Assembly (NCBI RefSeq): GCF_039541115.1
Contig: NZ_BAABFP010000005.1
Span: 496,001-560,000 of the forward strand
Length of the DNA stretch: 64,000 bases
Reading direction: 5' to 3'
Origin: Angustibacter luteus
GTDB taxonomy: Bacteria; Actinomycetota; Actinomycetes; Actinomycetales; Angustibacteraceae
Shown: positions 1 to 64,000 of the stretch, piece by piece
Position numbering within the stretch: the first letter of the stretch is position 1
Layout of the letters: each line of letters begins with the position of its first letter
Program-made: the position numbers and the translations under genes
The notes under the pieces: model-generated
The model's database searches: none
What the model saw: the letters and a program-made list of their open reading frames with translations, nothing else
What the model was told of the DNA's origin: nothing

Positions 1-589
<589 letters not shown>

Positions 590-593
<4 letters not shown>

Positions 594-2308
594 CCTGCCT
601 CCGCGCGCTCGATCGGTGCCTCGTCCTGGACGGGGTTGTCCGTGGGATCGCCGGGCGCCGAGCCTAGCCGCCAGCGACGAGGCCCGGGACGCGAGCCCAG
701 GAACAACGCGGCGCACCCCAGCATCCCGATGAGGGCCAGGCCGAGCTCGGCCCACCCGCCGAGCCGGTCCGCCGGCGTCCGCGCGGTCCGCAGCGGCAGG
801 GTGGCCTCCAGCACGGCCGGGGTGAACAGGCCGGCCCGGGCCACGACCCGTCCGTCCGGGGTGATGAGGGCGCTCTCCCCCACCGTCGACACGTGGGCGA
901 CGGAGCGGCCGTGCTCGATGGCCCGCAGCCGGGACATCGCGAGCTGCTGGACCGCCTCGTCCGTGTAGCCGAAGGTCGCGTTGTTGGTCTGCACGACGAG
1001 CAGGTCCGCGCCCCCACGGACGGTGTCGCGCACGAGGTCGTCGTAGGCCACCTCGAAGCAGATCGCGATGCCGGCCCGGGTCGGCCCGAGGTCCAGCACC
1101 CCCGGTACGTGGCCGGCGACGAAGTCCTCGCGGACGAGATCCACCTTCGCGCTGAACGTGCGGAAGAAGGAGCGGTACGGGATGTACTCGCCGAACGGCA
1201 CCGGGTGCCGCTTCGCGTACAGCTGGGTGGGCCCGACGCCGGGCTCCCAGACGATCGAGGCGTTCGTCAGGAAGCCGACCGGTCGCTGCAGCACGGCCCC
1301 GACCAGCGTGGGCACCCCGATGGCGTCCACCGCGTCGTCGATGACCTGGCGGGCATCGGCCTGCTGGTACGGGTCGAGGTCGGAGGCGTTCTCGGGCCAG
1401 ATGACGACGTCCGGCCGCGGCGACGTCCCCGCGGCGACCCGGCGGGCCAGCTCGGTGGTCACCCGGGCGTGGTTGTCCAGGACGGCCCGTCGCTCGGCGT
1501 TGAAGTCCAGGCCGGCCTCGGGCACGTCGCCCTGGATCCCGGCCACCCGCGTCGGGGTGCCACCCGTGGCGAGTGGGACGAGCAGTCCGGATGCGGCCAC
1601 GAGCACCGCGAGCCCGCCCGCCGCTACCGCCACGGTCGCTACGGTGGCGGGCCGGCTGAAGTCGCTGCGGCGCAGCACGACCAGGACGGCGGTGCCCAGT
1701 GCGGCACCGCTCCAGGCGACCGCGAAGGTCACCAGCGGCGCCCCGCCGAGGAACGCCAACCGGACGAAGGGCGAGTCGGCCTGCGAGAACGCGAGCCGAC
1801 CCCAGGGGAAGCCGCCGAACGGGGTCCGGTCGCGCAGTGCCTCCTGCGCCGTCCAGAGCCCGGCGAGCACCGCGGTGCTGGCGAGCGTCCGGCGCCGCCC
1901 CCACTCGGGGCGGGCGACCGCCCAGGCCGCCGGAGCGGAGAGCAGCGCCAGGTAGGCCGCCTGCAGCACGCTGAGCGCCAGCCAGGGCATGGCGCCCACG
2001 TAGACGCCGCTCCAGTGCAGCAGCGGGACGAAGAAGCTGAGGCCGTAGAGCAACCCCAGGGCCGCGGCGACGAGCGGCCGGCGACCGGCGATGGCCAGGA
2101 CCCACGCGGCGACGCCGACGACGGCGAGCGGCCACCAACCCGGGTCCGGGAACGCGAGGCGGGTCAGGTACCCGCCGGCGATCGCCAGCAGGACCGCCAC
2201 GACGAGCGGCACGGGCGCTCGACGTCCGGGATTCACCGCACCACGGTAACCCGCCCACCACCCGGACATGGGTCGGGCCCGCCGCGCCGTTGGTGCCACC
2301 GTCTCCAC
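590..2308 (-). CDS. lnt: Apolipoprotein N-acyltransferase
   Basis: N-terminal TM helices; motifs [28 protein letters not shown]. Confidence 0.95.
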
Positions 2309-2309
2309 G

Positions 2310-2533
2310 CTGGGTGCGAGGTCGATCGGTGTTGTCTACTGAGCGCTGCGGGCCCGTCCGCGTCCACCCCGGTACGAGGAGGGTGAGCTTTCGAGTGCCT
2401 GGCTGACCGAGTGGGGCGAGCCCCGCTCGTGGCCTCGGGTGGTGTGCCCCCTCCTGACGACTGAACTTCGTCGCCGGTTCCTGCAAGGAGTTCTTGTCGC
2501 CGAGTGTGCTGCGATCGCCGCGATGGACGACCT
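2310..2533 (-). ncRNA. Candidate structured leader RNA / sRNA upstream of lnt
   Basis: About 220 nt with no credible ORF between promoter and lnt start; stems at 2408-2429, 2377-2383/2449-2455 and 2456-2472. Confidence 0.35.
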
Positions 2534-2538
2534 GCACG

Positions 2539-2566
2539 AAGGTACTCAGCACGGGCCCGGTGTCAA
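2539..2566 (-). promoter_or_regulatory. Primary-sigma-type promoter upstream of lnt
   Basis: Minus strand TTGACA-N16-TACCTT. Confidence 0.6.
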
Positions 2567-2704
2567 CTGGCCCGTGACCTGCACGGACTCAGGATCCTTG
2601 CAGGTCAACCGCTTTCGCTCGTCATCCGGCGTTCACCTGGATTCTTTCGGCGACTCGGCGTGTCCCGCGCGACACGCCGAGGGTCCGTCGTCAGCCCTCC
2701 GTCG

Positions 2705-3118
2705 TCAGCCCTCGGTCGGTGCCGGGACGACGACGGTGCCGGTCGCGGTCGTCGCGACGATCGGCGGGTCCAGCACCTCGGCGGCGGACTCCGCCAGGTC
2801 GGCTCGTCCGCGGCACACCACCCGCACCTCGAACGCCAGCTCGCGGCTGCGCCGCCCGACCCGTACGACGCGTGCGTCGATCTCCAGGACGTCGCCGGCC
2901 CGGACCGGCGCGTGGAACTGGACGTCCGAGTAGGAGGCGAAGAGGCCCTCGTCGCCGTCGGTGCGGATGCACACCTCGGTGGCCACGTCACCGAACGCGG
3001 CGAGCGAGTACGCCCCGTCCACCAGGTTGCCGGCGTAGTGCGCGTGCGAGTACGGCACGTACCGCCGGTGGGTGACCACCAGACCCGTGTGGTCGCGCTG
3101 GTCGGTGCGCTCGCTCAT
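2705..3118 (-). CDS. kal: 3-aminobutyryl-CoA ammonia-lyase (hotdog fold)
   Basis: AHYAGNLVDGA, FGDVATE, DGDEGLF, FHAPVRAGD; coupled downstream of kamE. Confidence 0.85.
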   Translation of the reverse strand: MSERTDQRDHTGLVVTHRRYVPYSHAHYAGNLVDGAYSLAAFGDVATEVCIRTDGDEGLFASYSDVQFHAPVRAGDVLEIDARVVRVGRRSRELAFEVRVVCRGRADLAESAAEVLDPPIVATTATGTVVVPAPTEG

Positions 3119-3882
3119 GCGGACTTCCTCTCGCGGGGCGGGATCAGGGCGTGCACGAGGTAGGAGGCCACCTCGCCGGGCGTCGTGCCCTTGCCGAAGA
3201 CCCGGTCCACCCCGAGCCGATCGGTGGCGTGCTCGTCGAAGCGCGGGCCGCCGACCACCAGCAGGGGTCGCTTGCCGGCCGGGTAGGCCTCGCGGAAGGC
3301 CGCTGACATCTCCGTGGTGTTGTGCAGGTGGGCGTCGCGCTGGGTGACGACCTGGGAGACCAGGACGGCGTCGGCCTTCTCGGCCCTCGCTCGCTCGACG
3401 AGGTCCGGTACGAGCACCTGGGCGCCGAGGTTGACCACGGTGATCTCCCGGTAGTACTCCAGGCCCTTCTCCCCCGCGAACCCCTTGATGTTGAGGATGG
3501 CGTCGATCCCGACCGTGTGCGCATCGGTGCCGATGCACGCGCCGACCACCACGAGCCGGCGACGCAGCCGTGACTTGATCGCCCCGTTGACCTCCTTGGC
3601 CGACAGCAGCGGGTACTCGCGCTCGAGGACCCGCACGGCCGACACGTCGACCAGGTGGTTCACCGCGCCGTACACGACGAAGAAGGTGAAGTCCGGGCCC
3701 ATCGCCTTGGCGTGCACCAGCAGCGCCGGGTCCATGCCCATCTTGGCGGCCAGCTGCAGGGCGGCGCCCTCAGCGCGCTTGTCGTGCGGCAGCGGCAGGG
3801 TGAACGACATCTGCACCATGCCGTCGCCCGTGGTGTCGCCGTAGGGGCGCACGATCTTCGGTGCGGTGCCGGGCGCGCTCAT
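3115..3882 (-). CDS. kamE: Lysine 5,6-aminomutase beta subunit (cobalamin-binding)
   Basis: RPYGDTTGDGMVQMSFTLP; B12 motif DAHTVGIDAILNIKG; ATG overlaps kamD stop. Confidence 0.92.
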   Translation of the reverse strand: MSAPGTAPKIVRPYGDTTGDGMVQMSFTLPLPHDKRAEGAALQLAAKMGMDPALLVHAKAMGPDFTFFVVYGAVNHLVDVSAVRVLEREYPLLSAKEVNGAIKSRLRRRLVVVGACIGTDAHTVGIDAILNIKGFAGEKGLEYYREITVVNLGAQVLVPDLVERARAEKADAVLVSQVVTQRDAHLHNTTEMSAAFREAYPAGKRPLLVVGGPRFDEHATDRLGVDRVFGKGTTPGEVASYLVHALIPPRERKSA

Positions 3883-5456
3883 CGGGTGGCCCCTTCCTCG
3901 AGCAGGTCGATCGCCGGGTTGAGGTAGCCCGGCGCCCGCTTGGCCACGCCCTCCAGGCCCTTGCCGGCGTCCGCCGGGCGCTTCATCAGCCCGAAGGTCC
4001 CGTCGGCGATGGCCTCGAGCATCGTGTCGTCCACGATGCGGTCCAGCAGCTCGACCGCCTCCGAGAGCACCTGCCGGGCCCGGGTCTGGATGAACCCGTC
4101 GCGCGGCGGGTGGAAGTCCTCGGTGAGGCCGCCGGCGGCCTCCATCACGTACCGCACGTTCTGCAGCGCCAGGTCGCGGTCGGACAGGAACGGCGTGACG
4201 ACGGCCTCGGTCATCATCCCGACGAGCAGGATGCCCTGGCCGGTCATCGCGCCGACCAGGTTGAAGAAGCCGTCGAGCAGGTAGCCGCGGAACACGTCGC
4301 CGGTCATGTGCTTGGTCGGCGGCATCCACTTCAGCGGCGCCTGCGGGAAGAGCGTGCGAGCCAGCAGGGCGTGCGCGAGCTCCAGCCGGAACGACTCCGG
4401 CACCTCGGGGTTGATCTCGAACGCGTGCCCGAGGCCGAGCTGCCAGTCCTGCAGGCCGGCCTCCTTGGCGAAGAACTCGTTCATCAGCTGGCTCACGGTG
4501 ACCGTGTGCGCAGCCTCGACCGCGTCCGCCGTGGTCAGGTAGTTGTCCTCGCCCGTGTTGATGATGATCCCGGCGCGGGCATGCACCTGCCGGCTGAACC
4601 GCTGGTCCACGAACGTGCGGATCGGGTTGATGTCGCGGAAGAGGATCCCGTACATGGAGTCGTTGAGCATCATGTCCAGCCGCTCGAGACCGGCCAGGGT
4701 GGCGATCTCGGGCATGCACAGGCCGCTGGCGTAGTTCGTCAGCCGCACGTACCGTCCGAGCTCCTTGCCGACGTCGTCCAGCGCCGCCCGCATCAGGCGG
4801 AAGTTCTCCTGCGTCGCGTAGGTACCGGCGTAGCCCTCGCGGGTGGCGCCCTCGGGGACGTAGTCGAGCAGGCTCTGACCGGTCGACCGGATCACGGCGA
4901 TGACGTCGGCGCCCTCGCGGGCCGCCGCCTGGGCCTGCGGGATGTCCTCGTAGATGTCCCCCGTGGCCACGATCAGGTAGATCCAGGGACGGCGGGGAGC
5001 GTCGCCCAGGCGGCTGATCAGCCGGTCGCGCTCGACCCGTCGCCTGTCGATCGTCCGGACGCCGGACCCGGCGGCCTTGCGGGCCGCGGTGCCGGCGCGC
5101 TGGGCGTCGCGGCCCTCGGGCAGCCGGAAGCTCACGGCGCCGCTGCTCGCCTTCTGCGCGAGCGTCAGCAGGTCTGGTGCGTCACCGCGCAGCAGGGCGT
5201 CCCACACCGGCAGTGCCACCCCGTGCTCGATCCCGACGTCGGCGCGGACGGCGTCGACCAGGTGGTTCACCCAAGGGACCCGCTCGGCATCGGCACCGGA
5301 CAGGCCGGACATGCGCAGCAGCGCACGCTCGACCGAGACGGTGGTGTGGGTGCGGGCCAGCTTGACCACGGGGGCGCCGGCCTTCTTGGCTAGCCGGCGA
5401 GCGGTTCGGACGACCTGGGGGTCGAGTTCGAGGACCGGGTTCTGACGTGAAGACAC
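3879..5456 (-). CDS. kamD: Lysine 5,6-aminomutase alpha subunit
   Basis: HTTVSVER, YLIVATGDIYEDI, IRSTGQSLLDYVP, NYASGLCMPE, MPPTKHMTG. Confidence 0.93.
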   Translation of the reverse strand: MSSRQNPVLELDPQVVRTARRLAKKAGAPVVKLARTHTTVSVERALLRMSGLSGADAERVPWVNHLVDAVRADVGIEHGVALPVWDALLRGDAPDLLTLAQKASSGAVSFRLPEGRDAQRAGTAARKAAGSGVRTIDRRRVERDRLISRLGDAPRRPWIYLIVATGDIYEDIPQAQAAAREGADVIAVIRSTGQSLLDYVPEGATREGYAGTYATQENFRLMRAALDDVGKELGRYVRLTNYASGLCMPEIATLAGLERLDMMLNDSMYGILFRDINPIRTFVDQRFSRQVHARAGIIINTGEDNYLTTADAVEAAHTVTVSQLMNEFFAKEAGLQDWQLGLGHAFEINPEVPESFRLELAHALLARTLFPQAPLKWMPPTKHMTGDVFRGYLLDGFFNLVGAMTGQGILLVGMMTEAVVTPFLSDRDLALQNVRYVMEAAGGLTEDFHPPRDGFIQTRARQVLSEAVELLDRIVDDTMLEAIADGTFGLMKRPADAGKGLEGVAKRAPGYLNPAIDLLEEGATR

Positions 5457-5582
5457 TCCGTGAGATTAGCAGTCTGCACGATGATTCTTCGGTGACAGAG
5501 CACGATCACCGCAAGAACGGCCGAACGCCAGGCCTGTGGACAACGTCAACGCCCGTTCGGGGATTCTCGCCAGAATTGGGGC

Positions 5583-6005
5583 ATGACACCGATCTCGCCC
5601 CTTGACCTCGCCGTCCAGTCCGACGCCGACCTGCTCGAGCACTGGCAGTGCCTGATGGGTCCCGACGGCTTCGGCCGGCGCAGCCTCTGGCTGGGCTTCT
5701 TCGACGCTGACGGGATACCGGCGCCCACGCTGGTGCCGATCGACGACATCCCCGACCAGCCGGAGCCGGCCCTGGGCGCCAGCCTGGACCACATCGTCGC
5801 CGAGCTGCGCGCGACGACCGACATCGACTCGGTGGCCGTGCTCCTGACCCGGCCGGGTGATGCCGTCATGACCTCCGGGGACCGGGCCTGGGGCCGATTC
5901 CTTCGTGACGACACCGACCTGACCCGGCGCTGGCCCGCGCACCTGGCCACCACGGGCATCGTCCGGGTGTTCGCGCCGGACGACCTGCTGGCCGACCGCC
6001 GCTGA
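5583..6005 (+). CDS. Hypothetical protein (140 aa)
   Basis: High-GC codon pattern; CAGAAT element 6 nt before ATG suggests a leaderless start. Confidence 0.7.
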   Translation: MTPISPLDLAVQSDADLLEHWQCLMGPDGFGRRSLWLGFFDADGIPAPTLVPIDDIPDQPEPALGASLDHIVAELRATTDIDSVAVLLTRPGDAVMTSGDRAWGRFLRDDTDLTRRWPAHLATTGIVRVFAPDDLLADRR

Positions 6006-6023
6006 GGCCGGCGGCGAGCAGGG

Positions 6024-7664
6024 TCAGACCTGGTGCACCGTGCGTCCGGCCACGACCGTCCGCAGGCACCGCGGCAGCTCGAGGCCGGGGGTGAGGTCCG
6101 GCAGACCCTGGGTGCCGGACCGGGGGTCGGTGCTCCAGGCCTGGATGCGGTCGTCCGGCGCCTGGACGACCAGGTCACCCGCGGTCCAGATCGCGTAGCT
6201 GGCCAGGGCGCCGGGCGACAGGACGCCACGGTCGTCCAGCCCGGCGGCCCGCCAGGCACCGCGGGTGTGCGCGAGGAAGGCGGCGCGCGCACTGATGCGG
6301 TGGTCCGGCTCCTGGTGGAACGCGCACGCGCGGACGGCCGCCCACGGGTCGAACGGGGTGACTGGTGAGTCGGAGCCGAGCGCGAGCGGCACGCCCGCCG
6401 CAGCGAGCGGGGCAAAGGGGTTCATCCGGCTGGCTCTCTCACGCCCCACGCGCTGGGCGTACATGCCGTCCGGGCCGCCCCACCAGGCATCGAAGACGGG
6501 CTGCACGCTCGCGTGCACACCGAGTGCCGACAGGGCGGCGATCGCGCCGCTGTCCGGCATCTCGATGTGCTCGAGACGGTGCCGAGCTCGGCGCAGGGCG
6601 GGGCCGCCGACGACCTGCTCCGCGGCCTGCAGGCCGCGCACGACGACATCGACAGCGGCGTCACCGATCACGTGGAAGCCGGCCTGCAGCCCCGCCTGGG
6701 TGCACGCGACGACGTGGTCGCGGACCTGCTCGACGTCGAGGTAGCCGTTGCCGCGGTGGCCGGGCTGGTCGCGGTAGTCCTCGCGCAGGCTCGCCGTGCG
6801 GGAACCGACCGAGCCGTCGGCGCACAGGTCGCCGGCCAGCCCGCGCAGCACGCCGGCCGGCAGGTCGAGCGCGGACGCGACGTCCCGCGCCTCGTCGGCC
6901 GTGGCGACCAGGTGGCCGCGGTAGGCCAGGACGTGCGGCAGGTCCTCGGCCGCGCTCAGCGCGACCACCCCGCGCAGGTCGTCCTCGGTCCCGATGTGCG
7001 GTGCGGACATCTCGTGCAGCGAACCGATGCCGACGGCGGCCGCCGCCTGCAGTGCCGTGCGCTGCAGGTCCTCCCGCTGGCCCGGTGAGATGGCGGCGCG
7101 CGTCGCGTCCCGGGCGGCGTGGTGGGCCTCGCGCTCGACCCGGCCGTCGTCGTCCCAGCCGTCGAGCCCGCGCAGCCCGGCCTGGGCGGCGAGGTTGCTG
7201 GAGACCACCGCAGAGTGCACGTCCACCCGGGCGAGGTAGACGGCCCCGCCGTAGGAGGCCCGGTCGAGCTCGGCCCGGGTCGGGGCGCGGCCCTCCGGCC
7301 AGTCCCCTTCGTCCCAGCCCGTGCCGAGGATCGGTCGGCCGCCACCTCGTCGGGCGGCGTCCTCGACCCGGCGCAGGACGTCGGCCAGCGACGTGGCGTC
7401 GTGCAGGTCGAGCCCGGTCAGCGCGAGTCCGGTCTCGGTGACGTGCGCGTGCCCGTCCACGAACGCCGGGGTGACGAGTGCGCCGTCGAGCTCCACCACC
7501 TCGTCGGCGGACGTGGCGTGCCCGGCCGCCGCGTCGTCCGACCCCACCCAGGCGATGGTGTCGCCCACGACGAGCATCGCCGTCGCGAAGGGGTCGGCTG
7601 GGGTGTAGACGTCGCCGCCGCGGTACAGGACGGCTCGGGGCTTGCTCTCCGGCTGGTCGCTCAC
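6024..7664 (-). CDS. Amidohydrolase 3 family (YtcJ-like) metallohydrolase
   Basis: PAFVDGHAH, RVDVHS, HVIGDAA, RLEHIE, LGSDSPV; only the C-terminal part of the 6024..11735 ORF. Confidence 0.88.
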   Translation of the reverse strand: MSDQPESKPRAVLYRGGDVYTPADPFATAMLVVGDTIAWVGSDDAAAGHATSADEVVELDGALVTPAFVDGHAHVTETGLALTGLDLHDATSLADVLRRVEDAARRGGGRPILGTGWDEGDWPEGRAPTRAELDRASYGGAVYLARVDVHSAVVSSNLAAQAGLRGLDGWDDDGRVEREAHHAARDATRAAISPGQREDLQRTALQAAAAVGIGSLHEMSAPHIGTEDDLRGVVALSAAEDLPHVLAYRGHLVATADEARDVASALDLPAGVLRGLAGDLCADGSVGSRTASLREDYRDQPGHRGNGYLDVEQVRDHVVACTQAGLQAGFHVIGDAAVDVVVRGLQAAEQVVGGPALRRARHRLEHIEMPDSGAIAALSALGVHASVQPVFDAWWGGPDGMYAQRVGRERASRMNPFAPLAAAGVPLALGSDSPVTPFDPWAAVRACAFHQEPDHRISARAAFLAHTRGAWRAAGLDDRGVLSPGALASYAIWTAGDLVVQAPDDRIQAWSTDPRSGTQGLPDLTPGLELPRCLRTVVAGRTVHQV

Positions 7665-7681
7665 CAGGCCAGTCTGTCGGG

Positions 7682-8773
7682 TCAGTGCTGCCGCTCGGCG
7701 GCGAGGCGTCCCTCGAAGAGGTCGCGGACCGCCGGGTCGCGCCGGATCAGGTCCAGCGCGTACGCGGCGTGGCCCGGCACGTAGCCGTTGCCCACCAGCA
7801 TCGTGACGTCGGCGGCCAGCCCCTCGGCGCCGAGCGCCGCCGCGCTGAACGACGTGGCCATCGAGAAGAAGATGACCGTGCCGCCCTCGGCGGTGGCCAG
7901 GACGGCGCCGTGCTCGCACCCCGGCACGTCCACGCAGACGACGGTGACGTCGGCGGCGCGGCCCAGGGCCTGCTCGACAGCGCTGCTCAGCGCCACCGGG
8001 TCGCGGGCGTCGGCGAGCGCGACGTGGTCCGCGAGCCCGCTGGCGGTGAGGGTCTGGCGCTCCCGCTCGACGGGGACGACACCGACGGTGGCGGCGGCGC
8101 CGGAATCGCGCGCCGCCGACAAGGACAGCGAGCCGGACTTGCCGGCGCCCCCGATCACGGCCACGGTCGGCGCGCTCCCCCGCTCGACGTACTGCCCGAC
8201 GACCCGGGCGACCAGTGCGGGTGCGCCGCAGACGTCCATCACCATCAGGGCCAGCCCGGGGTCGAGGTCGGCCGGCAGGGTGGCGGCGATCGAGCGGCCG
8301 AACAGGATGGCGTGGCCGGCCGCGGGTACCTGCTCGCTGAGCCCGTCCCAGCCGGCCAGGGCGTCGTCGATCTGCAGCGGGGTGAGCGAGAGCGAGACGA
8401 GGGTGGCCACCTGGTCCCCGGCGACGAGGCCGAGCGGGCTGTCCGGGCCGACCTCGTCCACGGTGCCGATGAGCATGCCGCCGGACCCGGTGACCGGGTT
8501 CTGCATCTTGCCGCGCTCGGCGACGATGTCCAGCACGGCCGCCCGGACGGCCGCGCCGTCCACGGTGCCGTCCTCGCGGGTGTGCGTGCCGGCCAGCTGG
8601 CGGTAGGACGCGGCGTCCAGGTTCAGCGTGTCCAGGCTGATCCGCACCTCGTCCGGCCAGAGCTGGCGCCGGGCGTCGAGGCGGCGGGCGCCCTGCGGGA
8701 GCACGCCAGCCGGCTCCAGCACGCGGTGCAGGCCGACGGGCGACGACGGGGTGGTGGGCGCGGACTCGGTCAC
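7682..8773 (-). CDS. kdd: L-erythro-3,5-diaminohexanoate dehydrogenase
   Basis: GLHRVLEPAGVLPQ, LNLDAASY, RGKMQNPVTGSGGML, FFSMATSF, GNGY. Confidence 0.9.
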   Translation of the reverse strand: MTESAPTTPSSPVGLHRVLEPAGVLPQGARRLDARRQLWPDEVRISLDTLNLDAASYRQLAGTHTREDGTVDGAAVRAAVLDIVAERGKMQNPVTGSGGMLIGTVDEVGPDSPLGLVAGDQVATLVSLSLTPLQIDDALAGWDGLSEQVPAAGHAILFGRSIAATLPADLDPGLALMVMDVCGAPALVARVVGQYVERGSAPTVAVIGGAGKSGSLSLSAARDSGAAATVGVVPVERERQTLTASGLADHVALADARDPVALSSAVEQALGRAADVTVVCVDVPGCEHGAVLATAEGGTVIFFSMATSFSAAALGAEGLAADVTMLVGNGYVPGHAAYALDLIRRDPAVRDLFEGRLAAERQH

Positions 8774-8861
8774 GCTCTGTTCTCCTCTGCAGTGCCGTGT
8801 GGCGCAAGAAGTTGCGGCGATGTGTTCGATTCTCAGGATATCTTCCCGTACTCTGCCAGGT

Positions 8862-10346
8862 GTGAGCCAGAAGATCGAGCAGCCCTACGCCTACCGCCGC
8901 CGCGAGCTCGTGGAGCCCGACTGGGCCCGCCTGCCGGGTTGGCGCGACGTCACCGCCGAGCAGTGGGCCAGCGCCCAGTGGCAGCGCGCGAACTGCGTCA
9001 AGAACGTCAAGCAGCTGCGCGCCCTGATGGGTGACCTGCTCGACGAGCGGTTCTACGCCGACCTGGAGCGGGACCAGGCCGAGCGGGCCACGATGTCGAT
9101 GCTGGTCCCGCCGCAGATGATGAACACGATGGTGCCGGCCACCGGGGTGTTCGACGACGGCGTGATGCCCGCAGCCGGCGAGGCGTTCACCGAGGCGTTC
9201 TACGCCGACCCGGTGCGCCGGTACATGCTGCCGGTGTTCAGCGACCGCCGGACGGACTGGCCCTCGCACCCGTTCGCCACCCGCGACTCGCTGCACGAGC
9301 ACGACATGTGGGTGGCCGAGGGGCTGACCCACCGCTACCCCACCAAGGTGCTCGCCGAGCTGCTGCCCACCTGCCCGCAGTACTGCGGGCACTGCACCCG
9401 GATGGACCTGGTCGGCAACTCCACGCCGGTCGTGCCCAAGCTGAAGTTCGACCTGAAGCCGGTCGACCGCTACGACGCGATGATCGACTACCTGCGCCGC
9501 ACGCCGTCCGTGCGCGACGTCGTGGTCAGCGGCGGCGACGTCGCCAACATGCCGTGGAAGAACCTCGAGGCCTACCTCAACCGGCTGCTCGAGATCGACA
9601 ACATCCGCGACATCCGGCTGGCCACCAAGGCGCTGATGGGCCTGCCGCAGCACTGGCTGGCCGACGACGTCGTCGAGGGAGTGGGCCGGGTCGCGGCCAC
9701 CGCGCGCGAGCGCGGCGTCAGCCTGGCGATCCACACCCACGTCAACAACGCGCAGTCCGTCACCCCGGCGGTGGCTGCGGCGTCCCGGGCCATGCTGGAC
9801 GCCGGTGTGCGCGACGTCCGCAACCAGGGCGTGCTGATGCGCGGCGTGAACGACACGACGTCCCAGCTGCTCGACCTGTGCTTCGCCCTGCAGGACGAGG
9901 CCAGCATCACGCCGTACTACTTCTACATGTGCGACATGATCCCGTTCAGCGAGCACTGGCGGATGTCGCTGGGCGAGGCCCAGCACCTGCAGCACTCGCT
10001 GATGGGCTACCTGCCCGGGTTCGCGACGCCGCGCATCGTCTGCGACGTGCCGTTCGTCGGCAAGCGCTGGGTGCACCAGGTGCACACCTACGACACCGAG
10101 CGCGGCATCTCGTACTGGACGAAGAACTACCGGACGTCGATCGAGACCGAGGACGCCGAGGCGCTCAGCCGCGAGTACGTCTACTACGACCCGATCTACA
10201 CGCTCCCCGAGGCCGGCCAGGCGTGGTGGCGGGAGCACGGGGACAGCGACTCCGCCCACGCGGACGCCGTCGCCGCCGCCGAGGCCAGCCGGGTCGCCGC
10301 CGCCGCGCAGCACGAAGAGGTCGCCAGCCACGCCATCCACGCCTGA
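8862..10346 (+). CDS. kamA: Lysine 2,3-aminomutase (radical SAM, PLP)
   Basis: GLTHRYPTKVL, CPQYCGHCTR (CxxxCxxC), SGGD, RNQGVL, PYYFYMCD; GTG start after TACTCT. Confidence 0.9.
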   Translation: MSQKIEQPYAYRRRELVEPDWARLPGWRDVTAEQWASAQWQRANCVKNVKQLRALMGDLLDERFYADLERDQAERATMSMLVPPQMMNTMVPATGVFDDGVMPAAGEAFTEAFYADPVRRYMLPVFSDRRTDWPSHPFATRDSLHEHDMWVAEGLTHRYPTKVLAELLPTCPQYCGHCTRMDLVGNSTPVVPKLKFDLKPVDRYDAMIDYLRRTPSVRDVVVSGGDVANMPWKNLEAYLNRLLEIDNIRDIRLATKALMGLPQHWLADDVVEGVGRVAATARERGVSLAIHTHVNNAQSVTPAVAAASRAMLDAGVRDVRNQGVLMRGVNDTTSQLLDLCFALQDEASITPYYFYMCDMIPFSEHWRMSLGEAQHLQHSLMGYLPGFATPRIVCDVPFVGKRWVHQVHTYDTERGISYWTKNYRTSIETEDAEALSREYVYYDPIYTLPEAGQAWWREHGDSDSAHADAVAAAEASRVAAAAQHEEVASHAIHA

Positions 10347-10350
10347 CGAC

Positions 10351-10385
10351 CCGCTTCCGCCACTCAGCCCCGCTTTCCGCCACTC
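10351..10385. repeat. Short imperfect direct repeat between convergent genes
   Basis: CCGCTTCCGCCACTC (10351-10365) and CCGCTTTCCGCCACTC (10370-10385). Confidence 0.6.
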
Positions 10386-10444
10386 GGGCCGGTCTCCCGA
10401 GCAGGTAACCGGCTTGAGGGGCGGACGTGCGGGTGGGCGGGCGG

Positions 10445-10885
10445 TCAGACGGCCGGGGGCCGCGACTCGTACGGCGTGGACAGGACGACGGTCGTGCGCG
10501 TCCGCACGTTCGCGGCCGCCCGGATCCGGGCCAGCAGGTCCTCGAGGTCGCCGGGCGAACCCACCCGCACCTTGAGGATGTACGACTCCTCCCCCGCGAC
10601 CGAGTGGCACGCCTCGATCTCGGTCATGCCAGCCAGCCGCTGCGGCGCGTCGTCCGGGGCGCCCGGGTCCAACGGCGTCACCGAGATGAAAGCGGTCAGC
10701 GGGAGGCCGATCGCGTCGGACGACACCTGGGCCGCGTACCCGGTGATCACGCCGCGCTGCTCGAGGCGCCGCACCCGTTGGTGCACCGCGGACGTCGACA
10801 AGCCCGTCGCCTTCGCCAGGTCGGTGTAGCTCATCCGTCCGTCGTGCGCGAGCAGCCGGACGATCTCCCGGTCGGTGTCCTCCAC
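10445..10885 (-). CDS. Lrp/AsnC family transcriptional regulator
   Basis: DGRMSYTDLAKATGLSTSAVHQRVRRLE HTH; CHSVAGEESYILKV. Confidence 0.95.
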   Translation of the reverse strand: MEDTDREIVRLLAHDGRMSYTDLAKATGLSTSAVHQRVRRLEQRGVITGYAAQVSSDAIGLPLTAFISVTPLDPGAPDDAPQRLAGMTEIEACHSVAGEESYILKVRVGSPGDLEDLLARIRAAANVRTRTTVVLSTPYESRPPAV

Positions 10886-10915
10886 CCGCGGAGCCTATCG
10901 GTCGGTGCGGGCGGA

Positions 10916-12070
10916 TCAGTGCTTGGCGAGGTGGCGACCGATGACCAGGCGCTGCACCTGGTTGGTGCCCTCCACGATCTGCAGGACCTTCGCCTCGCGG
11001 AACCACCGCTCCACCGGGAAGTCCCGGACGTACCCGGCGCCGCCGAGCACCTGGACGGCGTCCGTGGTCACCTTCATGCAGGTGTCGGTGGCGAACAGCT
11101 TGGCCATGGCGGCCTGCACGCTGAACGACTGCCCGGCGTCGCGTCGACGGGCCGCCGCCAGGTAGAGCTCGCGGGCCGCGGCCACCTGGGTGGCCATGTC
11201 CGCGAGCATGAACGACAGGCCCTGGAAGTCGATGATCCGCTGCCCGAACTGCTGGCGCTCCTTGGCGTACGCGACCGCGGACTCCAGTGCGGCCTGCGCG
11301 ATGCCCACCGCGCAGGCGGCGATACCCAGCCGGCCGGAGTCCAGCGCGGACAGCGCGATCGTGAAGCCCTGCCCCTCCTCGCCGATGCGACGGCCGGAGT
11401 CCACGGTGGCGCCGTCCAGCAGGATCTGCGCCGTCTGCGAGGACCGGTAGCCCATCTTGCGCTCGGGCGGCGCGGCCGACAGCCCCGGGGTGTCGGCGTC
11501 CGCCAGCAGGCACGAGATGCCGTGCGGTCCGGTGTCGGCGGTGCGCACCATGAGGTTGTAGAAGTCGGCGACCCCGCCGTGGGTGATCCACGCCTTCGTC
11601 CCCGTCACGTCGTACGTCGCCCCGTCCGCCGACAGCACCGCGCGGGTCCGCAGGGCGGCCGCGTCCGACCCGGAGGTCGGCTCGCTCAGGCAGTACGCGC
11701 CGAGCTGCTCGCCGGACAGCATCCCCGGCAGCCACCGCTCACGCTGGGCGTCGGAACCGAACTGCGCCACCGGGTAGCACGACAGCGTGTGCACGCTGGC
11801 CCCCAGACCCACCGCACCCCAGGCGGCCGAGAGCTCCTCGAGGACCTGCAGGTAGACCGTGTACGGCTGGGCCCCCCCGCCGAACTCCTCCGGGTAGGGC
11901 AGCGACAGCAGGCCGGCGCGACCGATCTCGGTGAAGACCTCACGTGGGAACGTGCCCTTGTCCTCGTAGTCGTCCACCTGCGGCACCAACCGCTGACGAG
12001 CGATGTCGCGGACGAGCTCCAGCAGGTCGTGCGCCTCGTCGGTGGGCAGGTCACGCTCGACGGTGGTCAC
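10916..12070 (-). CDS. Acyl-CoA dehydrogenase
   Basis: YCLSEPTSGSDA, GTKAWITHG, RQQFG, QVLGGAGY, IVEGTNQVQR. Confidence 0.95.
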   Translation of the reverse strand: MTTVERDLPTDEAHDLLELVRDIARQRLVPQVDDYEDKGTFPREVFTEIGRAGLLSLPYPEEFGGGAQPYTVYLQVLEELSAAWGAVGLGASVHTLSCYPVAQFGSDAQRERWLPGMLSGEQLGAYCLSEPTSGSDAAALRTRAVLSADGATYDVTGTKAWITHGGVADFYNLMVRTADTGPHGISCLLADADTPGLSAAPPERKMGYRSSQTAQILLDGATVDSGRRIGEEGQGFTIALSALDSGRLGIAACAVGIAQAALESAVAYAKERQQFGQRIIDFQGLSFMLADMATQVAAARELYLAAARRRDAGQSFSVQAAMAKLFATDTCMKVTTDAVQVLGGAGYVRDFPVERWFREAKVLQIVEGTNQVQRLVIGRHLAKH

Positions 12071-12156
12071 CAGGTGCTCCGGTTCGGCAGAGATAGTTGG
12101 ACGTCCGAGTAATTCTAGCGCCTCGTGCCGAACCTCGACGGCGCTCCCGACCCGGC

Positions 12157-12178
12157 TGTCCCTGCCGGCTGCCATGCT
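12157..12178 (+). promoter_or_regulatory. Degenerate PafBC-type promoter, leaderless
   Basis: TGTCCC-N10-CATGCT, 7 nt before ATG 12186. Confidence 0.4.
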
Positions 12179-12185
12179 GGCCCGC

Positions 12186-13133
12186 ATGCCCGATCGCCTC
12201 ATGCTGCTCGACTCCGCCTCCCTGTACTTCCGTGCGTTCTTCGGCGTACCCGACTCGGTGAAGGCACCGGACGGGACGCCGGTCAATGCGGTTCGCGGCT
12301 TCCTGGACTCGATCGCGATGCTGGTCAACGGCCAGCAGCCCACCCATCTCGTGGCCTGCTGGGACGACGACTGGCGGCCGCAGTTCCGGGTCGACGCCAT
12401 CCCGTCGTACAAGGCGCACCGCGTCGCGGCGCCGCGGCCGAAGGGCACGCCCGACGTCGAGGAGACGCCCGACCTGCTCGAGGCCCAGGTGCCGATCATC
12501 GTCGACGTCCTGGCCGCGTTCGGCATCGCGCGCGTCGGTCACCCCGGCTTCGAGGCGGACGACGTGATCGGCACCCTCAGCGAACGCGGCGCCGCAGCGG
12601 GCCAGGCGGTGGACGTCGTCACCGGCGACCGCGACCTCTTCCAGCTCGTCGACGACGCCCGCCAGGTCCGCGTGCTCTACACGGCCAAGGGTGGCGTGCG
12701 GAACCTCGACGTCGTCGACGAGGCCCGGCTCTTCGAGAAGTACGGCATCCACGGCGGCCGCGCCTACGCCGGCATGGCCGCCCTGCGCGGGGACCCCAGC
12801 GACGGCCTGCCTGGCGTCCCGGGCATCGGCGAGAAGACGGCCGCGGCTCTGCTCGGGCGCGCGGGCGACTACGACGGACTCCTGCGGGCGCTCGCGGACG
12901 ACGACCAGGACGTCCTCGGCAACAGCCGGACGAAGCTGCTGGCGGCCCGGGACTACCTCGACGTCGCCGCCCAGGTGGTGGACGTCGTCCGCGACATCCC
13001 CATCCCCGAGCTCGACGACACGCTCCCCCGGGAGCCGGCCGACCCCGCGGCCCTGCTCGACCTGGCCCACCGCTGGGGCCTGTCCAGCAGCGTCGAGCGG
13101 GTGCTGCACTCCCTCGGCTGGACCGGGGAGTGA
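12186..13133 (+). CDS. 5'-3' exonuclease (flap endonuclease-like)
   Basis: LLDSASLYFRAFFG, YKAHR, EADDVIGT, TGDRDLFQL, GDPSDGLPGVPGIGEKTA. Confidence 0.93.
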   Translation: MPDRLMLLDSASLYFRAFFGVPDSVKAPDGTPVNAVRGFLDSIAMLVNGQQPTHLVACWDDDWRPQFRVDAIPSYKAHRVAAPRPKGTPDVEETPDLLEAQVPIIVDVLAAFGIARVGHPGFEADDVIGTLSERGAAAGQAVDVVTGDRDLFQLVDDARQVRVLYTAKGGVRNLDVVDEARLFEKYGIHGGRAYAGMAALRGDPSDGLPGVPGIGEKTAAALLGRAGDYDGLLRALADDDQDVLGNSRTKLLAARDYLDVAAQVVDVVRDIPIPELDDTLPREPADPAALLDLAHRWGLSSSVERVLHSLGWTGE

Positions 13134-13807
13134 GCGACGTGGCCCGCGACTGGGACCTGCGCGGCGACGAGCTCGCGACCGCCGCGATCGCCGCCGGCGA
13201 GCCCACGGCCTGGTTCGACCAGCTCTACGCCGAGGGCGAGCAGGGCGCGGTCTCCATGCCGTGGAATCGGGACGCGCCCTACCCGCTGCTGCGCGAGTGG
13301 GCCGACGCCGGCGAGCTCGTCGGGCAGGGCCGCACCGCCATCGTGGTGGGCTGCGGGCTCGGCGCGGACGCGGAGTACCTCGCGCGGCTCGGGTACGTCA
13401 CCACGGCGTTCGACATCGCCCCCACTGCGGTACGCCTCGCGGCCGAGCGGAATCCCGGCAGCGCCGTGGACTACCGCGTCGCCGACCTGCTGGACCTGCC
13501 GCCGCAGTGGGACGGCGCGTTCGACCTCGTCGTCGAGATCTTCACGGTGCAGGCGTTGCCGGATCCGCCGCGGTCCGCGGCCATCCGGGCCATCAGCGCT
13601 CTGCTGGCGCCCGGCGGCACCCTGCTCGCCGTCGCCTTCCGACCTACCGAGGGGGCCGACCCGGCGGACGGCCCTCCGTTCTCGCTCACCCGGGACGTCA
13701 TGGAGCAGTTCGCCGTGGACGACGTCCGCGTGCAGCGCGTCGAGGAGCTCGGCGACCGGTGGCGGATCGAGTACCGGCGCGCCGGGTCGGCTGGGTCAGG
13801 CAGCTAG
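13130..13807 (+). CDS. Class I SAM-dependent methyltransferase (TPMT-like)
   Basis: WFDQLY...PW, VVGCGLGADA, FDIAPTAV; GTGA overlap with upstream stop. Confidence 0.85.
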   Translation: MSDVARDWDLRGDELATAAIAAGEPTAWFDQLYAEGEQGAVSMPWNRDAPYPLLREWADAGELVGQGRTAIVVGCGLGADAEYLARLGYVTTAFDIAPTAVRLAAERNPGSAVDYRVADLLDLPPQWDGAFDLVVEIFTVQALPDPPRSAAIRAISALLAPGGTLLAVAFRPTEGADPADGPPFSLTRDVMEQFAVDDVRVQRVEELGDRWRIEYRRAGSAGSGS

Positions 13808-16554
13808 CCCGGGATGGAGTGGGCGACCACGCCGCGCAGGACGCCGTCCACCGCCTGCCGGGCAGCCTTGCGCGTCCCGGGGTCGTCGCTGGCGCCGAGC
13901 AGCTGACCGAGCAGGTCGACGAGCTGCTTGCACCGCCGCACGAAGTCGCCCGCGGCCAGGTCACCGTCGCGCAGGACCGCATCGAGGCTTTGCCCCCGGG
14001 CCCACCGGAGCATCGCCGGCGCCAGACCCGGGTCGGGCTGGCGCATCGTGGACAGGCGGTGCTCGCGCTCGATCGCGTCCAGCCGCGTCCACTCCCGCCA
14101 GGTGGCGTCGAGCGCGTCGCCGACGGCACCCGGAGGCGGCTGGGGCAGGCGCGCGTCGTCGCGCCGGGCCTCGTACACCAGAGCCGACAGCACCGCGGCC
14201 AGACCCGGCCCGTCCAGTCCACGCCACGCACCACTACGCAGGCACTCCGCAACCAGCAGGTCGTGCTCGCTGTACAGCCGGCGCAGGCGCTCGCCGTCCG
14301 GCGTGACCTGCGCGTGCTCGTCCAGGTAGCCGAGCTCGGACAGCACGCCGCAGACCCGGTCGAACGTGCGCGCGACCGAGCTGGTCCGCCCGTCGATCCG
14401 CTTGAGCAGCCCGTCCGTCTCCTTGCGCAGCCGCGCCCACCGCTCGCCCCAGCGGGCGTGGTCCTCGCGCTCCGGGCACTGGTGGCAGGGGTGCGCGCGC
14501 ATCGCTCGCCGCAGCTCGACCAGGCGCTCGTCCTCGCCGGGGGCACCGTCGGCCGCCCCGCGCTTGCGGCTGCGTGGTGGGTCGTGCGGGACGGCGGTGC
14601 GCAGGGTCGAGGCCAGGTCCCGCCGCGACTGCGGGCTGCGGGCGTTGAACCCCTTCGGCAGCCGCACCGACGTCACCTGCTCGACGGGTGCCGTGAGCTC
14701 GGCGAGCGTCAGCCGGCGCACCTGCCGGTCCTGCCCGAGCACGTAGGGCTTGGGACCGTCCAGGCCCGGCGAACGGTCCGGCTCGACCACCACGACGTAG
14801 CCGGCGCGACGCCCGCCGGGGACGCGCAGGACGTCCCCGGTGCGGACCGTCTCGAGGCTCTGCGCGGTCGCCGCACGCTGGCCGCTCTGCCGGGTCCGGG
14901 ACAGCTCGGCCTCGCGGTCCTTGATCGCCCGCCGCAGACCGGCGTACTCGGCGAAGTCCCCGAGGTGGCAGGTCATCGACGCGGCGTAGCCGTCCAGCGC
15001 CTCCTCGTGGGTGCGCACCTGACGAGCCAGGCCGACCACCGCCCGGTCCGCCTGGAACTGCGCGAACGAGGTCTCCAGGACCTCGCGCGCCCGCTGCTGA
15101 CCGACCTGCGCGACCAGGTTCACGGCCATGTTGTACGTCGGGCTGAAGCTGGACCGGAGCGGGTACGTGCGGGTCGAGGCCAGACCCGCGACCGAGCGAG
15201 GGTCGAGGTTCGGGTGCCACAGGACGACCGCGTGCCCCTCGACGTCGATGCCTCGCCGCCCCGCCCGTCCGGTCAGCTGGGTGAACTCCCCCGGCGTGAT
15301 GTCGGCGTGCGTCTCACCGTTCCACTTGACCAGCTTCTCCAGCACGACGGTCCGCGCCGGCATGTTGATCCCCAGCGCCAGCGTCTCGGTGGCGAACACG
15401 CAGCGCACGAGCCCGGCCGCGAACAGCTGCTCCACGACCTCCTTGAACGAGGGCAGCAGGCCGGCGTGGTGGGCGGCGACGCCGCGGGTCAGCCCGTCCA
15501 GCCACGCCCAGTACCCCAGCACGTCGAGGTCGGCGGGCGGGATGTCCGCGGTGTGCTCCTCGGCGAAGTCCCGGATCCGGTCCGCCTCGTCGGGAGTGGT
15601 GAGCCGGATCCCCGCGTCCAGGCACTGCTTCACCGCCGCGTCGCACCCGGCGCGGCTGAAGATGAACGTGATGGCCGGCAGCAGCCCGGCCCGCTCGAGC
15701 TGGGTGACGACGTCCGAGCGGCGCGGCACCCCGTGCCGGCCGATGTGGTGCCGCGGCTGGTGCCGCTGGGCCGACTTGCCGCGGCCACCGCGCCCGGCGG
15801 GTGCGTTGCGCTCGTAGCGCTCCTCGTTGCGTGCCAGCTGCAGGAGGTCCGGGTTCACCCGGGTCGACTCCCCGCCGTCCACGAACAGGTCGTGCATGCG
15901 GTTGCCTACCAGCACGTGCTGGTACAGCGGGACCGGCCGGTGCTCCTCGACCACGACCTCGGTGTCGCCCCGCACGGTGTCCAGCCACGCGCCGAACTCC
16001 TCGGCGTTGCTGACCGTGGCTGACAGCGACACGAGTCGGACGTCGTCCGGCAGGTGGATGATCACCTCCTCCCAGACCGCGCCACGGAACCGGTCGGCGA
16101 GGTAGTGCACCTCGTCCATCACCACGAAACCCAGCCCGGCCAGCGTCGGGGAGCCCGCGTAGAGCATGTTGCGCAGCACCTCGGTCGTCATCACGACGAC
16201 GTCCGCCTCGCCGTTGACGGTCGTGTCGCCGGTCAGCAGGCCGACCCGGTCACTACCGTGCACCGCCACCAGCTCGGCGTACTTCTGGTTCGAGAGCGCC
16301 TTGATGGGCGTGGTGTAGAACGCCTTGCGACCGGCGGCCAGGGCCAGGTGGACGGCGAACTCACCGACGATGGTCTTGCCCGCGCCGGTCGGGGCGGCGA
16401 CCAGCACCCCACGGCCGGCCTCCAGCGCGCGGCAGGAGCGGAGCTGGAAGTCGTCCAGCTCGAAGCCGACGCGTTCGCGGAACCGGCCGAGCTCGCTGCG
16501 GTCGTCGGCCTGGCGCAGCCGGGCAGCCGCGTACTGCTCCGCGGGGGTGGGCAC
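13804..16554 (-). CDS. helY: Ski2-like DEAD/DEAH RNA helicase HelY
   Basis: APTGAGKT, TPIKALSNQK, DEVH, SAT, QLTGRAGRRG; position after tatC. Confidence 0.93.
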   Translation of the reverse strand: MPTPAEQYAAARLRQADDRSELGRFRERVGFELDDFQLRSCRALEAGRGVLVAAPTGAGKTIVGEFAVHLALAAGRKAFYTTPIKALSNQKYAELVAVHGSDRVGLLTGDTTVNGEADVVVMTTEVLRNMLYAGSPTLAGLGFVVMDEVHYLADRFRGAVWEEVIIHLPDDVRLVSLSATVSNAEEFGAWLDTVRGDTEVVVEEHRPVPLYQHVLVGNRMHDLFVDGGESTRVNPDLLQLARNEERYERNAPAGRGGRGKSAQRHQPRHHIGRHGVPRRSDVVTQLERAGLLPAITFIFSRAGCDAAVKQCLDAGIRLTTPDEADRIRDFAEEHTADIPPADLDVLGYWAWLDGLTRGVAAHHAGLLPSFKEVVEQLFAAGLVRCVFATETLALGINMPARTVVLEKLVKWNGETHADITPGEFTQLTGRAGRRGIDVEGHAVVLWHPNLDPRSVAGLASTRTYPLRSSFSPTYNMAVNLVAQVGQQRAREVLETSFAQFQADRAVVGLARQVRTHEEALDGYAASMTCHLGDFAEYAGLRRAIKDREAELSRTRQSGQRAATAQSLETVRTGDVLRVPGGRRAGYVVVVEPDRSPGLDGPKPYVLGQDRQVRRLTLAELTAPVEQVTSVRLPKGFNARSPQSRRDLASTLRTAVPHDPPRSRKRGAADGAPGEDERLVELRRAMRAHPCHQCPEREDHARWGERWARLRKETDGLLKRIDGRTSSVARTFDRVCGVLSELGYLDEHAQVTPDGERLRRLYSEHDLLVAECLRSGAWRGLDGPGLAAVLSALVYEARRDDARLPQPPPGAVGDALDATWREWTRLDAIEREHRLSTMRQPDPGLAPAMLRWARGQSLDAVLRDGDLAAGDFVRRCKQLVDLLGQLLGASDDPGTRKAARQAVDGVLRGVVAHSIPG

Positions 16555-16558
16555 GCGA

Positions 16559-17500
16559 TCAGGCTACGACCGACGGGACCAGCACGCCCAGGCTGCGGGG
16601 CACGACCTCGAGCTCCATGGGCAGCGGGCCGAAGCGCTCGCCGTCCGCGTAGGCGACGATCCCGTCGGTGTTGAGGCGCACCCGCCGGGCCCGCTTGATG
16701 GTCACCGCCGGGTGCGAGGTGTGCGTCCCCTTGAACACCTTCGGGAAGACCTTCAGCAGCTCCAGCACCGAGATCGGTCCGACGACGAGCACGTCGAGCA
16801 GCCCGTCGTCGTAGTCGGCGTCCGGGGTGATGTGCATGCCGCCCCCGTAGCTGGGGCCGTTGCCGAGCGCGACCAGCATCGCCTCGGTGTTCCACAGCTC
16901 GCCGTCCAGCTCGATCTCGTACTTCAGTGGCTTGAACAGCGGCAGCTCGCGGGCGATGGCCAGGTTGTAGCGCATCTTGCCCCGCGGCCAGGCCCAGCCG
17001 TTCGCGCGCTCGTTGACGACGGCGTCGAACCCACCGCAGAGCACCCCGGCGAACCACTGCGGGCCGTCCCCCGGGCCGAGCTGGCCCGCGGCGTCCACCC
17101 GGCGGGCCGCGTCGATGCGACGCACGTGGGCGCCCGTGATCGTCTGCACCGCGGCGGGGATGTCGTGCACCGGCAGCCCCAGCGAGCCGGCGATGTCGTT
17201 CCCGGTGCCGGCAGCGACGATGCCGAGCGGGGTGTCGGTGCCCGCACAGGCGTTGACGCCGAGGTTCACCATGCCGTCACCGCCGACGACGACGAGGGCG
17301 TCGATACCCGAGGCGACCGCGCTGGCGGCCCGGTCGGCAGCCTCGGCGGCCGACTCGCTCGTCACGTCCAAGACCTCGATGCCGGCTGCCAGGAGCAGCT
17401 CACCGGTGCGCACGCCGAGGGCGCGAGCACGGCCCTTGCCGGCCGTCGGGTTGACGGCGATCGCAACCCGCCGCTGGCCGACGGGAGTCGGCGCGGTCAC
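16559..17500 (-). CDS. Diacylglycerol/lipid kinase family protein
   Basis: VNPTAGKG, VGGDG, AGTGNDIA, YGGGM, YADGE. Confidence 0.9.
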   Translation of the reverse strand: MTAPTPVGQRRVAIAVNPTAGKGRARALGVRTGELLLAAGIEVLDVTSESAAEAADRAASAVASGIDALVVVGGDGMVNLGVNACAGTDTPLGIVAAGTGNDIAGSLGLPVHDIPAAVQTITGAHVRRIDAARRVDAAGQLGPGDGPQWFAGVLCGGFDAVVNERANGWAWPRGKMRYNLAIARELPLFKPLKYEIELDGELWNTEAMLVALGNGPSYGGGMHITPDADYDDGLLDVLVVGPISVLELLKVFPKVFKGTHTSHPAVTIKRARRVRLNTDGIVAYADGERFGPLPMELEVVPRSLGVLVPSVVA

Positions 17501-18303
17501 AGGCTGCTGGCCTCGTCGTCGGGGATGGACTCGTAGTCGGGCTCGTCCTGGTTGCGGGCGCGGCGACGGTCCAGGAGCAGGCAGATGGCGATGGCGATGC
17601 CGAACAGCAGGCACATGGAGCCGGCCAGGATGCACATCGAGGTCGCTTCGGGGGTGGGCGTCGCGATGGCCGCGAACAGGAAGCAGGTGAACACGGTGAT
17701 CCGCCAGTGCCGGAGCAGGGTGCGGCCCTTGAGCAGACCCACCATGTTGAGGGCGACCAGCACCACCGGGACGACGAACGCGATGCCGAAGGCGAGCACG
17801 ATGCGGATGACGAACGCGAAGTACACGTTGGCCGTGATGAAGTTCGACCCGCCCTCCGGGACGAACGAGTTCAGGAACTCCATGGCCTTGGGCAGCACCC
17901 ACCAGGCCAGCGTGCCGCCCGCCAGGAACAACGGCAGCGCGGCCGCGACGAACCCGATCGAGTACCGCCGCTCCTTGCGGGTCAGGCCCGGGGTGATGAA
18001 CGCCCACAGCTGGTAGAGCCAGACCGGGGAGGCCAGGATGAGCCCGATGATGATGCTGATCTGCACGCGCTGGTTGAAGGCCGACAGCGGGTCGGCGAAG
18101 TTGATCGTCGTCGGGACGCCGTTGGCCTCCTGGCTGGCGACGATGGGGCGCAGCAGCGCCTCGTAGAACCAGTCGGACAGGAACCAGCCCGCGATGCCGC
18201 AGACCACCACCGCGATCGCGCACTTGAAGAGCCGGGAACGCAGTTCGCGCAGGTGCTCGCGAAGCGCCATCCGGCCTTCGGGATCACGGCCGCGGCGGTT
18301 CAC
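17497..18303 (-). CDS. tatC: Tat translocase subunit TatC
   Basis: MALREHLRELRSRL, YQLWAFITPGL, multiple TM helices. Confidence 0.95.
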   Translation of the reverse strand: MNRRGRDPEGRMALREHLRELRSRLFKCAIAVVVCGIAGWFLSDWFYEALLRPIVASQEANGVPTTINFADPLSAFNQRVQISIIIGLILASPVWLYQLWAFITPGLTRKERRYSIGFVAAALPLFLAGGTLAWWVLPKAMEFLNSFVPEGGSNFITANVYFAFVIRIVLAFGIAFVVPVVLVALNMVGLLKGRTLLRHWRITVFTCFLFAAIATPTPEATSMCILAGSMCLLFGIAIAICLLLDRRRARNQDEPDYESIPDDEASSL

Positions 18304-18333
18304 CGGACTCTCGGTCGTAGTCAGCGGTGGTGC

Positions 18334-18600
18334 CTAGGCGCTGGAGTCGCGCTGCTCACCCGTGCGGACGTCCGCGGGCGGGGTCGCACGGGGAGGGGCA
18401 GGCGGCTCGACGATGCGCCCCTCGACGGGCGAGGTGGGCTTGGCCGGGGTGTCGTCGTCGTGCATCTGCTTGACCTCGGACTTGAAGATCCGCATGGACC
18501 GACCGAGCCCACGCGCCGCGTCCGGGAGGCGCTTGCCACCGAACAGGATGAGGACGACGACCAGCAGCACGATGAGGTGCCACGGCTCGAGAGCGCGCAT
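18334..18600 (-). CDS. tatA: Tat translocase subunit TatA
   Basis: [25 protein letters not shown]. Confidence 0.95.
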
Positions 18601-18641
18601 GGGTATCCCTTCAGAGAACTCAGTGGGTCCACTCTACGTCT

Positions 18642-18899
18642 TCAACGGCGAACGCGACCCTGACTGCCCGATCCGTTACGTGGCGCGTCGGGCGTGGCGT
18701 TCGGATCGACCAGGACAGACGGGTCGGGACGGTACGGCTCGGACACCGGCTCCAGCGCCCGGCTGACCAGGTCGCTGCTCTCGCCCAGCTGGCGCCCGAG
18801 GGCGATGCCGCGCTTGATCACGGACTTCCAGACGAGCAGGCCGAGCACTGCGGCGGCTCCGAGGAGCAGCAACGCCCAGATCAGGATCCACCACCACAC
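18642..18899 (-). CDS. Small membrane protein
   Basis: N-terminal hydrophobic helix MWWWILIWALLLLG; lies upstream of tatA. Confidence 0.7.
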   Translation of the reverse strand: MWWWILIWALLLLGAAAVLGLLVWKSVIKRGIALGRQLGESSDLVSRALEPVSEPYRPDPSVLVDPNATPDAPRNGSGSQGRVRR

Positions 18900-18955
18900 G
18901 CCGTCACCCTAAGGGGTCACGAGTGGGCGGTCCGCGATCGGGTTCCGGTCCGGAG

Positions 18956-19306
18956 TCAGCGACGCGCGACGCGGGGGCCCGGACGCAGCGCGGTCAGCGC
19001 CGCCACCGGGTCGTTGGCCCGCTCGAGCCACAGCGCGAAGTCCAGGACGTCGTCGTACCCGATCGGAGCACCTTCGTGCTCCTCCATGGCCTCGGCCGGG
19101 ACGGTCCAGCGCTCCACCTTGACGCCGCCGGTGCGCAGCAGGCTGACGACCTCGCTGCCGGCCGGCTTGCGGACCTCGTCGCTGCACTGGTCGCAGGTGA
19201 AGGAGTAGTACGACCAGTCGGCGACGGTGCACACCACGAGTCGGACCTGGGCGGCCGTGAGCTCCACGTCGCCACAGCTGGGGCAGGACGCCTTGATCGT
19301 CGCCAT
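18956..19306 (-). CDS. Hypothetical zinc-ribbon protein
   Basis: MATIKASCPSCGDVEL...YSFTCDQC; AAGGAGG RBS before ATG. Confidence 0.8.
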   Translation of the reverse strand: MATIKASCPSCGDVELTAAQVRLVVCTVADWSYYSFTCDQCSDEVRKPAGSEVVSLLRTGGVKVERWTVPAEAMEEHEGAPIGYDDVLDFALWLERANDPVAALTALRPGPRVARR

Positions 19307-19406
19307 CTCGTCCGCCTCCTTCACAGGGAGAGCGGGATGCCCAGCATCCCGACCGGTGGTGTCGCTCAGGAGCCCCCGTTGGGGCCCCGTCGCGCCTACA
19401 ACCACT

Positions 19407-19433
19407 GGATCGGCACCGTGCTGGCCGAACTTA
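19407..19433 (-). promoter_or_regulatory. Sigma-28 (FliA/WhiG)-like promoter
   Basis: Minus strand TAAG-N15-GCCGATCC versus consensus TAAA-N15-GCCGATAA. Confidence 0.55.
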
Positions 19434-20399
19434 ACTGTCGCGTTCGCCGTAGCCCTCGAGTGCGGCGGCCGCGACGCGGCGGACGTCGTCCGCCAGCTCG
19501 GGTGGGTCGACGATCCGTCCGCTGCCGCCGAGCCGCAGCGCGAGCTGGCGTAGCCACGCCAGGTCGCCGGTGCGCAGCGTGACCACCAGGTCGCCGTCGC
19601 TCGTCTCGGTCACCCGGTCCACCGGGTAGTAGTCGACGACCCAGCGGGCGGACGGGCGCAGCGCGAGGGTGACCACGTGGTCGTCCGGGCCGGGGGCGAA
19701 CAGGTCCCCGTCCAGGTCGCGGCCCTGCGCCTCGGCGGGCGGGGTGCCGTCGACGTCCAGGATCCGCGCGCTGACGACCCGGTCCAGCCGGAACAGCCGC
19801 ACCCCCTCGGCGCGGTGGCACCAGCCCTCCAGGTACCAGCGGCCGTCGACGTGCAGCACCCGCATCGGGTCCACGTCGCGCTCGGTGGTCTCGTCCCGGT
19901 GCGGCACCAGGTAGCCGAGGTGCAGCCGGCGGCGCAGCCGCAGGGCGTCCTCGGCGGTGGTCAGCACGTCGGCGTCCGCGACCTGGCCCAGGTCGACCCG
20001 GACCGATCCGGCGGGCTGGCCGGCCGCGCCGGCCGCGGCCTCCAGCTTGACCAGGGCGCGCCGCACCGCGTCGCGGTCGCCGACGCCGGGCACGTCCATC
20101 AGGGTGCGCAGGCCGACGATGAGGGCCAGCGCCTCGTCCACGCCGAGCCGCAGCGGTCGCGAGATCGCGTCGGCGTTGCCGAGGTAGACGAAGCCCTCCT
20201 CCCAGTCGGCCTCGATGAGGTCGTCGGGCAGGTGACCGGGCAGGCCGCACACGAAGAGCAGCTCGAGGTCCTTCACCAGCTGGCGCTCGTCGACGCCGAA
20301 CTCGGCGGCGGCGTCGGCCAGCGGTACCCCCTGGTGCGCGAGCAGCCACGGCACCATCGCGAGCAGCCGGGACAGCCGCTCGGTCGCGGACTCGCTCAC
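19431..20399 (-). CDS. pafC: WYL-domain transcriptional activator PafC
   Basis: ERLSRLLAMVPWL, CGLPG, RDVDPM, WYLEGWCH, FRLDRV. Confidence 0.92.
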   Translation of the reverse strand: MSESATERLSRLLAMVPWLLAHQGVPLADAAAEFGVDERQLVKDLELLFVCGLPGHLPDDLIEADWEEGFVYLGNADAISRPLRLGVDEALALIVGLRTLMDVPGVGDRDAVRRALVKLEAAAGAAGQPAGSVRVDLGQVADADVLTTAEDALRLRRRLHLGYLVPHRDETTERDVDPMRVLHVDGRWYLEGWCHRAEGVRLFRLDRVVSARILDVDGTPPAEAQGRDLDGDLFAPGPDDHVVTLALRPSARWVVDYYPVDRVTETSDGDLVVTLRTGDLAWLRQLALRLGGSGRIVDPPELADDVRRVAAAALEGYGERDS

Positions 20400-21361
20400 C
20401 CGGACACCTCCGCCACCGCTCGCAACCGGCGCACCACCGACGCGCGCAGCTCGTCCGGTTCGATGGCCAGCACCCCGGCGCCCAGGCCGACGAGCTCCTC
20501 GGCCAGCGACTCGACGTCCCCGAACTCGACCTCCACGACGTCCCAGCCGTCGTTCCCAGGCGCGATGGACTTCGCGCGGCGGCGCAGCGACTGCGCGGCC
20601 GTCGACCGGGCCCGCACCTGAGCGAGCTCCAGCGGGCGGTCCTGCACGCTCTCGCCGACCATGACGCGCGGCACGTGGTCGGCCGGTACCTCGTACTCCC
20701 CCGGCTCGCCGATCCGGACGACGTCGCCCTCGACGCGCGACAGCCGGTAGACGCGTGCTGCGCCTCGGGAGCGGTCGTGACCGGTCAGGTACCAGCGGCC
20801 GTTGCGGCTCGTGACTCCCCACGGCTCCACCTGGCGCTCGGCGACCTCGCCGGTCCGGGCGGTCCGGTACGTGAACCGGACCGGGACGCGGTCGCGGACG
20901 GCGCCCCACAGCGCGTCGAACGCAGGCTCGGCGGTGCGGATGCGCGGCTCCAGGCCGATCAGCGAGCCGTCGTCCTGCGGCGCACCGAGGGCGGTGAGCT
21001 TGGTCAGGGCGCGGGTCGCGGGTGCGGCCAGGCTGGCCTGCTGCCAGACGCGCGAGGCCAGGCCGAGGACGGCGAGCTCGTCCGGTTCGAAGACGACCTG
21101 CGGCAGCGCGTACGCCTCGCGGTCCACCCGGTAGCCGATCTCGTCCTCGAAGAGCGCGTCGTCGCTGCTGGTGACCAGCGGGATGCCCAGCTCGCGCAGC
21201 TCGTCCTTGTCGCGCTCGAACATGCGCTCGAACGCCTCGGTCGAGGTGTTACCGGCGTACTGGGGCACGGCCTGGCGGATCTGCGCCTTGGTGAGCGGGC
21301 GTGCGGTGCTCAGCAGGCAGATGACGAGGTTGAGCAACCGCTCGGTCTTGATGCTGGACAT
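20396..21361 (-). CDS. pafB: WYL-domain transcriptional activator PafB
   Basis: KTERLLNLVICLL, FERMFERDKDELRELGIP, VEPWG, WYLTG, YRLSRV. Confidence 0.92.
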   Translation of the reverse strand: MSSIKTERLLNLVICLLSTARPLTKAQIRQAVPQYAGNTSTEAFERMFERDKDELRELGIPLVTSSDDALFEDEIGYRVDREAYALPQVVFEPDELAVLGLASRVWQQASLAAPATRALTKLTALGAPQDDGSLIGLEPRIRTAEPAFDALWGAVRDRVPVRFTYRTARTGEVAERQVEPWGVTSRNGRWYLTGHDRSRGAARVYRLSRVEGDVVRIGEPGEYEVPADHVPRVMVGESVQDRPLELAQVRARSTAAQSLRRRAKSIAPGNDGWDVVEVEFGDVESLAEELVGLGAGVLAIEPDELRASVVRRLRAVAEVSG

Positions 21362-21418
21362 GGTCTCCTTCCCGGTGCGGACGGTACCGGACGACGGGGG
21401 TCTGGCTACCCTCGGCAC

Positions 21419-22522
21419 GTGACGATGGTGCGGTGGCGGCGCGGGACGGTCGTCGAGGTGGTTCGGCGGTGGACCGGGACGGTCGAGCTGGTGGTCGCGG
21501 TGGACGACGCGGCAACGTCGGTGCGGGCGCTGGCCTTCCCCGAGCTGGTCGGCGAGCCGGAGGTCGGCGACGAGGTGCTGCTGACCACGTCGGCCCTCGA
21601 GCGCGGGCTCGGCACCGGCGGCTTCGCGATGGTCGCCGCCGTGCCCGGTCGCCTGCCGGTCACGGCGGAGGACGCCGATGAGGCGGAGCCGGGGCACCTG
21701 GTGAAGGCGCGGTACACGCCCCTGCAGGCGATGGTCCTGGGCGTGGACGAGCAGGAGTCCCCGCACCACGAGGTGCTCCGCGACGCGGACGACCTCGCCG
21801 GGATGCCCGTGGTCGTGGCCGACCTGCACTCCGCCCTGCCGGCAGTCGTCGCCGGGCTGCGCACGGTCGCGCCCCACGCCCGGGTGGCCTACGTGATGAC
21901 CGACGGTGGCGCGCTCCCCGCGTGGTTCTCCCGCACGGTGGACGAGCTGCGCGCCGCGGGTTGGATCGACGGGTGCGTGTCCGTCGGGCAGGCCTTCGGC
22001 GGGGACGTCGAGGCCGTGACGGTGCACACCGGGCTGCTGGCCGCGCGGCTGGTGATGGGTGCTGATGTGGCCGTGGTCGCCCAGGGGCCTGGCAACCTCG
22101 GCACCGGGACGCGCTGGGGCTTCTCCGGGGTCGCCGCCGGCGAGGCCGTCAACGCGGCCGCAGTCCTCAACGGGCGACCGGTGGCGAGCCTGCGGGTGTC
22201 CCAGGCGGACGCGCGGGAGCGGCACCTCGGGGTGTCGCACCACAGCCTCACCGCCTACGGGCGGGTGGCGCTCGCGCCGTCCGACGTCGTCGTCCCCCTG
22301 CTCGGCGGCGAGCTCGGTGAGCGCGTCCGGCGGCAGGCCGCGGTGCTGGGCGCCCCGACGGGGCGGCACCGGCTCGTCGAGGTCGACTGCGACGGGCTGC
22401 TCGCGGCGTTGCGCGCGGCGCCCGTCCGGTTGTCCACGATGGGGCGCGGACTGGACGAGGACGCCGCCGCGTTCGTCGCGGCGGCGTCCTCCGGCGTGCA
22501 CGCGGCACGCCTCATCTCGTGA
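21419..22522 (+). CDS. DUF3866-type conserved protein
   Basis: LGTGG, GHLVKARYTPLQ, DLHSAL, YVMTDGGALP, GVSHHS, TMGRG. Confidence 0.8.
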   Translation: MTMVRWRRGTVVEVVRRWTGTVELVVAVDDAATSVRALAFPELVGEPEVGDEVLLTTSALERGLGTGGFAMVAAVPGRLPVTAEDADEAEPGHLVKARYTPLQAMVLGVDEQESPHHEVLRDADDLAGMPVVVADLHSALPAVVAGLRTVAPHARVAYVMTDGGALPAWFSRTVDELRAAGWIDGCVSVGQAFGGDVEAVTVHTGLLAARLVMGADVAVVAQGPGNLGTGTRWGFSGVAAGEAVNAAAVLNGRPVASLRVSQADARERHLGVSHHSLTAYGRVALAPSDVVVPLLGGELGERVRRQAAVLGAPTGRHRLVEVDCDGLLAALRAAPVRLSTMGRGLDEDAAAFVAAASSGVHAARLIS

Positions 22523-22525
22523 TCG

Positions 22526-22906
22526 TCAGCTGACGTCGACCAGGTCGACGACGAAGATCAGCGTCTCGCCGCCCTTGATCGCGCCGCCCGCGCCACGGTC
22601 GCCGTAGCCCAGGTGCGGCGGGATCGTGATGGTCCGGCGTCCGCCGACCCGCATCCCCTGCAGCCCCTGGTCCCAGCCCTGGATGACCTGGCCGACGCCG
22701 AGTTGGAAGCGCAGTGGTTCCCCGCGGTTCCACGAGGCGTCGAACTCCTCGCCGGTGGAGTGCGCGACCCCGACGTAGTGCGCCAGCACCGTGCTGCCGG
22801 CCACCGCCTCGGTGCCCTCGCCGACGATCTGGTCCTCGAGGACGAGCTCCGTCGGCGGCTCGTCACCGGGGAACTCGATCTCGGGCTTGGTGCGGTCGAA
22901 CGCCAT
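22526..22906 (-). CDS. FKBP-type peptidyl-prolyl isomerase
   Basis: HYVGV, EEFDASWNRG, VIQGWDQG, IPPHLGYG. Confidence 0.95.
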   Translation of the reverse strand: MAFDRTKPEIEFPGDEPPTELVLEDQIVGEGTEAVAGSTVLAHYVGVAHSTGEEFDASWNRGEPLRFQLGVGQVIQGWDQGLQGMRVGGRRTITIPPHLGYGDRGAGGAIKGGETLIFVVDLVDVS

Positions 22907-22956
22907 GGCGGGTCCTCTCGTTGAGCGAGTCGGAGTGGGTCGTGCGGGTGGTTGCG

Positions 22957-23934
22957 TCAGTGCGCGTCGAGGATGTCGACGACGAACACGAGGCTGTCGG
23001 TGCCCTTGATCCCGGCGTTGGCGTTGCCGGCCTTGCCGTAGCCGTCGGCCGGCGGGATGACCAGGAGGACGCGGCTGCCGATGGTCTGGCCCGTGAGGCC
23101 CTTGTCGAAGCCGGGGATGGTGCCGCCGGTGCCGACGGGGAAGTCTGCGGTGGTGCCGCGGGAGAACGAGGAGTCGAAGACCTTGGTGGAGCCGAAGATC
23201 TGCCCGACGTAGTTGACGGTGACGGTCTGCCCGGCCTTGACCGCGGCGCCCTTGCCCTTGATGAGCGGCTGAGCGATGGTCTTGGTCGGGGCCTTCGCGC
23301 CGGCGACCATCGTGATGGTCGGGGCCTTGCCGTCGCCGTTGTCCTTCACGGTGGGCAGGCCGGCCGGCGGGGTGACGGCGTCACCGGTCGGCTTGGTCAG
23401 CGGGGTGCTCGCGGACTTCACGTCGAGGACGAAGATCAGGCCGTCCTCCTTGGCGAAGCCGAGCTCGGCGTTGGTCTGGTCGGCGAAGCCGTCCTGCGGC
23501 GCGATACCGGCCAGGACGCGCGAGCCGACCTTCTGCCCGATCAGGCTGACGGCCAGGCCCGGCATCAGCTGCTGCGGGTCCGCCACGAAGGTGGCTGGGG
23601 TCTTGCCGAACGAGGTGTCGGCCTCCTTGCCGTCCTTCGCGTTCAGCAGGACGTAGTCGACGGTGACCCGCTGCCCGGAGGTGACCTTGGCGCCGGTGCC
23701 CTCGGAGATGACCTTGGTGCCGGTGCGGGTGAGCACCGTCGGGGTCGAGGCCAGCTTGACGGTCGGCTTCTCGCCGAACTTGCCGGTGACCGTCACGTCC
23801 TTCAGTGCGGCCGGCGTGCCCTGGGCAGCCGTGGAGGACGACGAAGCGGCCGGCTTGTCAGCACTGGCGCAGCCCGCGAGGAGCAGGGCGGGGACGGCCA
23901 GGGCAGCGGCGAGTCGGGGCAGGGCAGGGCGCAC
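22957..23934 (-). CDS. Two-domain FKBP-type PPIase lipoprotein
   Basis: Lipobox LAGC; FDSSFSRG, IPGFDKGL, IPPADGYG. Confidence 0.9.
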   Translation of the reverse strand: MRPALPRLAAALAVPALLLAGCASADKPAASSSSTAAQGTPAALKDVTVTGKFGEKPTVKLASTPTVLTRTGTKVISEGTGAKVTSGQRVTVDYVLLNAKDGKEADTSFGKTPATFVADPQQLMPGLAVSLIGQKVGSRVLAGIAPQDGFADQTNAELGFAKEDGLIFVLDVKSASTPLTKPTGDAVTPPAGLPTVKDNGDGKAPTITMVAGAKAPTKTIAQPLIKGKGAAVKAGQTVTVNYVGQIFGSTKVFDSSFSRGTTADFPVGTGGTIPGFDKGLTGQTIGSRVLLVIPPADGYGKAGNANAGIKGTDSLVFVVDILDAH

Positions 23935-24033
23935 GAGGATGAACCTTTGGTCGGGGGATGTCGAGACAGCCTAACCCGCCTCCCTGGGAGTTCCCTTGGA
24001 GCGGTGTGTCCGAAACGTGGAGAACCCGCGGGC

Positions 24034-25395
24034 TCACATGCTCGCGATGAGCCGGTCCACCCGCTCGTCCGTGCTGGCGAACGGGTCCTTGCAGAGCACC
24101 GTGCGCTGCGCCTGGTCGTTCAGCTTCAGGTGCACCCAGTCGACCGTGAAGTCACGGCGCTGCTCCTGCGCCCGGCGGACGAAGTCGCCGCGCAGCTTCG
24201 CCCGGGTGGTCTGCGGCGGCACCGACTTGGCCTCGAAGATCTCGATGTCGCTGGCGACCCGCTCCACCCGGCCCGCGCGCTCCAGCAGGTAGTAGAGGCC
24301 CCGACGGCGGTGGATGTCGTGGTAGGCGAGGTCCAGCTGCGCGATCCGGGGGTGGGACAGGTCCATCCCGTGCTTCGCCTGGTACCGCTCGATCAGGCGC
24401 AGCTTGATGGCCCAGTCGATCTCGCGATCGATCAGCGACAGGTCGGCCGTGTCGACGGCGGTCAGCGTCCGCCGCCACAGCTCGAGCACCGCCTTGTGCG
24501 ACGGGCTGGTGGGGCCGCGGCGGTCGACGAAGTCCTGCGCCCGGTCCAGGTACTCGGTCTGGATCTCCAGCGCGGAGAGCTCTCGGCCGTTGGCCAGCCG
24601 GACCTTCTTGCGTCCGGTGACGTCGTGGCTGATCTCGCGGATCGCCCGGATCGGGTTCTCCAGCGTGAGGTCCCGCATGACGACGCCGGCCTCGATCATC
24701 TGCAGCACGATGTCGGCGGAGCCGAGCTTGAGCAGTGTCGTGCTCTCGCTCATGTTGGAGTCGCCGACGATGACGTGCAGGCGACGGTGGTGCTCGGCGT
24801 CCGCGTGCGGCTCGTCCCGGGTGTTGATGATCGGACGCGAGCGGGTGGTGGCGCTCGACACGCCCTCCCAGATGTGGTCCGCGCGCTGGCTGACGCAGTA
24901 GATCGCGCCACGAGGGGTCTGCAGCACCTTGCCCGCTCCGCAGATGATCTGCCGGCTGACCAGGAACGGGATCAGCACGTCCGACAGGCGCTGGAAGTCG
25001 CCGTGCCGGGAGACGAGGTAGTTCTCGTGGCAGCCGTAGCTGTTGCCGGCCGAGTCCGTGTTGTTCTTGAACAGGTAGACCTCGCCGGCGATGCCCTCGT
25101 CCTTCAGGCGCTGCTGCGCGTCGGCGACCAGGCCCTCGAGGATCCGCTCCCCCGCCTTGTCGTGCACCACGGCCTGGCGCAGGTCGTCGCACTCCGGTGT
25201 CGCGTACTCGGGGTGCGAGCCGACGTCCAGGTACAGCCGCGCGCCGTTGCGCAGGAAGACGTTGCTGGACCGGCCCCAGGACACCACGCGGCGGAACAGG
25301 TAACGGGCCACCTCGTCGGGGCTCAGGCGGCGCTGACCTTCGAACGAGCACGTCACCCCGTACTCGTTCTCGATCCCGAAGATACGTCGGTCCAC
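24034..25395 (-). CDS. pafA: Pup--protein ligase
   Basis: [47 protein letters not shown]. Confidence 0.97.
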
Positions 25396-25429
25396 GGGGC
25401 TCCCTCCTGCGCTCGGGCCTTCACCCACC

Positions 25430-25960
25430 CTACGTCGGCTCGGTCGAACCCGCCGGGACCTCGCGCCGCATCACCTGCAGCGTGATGCCGCGGTCGTCCT
25501 GCCGGGTCTCCTGGTCCACGTAGCCGTGCCGGCGGTAGAACGCCAGGTTGGACTGCGAGCTGCCGCCGGTCCACAGCTCGAAGCGGCGCACTCCGAGGCC
25601 TGCGGCGAGGTCGTGCAGCGCCTGAACCAGCAGGCTGCCCAGGCCGCGACCCTGCACGTCCGGCGCCACCACGATGCGCCCGACGACGGCGGCCAGGCCC
25701 TCGGGGTCGACCACGAGCCGCGCCGAGCCGAGCAGCCGGCCGGGCCGGCCCTCGGTCTCGTCGACGGCGACGGCGACCACGACGTGCGTGCGTGGGTCCC
25801 CGATCGCCCGCCGGACGTCGTCCGGGGTGTCCCGCAGGGGTTGGATGTCGGGCTCGCCGTACAGCTGCGCCTCGGCGACGAAGGCCGCGCGTTGCAGTGT
25901 CAGCACCTCGCCGGTGTCGGACGAGGTGGCCGGACGGAGCTGGACCGCAGGCGTCGCCAT
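25430..25960 (-). CDS. GNAT acetyltransferase
   Basis: [22 protein letters not shown]. Confidence 0.85.
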
Positions 25961-26083
25961 GGAGCCGACGGTAGCGGCCACCGCTCACGGGCGACGCTGC
26001 GGCGGGTTCGCCGACGGCGCAACCGTTGCGCTGCGGGCGAACCGGGCGTGACAGCCGCCGGCGGACCCTGGTCTGCTGACCGC

Positions 26084-27091
26084 ATGACGAAGCTGCTGGT
26101 GCTCGGTGGGACGGCGTGGCTCGGTCGGGAGGTGGCCCGGGCGGCGGTCTCCCGTGGTGACGAGGTGACGTGCCTGGCGCGCGGGGAGTCGGGACAACCC
26201 GCCGACGGTGTCGCCTGGGTCGCCGCGGACCGGACCCGCGCCGACGCCTACGACGCGGTGCGCACGAGTGACTGGGACGCCGTGGTCGACGTGTCGTGGC
26301 AGCCGGGGATGGTGCGCTCGGCGCTCGCCGCGCTCGGTGACCACGCCGGCCACTGGGCGTACGTGTCGTCCTGCTCCGTGTACGCCAGTCACGGCCAGGT
26401 GGACGCCGGCGAGAGCGCCGAGCTGCTGCGCGCGCTGGAGGGCGACACCGCGACCCGGGAGGAGTACGGCGAGGCCAAGGTGGCCTGCGAGATCGCCTGC
26501 CGGGACTCCGTCGGCGGCCGCCTGCTGGTGGCCCGGTCCGGGTTGATCGGTGGCTACGGCGACCCGAGCGACCGGTTCGGCTACTGGCCGGGGCGTTTCG
26601 CGCGGGCCGCGGCCGGGGCGGTCCCAGTTCTCGTGCCCGACGTGCTCGAGGCGCGGACCCAGACCTGCGACGTCCGCGACCTCGCGGAGTGGCTGGTGCG
26701 CGCGGGTTCGGCGGGAACCACCGGGACGTTCAACGCGCCTGGGGCGCGGCACTCGTTCGGCGAGGTGCTCGATGCCTGCCGCGTCGCGACCGGGTACGAC
26801 GGGGCGGTTGAGCTCGTGCCGCCGGCCTGGCTGCGGGAGCAGGAGGTCGGGGAGTACATGGGGCCGCGGTCGGTCCCGCTGTGGATCGGCGACCCGGACT
26901 GGCAGGGCTTCAGCGCGCGGGACGGCTCGGCCGCAGTGGCGGCGGGGCTGACTCACCGCCCGCTGCTGGACCTCGTCGAGCAGTCGTTGCGCTGGGAGCG
27001 CGAGCTCGGTCTCACCCGTGAGCAGCGCAAGGCCGGGCTGTCGGCCGACGAGGAAGACGAGCTGCTGCAGCGCTGGGGTGCTGTCGCCTAG
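26084..27091 (+). CDS. NAD-dependent epimerase/dehydratase family
   Basis: LVLGGTAWLG, YVSSCSVY, YGEAK, DVRDLA. Confidence 0.85.
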   Translation: MTKLLVLGGTAWLGREVARAAVSRGDEVTCLARGESGQPADGVAWVAADRTRADAYDAVRTSDWDAVVDVSWQPGMVRSALAALGDHAGHWAYVSSCSVYASHGQVDAGESAELLRALEGDTATREEYGEAKVACEIACRDSVGGRLLVARSGLIGGYGDPSDRFGYWPGRFARAAAGAVPVLVPDVLEARTQTCDVRDLAEWLVRAGSAGTTGTFNAPGARHSFGEVLDACRVATGYDGAVELVPPAWLREQEVGEYMGPRSVPLWIGDPDWQGFSARDGSAAVAAGLTHRPLLDLVEQSLRWERELGLTREQRKAGLSADEEDELLQRWGAVA

Positions 27092-27104
27092 CCGGTCTGG
27101 GGGT

Positions 27105-27860
27105 TCAGCTGTCGTCCGGCTGACCCGGCCGCTCGTCGACGTGCGGGACGTCGCTCGTCGGGTCGCTCGGGCTCAGCAGCCGCTCCAGCAGGTCACCGGT
27201 GATCCGGCGGAACAGGCGGCGGTCGCGCTGCCGGTCCAGCACCGCGGCCTCGATGACCTCGGGGCCGAGGACGCGCGGCTCGCCGCCGGCCGGGTCGACC
27301 CCCAGCAGCTCGACCGCCAGCGACAGCGCCTCACCCAGGGTCAGGTCCGGGCGCCAGCGCTCCTCGAGCCCGGTGATGATCGCCTCAGGCTGACCGCCCA
27401 TGGCGACGAAGCCCTGCTCGTCCGCGACGGAGCCGTCGTAGGTGATCCGGTAGATCTGGTCGCCCTCGGGCCGCTGGGCGACCTCGGCGACGACGATCTC
27501 GACCTCGTACGGCTTGGACTCCTGGGTGAACACGGTCCCGAGGGTCTGCGCGTAGGCGTTGGCCAGGCCGCGGGCCGTCACGTCGCTGCGGTCGTAGGAG
27601 TAGCCGCGCAGGTCGGCGTACCGGACTCCGGCCACCCGCAGGTTCTCGAACTCGTTGTACTTGCCGACAGCGGCGAAGGCGACGCGGTCGTAGATCTCGC
27701 TGACCTTGTGCAACGCCCGCGAGGTGTTCTCGGCGACGAAGGCGATCCCGCCGTCGTACCCCAGGACGACGGCCGACCGGCCGCGCGCGATCCCCTTGCG
27801 CGCGTAGTCGGCCCGGTCCTTCATGAGCTGCTCGGGCGAGACGTAGAACGGCATGCTCAT
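27105..27860 (-). CDS. prcA: 20S proteasome alpha subunit
   Basis: [35 protein letters not shown]. Confidence 0.97.
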
Positions 27861-28714
27861 CGGTCGCTCCCCTCCCCGCGCTGGAGTGCGCCGCCGGGAT
27901 CGCCTCGGCGCCCGGCGACCACCTGCTGGACGACCGCACCGAGGGTGTCGTCGTCCACCCGCCGGTAGCCCTCGACGTCCACGACGCCGACGACGGGCCA
28001 GATCTGCCGGTTGAGGTCCGGGCCACCGGTGGCCGAGTCGTCGTCCGCGGCGTCGTAGAGCGCCTCCACAGCGAACCGCACCGCCTGCTCGGACGTCAGG
28101 CCGGGGCGCCACATCTTCTTCAGGGCGCCGCGGGCGAACAGCGAGCCCGAGCCCACCGAGTGGTGGTGGTGCTCGCGGTAGCAGCCGCCGGTGACGTCGT
28201 AGCTGTAGATGCGACCCTGCCGGACGTCGACGTCGTAGCCGGCGAACAGCGGGACCACGGCGAGTCCCTGCATGGCGAGCCCGAGGTTGTTGCGGAGCAT
28301 GGTCGCGAGCCGGTTGGCCTTGCCCTCCAGGGAGAGCAGCGTGCCCTCGATCTTCTCGTAGTGCTCGAGCTCGACCTGGAAGAGCTTGACCAGCTCGATG
28401 GCGAGGCCTGCGCTGCCGGCGATGCCGACGCAGGAGTACTCGTCGGTGCCGAACACCTTCTCGATCTCGCGGTTGGCGATCATGCTGCCCATCGTCGCCC
28501 GGCGATCGCCGCCCATCACGACGCCGCCGTCGAACTCGACGGCCACGATCGTGGTGCCGTGCGGGATGTCTGGCACGGTGCCCGGGGGCAGCGCGCGGCC
28601 CGCCGGGAGCATCGTCGGGGCGTGCGCGGACAGGAAGTCGGTGAAGGACGACGACCCCGGCGAGGTGAACGCGCGTGGGAGTCGGCCGGCCGGATCGCGC
28701 TGGTCTGGGCTCAC
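27857..28714 (-). CDS. prcB: 20S proteasome beta subunit
   Basis: Propeptide [16 protein letters not shown] autocleavage site, [18 protein letters not shown]. Confidence 0.96.
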
Positions 28715-29454
28715 CTGGGCGACCCTACCCGGCGGTGGATCACCCGCTCGATCATCGACTCCACAACGGAGTCCGGACGCCGCCAGGACCGCGATTGCCA
28801 GTCGACGTAACCAGGTAGCACTACCGACGGAGCCGTCAGCGTGCCGTTGAGGTACTCGGCGGCGCGATCGAGGCGCGTCACCTCGTCGGAGAAGTTGCCC
28901 AGACCAGCGTTGCAGGTGAAGCACAGCAGAGCACGCACTCTGCCGGTGGCATGGTCGTGATCGACGTGGGCGTTCTCTCCCAAGGGCCGGAGGCAGATCG
29001 GGCAGAGACCAGCCTGGCGCGTGTGCATGAGATCGGCATCCTCAGCCGTGATGCCGTACCGCCGGATCAGGTGGTACGAACGAGATCCGCCGTGGAGTCG
29101 TTCCTTGGACGCCCTACCGCGTTGGTTGTGATGAAGCTTGCAGTACACGCCGAAGCCGGACACCGTTCCTCGATGTCTGGGAAACGCGTCCTCGCTTCTG
29201 AACTCTTCACAGTCCGGACACCATCGCTGGCCATCGGGGGCGTCGCGCGCCTCGCGCACCTTCTTACCCGCAGCGGCACGGCGCCTTCGATAGCTCGCCT
29301 TGTTGATGGCTTGAAAGCAATCTCGGCAGTACTCAGCCAAACCGTCGCCACGAGACGCATTGTTACCGAAGCTGGCGATGGGCTTCTCCTGGGTACAACG
29401 GCGGCACAACTTCGAGAGAACCACCGGCCTCCGTTCGTCCGAGGCCTCGTTCAT
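28711..29454 (-). CDS. Endonuclease VII-family (His-Me) nuclease with N-terminal Zn-finger motifs; candidate free-standing homing endonuclease
   Basis: CPIC...[40 protein letters not shown]; visibly more AT-rich codons than neighbours; overlaps pup stop and prcB start. Confidence 0.85.
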
Positions 29455-29648
29455 TGGCCGCCCTTTTGCACGAAGCTGCGCACAAAATCTTCGGCATTGG
29501 CTTCCAAAACTTCGTCGATCTCGTCCAGGACGGAGTCGATGTCGTCGTCCAGCCCCTCCTTGGTCGCCGCACCGGCCGGGATGGGCGCCGGGGCCTCGTC
29601 GGGCTCGTCGTCGCGACGCTGCGGGCGCTGCTGCTCCTGACCGGGCAT
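29451..29648 (-). CDS. pup: Prokaryotic ubiquitin-like protein Pup
   Basis: [34 protein letters not shown]. Confidence 0.97.
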   Translation of the reverse strand: MPGQEQQRPQRRDDEPDEAPAPIPAGAATKEGLDDDIDSVLDEIDEVLEANAEDFVRSFVQKGGQ

Positions 29649-29810
29649 GACGTCCTCCTGGGGGTGAGTGCTCCGAGTTCCACCCTAGTCGCGGGTGCTG
29701 ACACCCGTGTGGTTCAACGCGGGATCTCGCCTGGCGAGCCACCCGCGCGCGCGATCCAACACAGGCGTATCGTCCCGCATGGCAAGACCACCATCCCGAG
29801 GAGTGAGATC

Positions 29811-31034
29811 GTGCACGCGTCGCGCCAGCGCTGGCTGGTCCTCGCCGTCGGGCTGTTCGCCCAGACGTCGGCGTCCAGCCTGGTCTACGGCGTGCCGTTC
29901 CTCGTCCCGGCGCTCCGCGACCAGGACGGGCTCACGCTCGCCCAGGCCGGCGCCCTCGTCTCGGCCCCCGTCACCGGACTGCTCGTCGCCCTCATCGCCT
30001 GGGGCGCCCTTGCCGACCGGTACGGCGAGCGCGTCGTGATGGCCAGCGGCCTCGCCATCACCACCGTGGCCACCGCCGTGGTGGGGGTGAGCGAGCCGAC
30101 GCTGCGGACCGCGGCCGCCTGGCTCTTCGTCGCGGGCATCGGCGGCGCCAGCGTCAATGCGGCCAGTGGTCGCCTCGTCATGGGCTGGTTCGCCCGCGAC
30201 CAGCGCGGCCTGGCCATGGGGATCCGGCAGACCGCCCAACCGCTCGGCGTCGCGGTCGCTGCCGCCACGCTGCCCAGCCTCGCCGCCGACGTCGGTGTCA
30301 CCCGTGCGCTCCTGCTGCCTGCGACCCTCTGCGGGCTGGCCGCGCTGCTGGTCACCGCCCTCGCCGTGGACCCTCCCCGACCGCCGCTCGACGCCGACGC
30401 ACCGAAGCCCGCGTCCCCCTATCGCGAGCCCGTGCTCTGGCGGCTGCACACCGCCAGCGCGCTGCTGGTGCTCCCCCAGTTCGCGATCGCCGCCTTCTCC
30501 GTCGAGTACCTCGTCCGCGAGCAGCACTGGCACGCGGCCAGCGCCGGGGCGTTCGTCGCCGCGCTGCAGGTCTGCGGGGCGGTCGGACGCATCGGCACGG
30601 GGATCTGGTCCGACGCCGTCGGCAGCCGGCTGCGGCCGATGCGCCAGCTCGCCCTCGCCAGCGCGACCGTGATGCTGGTTCTGGCCGCCGGCGACGCCTG
30701 GGCGGGGTGGCTGGCGGTCGCCGCCATCGCCATCGGGTCGATGGTGACCGTCGCGGACAACGGCCTCGCGTTCACCGCCACCGCGGAGATCGCTGGCCAG
30801 CGCTGGGCCGGCCGCGCGCTGGGCATCCAGAACACCGGGCAGAACGTCGTCGCCTCCGCCGCTCCCCCGCTGCTGGGTGCCCTGGTCGGCGCCCGCGGCT
30901 ACGCCGTCGGCTTCGCGGTCGTCGCGCTGTTCCCGCTGGTCTCGTACGTCGTGACTCCGGTGGCCGCCGAGGACCGGCGCCGGGCGCGGGCCGAGCGACG
31001 CGAACCGGTCAGCGGGCCGCCAGCGCGGCCATGA
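29811..31034 (+). CDS. MFS transporter
   Basis: [26 protein letters not shown], about 12 TM helices. Confidence 0.9.
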
Positions 31035-32526
31035 GCTCCTCCGCGGTGTCGCTGGCGTCGATCAGCGCACCGACGACGTCCCGGCCGCCACGAGCCGGCT
31101 CGAGCATCGGCACGCGTTGCAGGGAGTCGCGCCCGGGGATGTCGAAGATGACCGAGTCCCACGAGGCCGCGGCGACGTCCTTGCCGTACTTGGCCAGGCA
31201 GCGGCCGCGGAAGTACGCCCGGGTGTCCTCCGGCGGCTCCTCGACGGCCAGGGCCACCGCGTCGTCCGGCACCAGCTGCTCCATGCGTCCGCGCGCCACC
31301 AGGCGCTGGTAGAGCCCCTTCTCCGGCCGGACGTCGGTGTACTGGACGTCGATCAGCCCGAGCCTCGGGTGGTCCCACTCCAGGCCCTCGCGCTCGCGGA
31401 ACCCTTCCAGGAGAGCCAGCTTCGCCACCCAGTCGAGCTCGCGCGAGCACTCCATCGGGTCCCGCTCGAGTCGGGTCAGCACCGACTCCCAGCGCTCCAG
31501 CACCTCGACGGTGTCGGCGTCGACGTCCGACCCCATCCGCTCGTCGACGTACGCCCGGGCCTGCTCCAGGTAGGCCCACTGCAGCTGGACGGCGGTCAGC
31601 TTGGTCCCGTCCCGCAGCGTGAGCATGGTCTTGAGCGTCGGGTCGTGCGAGACCGCGCGCAACGCGGCGACCGGCCGGTCCACGGTGAGGTCCCGCTTCA
31701 GCGCCCGGTCCTCGACCATCGCCAGCACCAGGGACGTCGTCCCGAGCTTGAGCAGGGTCGCGACCTCGGCCAGGTTCGCGTCGCCGATGATCACGTGCAG
31801 CCGCCGGTACTTGTCTGCACTCGCGTGCGGCTCGTCCCGGGTGTTCACGATCGGCCGCTTCAGCGTGGTCTCCAGCCCGACCTCCACCTCGAAGAAGTCG
31901 GCGCGCTGGGTGAGCTGGTAGCCGGCCTCCTCGCTCTGCGCGCCCAGGCCGACCCGCCCGGCGCCGCAGAACACCTGCCGCGAGACGAAGAACGGCACGA
32001 GGTGCCGGACGATGTCCGCGAACGGGGTGGCCCGGCTCATCAGGTAGTTCTCGTGGGTCCCGTACGACGAGCCCTTGCCGTCGGTGTTGTTCTTGTAGAG
32101 GTTGACCGGGCTCAGCCCCGGGGTGCTCGCGATGGTCCGCACCGCCGACTGCATGATCCGCTCCCCCGCCTTGTCCCAGCGGACGGCGTCCCGCGGGCTC
32201 ATCACCTCCGGCGAGCTGTACTCCGGGTGCGCGTGGTCGACGTACAGCCTTGCGCCGTTGGTCAGGATCACGTTGGCGAGGGTCGGGTCCTCCTCGTCGG
32301 TGAGCTGCGAGGCGTCGGCCAGGGCCCGGCTCATCTCGAAGCCGCGGGCGTCGCGCAACGGCGCCTCGTCCTCGTAGTCCCAGCGGGCGCGGCCGGCGCG
32401 GTTGCCGAGCGGCTGCGCGTACGCGTTCACCACGAGCCCCGACATGATCATCGGGTTCGCCTCCGGCGCCCCGGGCTCGGAGATGCCGTACTCGGTCTCG
32501 ATCCCCATCACCCGTCGCACGCTCAC
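31009..32526 (-). CDS. dop: Pup deamidase/depupylase
   Basis: [43 protein letters not shown]. Confidence 0.97.
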
Positions 32527-32585
32527 CCCGCGAGCCTACGGTCCGTCGGCGGCGGTCCGCCCGGCGGCTCGCATAGGGTCGCTGC

Positions 32586-33131
32586 GTGAGCGTGGAGGAG
32601 CTGGTCGCGATCTACGACCCTGACGACGAGCGCGGACGGGTCGTGGGCTCGGCGCCCCGCTCGCAGGTCCGGGCGCAGAATCTGCCGCACGCCGCGACGG
32701 CCGTGCTGCTCACCGATGACGCCGGGCGCGTCTACGTGCACCGGCGCACGGACACCAAGGACGTCTACCCCGGCACCTGGGACGCGTGGGCCGGTGGCGT
32801 CGTCCGGGCCGGTGAGGACCCGACCGAGGCGGCATCCCGCGAGCTGACCGAAGAGCTCGGCGTGCACGGGCTGACCCTCGAACCGCTCTTCACCGCCTGG
32901 TACCGCGACGATCGGATCCACGAGCTGGCCGTGGCCTTCCTGGCCCGGTGGCGGGGCGCCCAGGTCCACGGCGAGATCGTGCACCAGCCCGAGGAGGTGG
33001 CCGAGGGTGCCTGGCTCGACCTGGACGAGGTCCGCGCACTGATGGTCGACCCCGCCAGGCCGATGATCCCGGACGGCCGTGCCGCCCTGCAGCGCTACCT
33101 CGACGAGCTCGACGTGAGAGGCGCCTCGTGA
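32586..33131 (+). CDS. NUDIX hydrolase (IPP isomerase-like)
   Basis: HRRTDTKDVYPGTWD, GGVVRAGEDPTEAASRELTEELG. Confidence 0.88.
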   Translation: MSVEELVAIYDPDDERGRVVGSAPRSQVRAQNLPHAATAVLLTDDAGRVYVHRRTDTKDVYPGTWDAWAGGVVRAGEDPTEAASRELTEELGVHGLTLEPLFTAWYRDDRIHELAVAFLARWRGAQVHGEIVHQPEEVAEGAWLDLDEVRALMVDPARPMIPDGRAALQRYLDELDVRGAS

Positions 33132-34108
33132 GCCTGCCCCGCCGCACGCTCGCCTTCTGCGCGGCGATCGACCGGCTGTCCGGCCCGCCGCTGTCGCAGA
33201 AGTCGCTGGCCCAGATCCGGCGCACGAGGCGGCTGCAGCCGCCGCACACCTTCCCGTTCAGCCTGCTCTTCGGGGCCGTCCCCCGCGACGTGCGCTGGCA
33301 CGACGAGCAGGCCCTCACCCGGTCCGGTTCCATCCGGGTGCGGCGCTACCTGCCGACCACGCCGTACCCGCCGGGCCCCTGGGGCGGCTCGAGCCGCGCG
33401 CAACGCCCGCTGGTGCTGTACTTCCACGGCGGCGGCTGGGTGCAGGGCGGGGTGTCGGGCTTCGACTCGGTGTGCGCGCAGGTGGCCTCCGGGGTCGGCG
33501 CGGTGGTGGTGTCGGTGGACTACCGCCTGGCGCCTGAGCACCCGTTCCCGGCAGCGGTCGAGGACGCCTTCGACGCCACCAGCTGGGCGGTCGCGCGGGC
33601 GGAGTCCTGGCAGGTCGACCCCGCGCGCGTCGCGGTCATGGGTGACAGTGCCGGCGCGAACCTCGCCGCGGTGGTCAGCCAGCTCGCCCGGGACGCCGGC
33701 GGCCCGCCCATCGCCGCCCAGGTGCTCGCCTACCCAGGGCTCGACGGGACCTTGTCGTCGCCCTCGGTCGTCGCCCTCGCCGATGCCCCGATCCTCACCA
33801 GGCGCGCCATCGACGACTTCGTCGACCGCTACTACCCGACCGGCGACCGCCGCGACCCCCGCTTCTCGCCGCTGCACGCTCCCGACCTGTCGCGGCTGCC
33901 GCGCACGCTCGTCCAGACCGCGGAGTACGACCCGTTGCGGGACGACGGTCTGCGGTACGCCCGCGCGCTCAGCGAGGCCGGGGTCGCCGTCCGGTACACC
34001 GAGTACCGCGACGTCCCGCACGGCTTCCTGTCCTTCCCCGGCGCGGCCGCCTGCGGCGACGCGCCGCTGCGCGAGATCGTCCGCGAGCTCCGGGACGCGC
34101 TGCGGTGA
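33128..34108 (+). CDS. Alpha/beta hydrolase (HSL-family esterase)
   Basis: HGGGW, DYRLAPEHPFP, GDSAG, YDPLRD, HGF. Confidence 0.92.
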   Translation: MSLPRRTLAFCAAIDRLSGPPLSQKSLAQIRRTRRLQPPHTFPFSLLFGAVPRDVRWHDEQALTRSGSIRVRRYLPTTPYPPGPWGGSSRAQRPLVLYFHGGGWVQGGVSGFDSVCAQVASGVGAVVVSVDYRLAPEHPFPAAVEDAFDATSWAVARAESWQVDPARVAVMGDSAGANLAAVVSQLARDAGGPPIAAQVLAYPGLDGTLSSPSVVALADAPILTRRAIDDFVDRYYPTGDRRDPRFSPLHAPDLSRLPRTLVQTAEYDPLRDDGLRYARALSEAGVAVRYTEYRDVPHGFLSFPGAAACGDAPLREIVRELRDALR

Positions 34109-34488
34109 CGCGCGATCCCCAGACGGCCGCGGGACCTCCGCCCGCGTTCCTGCTGCTGGACGTGCTCGCGGTGCTGGTGTTCGCCACCATCGGCCGGATC
34201 AGCCACGACGAGGGGGCCGGTCCGGTCGACGTCCTCGGCACCGCCTGGCCGTTCCTGGTCGGGTGCGCGGTCGGCTGGGCGCTCAGCCGCGCCTGGCGGC
34301 GGCCGACCGCGCTTCGCCCGGTCGGCGTGCCGGTGTGGCTAGCCACCGTCGCGATCGGGATGGCGCTGCGGGCGCTGGCGGACGCCGGCACCGAGCTCTC
34401 GTTCGTCGTCGTCACGACGTTGTTCCTCGGCCTCTTCATGCTGGGCTGGCGGCTCGTCGCGGGCCGGTTCGCCAGGGGCGCGCGGTGA
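34105..34488 (+). CDS. DUF3054-type membrane protein
   Basis: VFATIGRISH, TAWPFLVG, GMALR, LGWR. Confidence 0.8.
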   Translation: MTRDPQTAAGPPPAFLLLDVLAVLVFATIGRISHDEGAGPVDVLGTAWPFLVGCAVGWALSRAWRRPTALRPVGVPVWLATVAIGMALRALADAGTELSFVVVTTLFLGLFMLGWRLVAGRFARGAR

Positions 34489-35462
34489 GCGCGGACGACC
34501 TGGGCGCCCTCGGCACCACCGAGGTCCAGGACGCGGTCGCTGCGCTGCTGGGGACGGCGGTGGGCGAGGGCGCCGCGCTCGGCTGGGTCGAGCCACCGGA
34601 GGCGGACGACGTCCGCACGCTGCTCACCGAGCTCGGCGCGGCCGGCCGCCGTGGCGACGCCGACGTCGTCCTGGCGTGGGACGGTGGCACCCTCGTCGGG
34701 TTCGGCTACTGGCGCCGGTACGCGCGGCCGACGCACCGACCGCAGGCCGACCTCGAACGGGTCGTGGTCGTCGCGAGCCACCGCGGCCGGGGCCTCGGCC
34801 GCGAGCTGGTGGACCGGTTGGTGTCCTCGGCCACGGACGCCGGGATCGAGACCCTGACGTTGGACGTCCGCGGGGACAACGCGAGCGCCATCGCCCTGTA
34901 CGAGCGGGCCGGCTTCCGCCGGTACGGCGTGCTGCCCGACTTCGTCGCGTTCGGCGACCGGCGGTGGGACAAGGTGCTCATGATGCGCCGTCTGCAGGAC
35001 GGACCCGAGGCCGAGCCCACCTCGCAGCCGCGCAGCCAGTCGGCGCGCACGGATCATCTGGTGGCCTGGGCGGTGCTGCAACGCGCCGATGGGTGGGTGC
35101 TCCTCGGACGCCGCGCCGGCGTCACGTACGGCAACGGCTTGTGGGGGCTGCCGGGTGGGCACGTCGAGGACCACGAGTCCATGGCCGAGGCGGCCGCTCG
35201 CGAGGTCGCCGAGGAGGTCGGGCTGGTCGTCGCGCCGTCCGACCTGACGCCGATCGGGGTGACGAGGTACGTGGACGGCGCCATGCGCGGGACCAGCTTC
35301 TTCTTCCGGGCGCGGCGCTGGCAGGGCGATCCCGCTGCCGTGAGCGAGTGCTCCGCCGTCGACTGGTTCGACCCGGAGCGACTGCCGGACGACGCCCTGC
35401 CCTGGCTGGCCGCGACCCTGGGTCGTCACCTGTCGGGCGACTGGTTGGACGACCAGCCCTAA
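34485..35462 (+). CDS. GNAT acetyltransferase-NUDIX hydrolase fusion
   Basis: HRGRGLG...NASAIALYERAGF, linker, then LPGGHVEDHESMAEAAAREVAEEVG in the same frame. Confidence 0.8.
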   Translation: MSADDLGALGTTEVQDAVAALLGTAVGEGAALGWVEPPEADDVRTLLTELGAAGRRGDADVVLAWDGGTLVGFGYWRRYARPTHRPQADLERVVVVASHRGRGLGRELVDRLVSSATDAGIETLTLDVRGDNASAIALYERAGFRRYGVLPDFVAFGDRRWDKVLMMRRLQDGPEAEPTSQPRSQSARTDHLVAWAVLQRADGWVLLGRRAGVTYGNGLWGLPGGHVEDHESMAEAAAREVAEEVGLVVAPSDLTPIGVTRYVDGAMRGTSFFFRARRWQGDPAAVSECSAVDWFDPERLPDDALPWLAATLGRHLSGDWLDDQP

Positions 35463-37831
35463 CCTCGTTGCGCTCCCGGCCGCCAACGTTCGTGCCGGGT
35501 GCCGCGCGGACCCTCGCGGACCAGGTCGAGTCGGGGCGGCGGCCCGTCGCTGCGACCGGTCTGCGGCGGGCGGCTCCCAGCCTGCCAGGGCAGCGGCCAG
35601 CTGGCGCCGCTGCCGGCGTACCCCTGCGCCGCCGCGGCGTGCAGGGTCCAGCTGGGGTCGTACAGGTGCGCTCGACCCAGCGCGCACAGGTCGGCCCGCC
35701 CGGCCAGCAGGATCGAGTTCACGTCGTCGTAGGACGAGATGGCGCCCACCGCGATGGTCGCGACCTTCGAGCGGTGCCGCACGGCGTCCGCGTACGGGGT
35801 CTGGTACGAGCGGCCGAATGCCGGTCGCTCGTCCGGGCTGACCTGGCCGGTGGACACGTCCACGGCATCGGCTCCGGCATCGGCGAACGCCCGGGCCACC
35901 AGGACGGCGTCGTCCACCTCGACGCCGCCGTCCACCCAGTCGGTGGCCGAGATCCGCACGGTCATCGGTCGCCCGGCCGGCCACACCTCGCGGACCGCTG
36001 CGAACACCTCGAGCGGGAAGCGCAGCCGTCCGGCCAGGTCCCCGCCGTAGCCGTCGGTGCGGTGGTTGGTCAGCGGTGAGATGAAGCTGGACAGCAGGTA
36101 GCCGTGCGCGCAGTGCAGCTCGAGCAGGTCGAAGCCCGCCTCGACGCCGCGCCCGGCCGCGGCCACGAACTGGGCCGTGATCTCGGTCAGGTCGTCTGCG
36201 GTCAGCTCGACCGGGACCTGGTTGACGCCCGCCCGGTACGGCAGCGGGGACGGCGCCACGACCGGCCAGTTCCCGTCGGGCAGCGGCTGGTCGATGCCCT
36301 CCCACATCAGCCGGGTCGAGCCCTTGCGGCCGGAGTGGCCGAGCTGCAGCCCGACCTTGGCGTCGCTGTGGGTGTGCACGAAGTCGGTAATGCGGGTGAA
36401 CGCCTGGGTCTGCTCGTCGTTCCACAGCCCGCAGCAGCCGGGCGAGATGCGTGCCTCGGGGGACACGCAGACCATCTCGGTCATCACCAGGCCGGCGCCG
36501 CCGAGCGCCTTGCCGCCGAGATGGGCGAGGTGGAAGTCGCCCGGTACGCCGTCCTGCGCGACGTACATGTCCATCGGGGACACCACGATGCGGTTCGAGA
36601 GCTCCAGGTCGCGCAGCCGCAGGGGCTGGAACATCGGCGGTCGCAGCTCACCGTCGCCGTGGCCGCCCTCCTTGGTGTGCCGGGCGAACCACTCATCGGC
36701 CGCGGCCACGAACTCGGGGTCACGCAGTCGCAGCTCGTCGTAGGTGACCCGGCGGCTGCGGGTCATGATGTTGAACGCGAGCTGCATCGGGTCCTGGTCG
36801 AGGTACTGCCCGAGGTTCTCGAACCACTCCAGGCTGGCCTGAGCCGCCCGTTGGGTGGACAGCACCACCGGCCGGCGCTCGACCTCGTACGCGGCCAGCG
36901 CAGTGTCGACGTCCGGTTGCTCGTGCAGGCAGGCGGCGAGGGCGAGCGCGTCCTCCATCGCCAGCTTGGTACCGGAGCCGATCGAGAAGTGCGCGGTGTG
37001 CGCCGCGTCCCCGAGCAGGACGACGTTGCCGCGCCGCCAGGTGCTGGTGCGGACCGTGCCGAAGCTGATCCAGCGCGAGTTGTTGCCCACCACCCGGTGG
37101 CCGTCCAGCAGGTCGGCGAACAGCTCACGCACCTGGGCGATGGCGGCCTCGTCGGACTCCCCCGGTGCCAGCCCGCTCACGTCCCGGTCGAAACCAGCGG
37201 CGCGCCAGACGTCGTCGTGCATCTCGACGATGAACGTGCTGCCGGTCGCGTCGTAGGGGTACGCGTGCACCTGCATGACGCCGTAGGGCGTCTCGCGCAC
37301 CACGAACGTGAAGGCGTCCAGCACCCGGTCGGTGCCGAGCCACATGTACCGGCAGCGGCGGGTCTCGGTGCTCGCGCCGAAGTCCTGCGCCCAGCGCGCG
37401 CGGGTCGCCGAGTTCACGCCGTCCGCGGCGACGACGAGGTCGTGCGTGCGGGAGAGCTCCTCGACGTCCGGCGCCACGGTGCTGGTGAGCAGCCGCACGT
37501 CGAGGTCGCGGCAGCGCTGCTGCAGGATCTGCAGCAGCCGCAGCCGGCTCATCGCGGCGAAGCCGTGGCCGCCGCTGGTGATGACCTCGTCCTTGACGTG
37601 GATGTCGATGTCGTCCCAGCGAGCGAACTCGCGCTCCATCGCCGCGTGCACCACCGGGTCGGCCTGCTCGATGCCGCCGAGGGTCTGGTCGGAGAAGACC
37701 ACGCCGAACCCGAAGGTGTCGTCCGGTGCGTTGCGCTCCCAGACCGTGACGTCGTGCGCCGGCTGCAGCGCCTTGACCAGAGCGGCCAGGTACAGGCCGC
37801 CGGGTCCACCACCGACGACCGCGATGCGCAT
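35459..37831 (-). CDS. Bifunctional anthraniloyl-/salicylyl-CoA monooxygenase-reductase (flavin monooxygenase + OYE domain)
   Basis: GGGPGGL, TFGFGVVFSD, GDAAHTAHFSIGSGTKLAMED, NRIVVSPM, HCAHGYLLSSF. Confidence 0.92.
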   Translation of the reverse strand: MRIAVVGGGPGGLYLAALVKALQPAHDVTVWERNAPDDTFGFGVVFSDQTLGGIEQADPVVHAAMEREFARWDDIDIHVKDEVITSGGHGFAAMSRLRLLQILQQRCRDLDVRLLTSTVAPDVEELSRTHDLVVAADGVNSATRARWAQDFGASTETRRCRYMWLGTDRVLDAFTFVVRETPYGVMQVHAYPYDATGSTFIVEMHDDVWRAAGFDRDVSGLAPGESDEAAIAQVRELFADLLDGHRVVGNNSRWISFGTVRTSTWRRGNVVLLGDAAHTAHFSIGSGTKLAMEDALALAACLHEQPDVDTALAAYEVERRPVVLSTQRAAQASLEWFENLGQYLDQDPMQLAFNIMTRSRRVTYDELRLRDPEFVAAADEWFARHTKEGGHGDGELRPPMFQPLRLRDLELSNRIVVSPMDMYVAQDGVPGDFHLAHLGGKALGGAGLVMTEMVCVSPEARISPGCCGLWNDEQTQAFTRITDFVHTHSDAKVGLQLGHSGRKGSTRLMWEGIDQPLPDGNWPVVAPSPLPYRAGVNQVPVELTADDLTEITAQFVAAAGRGVEAGFDLLELHCAHGYLLSSFISPLTNHRTDGYGGDLAGRLRFPLEVFAAVREVWPAGRPMTVRISATDWVDGGVEVDDAVLVARAFADAGADAVDVSTGQVSPDERPAFGRSYQTPYADAVRHRSKVATIAVGAISSYDDVNSILLAGRADLCALGRAHLYDPSWTLHAAAAQGYAGSGASWPLPWQAGSRPPQTGRSDGPPPRLDLVREGPRGTRHERWRPGAQRG

Positions 37832-37927
37832 CCTCGCCTCACCTGCCTCACCGGTCACCCTATGGCGTCCTGCTGACGTTGGTCACCGATACGCTATCCC
37901 CTGACGTCGCGACGAGGAGGCCCGCCC

Positions 37928-38755
37928 GTGGGTGCGTTTCGTGGATCGGCTCCGCTCACCTCGGACTGGAAGCACTTCCGGACCAGCTGGGACGGCGGGG
38001 TGTGCACGGTCACGTTCGACCGGCCGGAGAAGCTGAACGCGTTGACCTTCGAGGTCTACGCGGACCTGCGGGACCTGCTGGCCGAGCTGCCGCACCGGGG
38101 TGACACCCGGGTGCTCGTGCTGCGCGGCGAGGGGCGTGCCTTCTGCTCCGGCGGCGACGTGCACGAGATCATCGGACGCACCCTGGAGATGGACCACGCC
38201 GACCTGCTGACCTTCACCCGGATGACCGGCGAGGTCGTGCGGCTGCTCCGGGAGTGCCCGGTACCGGTGATCGCCGCGGTGCACGGGGTGGCCGCGGGGG
38301 CGGGGTCGGTGCTCGCACTGGCCAGTGACCTGCGCGTCGTCGAGCGATCGGCCCGGTTCGCGTTCCTGTTCACCAAGGTCGGCCTCGCCGGCGCGGACAT
38401 GGGGGCGGCGTACCTGCTCCCCCGGCTGGTCGGCCTCGGCCGGGCCAGCGAGCTGCTGCTGCTCGGCGACACGCTGCCGGCGGAGCAGGCGGAGCGCTGG
38501 GGCCTGGTGACCCGCCTGGTGGACGACGGCACCGCGAGCGAGGTGGCCGGGCAGCTCGCGCGCCGGCTGGCCGACGGTCCGGTGCACGCCTACGCGCAGA
38601 CCAAGGCCCTGCTGTCCCGCGAGCTGGACATGAGCCTGTCCGCAGCGGTCGAGCTCGAGGCCGTGACCCAGGCGCTGCTGATGACCAGCGCCGACTACCG
38701 CGAGTTCTACGAGGCGTTCAGCGAGGGCCGGGACCCGCAGTGGAAGGGTCGTTGA
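37928..38755 (+). CDS. Enoyl-CoA hydratase family
   Basis: DRPEKLNALT, FCSGGDV, GVAAGAG, GADMGAAYLLPR. Confidence 0.92.
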   Translation: MGAFRGSAPLTSDWKHFRTSWDGGVCTVTFDRPEKLNALTFEVYADLRDLLAELPHRGDTRVLVLRGEGRAFCSGGDVHEIIGRTLEMDHADLLTFTRMTGEVVRLLRECPVPVIAAVHGVAAGAGSVLALASDLRVVERSARFAFLFTKVGLAGADMGAAYLLPRLVGLGRASELLLLGDTLPAEQAERWGLVTRLVDDGTASEVAGQLARRLADGPVHAYAQTKALLSRELDMSLSAAVELEAVTQALLMTSADYREFYEAFSEGRDPQWKGR

Positions 38756-38759
38756 GCGG

Positions 38760-39941
38760 ATGAGCTGGGACCTCGAACCTCAGCAGCGCGAGCTGGTCAC
38801 CTGGGCTCGCGCTCGCGCGGTGCAGGATCTGCGCCCGCTCGCCGAGGCCGGGACGCCGGGCGAGGTGAACCGGCCGCTGCTCCGGGCGATGGGCGAGCTC
38901 GGTCTGCTCGGTCGGCTGTTCCCCGGCTACGGCCCCGGCGAGGCGGCTGGTGCCGCCGGGCCGGGCGCCCACGCGGAGCTGAGCCGGGAGGCCGCGGCGT
39001 TCGACCTGTGCCTGCTGCGCGAGGCGCTGGCCCGCGAGTGCACCGAGGCCGAGACGGCGCTGGCCCTGCAGGGGCTCGGCGCCTACCCGATCCTGCAGAG
39101 CGGGACCGACACCCAGGTGCGGCGCTGGCTGCCGGCGGTGGCGTCCGGCGACGCCGTGGCGGCCTTCGCGCTGACCGAGCCGGAGGCCGGCTCCGATGCG
39201 GCCGCGCTCGCCCTCGCTGCGGAGCGCGACGGTGACGGCTGGCGGCTGACCGGCACCAAGGTATGGATCTCGAACGCGCCTCAGGCGGACGTGTACACGG
39301 TGTTCGCCCGGACGACGCCGGGTGCCGGCTCCCGTGGGGTCAGTGCGTTCGTGGTGCCGGCGGACCGCGCCGGCCTGGGCGGGCAGTCGCTCGACCTGCT
39401 GTCACCGCACCCGATCGGTCGGCTCGACTTCGACGGGGTCCGCGTCGGGCCCGACGAGCTGCTCGGCGAGGTCGACCGTGGCTTCGCCGTCGCGATGCGC
39501 ACGCTGGACCTGTTCCGGCCCAGCGTGGGCGCCTTCGCCGTGGGGATGGCCGCGGCGGCGCTGGACGCCAGCGTGGCGCACGTGCGTCGTCGGGTGGCCT
39601 TCGGTGGTCCGCTGGCCGACCAGCAGTCCGTGGCGCACCGGCTCGCTGAGATGGCGACGCGCACCCAGGCGGCCCGGCTGCTGGTGTACCAGGCGGCGTC
39701 GGCCTACGACGCCGGACTGCCAGGGGTGACCTCTCGGGCGGCGATGGCCAAGCTCACGGCCACGGAGACCGCGCAGTACGTCGTCGACTCCGCCGTGCAA
39801 CTGCACGGTGCGCGGGCGTTGCAGCGCGGGCACCTTCTCGAGCACCTGTACCGCGAGGTCCGGGCGCCGCGGATCTACGAAGGTGCCTCCGAGGTCCAGC
39901 TCGGCATCATCGCGCGGGAGCTGTTGCGCGACACCGACTGA
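38760..39941 (+). CDS. Acyl-CoA dehydrogenase
   Basis: FALTEPEAGSD, GTKVWISNA, RAPRIYEGASEVQ. Confidence 0.93.
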   Translation: MSWDLEPQQRELVTWARARAVQDLRPLAEAGTPGEVNRPLLRAMGELGLLGRLFPGYGPGEAAGAAGPGAHAELSREAAAFDLCLLREALARECTEAETALALQGLGAYPILQSGTDTQVRRWLPAVASGDAVAAFALTEPEAGSDAAALALAAERDGDGWRLTGTKVWISNAPQADVYTVFARTTPGAGSRGVSAFVVPADRAGLGGQSLDLLSPHPIGRLDFDGVRVGPDELLGEVDRGFAVAMRTLDLFRPSVGAFAVGMAAAALDASVAHVRRRVAFGGPLADQQSVAHRLAEMATRTQAARLLVYQAASAYDAGLPGVTSRAAMAKLTATETAQYVVDSAVQLHGARALQRGHLLEHLYREVRAPRIYEGASEVQLGIIARELLRDTD

Positions 39942-39959
39942 TCAGGGTGGGACCGACGA

Positions 39960-40547
39960 TCACGTGGGCTGCTGCGTGACCAACGAGAGCAGGCCGAGCA
40001 GGCAACAGCCCGCCGCGACGAGAAGCTGCGTCGAGTCGGTTCCGCTCTGCACCAGCCAGTTCCAGGCCTGCGGTGTGCGCAGCGGCTGGGCACTCAGCAG
40101 CACCAGGGACGTGAAGGCCGTGACCGCGCACGGGATGGCAGTCGCCCCAGGCGCCAGGAACCGCAGCGACACCAGGGCCACGGCGGCGAACAGCAGGTAG
40201 TTGCGCTCCCCGGCGGCCAGGCTGATCTGACCCGAGTACGCCGCACCGGCGGCCGCCAGTGCCGCGCCCGGAAGGAGCACCAGCAGCCCCCAGGTGAGCT
40301 GGATCGGCCAGGTGCGTCGGCTGCGCTGCCGCAGCAGGTCTGGCGCCTCATGATGGACCGCGAAGGTCACGGCCGTGGCCGCCACGACGGGCAGCACCAG
40401 CGCCGTCGGCGTGCCGATGCTCTGCACGGGTTGTCCGATGACTGGCAGGGTGGACCGTCCGCACGTCACTGCGAAGACGACCGTCACGCACCAGCAGTAG
40501 GCAGCCTCGCGGACCAGGTGCATGGCCGTCCACGAACGCCAGACCAT
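39960..40547 (-). CDS. Hypothetical multi-pass membrane protein
   Basis: Several hydrophobic segments; start overlaps upstream stop. Confidence 0.65.
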   Translation of the reverse strand: MVWRSWTAMHLVREAAYCWCVTVVFAVTCGRSTLPVIGQPVQSIGTPTALVLPVVAATAVTFAVHHEAPDLLRQRSRRTWPIQLTWGLLVLLPGAALAAAGAAYSGQISLAAGERNYLLFAAVALVSLRFLAPGATAIPCAVTAFTSLVLLSAQPLRTPQAWNWLVQSGTDSTQLLVAAGCCLLGLLSLVTQQPT

Positions 40548-41845
40548 CACGCCGCACCGACAGCCAGGTCGAGGTTGCACGACACGCTGCCCCGCACGAA
40601 CACCTGGAACTGCCGTGGACTCATCGCCCACTGGTTCGGCGGTCGTCCGTCGAGCATGTCCGACACGGTCTGCTCAGCCTGGACACCCAGCGCGAGGTAC
40701 CGCTCGAACGTCGGTGTCGAGTCGGGGCTGGGGTCGGTGACCTCGGGGCAGTCCCTCCCGCCCATGAGCGCCTGCGCCAGCGTCGGGATGCTGATGTGCC
40801 GGGCGTCGTCGTCGGGGCCGAGCACCAGCAGCCCGTAGCGATCGACGGCACCCGACGGCGCCTCATCCAAGCGAGCCGGGACGACGTCGGCGATGTCGGC
40901 GGCTCGAGCCGCCTGGGCGAACGTGGTCACCCGCCGCGCCAGCTGGGGCAGGGCTGGATCGTGACCGACCATCAGGCAGATCGGTACCGCCCGGTCGTCG
41001 GACCCTTCGGCCGAGACGCAGCGCACACGCGTTTCCGCCGTGGTTTCGACCGGCTGGCCTTGCACGAGCGGAGCCACGGCGTACGTCAGCAGGATCGCGG
41101 CCGTGGCCACGGCCAGCGGGGCGCGGGACACCCGGCGCGCCCCGTTGCCTGACGCGCGGGTCGTCGCCGCCAGCGAGAGCAGGGCGAGGATCCACGCGCC
41201 GGCCACGACGCACTGGGCGGCGACCCGCACCGGGTTGAGCTCCAGCCCCAGCATGTGGTGGGAGGCGATGTCCAGATGAGCCGGTGGCACCACCCGGTCC
41301 CCCACGTACCCGAGACCGTAGGTGAGGTACGAGGCGGCGACCAGTGCGGTGAACGACCCGGTCCGTGCGCCCAGCAGCGCGCCGCAGAGGCAGCCGAGCG
41401 CGGCTGACACGCCGAGGACGGCACCTTGCTGCGCCGGTGACGCCCACGAGCCGACGCTGACGCCGCCGGTGCCGGCCAGCACACCGATGACGGTGGCGAC
41501 CGTGAGTGCCTGGGCCACGATGAACGGCAGCAGGGAACCCCACCAGAGTCGGAGGACGTCGCACCCCGGCCTCGGCTGCGTGTTCCAGGCCGCAGCGCGG
41601 TCGCCGGTCAGGGCAGAGCCGGTGTCGTAGGCCGCAACCGCCGCCAGGACGATGCTGGTGAACAGCACCGCGAGGGACGACCAACCCAGCCCGAACGCCC
41701 AGTCCCCGGCCCAGGGCCGGGAGCGGAGGCCGACGGTGAGCAGCACCGAGCTCGTCAGCACGACCGGGAAGGCGTACCACGAGATCGAGCTGTGCACGGT
41801 GTACCGAAACAGCGTCGACCGGCTGCTCTCTCGACGCTGCGTCAC
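40547..41845 (-). CDS. Hypothetical ABC permease-like membrane protein with Cys-containing C-terminal domain
   Basis: N-terminal TM helices then a hydrophilic domain; GTGA-coupled to ABC ATPase. Confidence 0.7.
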   Translation of the reverse strand: MTQRRESSRSTLFRYTVHSSISWYAFPVVLTSSVLLTVGLRSRPWAGDWAFGLGWSSLAVLFTSIVLAAVAAYDTGSALTGDRAAAWNTQPRPGCDVLRLWWGSLLPFIVAQALTVATVIGVLAGTGGVSVGSWASPAQQGAVLGVSAALGCLCGALLGARTGSFTALVAASYLTYGLGYVGDRVVPPAHLDIASHHMLGLELNPVRVAAQCVVAGAWILALLSLAATTRASGNGARRVSRAPLAVATAAILLTYAVAPLVQGQPVETTAETRVRCVSAEGSDDRAVPICLMVGHDPALPQLARRVTTFAQAARAADIADVVPARLDEAPSGAVDRYGLLVLGPDDDARHISIPTLAQALMGGRDCPEVTDPSPDSTPTFERYLALGVQAEQTVSDMLDGRPPNQWAMSPRQFQVFVRGSVSCNLDLAVGAA

Positions 41846-42603
41846 TGCCCGGACACCCCGGGCTGCAGGAGGGTCTCGAGGGCGGCGTCGATCCGACTGC
41901 GCCCGGCCCGCACGTGCGGCTCGACGGCGATCAACGCCTCGACCGACCCCTCGAAGACGGGGCGGCCGTCCCCCAGGACGACGACGTGGTCGGCGAGCAC
42001 CTGCACGTCCTCAGCCAGGTGGGTGGCCAGGATGATCGTCCGGTCGCCGGCGATCTCGCTCAAGTGGTCGCGCATGGCCGTGCGCTGGCCCGGGTCCAGC
42101 CCCGTCGTCGGTTCGTCGAGGAACAGCATCGGTGGCGAGTGCACGAGCGCCTGGGCCACGGCGAGCCGGCGCAGCATGCCGCCGGACAGGCTCCGGCATC
42201 GCGCGCCCGCCCTGTCCTGCAGGCCGACGGCGGCCAGGGCTGCCTCGACCGCCGCTGGGCGGGCCGAGGCCGGCACCTCCCGCAGCCAAGCAGCGTGGTG
42301 CAGCACCTCGACCAACCGCGCCCGCGGCGGGAAGGCAAGGTGCTGCGGGACGTAGCCCACGAGGCGCTTGGTGTGACGACCACGACGACCGGGCTCCACC
42401 GCGACACCGCCGATGGTGATGGTGCCCGCGTCGGGTCTCCGCTCACCGCACACCAGGCGCGAGAGGGTGGTCTTGCCGGCTCCGTTTGGGCCCATCAGCC
42501 CGGTGATCCCGCGGCCCGCGGTGAAGCTCAGCGGCCCCAGCGAGAACCCCCGTCGGTAGGTGAAGGTCACGTCCTCGACCCGCACGGAGCCGGCCGTCGA
42601 CAC
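41842..42603 (-). CDS. ABC transporter ATP-binding protein (exporter type)
   Basis: GPNGAGKTT, LSGGM, LDEPTTGLDP, ATH. Confidence 0.93.
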   Translation of the reverse strand: MSTAGSVRVEDVTFTYRRGFSLGPLSFTAGRGITGLMGPNGAGKTTLSRLVCGERRPDAGTITIGGVAVEPGRRGRHTKRLVGYVPQHLAFPPRARLVEVLHHAAWLREVPASARPAAVEAALAAVGLQDRAGARCRSLSGGMLRRLAVAQALVHSPPMLFLDEPTTGLDPGQRTAMRDHLSEIAGDRTIILATHLAEDVQVLADHVVVLGDGRPVFEGSVEALIAVEPHVRAGRSRIDAALETLLQPGVSGQ

Positions 42604-43059
42604 TCAGTACCTCTGCGCGGGGATCGCGACGGTGTGCATGGGGTCCGCTGCCAGAGGCCGGTCGAGCGCGACGCTCACCAACGTCTTGACGTAGCTGCTC
42701 GTCCCCGGGAGCGTGCCGGCCTTCGGGAGTTCGTGCCAGCTGCGGTGGTTCCACTTCGGCGTCTTCAGCTGCGGACCTGCCCGCCACGAGTGACCATCGG
42801 CACTGACGCTCATCGACGCCTGGGCGTAAGCCCCGCCATAGCCGGTCTGCGCCGCGTAGACGTTCGGGTAGAAGGTGACGCGGTTCGTGGACGTGTTCAC
42901 GTACCAGGTGCCGTAGGCGCCGGCCGCGTTCTTCCCCTGGTACGAGGCCCACATGGCCTTGGCCGGACTGGCGCGCCAGGTGTAGGCGTGCGCCGGTGCG
43001 GCCGTGACCAGTCCGAGCGCGACCGCGAGACCTGCGGCACGCAGGAGGTTTCGAAGCAT
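42604..43059 (-). CDS. Small secreted protein (151 aa)
   Basis: Sec signal MLRNLLRAAGLAVALGLVTAAPAHA; AAGGGG RBS; mature part rich in W/Y/T/S/K. Confidence 0.8.
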   Translation of the reverse strand: MLRNLLRAAGLAVALGLVTAAPAHAYTWRASPAKAMWASYQGKNAAGAYGTWYVNTSTNRVTFYPNVYAAQTGYGGAYAQASMSVSADGHSWRAGPQLKTPKWNHRSWHELPKAGTLPGTSSYVKTLVSVALDRPLAADPMHTVAIPAQRY

Positions 43060-43166
43060 GACTGCCCCTTGAGTTTGGGTGACTACTGACACGGATGACG
43101 CTAGTCAGGCGTGTCTCCCAGGAGCAAGACCCGCGCCATGCGAGGTCTGCATCCCCCGGCGGACCG

Positions 43167-44804
43167 CTACTGCCGCAGGCGGAAACGCTGCAGCTTGCCG
43201 GTGCTGGTGCGCGGCAGCTCGGCGACGAACTCGATGCGTCGCGGGTACTTGTACGGCGCGATGACCGCCTTCACGTGGTCCTGCAGCGCGCGCACCAGGG
43301 CGGGGTCGGCGACGACGTCGTCGCCCAGCACGACGAAGGCCGTGACGAGCTGACCGCGGTCGGTGTCCGGCGTCCCGATGACCGCGACCTCGGTGACGTC
43401 CGGGTGGCTGAGCAGCGCTTCCTCGACCTCGGGCGCGGCGATGTTGTAGCCGGCCGAGATGATCATGTCGTCGCTGCGGGCCTGGTACCAGAGGTACCCG
43501 TCCTCGTCCTGGACGTAGGTGTCGCCGGTGACGTTCCAGCCGTCCTGCACGTACACGGACTGACGGTCGTCGGCCAGGTACCGGCATCCGGTCGGTCCGC
43601 GCACGGCCAACCGACCCACCTGCCCCGCGGGAAGCGGCGACCCGTCGTCACCCAGGACGACGGCGCGGTACCCGGGGACGGCGCGACCGGTGGAACCCGG
43701 CCGGATGTCGTCGTCCGCGGCCGAGACGAAGATGTGCAGCATCTCGGTCGACCCGAGGCCGTCGATGATCGCGATGCCGGTGGCGTCGCGAAAGGCCTCC
43801 CACGTGGCCGCGGGCAGGTGCTCGCCGGCAGAGACGCAGCGGCGCAACGAGGTCAGCCGCTCCGCGCGCCCGGCCGCCAGCATCGCGCGGTAGGCCGTCG
43901 GCGCCGTGAAGCAGATGGTGACACCGTGCTCGGCGACCAGGTCCGCGAGCTGGTCCGGGGAGGCCTTCTCGATCAGCAGGGTGCTAGCGCCGACGCGCAG
44001 CGGAAAGACCACGAGACCGCCCAGCCCGAACGTGAAGGCGAGCGGCGGCGTGCCGGTGAAGACGTCGTCCGGCGTGGGCTTGAGCACGTGCCGGGAGAAC
44101 GTGTCGGCGTTCGCCAGGACGTCCCGGTGGAAGTGCATCGTGGCCTTGGGTCGTCCGGTGGTGCCCGAGGTGAACGCGAGCAGGGCGACGTCGTCCGCAG
44201 ACGTCGCGACCGCCTCGTGCTGGCTCTCGGCCCGCTCCGCCCGGTGCACCAGGTCGTCCGCGTCGTCCGGGTCGGTCGATCCGTAGGCCACCACCGGCAC
44301 GCCGAGGTCGGCGGCCCGCAGGTCGTCCAGGAACCGGTGGTCGCACAGCGCCAGGTCGAGCCGGGCGATCTCGTGGATCGTGGCCAGCTCGCCGGGTCGC
44401 AGCAGCGGCATCGTCGTCACCGCGACCGCGCCGACCCGCAGCACCGCGAACCAGCACGCGACGATCCAGGGGTTGTTCGGCCCGCGGAGCAGGACTCGTT
44501 GGCCAGGACGAATCCCGAGGTCGTCGACGAGCACGCGCGCGGTGCGCCGGACGCGGTCGGCGAGGCCGTCGTAGGTCCAGCGCGTCCCGTCCGGCGCGAG
44601 CAGGCACTCGCGGTCGCCACCGGTCGCCTCGATGGTCGCGTCGAGCAGCTCGACGGAGCAGTTGAGCTGACTCGGGTACTGCAGCTCGGGGAGGTCGAAG
44701 GTCAGCTCGGGCCACTGCTCGCGCGGCGGGAGGTGGTCCCGGCAGAAGGTGTCGACGTGGGCCGAAGGCCCCAGCGCCGCCGTCCTCGAACCCTGTGCCG
44801 TCAC
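43167..44804 (-). CDS. Aromatic acid-CoA ligase (2-aminobenzoate-CoA ligase-like)
   Basis: SAHVDTF, FTSGTTGRPKATMH, FTFGLGG, SAGE, DGLGSTE, YKYPR. Confidence 0.9.
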   Translation of the reverse strand: MTAQGSRTAALGPSAHVDTFCRDHLPPREQWPELTFDLPELQYPSQLNCSVELLDATIEATGGDRECLLAPDGTRWTYDGLADRVRRTARVLVDDLGIRPGQRVLLRGPNNPWIVACWFAVLRVGAVAVTTMPLLRPGELATIHEIARLDLALCDHRFLDDLRAADLGVPVVAYGSTDPDDADDLVHRAERAESQHEAVATSADDVALLAFTSGTTGRPKATMHFHRDVLANADTFSRHVLKPTPDDVFTGTPPLAFTFGLGGLVVFPLRVGASTLLIEKASPDQLADLVAEHGVTICFTAPTAYRAMLAAGRAERLTSLRRCVSAGEHLPAATWEAFRDATGIAIIDGLGSTEMLHIFVSAADDDIRPGSTGRAVPGYRAVVLGDDGSPLPAGQVGRLAVRGPTGCRYLADDRQSVYVQDGWNVTGDTYVQDEDGYLWYQARSDDMIISAGYNIAAPEVEEALLSHPDVTEVAVIGTPDTDRGQLVTAFVVLGDDVVADPALVRALQDHVKAVIAPYKYPRRIEFVAELPRTSTGKLQRFRLRQ

Positions 44805-44888
44805 CCCGCCAGTATGACCGTCTCGTGACGACAATCAAGAGACCGCGACACGAGCGCGTCGTCCCAGGCGGCCCGGTATCGTGCACGC

Positions 44889-45743
44889 GTGACGACCGAC
44901 AGGGCCACGCCAGCGACCCGCCTGCCCTCGCAGCAACCACGCGCCCTCATCGTCACCGTGTACGGGCTGTACGCCCGCGAGACGGCCGGCTGGCTCGCGG
45001 TCGCGACGCTGGTGCGGCTGCTGGACGGGGTCGGAGTCGAGGAGCCCGCCGTCCGCTCGGCGATCTCGCGGCTCAAGCGCCGTGGCGTGCTCGCCGCCCG
45101 GACCCGCGCCGGGGTCGCAGGCTACGAGCTCTCCCCCGCCGGCCGGGCGATCCTCGCCGAAGGCGACCAGCGGATCTTCCAACGCGTCAGGGCGACTGTC
45201 GGCGAGGGGTGGCTGCTGGCGGTGTTCAGCGTGCCGGAGTCGGAACGGCGACGTCGCCACCAGCTGCGCGCGCGGTTGACCTGGTTGGGCTTCGGGACCG
45301 TCTCGGCCGGGGTCTGGGTGGCCCCGGCGCACCTGAGCGCGGAGACCACCGAGGTGCTCGAACGACACGAGCTCACCGAGTACGTCGACCTGTTCCGCGC
45401 CGACCACCTCGCGTTCGGTGACCTGCGGGCCGAGGTGTCGCAGTGGTGGCAGCTCGACGGTCTCGCGGCGATGTACGAGGACTTCACCGCCGCCTTCGCG
45501 CCCGTCCTGCGCCGGTGGCAGCGGCGACGGACGACGGACGACGGGGCCGCCTTCGCCGACTACGTGACTGCCCTGACCGCGTGGCGCCGGCTGCCCTTCC
45601 TCGATCCCGGACTCCCCTTGGACGTATTGCCCAGCAAGTGGCCCGGGGCTCGTGCTGGGCACCTCTTCGAGGGGCTGACGGCGGCCCTGGCGCCAGCGGC
45701 CCATCGGCACCTCGCCGCGGTCTCCTCGGGAGACGTGCCGTGA
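44889..45743 (+). CDS. PaaX-family transcriptional regulator
   Basis: LIVTVYGLY, VRSAISRLKRRG, FSVPE, LGFG, WRRLPFLDPGLP. Confidence 0.92.
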   Translation: MTTDRATPATRLPSQQPRALIVTVYGLYARETAGWLAVATLVRLLDGVGVEEPAVRSAISRLKRRGVLAARTRAGVAGYELSPAGRAILAEGDQRIFQRVRATVGEGWLLAVFSVPESERRRRHQLRARLTWLGFGTVSAGVWVAPAHLSAETTEVLERHELTEYVDLFRADHLAFGDLRAEVSQWWQLDGLAAMYEDFTAAFAPVLRRWQRRRTTDDGAAFADYVTALTAWRRLPFLDPGLPLDVLPSKWPGARAGHLFEGLTAALAPAAHRHLAAVSSGDVP

Positions 45744-45746
45744 CCG

Positions 45747-46139
45747 CTACAGGATCGCGAGGCCCTGCAGCTCGACCAGTGCCGCGTCGTCCCAGAGTCG
45801 GCTGATCCCGATGCCCGCGCTGGCTGGGTAGTCCGAGCCGACCAGCCGCCGCCAGACCTGACCGATCTCGCGCGCGTGGGCCCGGTAGTCGGCGAGGTCG
45901 ACGCTGTAGATCGTCAGTCCGGCCAGGTGCTCCGGGCCTCCTCCGGCGCCGCGCAGTGCCGTGAGCAGGTTCGTCAACGCCTGCTCGAACTGCTCGACGA
46001 CGCCGGCTCCGACGATTCGGCCGTCGCCGTCGAGCGCGGTCTGGCCGGCCAGCACGACGACCCGGCCCTCACCCACCACGGCGTGCGCGAAGCCGCTCGG
46101 GCGGGCCAGCTCGGGCGGGTTGACTCGTTGCAGGCTCAT
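45747..46139 (-). CDS. RidA/YjgF family protein
   Basis: PSGFAHAV, LAGQTA, YPA, LVELQG. Confidence 0.9.
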   Translation of the reverse strand: MSLQRVNPPELARPSGFAHAVVGEGRVVVLAGQTALDGDGRIVGAGVVEQFEQALTNLLTALRGAGGGPEHLAGLTIYSVDLADYRAHAREIGQVWRRLVGSDYPASAGIGISRLWDDAALVELQGLAIL

Positions 46140-46906
46140 GACTGGACCGCTCCTCCGTCGACGTTGATCGCCTGCCCGGTGATCGAGGGGTTGGCCAGGC
46201 ACAGCAGGACGACGTCCGCGACCTCGTCGGGGGTGACGAGCCGACCCGTCGGCTGCTTGCGGGCGAGCGCGTCCCGGGCCTGCTCCGGCGTCCGGCCCGT
46301 GGCGGCCGCGATCGCGCGCACCGTGGCGTCGGTCATCGGGGTGTCGACGTAGCCTGGGCAGACCGCGTTCACGGTCACGCCGTCCCCCGCCAGCTCGGCG
46401 GCCGCGGAGCGGACCAGCCCCAGCAGTCCGTGCTTGCTGGCGGTGTAGGCGGCGATGTAGGGCTCCCCCACCTTGCCTGCCACCGACGCGATGGCGACGA
46501 TCCGACCGTTGCCGCTCGCCCGCATCGCGGGGACCGCCCGCCGCACGCAGCGGAACGGAGCCGTCAGGTTGAGGTCGAGGGTGTGCTGCCAGTCCTCGTC
46601 GCTCGTGCGCTCGATCCGGGCCGAGCCCGACGTCCCGGCGTTGAGCACCAGGTCGGTCACCGGACCCCAGGCGTCCTCGACCTGGTCGAACACCTGGTCC
46701 ACCCCGCTCAGGTCGAGCAGGTCCGCGGGCACCACGAGCGTGTCGGCGGGGCAGGCCTGCGCGGTCTCGGCCAGCTCTGCCGCGCTGCGGGCGGTGAGGG
46801 CGACTCGCAGACCCTGGCGGCTCAGTGCGATGGCCACCGCACGTCCGATCCCCCGGCCCGCACCGGTGACCAGGGCGACGCGGTCCGACGACTCAGGCAC
46901 AGGCAC
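46136..46906 (-). CDS. Short-chain dehydrogenase/reductase
   Basis: TGAGRGIG, NAG, YTASK, PGYVDT, NVDGG. Confidence 0.93.
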   Translation of the reverse strand: MPVPESSDRVALVTGAGRGIGRAVAIALSRQGLRVALTARSAAELAETAQACPADTLVVPADLLDLSGVDQVFDQVEDAWGPVTDLVLNAGTSGSARIERTSDEDWQHTLDLNLTAPFRCVRRAVPAMRASGNGRIVAIASVAGKVGEPYIAAYTASKHGLLGLVRSAAAELAGDGVTVNAVCPGYVDTPMTDATVRAIAAATGRTPEQARDALARKQPTGRLVTPDEVADVVLLCLANPSITGQAINVDGGAVQS

Positions 46907-47110
46907 CGGGTCACCGTGGCATGTGCGCGCGGTCGCGGCAAGCAGTCGCCTCGTCGTGTCGCGGTCCGACAGGTGAGACAGCCGGACCCGAGTCCCAGCA
47001 CGAATCGCGGCCCGACAGGCCCGGAGGGGTTGGCGAGGTGGACAGTTCGCCCTGTTTCGTTACGGTCGATGACGTTCGGAGGACACCCCAGATGCAAGGA
47101 GCTGAACCTC

Positions 47111-47800
47111 GTGAACCGCACGATCATCCGCAATGCCGTCGCCGGCACCACTCTGGTGGCCAGCGCTGCGCTCGCCGCACCCGCCTTCGCCTGCCTGCCG
47201 TCCGACACCGGTAGCACCACGGCGTCGCCGAGCAGCGCCTCGGCGGCCTGGGCAGCCAGCGACGCGAAGTCCGGCGCGAAGGATCCGAAGACCAAGGCCC
47301 CGACGGCCAAGGACCCGAAGGCCAGCACGCTGACGTTCGCCGAGAAGCGGGCCAAGGTGCTCGACCGCATCGATGCCAGGCTCGCCGGGCTGAAGGCGCT
47401 CCGGGCGAAGGTGGTCGGCTCCGACCGGCTGACGTCCGAGCAGCAGAGCGCCTGGTTGGCCAAGATCGACGCGGCCACCGCAGCCCTGAGCGGCCTGCGC
47501 AGCGATGTCGCCGCCGACACCACGACGGCGCAGCTCAAGGACGACCTGAAGGCGTTCGCGACCGCGCACCAGGGTGACCTGCGCCAGCTCGGCGCCGGGC
47601 ACCACCGCTGGGGAAAGCACCACGAGCGGAAGGCCGTTGACCCCGGTCGGGACGCCAAGCAGGCCGGCTCGCACGTCGCCCGCCACCGCGGCGACAACCG
47701 TCGGGACGGCAGCCATGAGAGCCGTCAGGACGGGCAGAGCGGTGCGGCCCGCACGGTGTCGTACCGGCAGCACGCCGGTGCCGGGTCTCGTCATGGCTGA
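47111..47800 (+). CDS. Secreted helical hypothetical protein
   Basis: AAGGAG RBS; signal peptide ending AFA; helical core; His/Arg-rich tail. Confidence 0.75.
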   Translation: MNRTIIRNAVAGTTLVASAALAAPAFACLPSDTGSTTASPSSASAAWAASDAKSGAKDPKTKAPTAKDPKASTLTFAEKRAKVLDRIDARLAGLKALRAKVVGSDRLTSEQQSAWLAKIDAATAALSGLRSDVAADTTTAQLKDDLKAFATAHQGDLRQLGAGHHRWGKHHERKAVDPGRDAKQAGSHVARHRGDNRRDGSHESRQDGQSGAARTVSYRQHAGAGSRHG

Positions 47801-47821
47801 CCGCACCTGACGCCGAACGAC

Positions 47822-47855
47822 GACGAGGGCCCCACCACCAGGTGGGGCCCTCGTC
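47822..47855. terminator. Perfect 15-bp hairpin between convergent genes (likely bidirectional terminator)
   Basis: GACGAGGGCCCCACC-ACCA-GGTGGGGCCCTCGTC. Confidence 0.85.
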
Positions 47856-47864
47856 ACGTCACGA

Positions 47865-49607
47865 TCAGAGGTACTGGCCCGTGTTGGCGACGGTGTCGAT
47901 GGCCCGTCCGGGCTCGGTGCCCTGCTTGCCGGTGATCAGGGTACGGATGTACACGATCCGCTCGCCCTTCTTGCCGGAGATGCGAGCCCAGTCATCCGGG
48001 TTCGTCGTGTTGGGCAGGTCCTCGTTCTCCTTGAACTCGTCCACGCACGCATCCAGCAGGTGCTCCACCCGGATGCCACGCTGCTGCGTGGTGAGGAAGT
48101 CCTTGATCGCAGACTTCTTGGCCCGGTCCACGATGTTCTGCACCATGGCTCCGGAGTTGAAGTCCTTGAAGTAGAGGATCTCCTTGTCGCCGTTGGCGTA
48201 CGTGACCTCGAGGAAGCGGTTCTCGTCGATCTCGGAGTACATCCGCTCGACCGTCCGCTGGATCATCGCCTCGACCGTGGCCTGACGAGACCCACCGTTC
48301 TCCGCGACGTCCTGCTCGTGCAGCGGCAGGTCCGACGTCAGGTACTTGGTGAAGATGTCGCGCGAGGCCTCGGCGTCCGGACGTTCGATCTTGATCTTCA
48401 CGTCCAGGCGTCCCGGGCGCAGGATCGCCGGGTCGATCATGTCCTCGCGGTTGGACGCGCCGATGACGATCACGTTCTCGAGCCGCTCCACGCCGTCGAT
48501 CTCCGACAGCAGCTGCGGGACGATGGTGGTCTCGACGTCCGAGCTGACGCCCGAACCGCGGGTGCGGAACAGCGAGTCCATCTCGTCGAAGAACACCACC
48601 ACGGGCGTCCCGTCCGAGGCCTTCTCGCGAGCCCGCTGGAAGATCAGCCGGATGTGCCGCTCCGTCTCGCCGACGTACTTGTTCAGCAGCTCGGGGCCCT
48701 TGATGTTCAGGAAGTAGGACTTCCCGAGCGGCTGGCCACTCAGCTCGGCCACCTTGCGCGCCAGGGAGGACGCGACGGCCTTGGCGATCAGCGTCTTGCC
48801 GCAGCCGGGCGGACCGTAGAGCAGAACGCCCTTCGGCGGCCGCAGGTGGTGCTCACGGAACAGCTCGGGGTGCAGGTACGGCAGCTCGACGGCGTCCCGG
48901 ATCTGGTCGATCTGGTTGCCCAGCCCACCGATGTCCTCGTACGCGATGTCGGGGACCTCTTCGAGGATGAGCTCCTCGACCTCAGCCTTGGGGATCCGCT
49001 CGTAGACGAAGCCGGCCCGCGAGTCGATCAGCAGCCCGTCACCGATCCGCATCTTGTGCTCGCGCAGCGCGTCCGCGACCCGGGCGACCCGCTCCTCGTC
49101 GGCATGGCCGACGACGAGCACGCGGTCCTCGCCGAGGATCTCCTTCAGCTGCACGACCTCGCCGACCCGCTCGAAGCCCCGGGCCTGGACGACGTTCAAC
49201 GCCTCGTTCAGCAGCACCTCGCGGCCGGGGACGAGGTCCTCCTCCTGCACGGTCGGGCTCACGGCCACGCGCATCTTGCGCCCCCCGGTGAGGACGTCGA
49301 CCGTGCCCTCCGGGCCGACCTCGACGATCGTGCCGAAACCGGACGGCGGTTGGGCCAGCCGGTCGACCTCGGCCTTGAGCGTGACGATCTGGTCGCGCGC
49401 CTCCTTCAACGTGCGGACCAGCCGCTCGTTCTGCGCCGACGTGTTCTCCAGGCTCGACTGCAGCTGCGAGAGCCGCGCCTCGAGCGCGTGCACCCGGTCC
49501 GGTGACGTGGCCACCCGTCGGCGCAGGACGGCGATCTCGTCCTCGAGCGCGCGAACCTGCCGCTGCAGGTCTGCCGGCGAGCGTCCGCCGGAGTCGTGTT
49601 CCGTCAT
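47865..49607 (-). CDS. arc: Proteasome ATPase (ARC/Mpa)
   Basis: N-terminal coiled coil, [15 protein letters not shown]-terminal GQYL docking motif. Confidence 0.97.
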
Positions 49608-49642
49608 GTCGCACCTCCCCCATAGGGACCCACGACTCGACC

Positions 49643-52718
<3,076 letters not shown>

Positions 52719-52743
52719 TCCGGTGCCCCTCCGCGCGGACGCT

Positions 52744-52772
52744 CAGGGTTCCCCCCAGGGTCGAGCCAGGGT
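52744..52772 (+). promoter_or_regulatory. Triple CAGGGT direct repeat upstream of ABC operon
   Basis: CAGGGT at 52744, 52756 and 52767 (about one helical turn apart). Confidence 0.45.
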
Positions 52773-52853
52773 GATACCCCCTCGCCTGCAGGGGGGGTGG
52801 TGCCGGAGGATGGGTGCCCTGCCCGGCGACCGACTGGGTAGTGACGACTAGGG

Positions 52854-53630
52854 GTGAAGAGCGTGAGTTCGGTAGAGGGAAGCACGACCACGGACGCGGT
52901 GGCCAGTGCCCGCGGGCTGAAGAAGATCTACGGGCGGGGGGAGGCGGAGGTGCACGCCTTGGACGGGGTGGACGTCGACTTCGGGCGGGAGCGGTTCACC
53001 GCCATCCTCGGGCCCTCGGGGTCCGGCAAGTCGACGCTCATGCACTGCATGGCGGCGCTGGACACCCCGACGGAGGGCAGCGTCGTCATCGACGGCGTCG
53101 AGGTGGCCGGCCTGAAGGACAAGGCGCTGACGAAGCTGCGCCGGGACCGGATCGGCTTCGTCTTCCAGTCCTTCAACCTGGTGCCGACGCTGAGCGCGCG
53201 GGAGAACATCACGCTCCCCATGGACATCGCGGGCACGAAGGTCGACCAGGAGTGGTTCGACACCGTGATCGACACCGTGGGACTGCGCGATCGCCTGCAC
53301 CACAAGCCGAACGAGCTGTCCGGCGGTCAGCAGCAGCGGGTGGCCTGTGCGCGGGCGCTGGCCTCGAAGCCGGCCATCATCTTCGCCGACGAGCCGACCG
53401 GGAACCTCGACTCGCGGGCCAGCGCCGAGATCCTCGGCTTCCTGCGCCGCTCGGTCGACGACTTCGGTCAGTCGATCGTGATCGTCACGCACGACCCGGT
53501 GTCCGCTGGCTACGCCGACCGGGCCCTGTTCCTGGCGGACGGCACGATCGTCGACGAGATGCACGAGCCGACCGCCGACGCGGTCCTGGACCGGATGAAG
53601 GGCTTCGACGCCGTGGGGCGGCGGTCCTGA
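52854..53630 (+). CDS. ABC ATP-binding protein (LolD/MacB type)
   Basis: GPSGSGKS, GFVFQSFNL, LSGGQQQR, ADEPTGNLD. Confidence 0.95.
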   Translation: MKSVSSVEGSTTTDAVASARGLKKIYGRGEAEVHALDGVDVDFGRERFTAILGPSGSGKSTLMHCMAALDTPTEGSVVIDGVEVAGLKDKALTKLRRDRIGFVFQSFNLVPTLSARENITLPMDIAGTKVDQEWFDTVIDTVGLRDRLHHKPNELSGGQQQRVACARALASKPAIIFADEPTGNLDSRASAEILGFLRRSVDDFGQSIVIVTHDPVSAGYADRALFLADGTIVDEMHEPTADAVLDRMKGFDAVGRRS

Positions 53631-56161
53631 TGCTGCGAGTCACCCTCCAGGGGGTGCGGGGGCACCTCCTGCGCTTCCTCCTGACCACGCTGTCGGTGAT
53701 GCTCGGCGTCGCCTTCGTGGCCGGGACGTTCGTGCTCAGCGACAGCCTGAAGGCGACGTTCGACAGCATCTCGGAGGGCTCCACGCTGGGCACCGACGTG
53801 CTGGTCCGGGGCGTCGAGGTGAACCAGGGCGTCGCCGACCAGGAGGACCTGCGCCAGCCCGTCCCGCTCACCGAGGCGGACCAGATCGCCAAGGTCGACG
53901 GCGTGGCCTCGGCCCACCCCGACCTGGCGGGAACGGCCGTGCTGGTCGGCAAGGACGGCACGGCGGTCCGCAACGGTGGCGCGCCGAGCTTTGGCTTTGC
54001 CTACCACGAGGACGGGGTCGCCCTGAAGCTGGTCAAGGGCCGCGCACCGGAGAACAAGAACGAGATCGTGGTGGAGTCGAAGACCCTGGAGAAGTCCGGG
54101 TTGGGCGTCGGGAGCCAGACCAAGCTGGTCGTGGCCGGCTCGGCGCTGCCGGTGACCATCGTCGGGGAGCAGCAGTTCGCCGGCGGTCAGGCAGGGCAGA
54201 CCATCGTGACCGTCTACGAGCCGGCCGCGCGTGAGTGGTTCGCCCCGGACGGCATGGTGCAGTCGATCAGCGTGCGGGCGGACGACGGCGTCACCCAGCA
54301 GGAGCTGCGCGACCGGATCGCCGCCACCCTGCCGTCGGGCCAGCAGGCCATCACGGGTGCCGCCTACACCGAGGAGACCAAGACGTCGTTCGCCCAGGGC
54401 CTCGGCTTCCTGACCACGTTCCTCACGGTGTTCGCGGGTATCAGCCTGCTGGTCGGGCTCTTCATCATCTTCAACACGTTCTCGATGCTGGTCGCGCAGC
54501 GGACCCGTGAGCTCGCCCTGCTGCGGGCTGTCGGCGCCGCTCGCGGCCAGGTCATCCGGGTGGTGCTCGGCGAGGCCGTGGTCATCGGTCTCGTCGGGGG
54601 CGCGCTCGGCCTGCTGGCCGGCATCGGGCTCGCGAAGGGGCTGCAGCTGCTCGTCGGCTCGTTCGGGCTCAAGATCGACAGCGGCCTGCCGGTGCAGACC
54701 AGCACGGTCGTGTGGAGCCTGGCCATCGGTGTCGGCGTCACCTTGGTGAGCGCGATCCTACCCGCCCTACGCGCGGGCCGCATCGCACCGGTCGCCGCGA
54801 TGCGCGACGACGTGGCCCTGCCGGAGAAGAGCCTGCGCCGTCGCGGCCTCCTGGGCGGCGTCGGCCTGGTGATCGGCGTGGCCGTGATGGTCTACGGCGT
54901 CACGGCCCTCGAGGGCGGCGATGCCGCGAAGGTCCTCGGCATCGGTGCGTTCCTGACGTTCATCGGGATGGTCGTGGCGGCCCCGCTGCTCTCCCGGCCG
55001 GTCCTCACCGTGCTCGGCGCACCCGGGGCGAAGCTCTCTCGCACGGTCGGCAAGATCGCGCTCGACAACACCCTGCGCAACCCGCGCCGCACCGCCACGA
55101 CGGCGATCTCGCTGATGATCGGGCTGGCGCTGGTCTCGGCGTTCGCCGTGATCGCCGCGACCACCAACGCGTCGATCGACAAGCTGGTCGACGACCAGGT
55201 GAAGGCGGACTTCGTGCTGAGCGGCGGGAACTCGCCGTTCCCGAACTCGGTCGCCGACCAGGCCAGCCAGCTGGACGGCGTCGAGGCGGTCGTCGACCAG
55301 GGCCTGGTGCCGGTCAAGGTCGGCGACGCGACGGTCACCGGAGCGGGCGTGTCCGGCGCGGGCCTCGCGGCCACCGTCGACCTGGCGATCGAGTCGGGGG
55401 ACATCACCTCGCTGGACCAGGGGAAGATGGCGATCTCGCACTCGTTCGCCACCGACCACGACCTCCAGGTCGGCGACCAGGTCAAGGCGACCGTCGGGGT
55501 GAGCACCGACCAGGACCTGACCGTCGGGGCGATCTACACCGACTCGCAGGCGATCGGCACGCCGGTGCTCGTCCCGCGCGAGCTGTACGAGAAGTCGGTG
55601 CCCGCGGCGCAGCAGGTGTCCTTCGCGGCGTTCGTGAAGACGGCACCGGGAGCGGACCTGGAGCAGGTGCGCAGTGAGCTGACCGCGCTCGTCAAGCCAC
55701 AGCTGGTGATCTCCGTGCAGGACCGCGACGAGTTCAAGGCGGCCAGCCGTTCCCAGGTCAACCAGCTGCTCGGCCTGCTGTACGGGCTGCTCGGGCTGTC
55801 CGTGATCATCGCGGCGCTGGGCATCATCAACACCCTCGCGCTGTCCGTCTTCGAGCGGACGCGCGAGATCGGCCTCCTGCGGGCGGTCGGGATGACCCGA
55901 CGGCAGCTGCGCCGGACGATCGGCAACGAAGCGGTGCTGACCGCCCTGTTCGGAGCGGTCCTGGGGACGGCGCTCGGGCTGACCCTCGGCATCCTGCTCC
56001 AGCGGGTGCTCGCCGACCAGGGCCTCGACGTGCTCGCCGTGCCCTACGTCCAGGTGCTGCTGACCTTCGTGCTGGCCGGGCTCGTCGGTCTGGTCGCCGC
56101 GCTGTGGCCGGCGTGGCGGGCGTCCAAGCTGGACGTCATCCGCGCCGTCACGGCGGAGTAG
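53630..56161 (+). CDS. FtsX-like ABC permease (duplicated)
   Basis: QRTRELALLRAVGA and ERTREIGLLRAVG; TGATG coupling to ATPase. Confidence 0.92.
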   Translation: MLRVTLQGVRGHLLRFLLTTLSVMLGVAFVAGTFVLSDSLKATFDSISEGSTLGTDVLVRGVEVNQGVADQEDLRQPVPLTEADQIAKVDGVASAHPDLAGTAVLVGKDGTAVRNGGAPSFGFAYHEDGVALKLVKGRAPENKNEIVVESKTLEKSGLGVGSQTKLVVAGSALPVTIVGEQQFAGGQAGQTIVTVYEPAAREWFAPDGMVQSISVRADDGVTQQELRDRIAATLPSGQQAITGAAYTEETKTSFAQGLGFLTTFLTVFAGISLLVGLFIIFNTFSMLVAQRTRELALLRAVGAARGQVIRVVLGEAVVIGLVGGALGLLAGIGLAKGLQLLVGSFGLKIDSGLPVQTSTVVWSLAIGVGVTLVSAILPALRAGRIAPVAAMRDDVALPEKSLRRRGLLGGVGLVIGVAVMVYGVTALEGGDAAKVLGIGAFLTFIGMVVAAPLLSRPVLTVLGAPGAKLSRTVGKIALDNTLRNPRRTATTAISLMIGLALVSAFAVIAATTNASIDKLVDDQVKADFVLSGGNSPFPNSVADQASQLDGVEAVVDQGLVPVKVGDATVTGAGVSGAGLAATVDLAIESGDITSLDQGKMAISHSFATDHDLQVGDQVKATVGVSTDQDLTVGAIYTDSQAIGTPVLVPRELYEKSVPAAQQVSFAAFVKTAPGADLEQVRSELTALVKPQLVISVQDRDEFKAASRSQVNQLLGLLYGLLGLSVIIAALGIINTLALSVFERTREIGLLRAVGMTRRQLRRTIGNEAVLTALFGAVLGTALGLTLGILLQRVLADQGLDVLAVPYVQVLLTFVLAGLVGLVAALWPAWRASKLDVIRAVTAE

Positions 56162-56230
56162 CGGTCCGCGCCGCGCGGTCCGCGTGATCCGGGCTGCGCG
56201 ACTGCCCGACCTGCTGTCCTGGCCCTCGGG

Positions 56231-56906
56231 TCAGGGCAGCAGGTCGATCGTCTCCCCCGCCGCGATCCGACCGAGGTCGGCCACGGTGATCTCGGCGAGC
56301 GAGTGCGCCCGGGATCGCCCCGGGGCCGCCGGCACGGGCACGACGTGCGGGACCGCCAGGGTCGGGACCCCGGCCGCCTCCGCGGACGTCACGCCGGTCA
56401 CGGAGTCCTCGATCGCGACGCACCGGCCGGCGGGCACCCCGAGCAGCTCGGCTGCGCGCAGGTAGGGGTCGGGGTGCGGCTTGCCGCGCTCGACCCGGTC
56501 ACCCGTCACGACGACGGCGAACGTGTCCGCCGGCGCCGAGGCCAGGAAGGTGTCGGCCAGGGCCGTCCAGGACATCGTCACGAGGGCGCACGGGATGCCG
56601 CGGTCCGCCAGGGCCGCCAGCAGGTCGAGCGCGCCCGGCCGCCACGGCACGTGGGCGCCCAGCCGACGCACCACGCCACCGAGCAGCACGTCGACGATCT
56701 CGTCCTCGCCCAGCGGGACGTCTCCGTGCTCCTGGATGTAGCGCGCCGACACCCGCAGGTCGTTCCCGACCAACGCCTTGGCGTGCTCGGCCGTCCAGGT
56801 GCCACCGTGCTGCTCGACGAGGTCGTGCTCCTCCGCGATCCAGTACGGCTCGGTGTCGACCAGCGTGCCGTCCATGTCCCACAGCACCGCCGCGGGGAGC
56901 GCGGAC

Positions 56907-56917
<11 letters not shown>
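56231..56917 (-). CDS. HAD-family phosphatase
   Basis: WDMDGTLVDTE, KPHPDPY, IEDSVTG. Confidence 0.92.
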
Positions 56918-60446
<3,529 letters not shown>

Positions 60447-60621
60447 GAGGGACCTTCGTGCCGGGGGCGTGCGGGCGGGTGGAGCAGCAGAAGTCTAGGC
60501 CGAGCGGCGGACACCGCCGACGGCTGCCCGCATGGTGACCGTTCCGGCGGGTCGCAGGAACTAGGCTGAAGGGACTGGTGCGCAGGGTGCCGGCACGTGT
60601 CGACGTCGTGGGGAGGCCTGG

Positions 60622-61479
60622 GTGATCGAGCTCGCGGACTGGCCCGAGCTGACCGACCCGGTGATGATCGCCGCCTTCGAGGGGTGGAACGACGCCGGCG
60701 AGGCCGCCACCTCTGCCCTGGAGCACCTGTCGCGGATCTGGGGGGCCGTGCCGTTCGCCGCGCTGGACCCGGAGGAGTACTACGACTTCCAGGTGAACCG
60801 CCCGAGCGTCTCGCGCGAACCCGACGGGCAGCGCCGGATCACCTGGCCCACCACGCGGCTGCTCGCGGCCCACGTCCCGGCCCTGGGCCGGGACGTCGTC
60901 CTGGTCGACGGCATCGAGCCGTCGATGCGCTGGCGCTCCTACGTGGTCGAGCTGCTCGAGGCGGCCGACCGGCTCGGTGTGCAGGCGCTGGTCACCGTGG
61001 GGGCGCTGCTGGCGGACGTCCCGCACACCCGGCCGATCCCGATCACCGGGACCAGCGACCACGACCTGATGCTGCACCGGGACGGCGTGGAGCGCTCCCA
61101 GTACGAGGGACCGACGGGAATCGTGGGAGTGCTCAGCGACGCCGCGGCACAGGCCGAGGTGCCGGCGCTGTCCCTGTGGGCCGCCGTGCCGCACTACGCC
61201 GGTGCCGGGCCCTCGCCCAAGGCGACGCTCGCGCTGCTGCGCCGGATCGAGGAGCTGCTGGACGTCACGATCGACCTCGACGACCTGCCCGACCAGGCCT
61301 ATGCGTGGGAGCACGGGGTGGACGAGCTCGCCGAGGGCGACAGCGAGGTCGGCGAGTACGTGCGGGCGCTGGAGGAGGCCAAGGACACCTCCGAGCTGCC
61401 CGAGGCGTCGGGCGAGGCGATCGCGCTGGAGTTCGAGCGCTACCTGCGACGCCGGGACGACGACCCGCCCAAGCGCTGA
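60622..61479 (+). CDS. PAC2-family (proteasome assembly chaperone-like) protein
   Basis: AFEGWNDAG, YYDFQVNRP, LLADVPHTRP, YEGPTGI. Confidence 0.88.
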   Translation: MIELADWPELTDPVMIAAFEGWNDAGEAATSALEHLSRIWGAVPFAALDPEEYYDFQVNRPSVSREPDGQRRITWPTTRLLAAHVPALGRDVVLVDGIEPSMRWRSYVVELLEAADRLGVQALVTVGALLADVPHTRPIPITGTSDHDLMLHRDGVERSQYEGPTGIVGVLSDAAAQAEVPALSLWAAVPHYAGAGPSPKATLALLRRIEELLDVTIDLDDLPDQAYAWEHGVDELAEGDSEVGEYVRALEEAKDTSELPEASGEAIALEFERYLRRRDDDPPKR

Positions 61480-61507
61480 CCTGGGCCTGACCCGCCTTGC
61501 TGAAACG

Positions 61508-62770
61508 TCAGAGGCGGACGCCCAGCACGGCGTCCAGCGCGCGCGCCAGGACGCCGGGGGCGCCGATCTCGTCACCACCGCGGTTGAGCTGCTGGTCGGC
61601 CCAGCGGTCGACGGCGGCCAGGGCGTCCGGGGTGCGCAGATCGTCGCTGAGGCACTCCCGCACGTGCTGCAGGGTCTGGCTCGCGTCCGGTCCACCGTCG
61701 CGTGACAGGGCCGCCCGCCACCGGTCCAGCCGCTGCTGCGCGTTCGCCAGCACCGCGTCGGTGTAGAACCAGTCCGTGCGGTAGTGGTGGTCCAGCAGGG
61801 CCAGCCGGATCGCCATCGGGTCCACCCCGGCCCGCCGCAGCGCCGACACCAGGACGAGGTTGCCCCGGGACTTGCTCATCTTGTGCCCGTCCAGGCCGAC
61901 CATCGCCTGGTGCACGTAGCTGCGCGCGAACGGCCATTCACCGGTCAGCGACGCGGCGTGCGCGGCACTCATCTCGTGGTGCGGGAAGACCAGGTCGGTA
62001 CCGCCGCCCTGCAGGTCGAAGGACATGCCGAGGCGACGCACCGCGATCGTCGAGCACTCGACGTGCCAGCCCGGTCGACCTGGGCCCAGGCTGCCGCCGT
62101 CCCAGGAGGGCTCGCCCGGGCGGGCGGCCCGCCACAGCAGGGCGTCGAGGGCGTCCTTCTTGCCGGGCCGGTCCGGGTCCCCGCCGCGCTCGGCGTACAC
62201 CTCGAGCATCTGCTCGCGCGTCCAGCTCGACACCGCGCCGAAGCGCGGCTGGCTGGCGACGTCGTAGTACACGTCCTGCAGCGCGCCCTCGGCGGCCTCG
62301 CCGTCCGGGACGTCGACGCCGTACGCTGCGCCCGCGGCGACCAGCGCGCGCACGTCGGTGGCGATCTCGCCCACCGAGTCGACCACGCTGACGTAGTCGT
62401 CCGGCGGTAGCACGGCCAGCGCCGTCATGTCCTCGTGGAAGAGCGCGATCTCCTGCCGGGCCAGGTCGCGCCAGTCCACGCCGTCCCGCTCGGCGCGCTC
62501 GAGAAGCGGGTCGTCGACGTCGGTGACGTTCTGCACGTAGTGCACGGCGTGACCGTTGTCCCGCCAGACCCGCTGGACCACGTCGAACGTCACGTAGGTC
62601 GCGGCGTGCCCCAGGTGCGTCGCGTCGTACGGCGTTATGCCGCACACGTAGAGGGTCGCGGTCGGCCCGGGGCTGGTCGGGCGCAGCTCACCGGACGAGG
62701 TGTCGTGGATGCGCAGCGGGACCGGTGGCCCGGGAACGGCGGGAACCGAGGGGGCGGGCCAGGACGTCAC
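61508..62770 (-). CDS. mshC: Cysteine--GlcN-Ins ligase (mycothiol biosynthesis)
   Basis: [32 protein letters not shown]. Confidence 0.95.
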
Positions 62771-62799
62771 GCGCGAAGCCTAACCAGCAGGGACGACGG

Positions 62800-63606
62800 T
62801 CAGAACGGCGGCCACGGGATGACCGGTCCGTACGCGTCAGGTCGTGGGAACCGGCCGGACCGGACCAGTGCCGCCGCCCGCGACCGGGTGCGGGCGACCT
62901 CCCGCGGGGTCAGCAGCTCCTGCAGGGCCGTCGCCAGTGGACCGTCGACGCCCAGCTGGTCGGCCACCCGGGCCACGACGTCCACGCAGTCCGCCGGCAG
63001 CGCTGCACCCTGCCACCCCCACAGCACGCTGCGCAGCTTGTCGTCGACGTTGAAGCTGAGCCCGTGGTCGCACCCCCACAGGTGGCGGTCCTCGGCGACC
63101 AGCACGTGGCCGCCCTTGCGGTCCGCGTTGTCGATGACAGCGTCGAACACGGCCATCCGGGCCAGGGCGGGGTCGTCGCGGTGCACGAGGACGACGTCGC
63201 TGCCCTCACCGTCCTGGGCGTTGAGCACCGGCAGCCAGCCGTCCGGCACCCCACCGAGCGGGACGACGTCCACCATCTCGGTCTCCTCGTCCGTGTCGAT
63301 CCAGAGCTGCACGCTGCCCGGGCCGAACGGTCCGTCCCGCCACACCGTGGGCGGTACCACCTCCCAGCCGGTCGCCTCCGAGACCAGGTAGGCGGCCACC
63401 TCCCGCCGCCCCAGCGTGTCGCGGGGGAAGTCACGCAGCGGCCGCTCCCCCGCGACCGGCTTGTAGATGCAGTGCGCGGCGACCCCGTCCAGCTCGATCG
63501 CCGCGTAGAGCGTGGCGTTGGAGGCGGCGGTCATCCGGCCCTCGACCGTGATCTCGCCGGACTGGAGCAGGGTCAACGCGTCCTGACGGCCCCCCGTCGA
63601 GCTCAC
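62800..63606 (-). CDS. SCO1664-family PI3/4-kinase-like protein
   Basis: ASNAT, YKPVAGERPL, REVAAY, NADRKGGH, DHG, IPWPPF. Confidence 0.88.
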   Translation of the reverse strand: MSSTGGRQDALTLLQSGEITVEGRMTAASNATLYAAIELDGVAAHCIYKPVAGERPLRDFPRDTLGRREVAAYLVSEATGWEVVPPTVWRDGPFGPGSVQLWIDTDEETEMVDVVPLGGVPDGWLPVLNAQDGEGSDVVLVHRDDPALARMAVFDAVIDNADRKGGHVLVAEDRHLWGCDHGLSFNVDDKLRSVLWGWQGAALPADCVDVVARVADQLGVDGPLATALQELLTPREVARTRSRAAALVRSGRFPRPDAYGPVIPWPPF

Positions 63607-64000
63607 CGTCGGTGGCCGTTGGCCCGCGGGCAGATGTGACCTTCGGGGTCCAACGGGTTGCCGCAGAACGGGCAGGGCGGGCGACCGGCCTCAACGACCG
63701 CGACGGCCCGCTTGGCGAAGGCACGGGCGGCCGCTCCCGTCAGGCTGACCCGCATGACCATCGCCTCGGGTGACGGCTCGAGCTCACCGTCCTCACCGAC
63801 GTCCTCGCCCACCTCGAGGCACTCGATCACGACCCGCTCGGCGTCTGCGTCCCAGGTCAGGCTCATGGTGCCGACCCGGAAGTCCTCCTCGACGGGGGTG
63901 CTCAGCGGGGCGCTGTCGGCCAGGCCGACGGGGGTCATCGCGGGCACCGGGGCCTGCCCGCCGGTCCGGCGCACGACCTCGTCCAGCAGCTCGTCGACCC
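63603..64000 (-). CDS. DUF3090-type conserved protein, 5' end outside window
   Basis: FRVGTMSLTWD, AGRPPCPFCGNPLDPEGHICPRANG. Confidence 0.85.
   Translation of the reverse strand, partial: VDELLDEVVRRTGGQAPVPAMTPVGLADSAPLSTPVEEDFRVGTMSLTWDADAERVVIECLEVGEDVGEDGELEPSPEAMVMRVSLTGAAARAFAKRAVAVVEAGRPPCPFCGNPLDPEGHICPRANGHRR

Follow-up and report, generated by a model that had tools for sequence, protein, structure and literature searches.

The endonuclease gene between pup and prcB

The window analysed here, a stretch of 64,000 nt from Angustibacter luteus (assembly GCF_039541115.1, contig NZ_BAABFP010000005.1, positions 496,001–560,000 of the forward strand), carries the pup, prcB and prcA genes, and between the first two lies a predicted endonuclease gene (product P0001) that overlaps both of its neighbours (Table 1). 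Its ATG (29454–29452) shares bases with the TGA of pup (29453–29451) and its own TGA (28713–28711) with the GTG of prcB (28714–28712), so that sequence and translation confirmed the 247-aa ORF and the ATGA and GTGA overlaps reported in a preliminary description of this DNA. The gap between pup and dop measures 1.36 kb and contains an MFS transporter gene on the opposite strand; by Pfam, Dop and PafA (PF03136) are more distant neighbours of the endonuclease gene. A genome search found the gene to be single-copy in its own 4.16-Mb genome. Also as first described, inspection of the neighbourhood revealed no transposase, intron or intein. In a repeat search the ORF was not flanked by terminal repeats, either direct or inverted, which speaks against insertion in the manner of a transposon. 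The claimed AT-richness held as well, with a GC content of 0.59–0.65 in the ORF against 0.70–0.76 in the flanks, and a GC3 of 0.75 against 0.94 in prcB and 0.97 in prcA.

Table 1. Features of the pup–prcB region, in positions of the 64,000-nt window.
Feature	Position	Strand	Description
prcA (proteasome alpha subunit)	27105..27860	-	Pfam PF00227, E 2.6e-17
prcB (proteasome beta subunit)	27857..28714	-	Pfam PF00227, E 1.9e-40
Endonuclease gene (P0001)	28711..29454	-	744-nt ORF, 247 aa plus stop; two Zn-ribbons, F-CphI-like EndoVII (DHHRN) domain, C-terminal tail
GTGA overlap, endonuclease stop/prcB GTG start	28711..28714	-	sequence read directly
C-terminal tail	28714..28845	-	residues 204–247; poorly conserved; pLDDT drops to 47–64
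EndoVII/His-Me catalytic domain	28846..29067	-	residues 130–203; from Pfam, T4 residue mapping, conservation and Foldseek
Zn-ribbon 2	29131..29229	-	residues 76–108; C79, C82, C105, H108; corresponds to the single ribbon of F-CphI
Zn-ribbon 1	29317..29415	-	residues 14–46; C17, C20, C43, C46; followed by a long helix
ATGA overlap, pup stop/endonuclease start	29451..29454	-	sequence read directly
pup	29451..29648	-	65 aa, C-terminus ...FVQKGGQ; Pfam PF05639, E 8.3e-25
AT-enriched synonymous footprint, last 18 pup codons	29454..29507	-	GC3 0.61 vs 0.86 in the preceding 22 codons
dop (Pup deamidase/depupylase)	31009..32526	-	Pfam PF03136, E 4e-190

Residues 130–203 matched the Pfam family Endonuclease_7 (PF02945; E 1.1e-21, 76.9 bits, cut-off 23.6) and the protein matched PHROG 2633, "endonuclease VII" (E 1.7e-41), but no NCBIfam family. 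The EndoVII core motifs of the preliminary description were located at residues 151–154 (CPIC), 163–168 (HVDHDH) and 176–186 (the third motif), and its zinc-finger-like N-terminal motifs proved to be two CxxC...CxxC/H ribbons. The Cys4 zinc site of the core (C151, C154, C178, C181; pattern CX2-4C...CX2C) aligns to C23, C26, C58 and C61 of T4 endonuclease VII, and the DHHRN residues (D165, H166, H168, R174, N182) to its D40, H41, H43, R54 and N62. In an alignment of 39 homologues D165, H166, R174 and N182 never vary, and conservation of H168 is 90% or higher; C79 and C105 of ribbon 2 are likewise invariant, and C82 and the four cysteines of ribbon 1 reach at least 90%. The window copy retains every residue that is invariant in this alignment. 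An AF2 model of the protein (pLDDT 87.4) has strands at residues 14–43 and a helix at 44–61 in the region of ribbon 1, and its best solved matches in Foldseek were Hpy99I and T4 endonuclease VII, in keeping with the beta-beta-alpha-metal fold of His-Me finger nucleases. The last ~25 residues of the tail are common only to the closest metagenomic homologue (P0002). Judged by these features, the window copy looks intact. A predicted complex of the endonuclease with Pup gave neither support for an interaction nor a verdict against one, and carries no weight in either direction. In a search of sequencing runs, none contained more than 0.10 of the sampled words.

Occupied, empty and decaying sites

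The family is phylum-wide and resides just downstream of pup. Among the best 80 named loci, pup lies just upstream in 79, the remaining locus being cut. In a survey of 41 sampled genomes of relatives (many of them MAGs), 34 have prcB, and the endonuclease is present in nine of these, the other 25 giving no match. All eight matches in relatives adjoin pup, and prcB follows directly in six of them; in one of the other two prcB is 3.2 kb farther on (G002), in the other it is on a different contig (G018). On a PrcB+PrcA tree of 30 genomes, this presence needs at least seven state changes, and shuffled labels, with a mean of 7.8, did no worse.

Empty sites were found close to the window. In three congeners the site is cleanly empty, the stop of pup overlapping the same GTG of prcB (caGTGA). 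Two empty alleles (G007 and G014) retain about 40 nt of the 3' end of the gene, including the stop codon (z 7.6 and 10.8); deletion scars are present in a sister genus. A scar search in the other spacer-type empty sites gave weak signals in G006 and G025 (z ~3, at the extreme prcB-proximal end) and nothing significant in six others. By eye, the 5' part of the G007 and G014 spacers resembles the start of the gene.

Degenerate copies are frequent. The copy in G003 ends early, after HVDHDH..VRG, and that in G038 has H166 replaced by R. Across 151 Micromonospora genomes we obtained 80 full-length matches and 58 partial ones, with 13 genomes in which the gene was undetected; all 20 partial matches inspected are at pup–prcB, and 19 of them have deletions, frameshifts or missing ligands. 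Instead of the universal, vertically inherited presence that the preliminary description had set against its proposal of homing, the relatives thus show scattered presence, with empty sites and scars within the same genus and family, pseudogenes and allele replacement (see below). Presence/absence polymorphism at one fixed site, together with degenerate copies, is the pattern expected of homing genes, which go through a cycle of invasion, decay and loss. A core component of the Pup-proteasome system would hardly be absent from so many prcB-bearing relatives or degenerate in many Micromonospora species.

The endonuclease might also be dispensable and yet serve its host. It would then belong to the Pup-proteasome locus, derive from an EndoVII gene of phage type taken over by an ancestor, and be lost where unneeded; made along with Pup and the proteasome by co-translation, it would have a part in repairing or recombining DNA, e.g. 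on branched DNA in the DNA-damage response. In mycobacteria this response is controlled by the neighbouring pafBC regulators. Such a role would suit the coupled operon position, conserved over many orders, the catalytic residues invariant in the 39 aligned homologues and the Y-family polymerase gene that adjoins the endonuclease gene in Nonomuraea. Jablonska et al. 2017 (PMC5714182), who report the pup/prcB linkage of actinobacterial EndoVII genes (their group 13) in one sentence and a supplementary figure, suggest that these genes function in the Pup-proteasome system. The many prcB-bearing relatives that give no match and the partial copies in Micromonospora, nearly all degenerate where inspected, speak against a host function, which we consider a serious but rather unlikely explanation. 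Group 13 is the same gene family with the same genomic association; turnover, pseudogenes, allele exchange and homing are not analysed in that paper. With this linkage in print, and with SCO1645 and a Micromonospora lupini protein among the actinobacterial members in the supplement of the F-CphI paper (PMC6083498), the novelty of a gene at this position is weakened. Our literature search returned nothing on homing or a nuclease at pup–prcB and nothing on SCO1645; nuclease terms are absent from Iyer 2008 (PMC2588565), and PMC11323726 was discarded, its sole match being "endonuclease VIII".

Probable allele replacement, the 3' end of pup and proposed homing

The synonymous divergence of the gene can greatly exceed that of its flanks. 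Between two Micromonospora loci (L057 and L070) dS is 0.52 in the endonuclease and 0.08–0.12 in the flanks; a control pair (L065 and L083) has no such excess (0.22 vs 0.15–0.33). In the focal genus (G000 and G003) pS is 0.80 in the endonuclease vs 0.35–0.48 in the flanks, an excess less clean than that of Micromonospora because the strong GC3 bias lowers the apparent synonymous divergence of the flanks. Identity falls abruptly at the borders of the endonuclease gene. These patterns favour replacement of alleles over divergence in place.

Within Micromonosporaceae the two halves of the protein appear to have different histories. The C-terminal half follows the host, with Micromonospora as one clade (support 95). 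In the N-terminal half there are two types, separated by a branch of 0.79 (support 99), and Micromonospora and the Actinoplanes group each have both. The pS is 0.60–0.63 in the N-terminal half and 0.22 in the C-terminal half. In 28 full-length Micromonospora loci the catalytic half has a pN/pS of ~0.25, i.e. it is under purifying selection, which limits a homing reading since a benefit to the host would yield the same; N-terminal pN/pS is at most ~0.3 within types, with no sign of positive selection.

Two further explanations bear on these data. A stand-alone defence or restriction nuclease (Hpy99I-like or modification-dependent), merely lodged in the operon, would have a variable N-terminal module that follows shifting phage targets by diversifying or balancing selection. 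The hypervariable N-terminus, putatively the part that recognises DNA, the conserved catalytic half and the frequent losses, typical of defence genes, are in line with this, as are the best structural and PADLOC matches, which are to the type II enzyme Hpy99I. However, the sole PADLOC match (REase_II, E 1.5e-7) is weak and covers the catalytic core only, no methyltransferase or partner gene is adjacent, the neighbours being the overlapping pup and prcB, and the N-terminal pN/pS is low within types. In addition, defence genes are not known to stay at one and the same point between a pair of housekeeping genes throughout a phylum, as the endonuclease gene does in all but the cut locus of the best 80. 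A defence function therefore seems quite improbable. The least probable explanation is that the gene is an inactive, near-neutral relic whose divergence and AT enrichment come from a mutational hotspot at this place or from relaxed selection on codon use. Decay is visible in many copies, and relaxed selection under AT-biased mutation gives low GC3 and fast divergence. But the window copy keeps all family-invariant residues and a confidently predicted fold, the catalytic half is constrained, the control pair has no intrinsic rate excess, and two N-terminal types found across genera beside a C-terminal half that tracks the host cannot come from local mutation.

At larger distances the gene tree and the host agree. 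Micromonosporaceae, Streptosporangiaceae, Geodermatophilaceae and the focal order each form one clade; since the gene tree mirrors the host at the family level and above, no long-range transfer is visible and an ancient vertical residence is required. In the focal genus an AU test left G000 and G003 as sisters unrejected (p 0.43), so that the topological conflict is not significant, and Micromonospora monophyly gave an AU p of 0.047, for a group chosen after the tree was seen. The comparison of gene and host trees called for in the preliminary description is thus divided, with congruence from the family level upwards and the AU results on one side, synonymous excess and N-terminal types common to different genera on the other. 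The family-level congruence and the purifying selection on the C-terminal half are also what a nuclease in the service of the host would show, but the synonymous divergence and the trans-genus types need an exchange of alleles, which that model does not predict.

Composition, too, fits homing better than a fixed place in the operon. In all eight occupied loci of the order, and in nearly all of the best 80 named loci, the endonuclease has a lower GC3 than prcB, prcA and dop; a value still low after a supposedly long residence also speaks against a host gene. The AT enrichment extends into pup. In the focal order the mean GC3 of the last 18 pup codons is 0.70 in the eight occupied alleles vs 0.92 in 19 empty ones, the footprint being confined to the former, and the same sharp boundary is present in 28 Micromonospora loci. 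The first 18 codons of prcB do not differ between occupied and empty alleles (GC3 0.84 vs 0.83). A requirement of endonuclease expression could explain this one-sided footprint as well as co-conversion. A generic effect of gene junctions was rejected, since empty alleles keep their high GC3 even though prcB begins at the same place; the 3' ends of dop and prcB also mostly have a GC3 of 0.8–1.0. That AAAGGGGG is a mere ribosome-binding site of the endonuclease is doubtful: type II alleles of Micromonospora retain AAAGGGGG, and their start is ~25 nt farther downstream.

Overall the evolutionary pattern appears to speak more for a selfish gene of the homing type than for a fixed member of the operon. 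We therefore lean, with some reserve, towards a free-standing homing-type endonuclease gene (EndoVII-motif, DHHRN, F-CphI-like) at a fixed chromosomal site between pup and prcB. The selfish homing reading of the preliminary description is favoured by the scatter, the empty sites, the pseudogenes, the replacement and the alignment to F-CphI (see below), and is limited by the congruence with the host from the family level upwards; that 80 of the 151 Micromonospora genomes keep a full-length match also counts against it. All steps of the mechanism are modelled on the known behaviour of free-standing homing endonucleases. The enzyme would be translated off the operon mRNA through start/stop coupling, by which the operon would stay undisrupted. 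Its Zn-ribbon modules would recognise an extended stretch of conserved DNA, either around the 3' end of pup or at the pup–prcB junction, in alleles without the gene or with a different type of it, and the His-Me domain would cleave this DNA. A second allele would have arrived by conjugation or other DNA transfer between related actinomycetes, and recombinational repair would copy the gene into the cut allele, or alternatively only the N-terminal module with the adjoining 3' end of pup. With nothing left to invade, copies would decay and be deleted, leaving the site open to re-invasion.

A bolder version of the homing model, which we put forward only tentatively and think unlikely to hold in full, makes the pup–prcB junction a phylum-wide, self-sustaining chromosomal homing system in which a specificity cassette of ~400 bp is also a mobile unit and rival types interconvert. 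The cassette would consist of the Zn-ribbon recognition module and the recoded last ~18 codons of pup, recoded at synonymous positions, and would itself be the target that is made immune. Cassettes of rival types would cleave and convert one another across species and genera. In spite of steady decay, selection would thereby have acted on the nuclease over hundreds of millions of years, and the C-terminal Gln/Glu of Pup would be toggled as a side effect.

The textbook habitats of free-standing homing endonucleases are phages, introns and inteins. If homing is correct, an element persisting in a core cellular operon of a whole phylum would widen their known range and would offer a natural means of tracing the exchange of chromosomal DNA between actinomycetes. 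The many naturally occurring variants of the N-terminal Zn-ribbons, joined to a catalytic half that stays constant, would make a series of nucleases, possibly with different long recognition sites, and the recoded 3' end of pup, with its sharp boundary, is a candidate target or immunity site. For annotation, membership of the endonuclease gene in the Pup-proteasome system should not be assumed.

Comparison with known nucleases and homing genes

The closest characterised relative is F-CphI of cyanophage S-PM2, a biochemically characterised free-standing homing endonuclease and founder of the DHHRN family (Fang et al. 2018, PMC6083498). The BLASTP match is 41% identical (E 2e-17), and hhalign of the 39-sequence family profile (99.7%, E 5.6e-26) aligned F-CphI residues 7–140 of 142 with residues 74–204 of P0001, ribbon 2 aligning from F-CphI residue 7 on. 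In both, a linker helix joins a Zn-ribbon to an EndoVII motif in the C-terminal part, with D, H, H, R, N and the Cys4 site all present in P0001, and both genes are free-standing beside a conserved gene and not intron-borne. P0001 differs in its additional N-terminal Zn-ribbon and its C-terminal tail, and its gene is chromosomal, in a housekeeping operon, overlapping both neighbours, with an activity that is predicted only. Fang et al. delimit their "endonuclease clade" by a C-terminal EndoVII motif and an alignment along the whole of F-CphI (PMC6083498). P0001 has the C-terminal motif and aligns end to end with F-CphI. T4 endonuclease VII, a Holliday-junction resolvase, has the same catalytic motif, zinc site and a similar catalytic fold, but its motif lies at the N-terminus, ahead of a dimerisation domain, while that of P0001 is in the C-terminal half, and only T4 residues 10–74 of 157 align. 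By domain order P0001 belongs in the endonuclease clade of Fang et al. and not in the resolvase clade, and a relative that homes, not one that resolves junctions, again tells against a role in the service of the host.

The type II restriction endonuclease Hpy99I is the best match of solved structure (Foldseek E 3e-5, phmmer E 1.7e-6) and also has a C-terminal catalytic domain preceded by a recognition domain. The N-terminus of P0001 consists of Zn-ribbons; the N-terminal domain of Hpy99I is of another type.

Finally, the seg and mob genes of T-even and T7-like phages and the EndoVII genes beside DNA polymerase resemble the window gene in being intergenic with small overlaps with conserved genes, in their presence or absence among relatives and in affecting the flank on at least one side. 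Phage relatives with the same architecture occupy typical positions of free-standing homing genes, e.g. in Klebsiella phage IL33, where the gene overlaps the start of DNA polymerase. Phage homing genes spread in mixed infections, whereas the window gene would need DNA exchange between bacterial cells, and its family, unlike theirs, is anciently resident and follows host families.

Gene context and occupancy of the pup-prcB site

The 247-aa endonuclease ORF of the window lies between pup and prcB, its ATG sharing bases with the pup stop (ATGA) and its own stop with the prcB GTG start (GTGA). The preliminary description of the ORF, i.e. this position, both overlaps, an EndoVII core and AT enrichment, was recovered in full: Endonuclease_7 covers residues 130-203 (E 1.1e-21), GC is 0.59-0.65 over the ORF vs 0.70-0.76 in the surroundings, and GC3 is 0.75 (prcB 0.94, prcA 0.97). 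The gene is single-copy in its 4.16-Mb genome, and a repeat search found no repeats bracketing it. A 13-nt perfect inverted repeat joins the first prcB codons (28698-28710) with the NAGLG catalytic motif of the endonuclease (28897-28909), 186 nt apart; a hairpin that it may form in the mRNA could couple prcB translation to that of the endonuclease.

Features of the Pup-proteasome locus in the window
Feature	Position	Strand	Evidence
dop	31009-32526	minus	Pfam
pup	29451-29648	minus	Pfam
endonuclease ORF, 247 aa	28711-29454	minus	Pfam Endonuclease_7
prcB	27857-28714	minus	Pfam
prcA	27105-27860	minus	Pfam
pafA, beyond prcA	24034-25428	minus	Pfam

In an alignment of 39 homologues the N-terminal part consists of two Zn-ribbon repeats, both with a long helix after them, and a linker leads on to the EndoVII domain; C79, C105, C151, C154, D165, H166, R174, C178, C181 and N182 are invariant. 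The conserved residues map to C23, C26, D40, H41, H43, C58, C61 and N62 of T4 EndoVII (phmmer against solved structures). The AlphaFold model is confident (pLDDT 87.4), and its best matches among solved structures were Hpy99I (E 3e-5), a tandem zinc-finger domain and T4 EndoVII. Longer pup-linked proteins of Actinomadura (L063:2917-4155, 412 aa) and Nonomuraea (L054:2980-3978, 332 aa) carry two EndoVII domains per chain, possibly a single-chain pseudo-dimer.

Species-representative genomes hold at least 576 relatives. Among the best 80 loci, which include Micromonospora, Actinoplanes, Actinomadura, Nonomuraea, Geodermatophilaceae, Frankiaceae and Streptacidiphilus, pup is immediately upstream in 79 and the remaining locus is cut. 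A check across close relatives, as proposed initially, gave a mixed picture: among 41 genomes of the order (the window's own included) 34 have prcB and nine of these the endonuclease, which adjoins pup in all eight relatives. Within the genus, the window's genome (G000), G002 and G003 are occupied, and the site is empty and clean in G001, G004 and G005, where the pup stop shares the prcB GTG (caGTGA). Mapped onto a tree built from PrcB+PrcA of 30 genomes, presence requires at least seven changes; shuffled labels required 7.8 on average, and 161 of 500 shuffles needed as few as observed.

Other genes have entered the locus as well; all told, it has received three different insertions in this genus. 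The 1.36-kb gap between dop and pup in the window (29649-31008) contains a plus-strand MFS transporter gene (about 29820-31034; PF07690, E 4.5e-42), while about 100 nt separate the end of dop from pup in G001 and G002; G003 is 65-90% identical to the window in the stretch before pup and so probably shares the insertion. In G002, an opposite-strand gene for a 906-aa P-type cation ATPase (L040:2869-5589, plus strand) lies between the endonuclease gene and prcB, splitting the operon. A Nonomuraea locus has a Y-family (ImpB/DinB-type) DNA polymerase gene (L054:3951-5012, minus strand) and an unassigned 404-aa ORF in the same place.

Decay, loss and probable replacement

The window's genome and its sister G003 share 85-94% of their DNA sequence across pup, prcB and prcA, a value that falls to about 50% precisely within the endonuclease gene (pS 0.80, flanks 0.35-0.48). 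Similar excesses in dS were found for G000-G002 (1.87, flanks 0.36-0.56), G010-G012 (1.18, flanks 0.33-0.58) and the Micromonospora pair L057-L070 (0.52, flanks 0.08-0.12), although the strong GC3 bias of the flanks compresses their synonymous divergence. A control pair with closely related endonucleases (L065-L083) lacked the excess (0.22, flanks 0.15-0.33), so the synonymous rate of the gene is not intrinsically raised. Judged from these sequences, replacement of the gene would fit better than gradual change of a resident copy.

The divergent stretch has sharp borders in Micromonospora, comprising the final 50-80 nt of pup and the first ~110 endonuclease codons; similarity in the catalytic half and in prcB equals that of the remaining operon. 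The C-terminal half gives a tree that follows the host (Micromonospora one clade, 95*; L098 and L106 sisters, 98*), and in the N-terminal tree a branch of 0.79 (99*) separates two types, each of which occurs in Micromonospora as well as the Actinoplanes group. pS is 0.60-0.63 in the N-terminal half and 0.22 in the C-terminal half, and N-terminal pN is 0.19 within types vs 0.44 between them, with the Cys ligands retained.

Many copies are damaged. The G003 endonuclease ends directly after HVDHDH..VRG, and that of G038 has Arg at the H166 position. A family profile applied to 151 Micromonospora genomes gave 80 full-length single-frame matches, 58 that were partial, split or stop-containing, and 13 genomes with no match at E <= 1e-20. 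All 20 partial matches fetched lay at dop-pup-[remnant]-prcB-prcA, and 19 had deletions, frameshifts or missing zinc or catalytic ligands. The other (L132, genome G085) has an in-frame deletion after which a single ribbon remains, made up of the first half of ribbon 1 and the second of ribbon 2; its 170-aa product, with an intact catalytic domain, has the architecture of the cyanophage homing endonuclease F-CphI. That the window's own gene is an inactive relic is very improbable; it carries the invariant catalytic residues.

In a sister genus, one 90-nt spacer is common to the empty alleles of G007 and G014; its 3' end aligns with the final ~40 nt of the G012 gene, stop codon included (z 7.6 and 10.8 against shuffles), and its 5' part resembles by eye (unscored) the start of the endonuclease gene. 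This spacer is a deletion scar. G007 is sister to the occupied G012 in the flank tree; therefore the scar or the intact gene moved between lineages.

Two further observations concern related sequences. P0076 (179 aa), named in one source as Pup of Angustibacter aerolatus, is Pup-like over its first 18 residues and continues in frame into the endonuclease N-terminal region, stopping before the catalytic cysteines; either a frameshift has fused pup to the endonuclease gene or the sequence is in error, and the product is annotated as Pup. Several Micromonospora genomes also have another, shorter gene with an EndoVII domain, located away from pup (G106, L143:4063-4524, minus strand; similar matches in G131, G135, G091 and G080), with one in-frame stop in five places (four TAG, one TAA) and none in the sixth (G135:C90:37405-37842). 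No Pfam matches were found among its neighbouring ORFs, and the surroundings look like a mobile or prophage region.

The pup footprint and the nature of the element

Across 28 Micromonospora loci, the last 18 pup codons vary at third positions (diversity 0.14-0.68, mostly 0.4-0.7; GC3 roughly 0.1-0.75, two codons near 1.0) with invariant amino acids except for the final Gln/Glu, compared to diversity mostly 0-0.14 and GC3 about 1.0 in the preceding 22 codons. No GC3 drop was found at the dop and prcB 3' ends. In the window's order, mean GC3 of these 18 codons is 0.70 in eight occupied vs 0.92 in 19 empty alleles (0.61 in the window), that of the preceding 22 is alike (0.91 vs 0.92), and the prcB side has no footprint (0.84 vs 0.83).

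The Pup C-terminal residue, within this hypervariable stretch, switches among close relatives: the window ends in GGQ (codon 29454-29456) and G003 (L011) in GGE, and both endings occur in the 28 Micromonospora loci (L045-L110), in both N-terminal types. A Pup ending in Glu makes deamidation by Dop unnecessary.

On these comparative data we lean, by a little, towards a homing-type selfish gene at pup-prcB. Its spread would rely on homologous flanks and so be confined within families; copies would be continually inactivated and then deleted, and renewed by allele conversion, at times of the N-terminal recognition module only. Against this, the footprint is one-sided and a need for endonuclease expression could account for it. 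In the comparison of gene and host trees proposed at the outset, the endonuclease tree mirrors that of PrcB+PrcA above family level, which makes the gene an ancient resident and restricts any transfer to relatives. The AU tests are weak: Micromonospora monophyly gave delta lnL 70.5 and p 0.047 for a group picked after seeing the tree, and G000 and G003 as sisters were not rejected (p 0.43). A full-length match persists in over half of the Micromonospora genomes sampled, and the catalytic half is under purifying selection in the 28 loci; both points also tell against a selfish gene. A dispensable host nuclease linked to the Pup-proteasome/DNA-damage locus is a rather unlikely alternative to homing, and a defence-type nuclease an improbable one. 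The readings are not mutually exclusive, since a selfish origin could go together with some host use.

Relation to F-CphI and published EndoVII genes

Uncharacterised actinobacterial EndoVII genes are described as often downstream of pup or upstream of prcB, with a suggested Pup-proteasome role (Jablonska et al. 2017, PMC5714182). The cyanophage S-PM2 protein F-CphI, a homing endonuclease whose biochemistry has been characterised, uses an EndoVII motif and is the founder of the 'DHHRN' family, divided into an 'endonuclease clade' with the motif C-terminal and a 'resolvase clade' with it N-terminal, as in T4 (Fang et al. 2018, PMC6083498). The main text of that paper makes no mention of actinobacteria, and its supplement lists SCO1645, a Micromonospora lupini protein, a Blastococcus protein and a two-motif Frankia protein. 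Our literature search found nothing treating pup-linked EndoVII genes as homing elements or analysing their turnover. The endonuclease family, its pup/prcB association and the kind (free-standing DHHRN homing endonuclease) are published; what appears to be new is the phylum-wide home of such a gene in a core cellular operon, the way its copies decay and are replaced, the exchange of the recognition module and the recoding at the 3' end of pup.

Residues 69-205 of the window's protein match a 142-position phage 'endonuclease VII' family of PHROGs near full-length (E 1.7e-41). Compared directly, the F-CphI sequence, taken from the phage record, is 41% identical to the window's protein (BLASTP, E 2e-17), and the family profile covers residues 7-140 of its 142 (99.7%, E 5.6e-26), so that the window's protein is F-CphI-like over the whole length of F-CphI. 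Relative to F-CphI it has one further ribbon at the N terminus and a tail at the C terminus. Its alignment with T4 EndoVII is limited to T4 residues 10-74.

Follow-up and report, generated by a model that had tools for sequence, protein, structure and literature searches.

A candidate intronless homing endonuclease in the Pup-proteasome operon of actinomycetes, moving between species with a rewritten end of pup

Intronless homing has been described for co-infecting phages and plasmids (in the sections of PMC2988022 and PMC13565253 drawn on here). The DHHRN motif of one group of nucleases, CX2-4C...DHDH...R...CX2C-N, was defined by Fang et al. 2018 (PMC6083498), and Table S1, among the parts of that paper used here, includes the Streptomyces coelicolor protein SCO1645 as an Endo VII-motif protein with motif position 'C'. 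The main text of PMC6083498 contains no match for proteasome, pup, Streptomyces or Actino. Our wider search, which covered openly accessible literature, returned no description of a link between pup and a nuclease and no main-text match for 'SCO1645'. The DHHRN motif family, intronless homing and the motif listing of SCO1645 are already known; in the literature searched we found no case of such a gene held at pup on the chromosome throughout a class, with a recoded tail that moves along with it.

Here we report that in many soil actinobacteria a nuclease in the proteasome operon swaps between species together with a rewritten pup end, as would be expected of a selfish gene that cuts ordinary pup and spares its own. 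We describe the locus from the window, the whole stretch of 64,000 nucleotides that was analysed. Its gene order on the minus strand is dop, a divergent membrane-protein gene, pup, the nuclease gene, prcB and prcA, with pafA further on, and the nuclease ATG overlaps the pup stop codon (CAA TGA). The features are as follows.

31009-32526, minus strand: dop.
29451-29648, minus strand: pup, 65 residues ending in GGQ (Pfam Pup, PF05639, E 8e-25).
29451..29513, minus strand: pup tail, the A/T-shifted last 20 codons and stop, GC 0.52 against 0.67 in the preceding 60 nt.
28711..29454, minus strand: free-standing nuclease gene, 247 residues, the sole PF02945 match genome-wide.
29128..29406, minus strand: two N-terminal CxxC...YC zinc-finger-like repeats of the nuclease, about residues 17-46 and 79-109.
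28846..29067, minus strand: Endo VII / DHHRN beta-beta-alpha-metal domain of the nuclease, residues 130-203 (PF02945, E 1e-21).
27857..28714, minus strand: prcB, the proteasome beta subunit (PF00227), whose GTG start overlaps the nuclease stop.

The divergent gene between dop and pup (29454-31034, plus strand) is putatively MFS-like, a name given from its appearance; its frame has no stop going backwards across antisense pup as far as 29454, which is probably a shadow extension. At 19431-25428 on the minus strand lie what we take to be pafA, then two FKBP-like genes and pafB/pafC-like genes.

The DHHRN motif is complete in the window nuclease (C151xxC154, D165-H166-D167-H168, R174 and C178xxC181-N182) and is C-terminal (residues 130-203 of 247), the arrangement of endonucleases and not of resolvases. 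Motif and placement together argue that the protein belongs to the DHHRN (Endo VII-motif) endonucleases. Of 145 nuclease cores, 141 retain the whole catalytic D-H-x-H/R/N motif, in a DHDH or DHCH form. The zinc-finger-like repeats have invariant Cys and Tyr columns in alignment A1, give weak matches to the Stc1 zinc finger and are modelled mostly with pLDDT 84-94; they are probably DNA-recognition modules. The structure model of the whole window nuclease (mean pLDDT 78, pTM 0.50) has its best fold matches in Hpy99I (E 1e-5) and T4 Endo VII (E 6e-3), with TM only 0.17-0.20 over the query.

Other forms of the protein occur. Loci L350, L353, L354, L360, L361, L366 and L367 encode longer nucleases with duplicated catalytic or zinc-finger parts and two HMM stretches, and similar forms of 360-400 residues occur among P0002-P0005. 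At L003, a congener and the host sister of the window, the nuclease ends after DHDH...VRG and is without the CxxC-N half of the active site; the pup tail there has 6 of 20 A/T-ending codons despite the truncated nuclease.

The nuclease stands behind pup in all of the best 80 of 391 confirmed genome matches, which include Micromonospora, Actinoplanes, Streptomyces, Streptacidiphilus and Geodermatophilus. Exactly one strong match (1e-30) is present in 48 of 301 class genomes, and none of the 30 loci returned from this search is without pup; in the order to which the window belongs, a strong full-length match was found in only 7 of 301 genomes. A search of representative proteins, genomic context not included, gave 1002 matches at 1e-30. 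Three congeners of the window (L005, L006 and L008) have no nuclease, and their pup stop overlaps the prcB GTG. Across 262 unique pup loci the nuclease is intact in 145, decayed in 52 and without trace in 65. The corresponding numbers in the genus g107 are 36, 43 and 20, and there the nuclease state changes 16 times on the host tree (unrooted counts in which gain and loss are not separable), with only the 3' third kept in 37 of the 43 remnants. Every Micromonospora locus was chosen by nuclease similarity, so that genus offers no empty control. The nuclease is an optional, single-copy, fixed-site gene behind pup that is often decayed.

We found no close phage or plasmid carrier of the nuclease, the best candidate being about 33% over most of the length. 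Distant homologues elsewhere (L038-L050, L132-L143) have few scorable GC-coded upstream genes and gave no clear parallel. Sequencing runs all had shares under 0.1, showed no joint across the nuclease and were uninformative.

Three other arrangements were considered for this gene and not supported. Measured against pup, the nuclease reading frame is found in each of the three phases (56/48/41), and a pup-nuclease frameshift fusion was rejected. The same spread of phases, together with complete pup and prcB genes, speaks against a group I intron- or intein-encoded homing endonuclease. An Hpy99I-like type II restriction-modification system would have an adjacent methyltransferase, but in the window the nuclease directly adjoins pup on one side and prcB on the other.

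An earlier note on this DNA had pointed to the end of the window pup, where 9 of codons 46-65 end in A or T against 3 of codons 1-45. Our recount agrees (Fisher p=6e-4, for a 45/46 boundary picked post hoc). One of the nine has an explanation of its own, since the last pup CAA supplies the A of the nuclease ATG. No 20-codon stretch with more than four A/T-ending codons occurs in dop, prcB, prcA or pafA of the window, and genome-wide at least nine among the last 20 codons is found in 20 of 3809 gene-like ORFs, a tally made with a crude ORF filter in which several of the 20 resemble shadow frames. The note had called the change a synonymous recoding; the wobble shift stands, but the tail is not purely synonymous, codons 46 and 50 encoding Glu and Ala where the three nuclease-free congeners have Asp and Ser. 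Compared with the 10 family relatives scored, the window pup is 82-91% identical in its 5' part and 68-77% in the last 60 nt, and nucleotide identity falls exactly where the Pup protein is most conserved. We take the window pup tail to be a probable co-converted, self-type target region.

The comparison that the note had proposed, with pup genes lacking the adjacent nuclease, came out in its favour. These genes mostly keep GC-ending 3' codons, with a mean of 1.9 A/T-ending codons in the last 20 (n=63) against 4.25 beside a decayed nuclease (n=52) and 7.1 beside an intact one (range 3-13, n=142). The pooled means cover 257 loci, five with prcB AT3 of at least 0.15 having been removed (L015, L239, L248, L320 and L321) and 67 without a computed prcB AT3 baseline having been kept unfiltered. 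Every intact locus of the pooled set has at least three such codons. Among the removed loci, L015 is nuclease-free with 11 of 20 A/T-ending codons in an AT-richer genome. Within g107, 11 phylogenetically independent pairs gave 6.8 in the same direction and 0.2 in the opposite one (median p=0.016, range 0.004-0.45), and in the non-intact loci the A/T count climbs with remnant length (rho 0.30, p=0.02, n=61). The sharp switch at about 29513 described earlier holds for the window locus but not across 88 nuclease-bearing loci, a Micromonospora-heavy sample, in which the A/T excess is a gradient with its onset at codons -23 to -17 and its peak at -6 to -4. The shift is one-sided, confined to the pup side, with prcB bins near background.

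Two further codon patterns were seen. In g107, the share of A/T-ending codons at prcB positions about 120-180 after Thr1 is higher where the nuclease is intact than where the locus is empty (up to 0.18 vs 0.05), an excess that may be phylogenetic. Very rare TTA leucine codons occur in the pup tails of ten nuclease-bearing loci (L336, L339, L349, L351, L356, L366, L374, L376, L073 and L124).

We found that the nuclease and the pup tail share a history that differs from that of the host. When five dop-defined clades are imposed, the nuclease rejects four (AU p 2.5e-4 to 1e-22) and prcB rejects none, and equally close g107 host pairs have nucleases that differ by either 6-8% or 43-45% of residues. 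In partial Mantel tests, the synonymous distance of the pup 3' end follows the nuclease given the host (r=0.42 for 46 Micromonospora, 0.30 for 36 g107; p=0.002, which is the floor of 500 permutations on pairs that are not independent), and its correlation with the host given the nuclease is 0.08 in either genus. The dop distance tracks the host in both genera, as does the pup 5' part in g107; in Micromonospora the 5' part leans weakly to the nuclease (r 0.19). We also compared 21 trios, picked without using pup and not independent because members are shared. Informative sites at pup -210..-91 are 246 host-like vs 47 nuclease-like, those at -60..-1 are 130 nuclease-like vs 76 host-like, and sites become host-like again near the prcB start; these switches delimit a mobile unit from roughly pup codon -20 to the prcB start. 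All members of one nuclease clade of 7 carry GTG AGG TCN, whereas different alleles are found in their host sisters. The final ~60 nt of pup thus move with the nuclease, and the 5' part of pup stays with the host. The earlier note had proposed a co-conversion tract, which predicts just this co-transfer, and the start of the mobile unit falls at the boundary it had drawn. The pattern at the pup tail alone does not prove break-initiated conversion.

Gln and Glu are both common as the C-terminal residue of Pup, whichever group is considered, and a change of nuclease lineage often goes with a switch between them; the deciding base follows the nuclease in 11 of 16 informative trios and the host in 5. 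The window nuclease itself groups with two other genera (SH-aLRT 97), to which the Ala at codon 50 of the window pup is common, and the window prcB groups with congener L003. A lateral origin of the window's own nuclease was set aside, as holding it with its congeners is not significantly rejected (AU p=0.46 and 0.096).

Passive linkage would also account for co-transfer of the pup tail. By this account the nuclease is an accessory host gene, for defence or DNA damage and under the pup promoter, that is spread by ordinary homologous recombination and leaves pup uncut, the nearest 60 nt hitchhiking with it and so escaping the GC pressure on core genes. Divergence agrees with this, the pup-3' dS and the dS at free sites of the nuclease being of the same order (0.58 and 0.46, respectively, over 17 Micromonospora pairs; 0.35 and 0.68 over 4 g107 pairs), as do a PafBC-like promoter upstream and a nuclease that is expressed and under purifying selection (dN/dS about 0.1). 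However, the A/T shift is one-sided, and at 2-fold and 4-fold sites it exceeds that of the nuclease body in all three groups, A at 2-fold purine sites being 0.28-0.49 in the pup tail vs 0.15-0.20 in the body. Nor do ORFs upstream of other AT-richer DNA in genome G000 have a 3' shift (19 ORFs, mean 1.16 vs 1.53). Keeping to a fixed position, being single-copy and decaying repeatedly are traits more usual in homing genes. We regard passive linkage as unlikely.

No single recoded cassette is present among these loci. The alleles differ between nuclease clades and also between close species, L082 and L099 at 8 of 20 codons and L062 and L092 at 9 of 20, despite near-identical nucleases, and the idea of one recoded, immune pup copy is not supported. 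Such variability could be a mutagenic scar, in which the enzyme repeatedly nicks or cuts near its own locus and error-prone repair leaves A/T-biased changes that survive only at synonymous sites; differences in the Micromonospora tails are indeed more numerous than an amino-acid-matched expectation (89 vs 55). Yet this excess shrinks once the constrained 3' windows of the nuclease are left out (free windows 0.20-0.29 vs 0.265). In g107 there is no such excess (0 of 4 pairs), and alleles are stable within nuclease clades. We consider a scar very improbable. A hypermutable tail as such was rejected on the ground that the apparent excess comes largely from those constrained windows. In Micromonospora (L060-L130) the 3' end of the nuclease appears to overlap the prcB propeptide region and is synonymously constrained, the prcB start being estimated near +630 and the nuclease stop near +708.

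A single invariant immunity position was sought across the recoded tails and rejected: no invariant protective position or window was found in them, and A/T counts are not under-dispersed. No immunity signature thus emerged, and the placement of the cut at 29460-29515 in the earlier note finds no backing.

The pup end might instead be A/T-rich for a regulatory reason, selected as a promoter, as a BldC/Lsr2 landing zone or as an open translation-initiation region that tunes nuclease expression. The A/T signal does fade on nuclease decay. In S. coelicolor, SCO1645 is transcribed and ribosome-occupied, and a TSS assigned to it at 1759947 lies 46 nt before the pup stop, inside the pup tail (supplements of PMC4895711, in the portions used here). 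Its abundance is low, however, 6 against 253+168+115 (536) for the three TSSs of pup, and the SCO1645 mRNA is not below pup mRNA in the same portions of PMC4895711. A sense TANNNT occurs in 13 of 145 intact and 4 of 63 empty tails and is absent in the window, so a canonical -10 made by recoding was rejected; of the internal promoter that the note had offered as an alternative, there remains this one low-abundance S. coelicolor TSS, with no -10 enrichment in intact tails.

The note's other alternative, an unstructured translation-initiation region, fared worse. The offset at which the nuclease starts, from -1 to +162, has no bearing on the A/T tract (rho -0.07, p=0.44), and start-region accessibility is unchanged by GC back-coding in g107 (0.382 vs 0.384) and Micromonospora (0.435 vs 0.438), with a small gain over back-coding in the mixed group (0.439 vs 0.418). 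A translation-initiation role was rejected. An SD-like AAAGGAGG is common at the loci and would suit regulation.

Half-sites resembling the optimised BldC site AATTCGGACA (as given in the part of PMC5859096 used here) also speak for a regulatory tract. Of 46 Micromonospora loci 43 have one just past the pup stop, as do 26 of the 63 other intact loci, whereas the background rate is 18 in 1699 windows. The half-sites read ATGTCCG(A/T)TT or its reverse, in both orientations, 0-45 nt past the stop at the nuclease start (L060-L130 and others); they also occur in 4 of 43 empty loci, for example L007, L010 and L380. Such a half-site could be a host-regulator site or an operator of the nuclease itself. 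It is absent, though, in all 36 intact g107 loci, and none was seen past the pup stop of the window. A/T tracts, moreover, co-occur no more than in a shuffle in g107 and Micromonospora, and above it in the mixed group (p=0.005). A BldC array running through pup was rejected since two of the three groups show no co-occurrence of tracts and g107 lacks the half-site. Taken as a whole, we consider a regulatory origin of the tract decidedly unlikely.

In g107 loci such as L220, L265 and L327 a palindrome, CCTTCGAATCGAAGG, is found just past the pup stop; by a strict pattern it is present in 16 of 36 intact, 7 of 43 decayed and 0 of 20 empty loci. Its variants are non-compensatory, and it resembles an operator in the DNA more than a hairpin in the RNA.

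Two promoter-like elements were noted in the window.

29682..29703, minus strand: TGTCAG-N10-TAGGGT, a match to the PafBC (DNA-damage) promoter motif, upstream of pup.
28722..28727, minus strand: TAGGGT, a -10-like hexamer still inside the 3' end of the nuclease gene, 7 nt upstream of the prcB GTG.

The PafBC-type motif, in the form given in the section of PMC8151990 used here, lies upstream of pup in 91 of 99 g107 and 0 of 46 Micromonospora loci and is common in family f1. It would drive pup and, via read-through, the nuclease, and, more speculatively, could time nuclease expression with DNA repair. The TAGGGT hexamer is predicted to be a leaderless prcB promoter carried by the insert, and a similar hexamer precedes prcB in related loci. 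In S. coelicolor the prcB TSS lies within SCO1645, in the 3' part that remnants retain (supplement of PMC4895711, portion used here). A captured prcB promoter would explain why the 3' stub of the nuclease is kept.

Taking these results together, we think it moderately probable that this chromosomal nuclease is a free-standing (intronless) homing endonuclease with both its target and its self-immunity in the 3' end of pup. The locus combines an optional gene, empty alleles, lateral movement, co-transfer of the flank and intact, decayed and absent states. Cleavage, a cut site and immunity are what we infer for this enzyme from sequence. In such a scheme, a selfish site-specific nuclease would always occupy the same position within the Pup-proteasome operon on the chromosomes of many Actinomycetes. 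Its zinc-finger repeats would recognise a long target within the conserved, GC-coded 3' end of pup, the Endo VII domain would cut or nick there, and repair from a nuclease-bearing copy would import the nuclease together with the donor pup tail, as far as about the start of prcB. Differences at wobble positions would shield the donor tail from its own enzyme, and the same differences would strip homology between cut and insert and so force repair through the nuclease. As the insert may carry its own prcB promoter, a 3' stub would be kept after decay, and the tail would then drift back to GC codons and leave the site open to re-invasion.

Since SCO1645 is both transcribed and ribosome-occupied, the enzyme, if active, has to leave its own chromosome uncut. 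Genome G000 contains no copy of an 18-mer taken from the GC-type pup tail of the congeners, so a long-site cutter would be harmless there, which is compatible with homing and is not evidence for it. Against homing, ordinary recombination that erodes the borders of any accessory gene can also leave short co-transferred flanks. In phages, the cut sites of free-standing enzymes are usually at a distance of hundreds to thousands of bp (section of PMC2988022 drawn on here), so the target of the nuclease may lie elsewhere.

Homing might go further still. A class-wide chromosomal gene drive played out in synonymous space at one locus is possible, if doubtful. Nuclease lineages would then carry their own wobble-coded pup tails, cut those of one another and displace one another; after decay, GC-biased host codon pressure would rebuild the target and restart the cycle. 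The element would ride a DNA-damage promoter, its stub would be protected by the carried prcB promoter, and the shuffling of the terminal Gln/Glu of Pup would be a side effect.

If the homing interpretation is true, intronless homing extends to bacterial chromosomes, at one core-operon site across several actinomycete orders, with a target gene marked by a readable synonymous signature, and the long-annotated hypothetical gene SCO1645 gains a function. We take SCO1646 to be the pup gene of S. coelicolor, in part from the description of mutants. The region deleted in S. coelicolor pup/proteasome mutants, SCO1643-1646 in the excerpt used here, includes SCO1645, which also carries the prcB TSS; this bears on how those mutants are read. 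More generally, an A/T-shifted, protein-conserved gene end beside an optional nuclease would offer a screen for GC-rich genomes, and more than 100 natural enzyme-allele pairs would be available toward a zinc-finger recognition code.

Among known systems, Hpy99I and T4 endonuclease VII are the top structural matches and share the catalytic motif, at the low TM over the query given above. The pup nuclease differs in that the interval from pup to prcB leaves no space for a methylase gene, and in that its motif is C-terminal, which is not how resolvases are arranged (PMC6083498, parts used here). F-CphI and the DHHRN enzymes of the same parts of PMC6083498 are alike in their C-terminal Endo VII motif (CxxC, DHDH, R, CxxC-N) and in being free-standing genes beside a conserved gene. 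F-CphI, however, is carried by a phage and relies on an intron to protect its self allele, whereas the pup nuclease is chromosomal and has no intron, and its self-protection would come from wobble changes. The seg and mob genes of T4 resemble the pup locus in having an optional nuclease between conserved genes, co-conversion of the flank and substitutions in the neighbouring gene that separate self from non-self (sections of PMC2988022 and PMC13565253 drawn on here). They differ in their nuclease fold, in acting between co-infecting phages or plasmids and in cut sites that are often far from the gene, whereas the pup nuclease takes with it a flank of about 60 nt, on the bacterial chromosome and in several orders.
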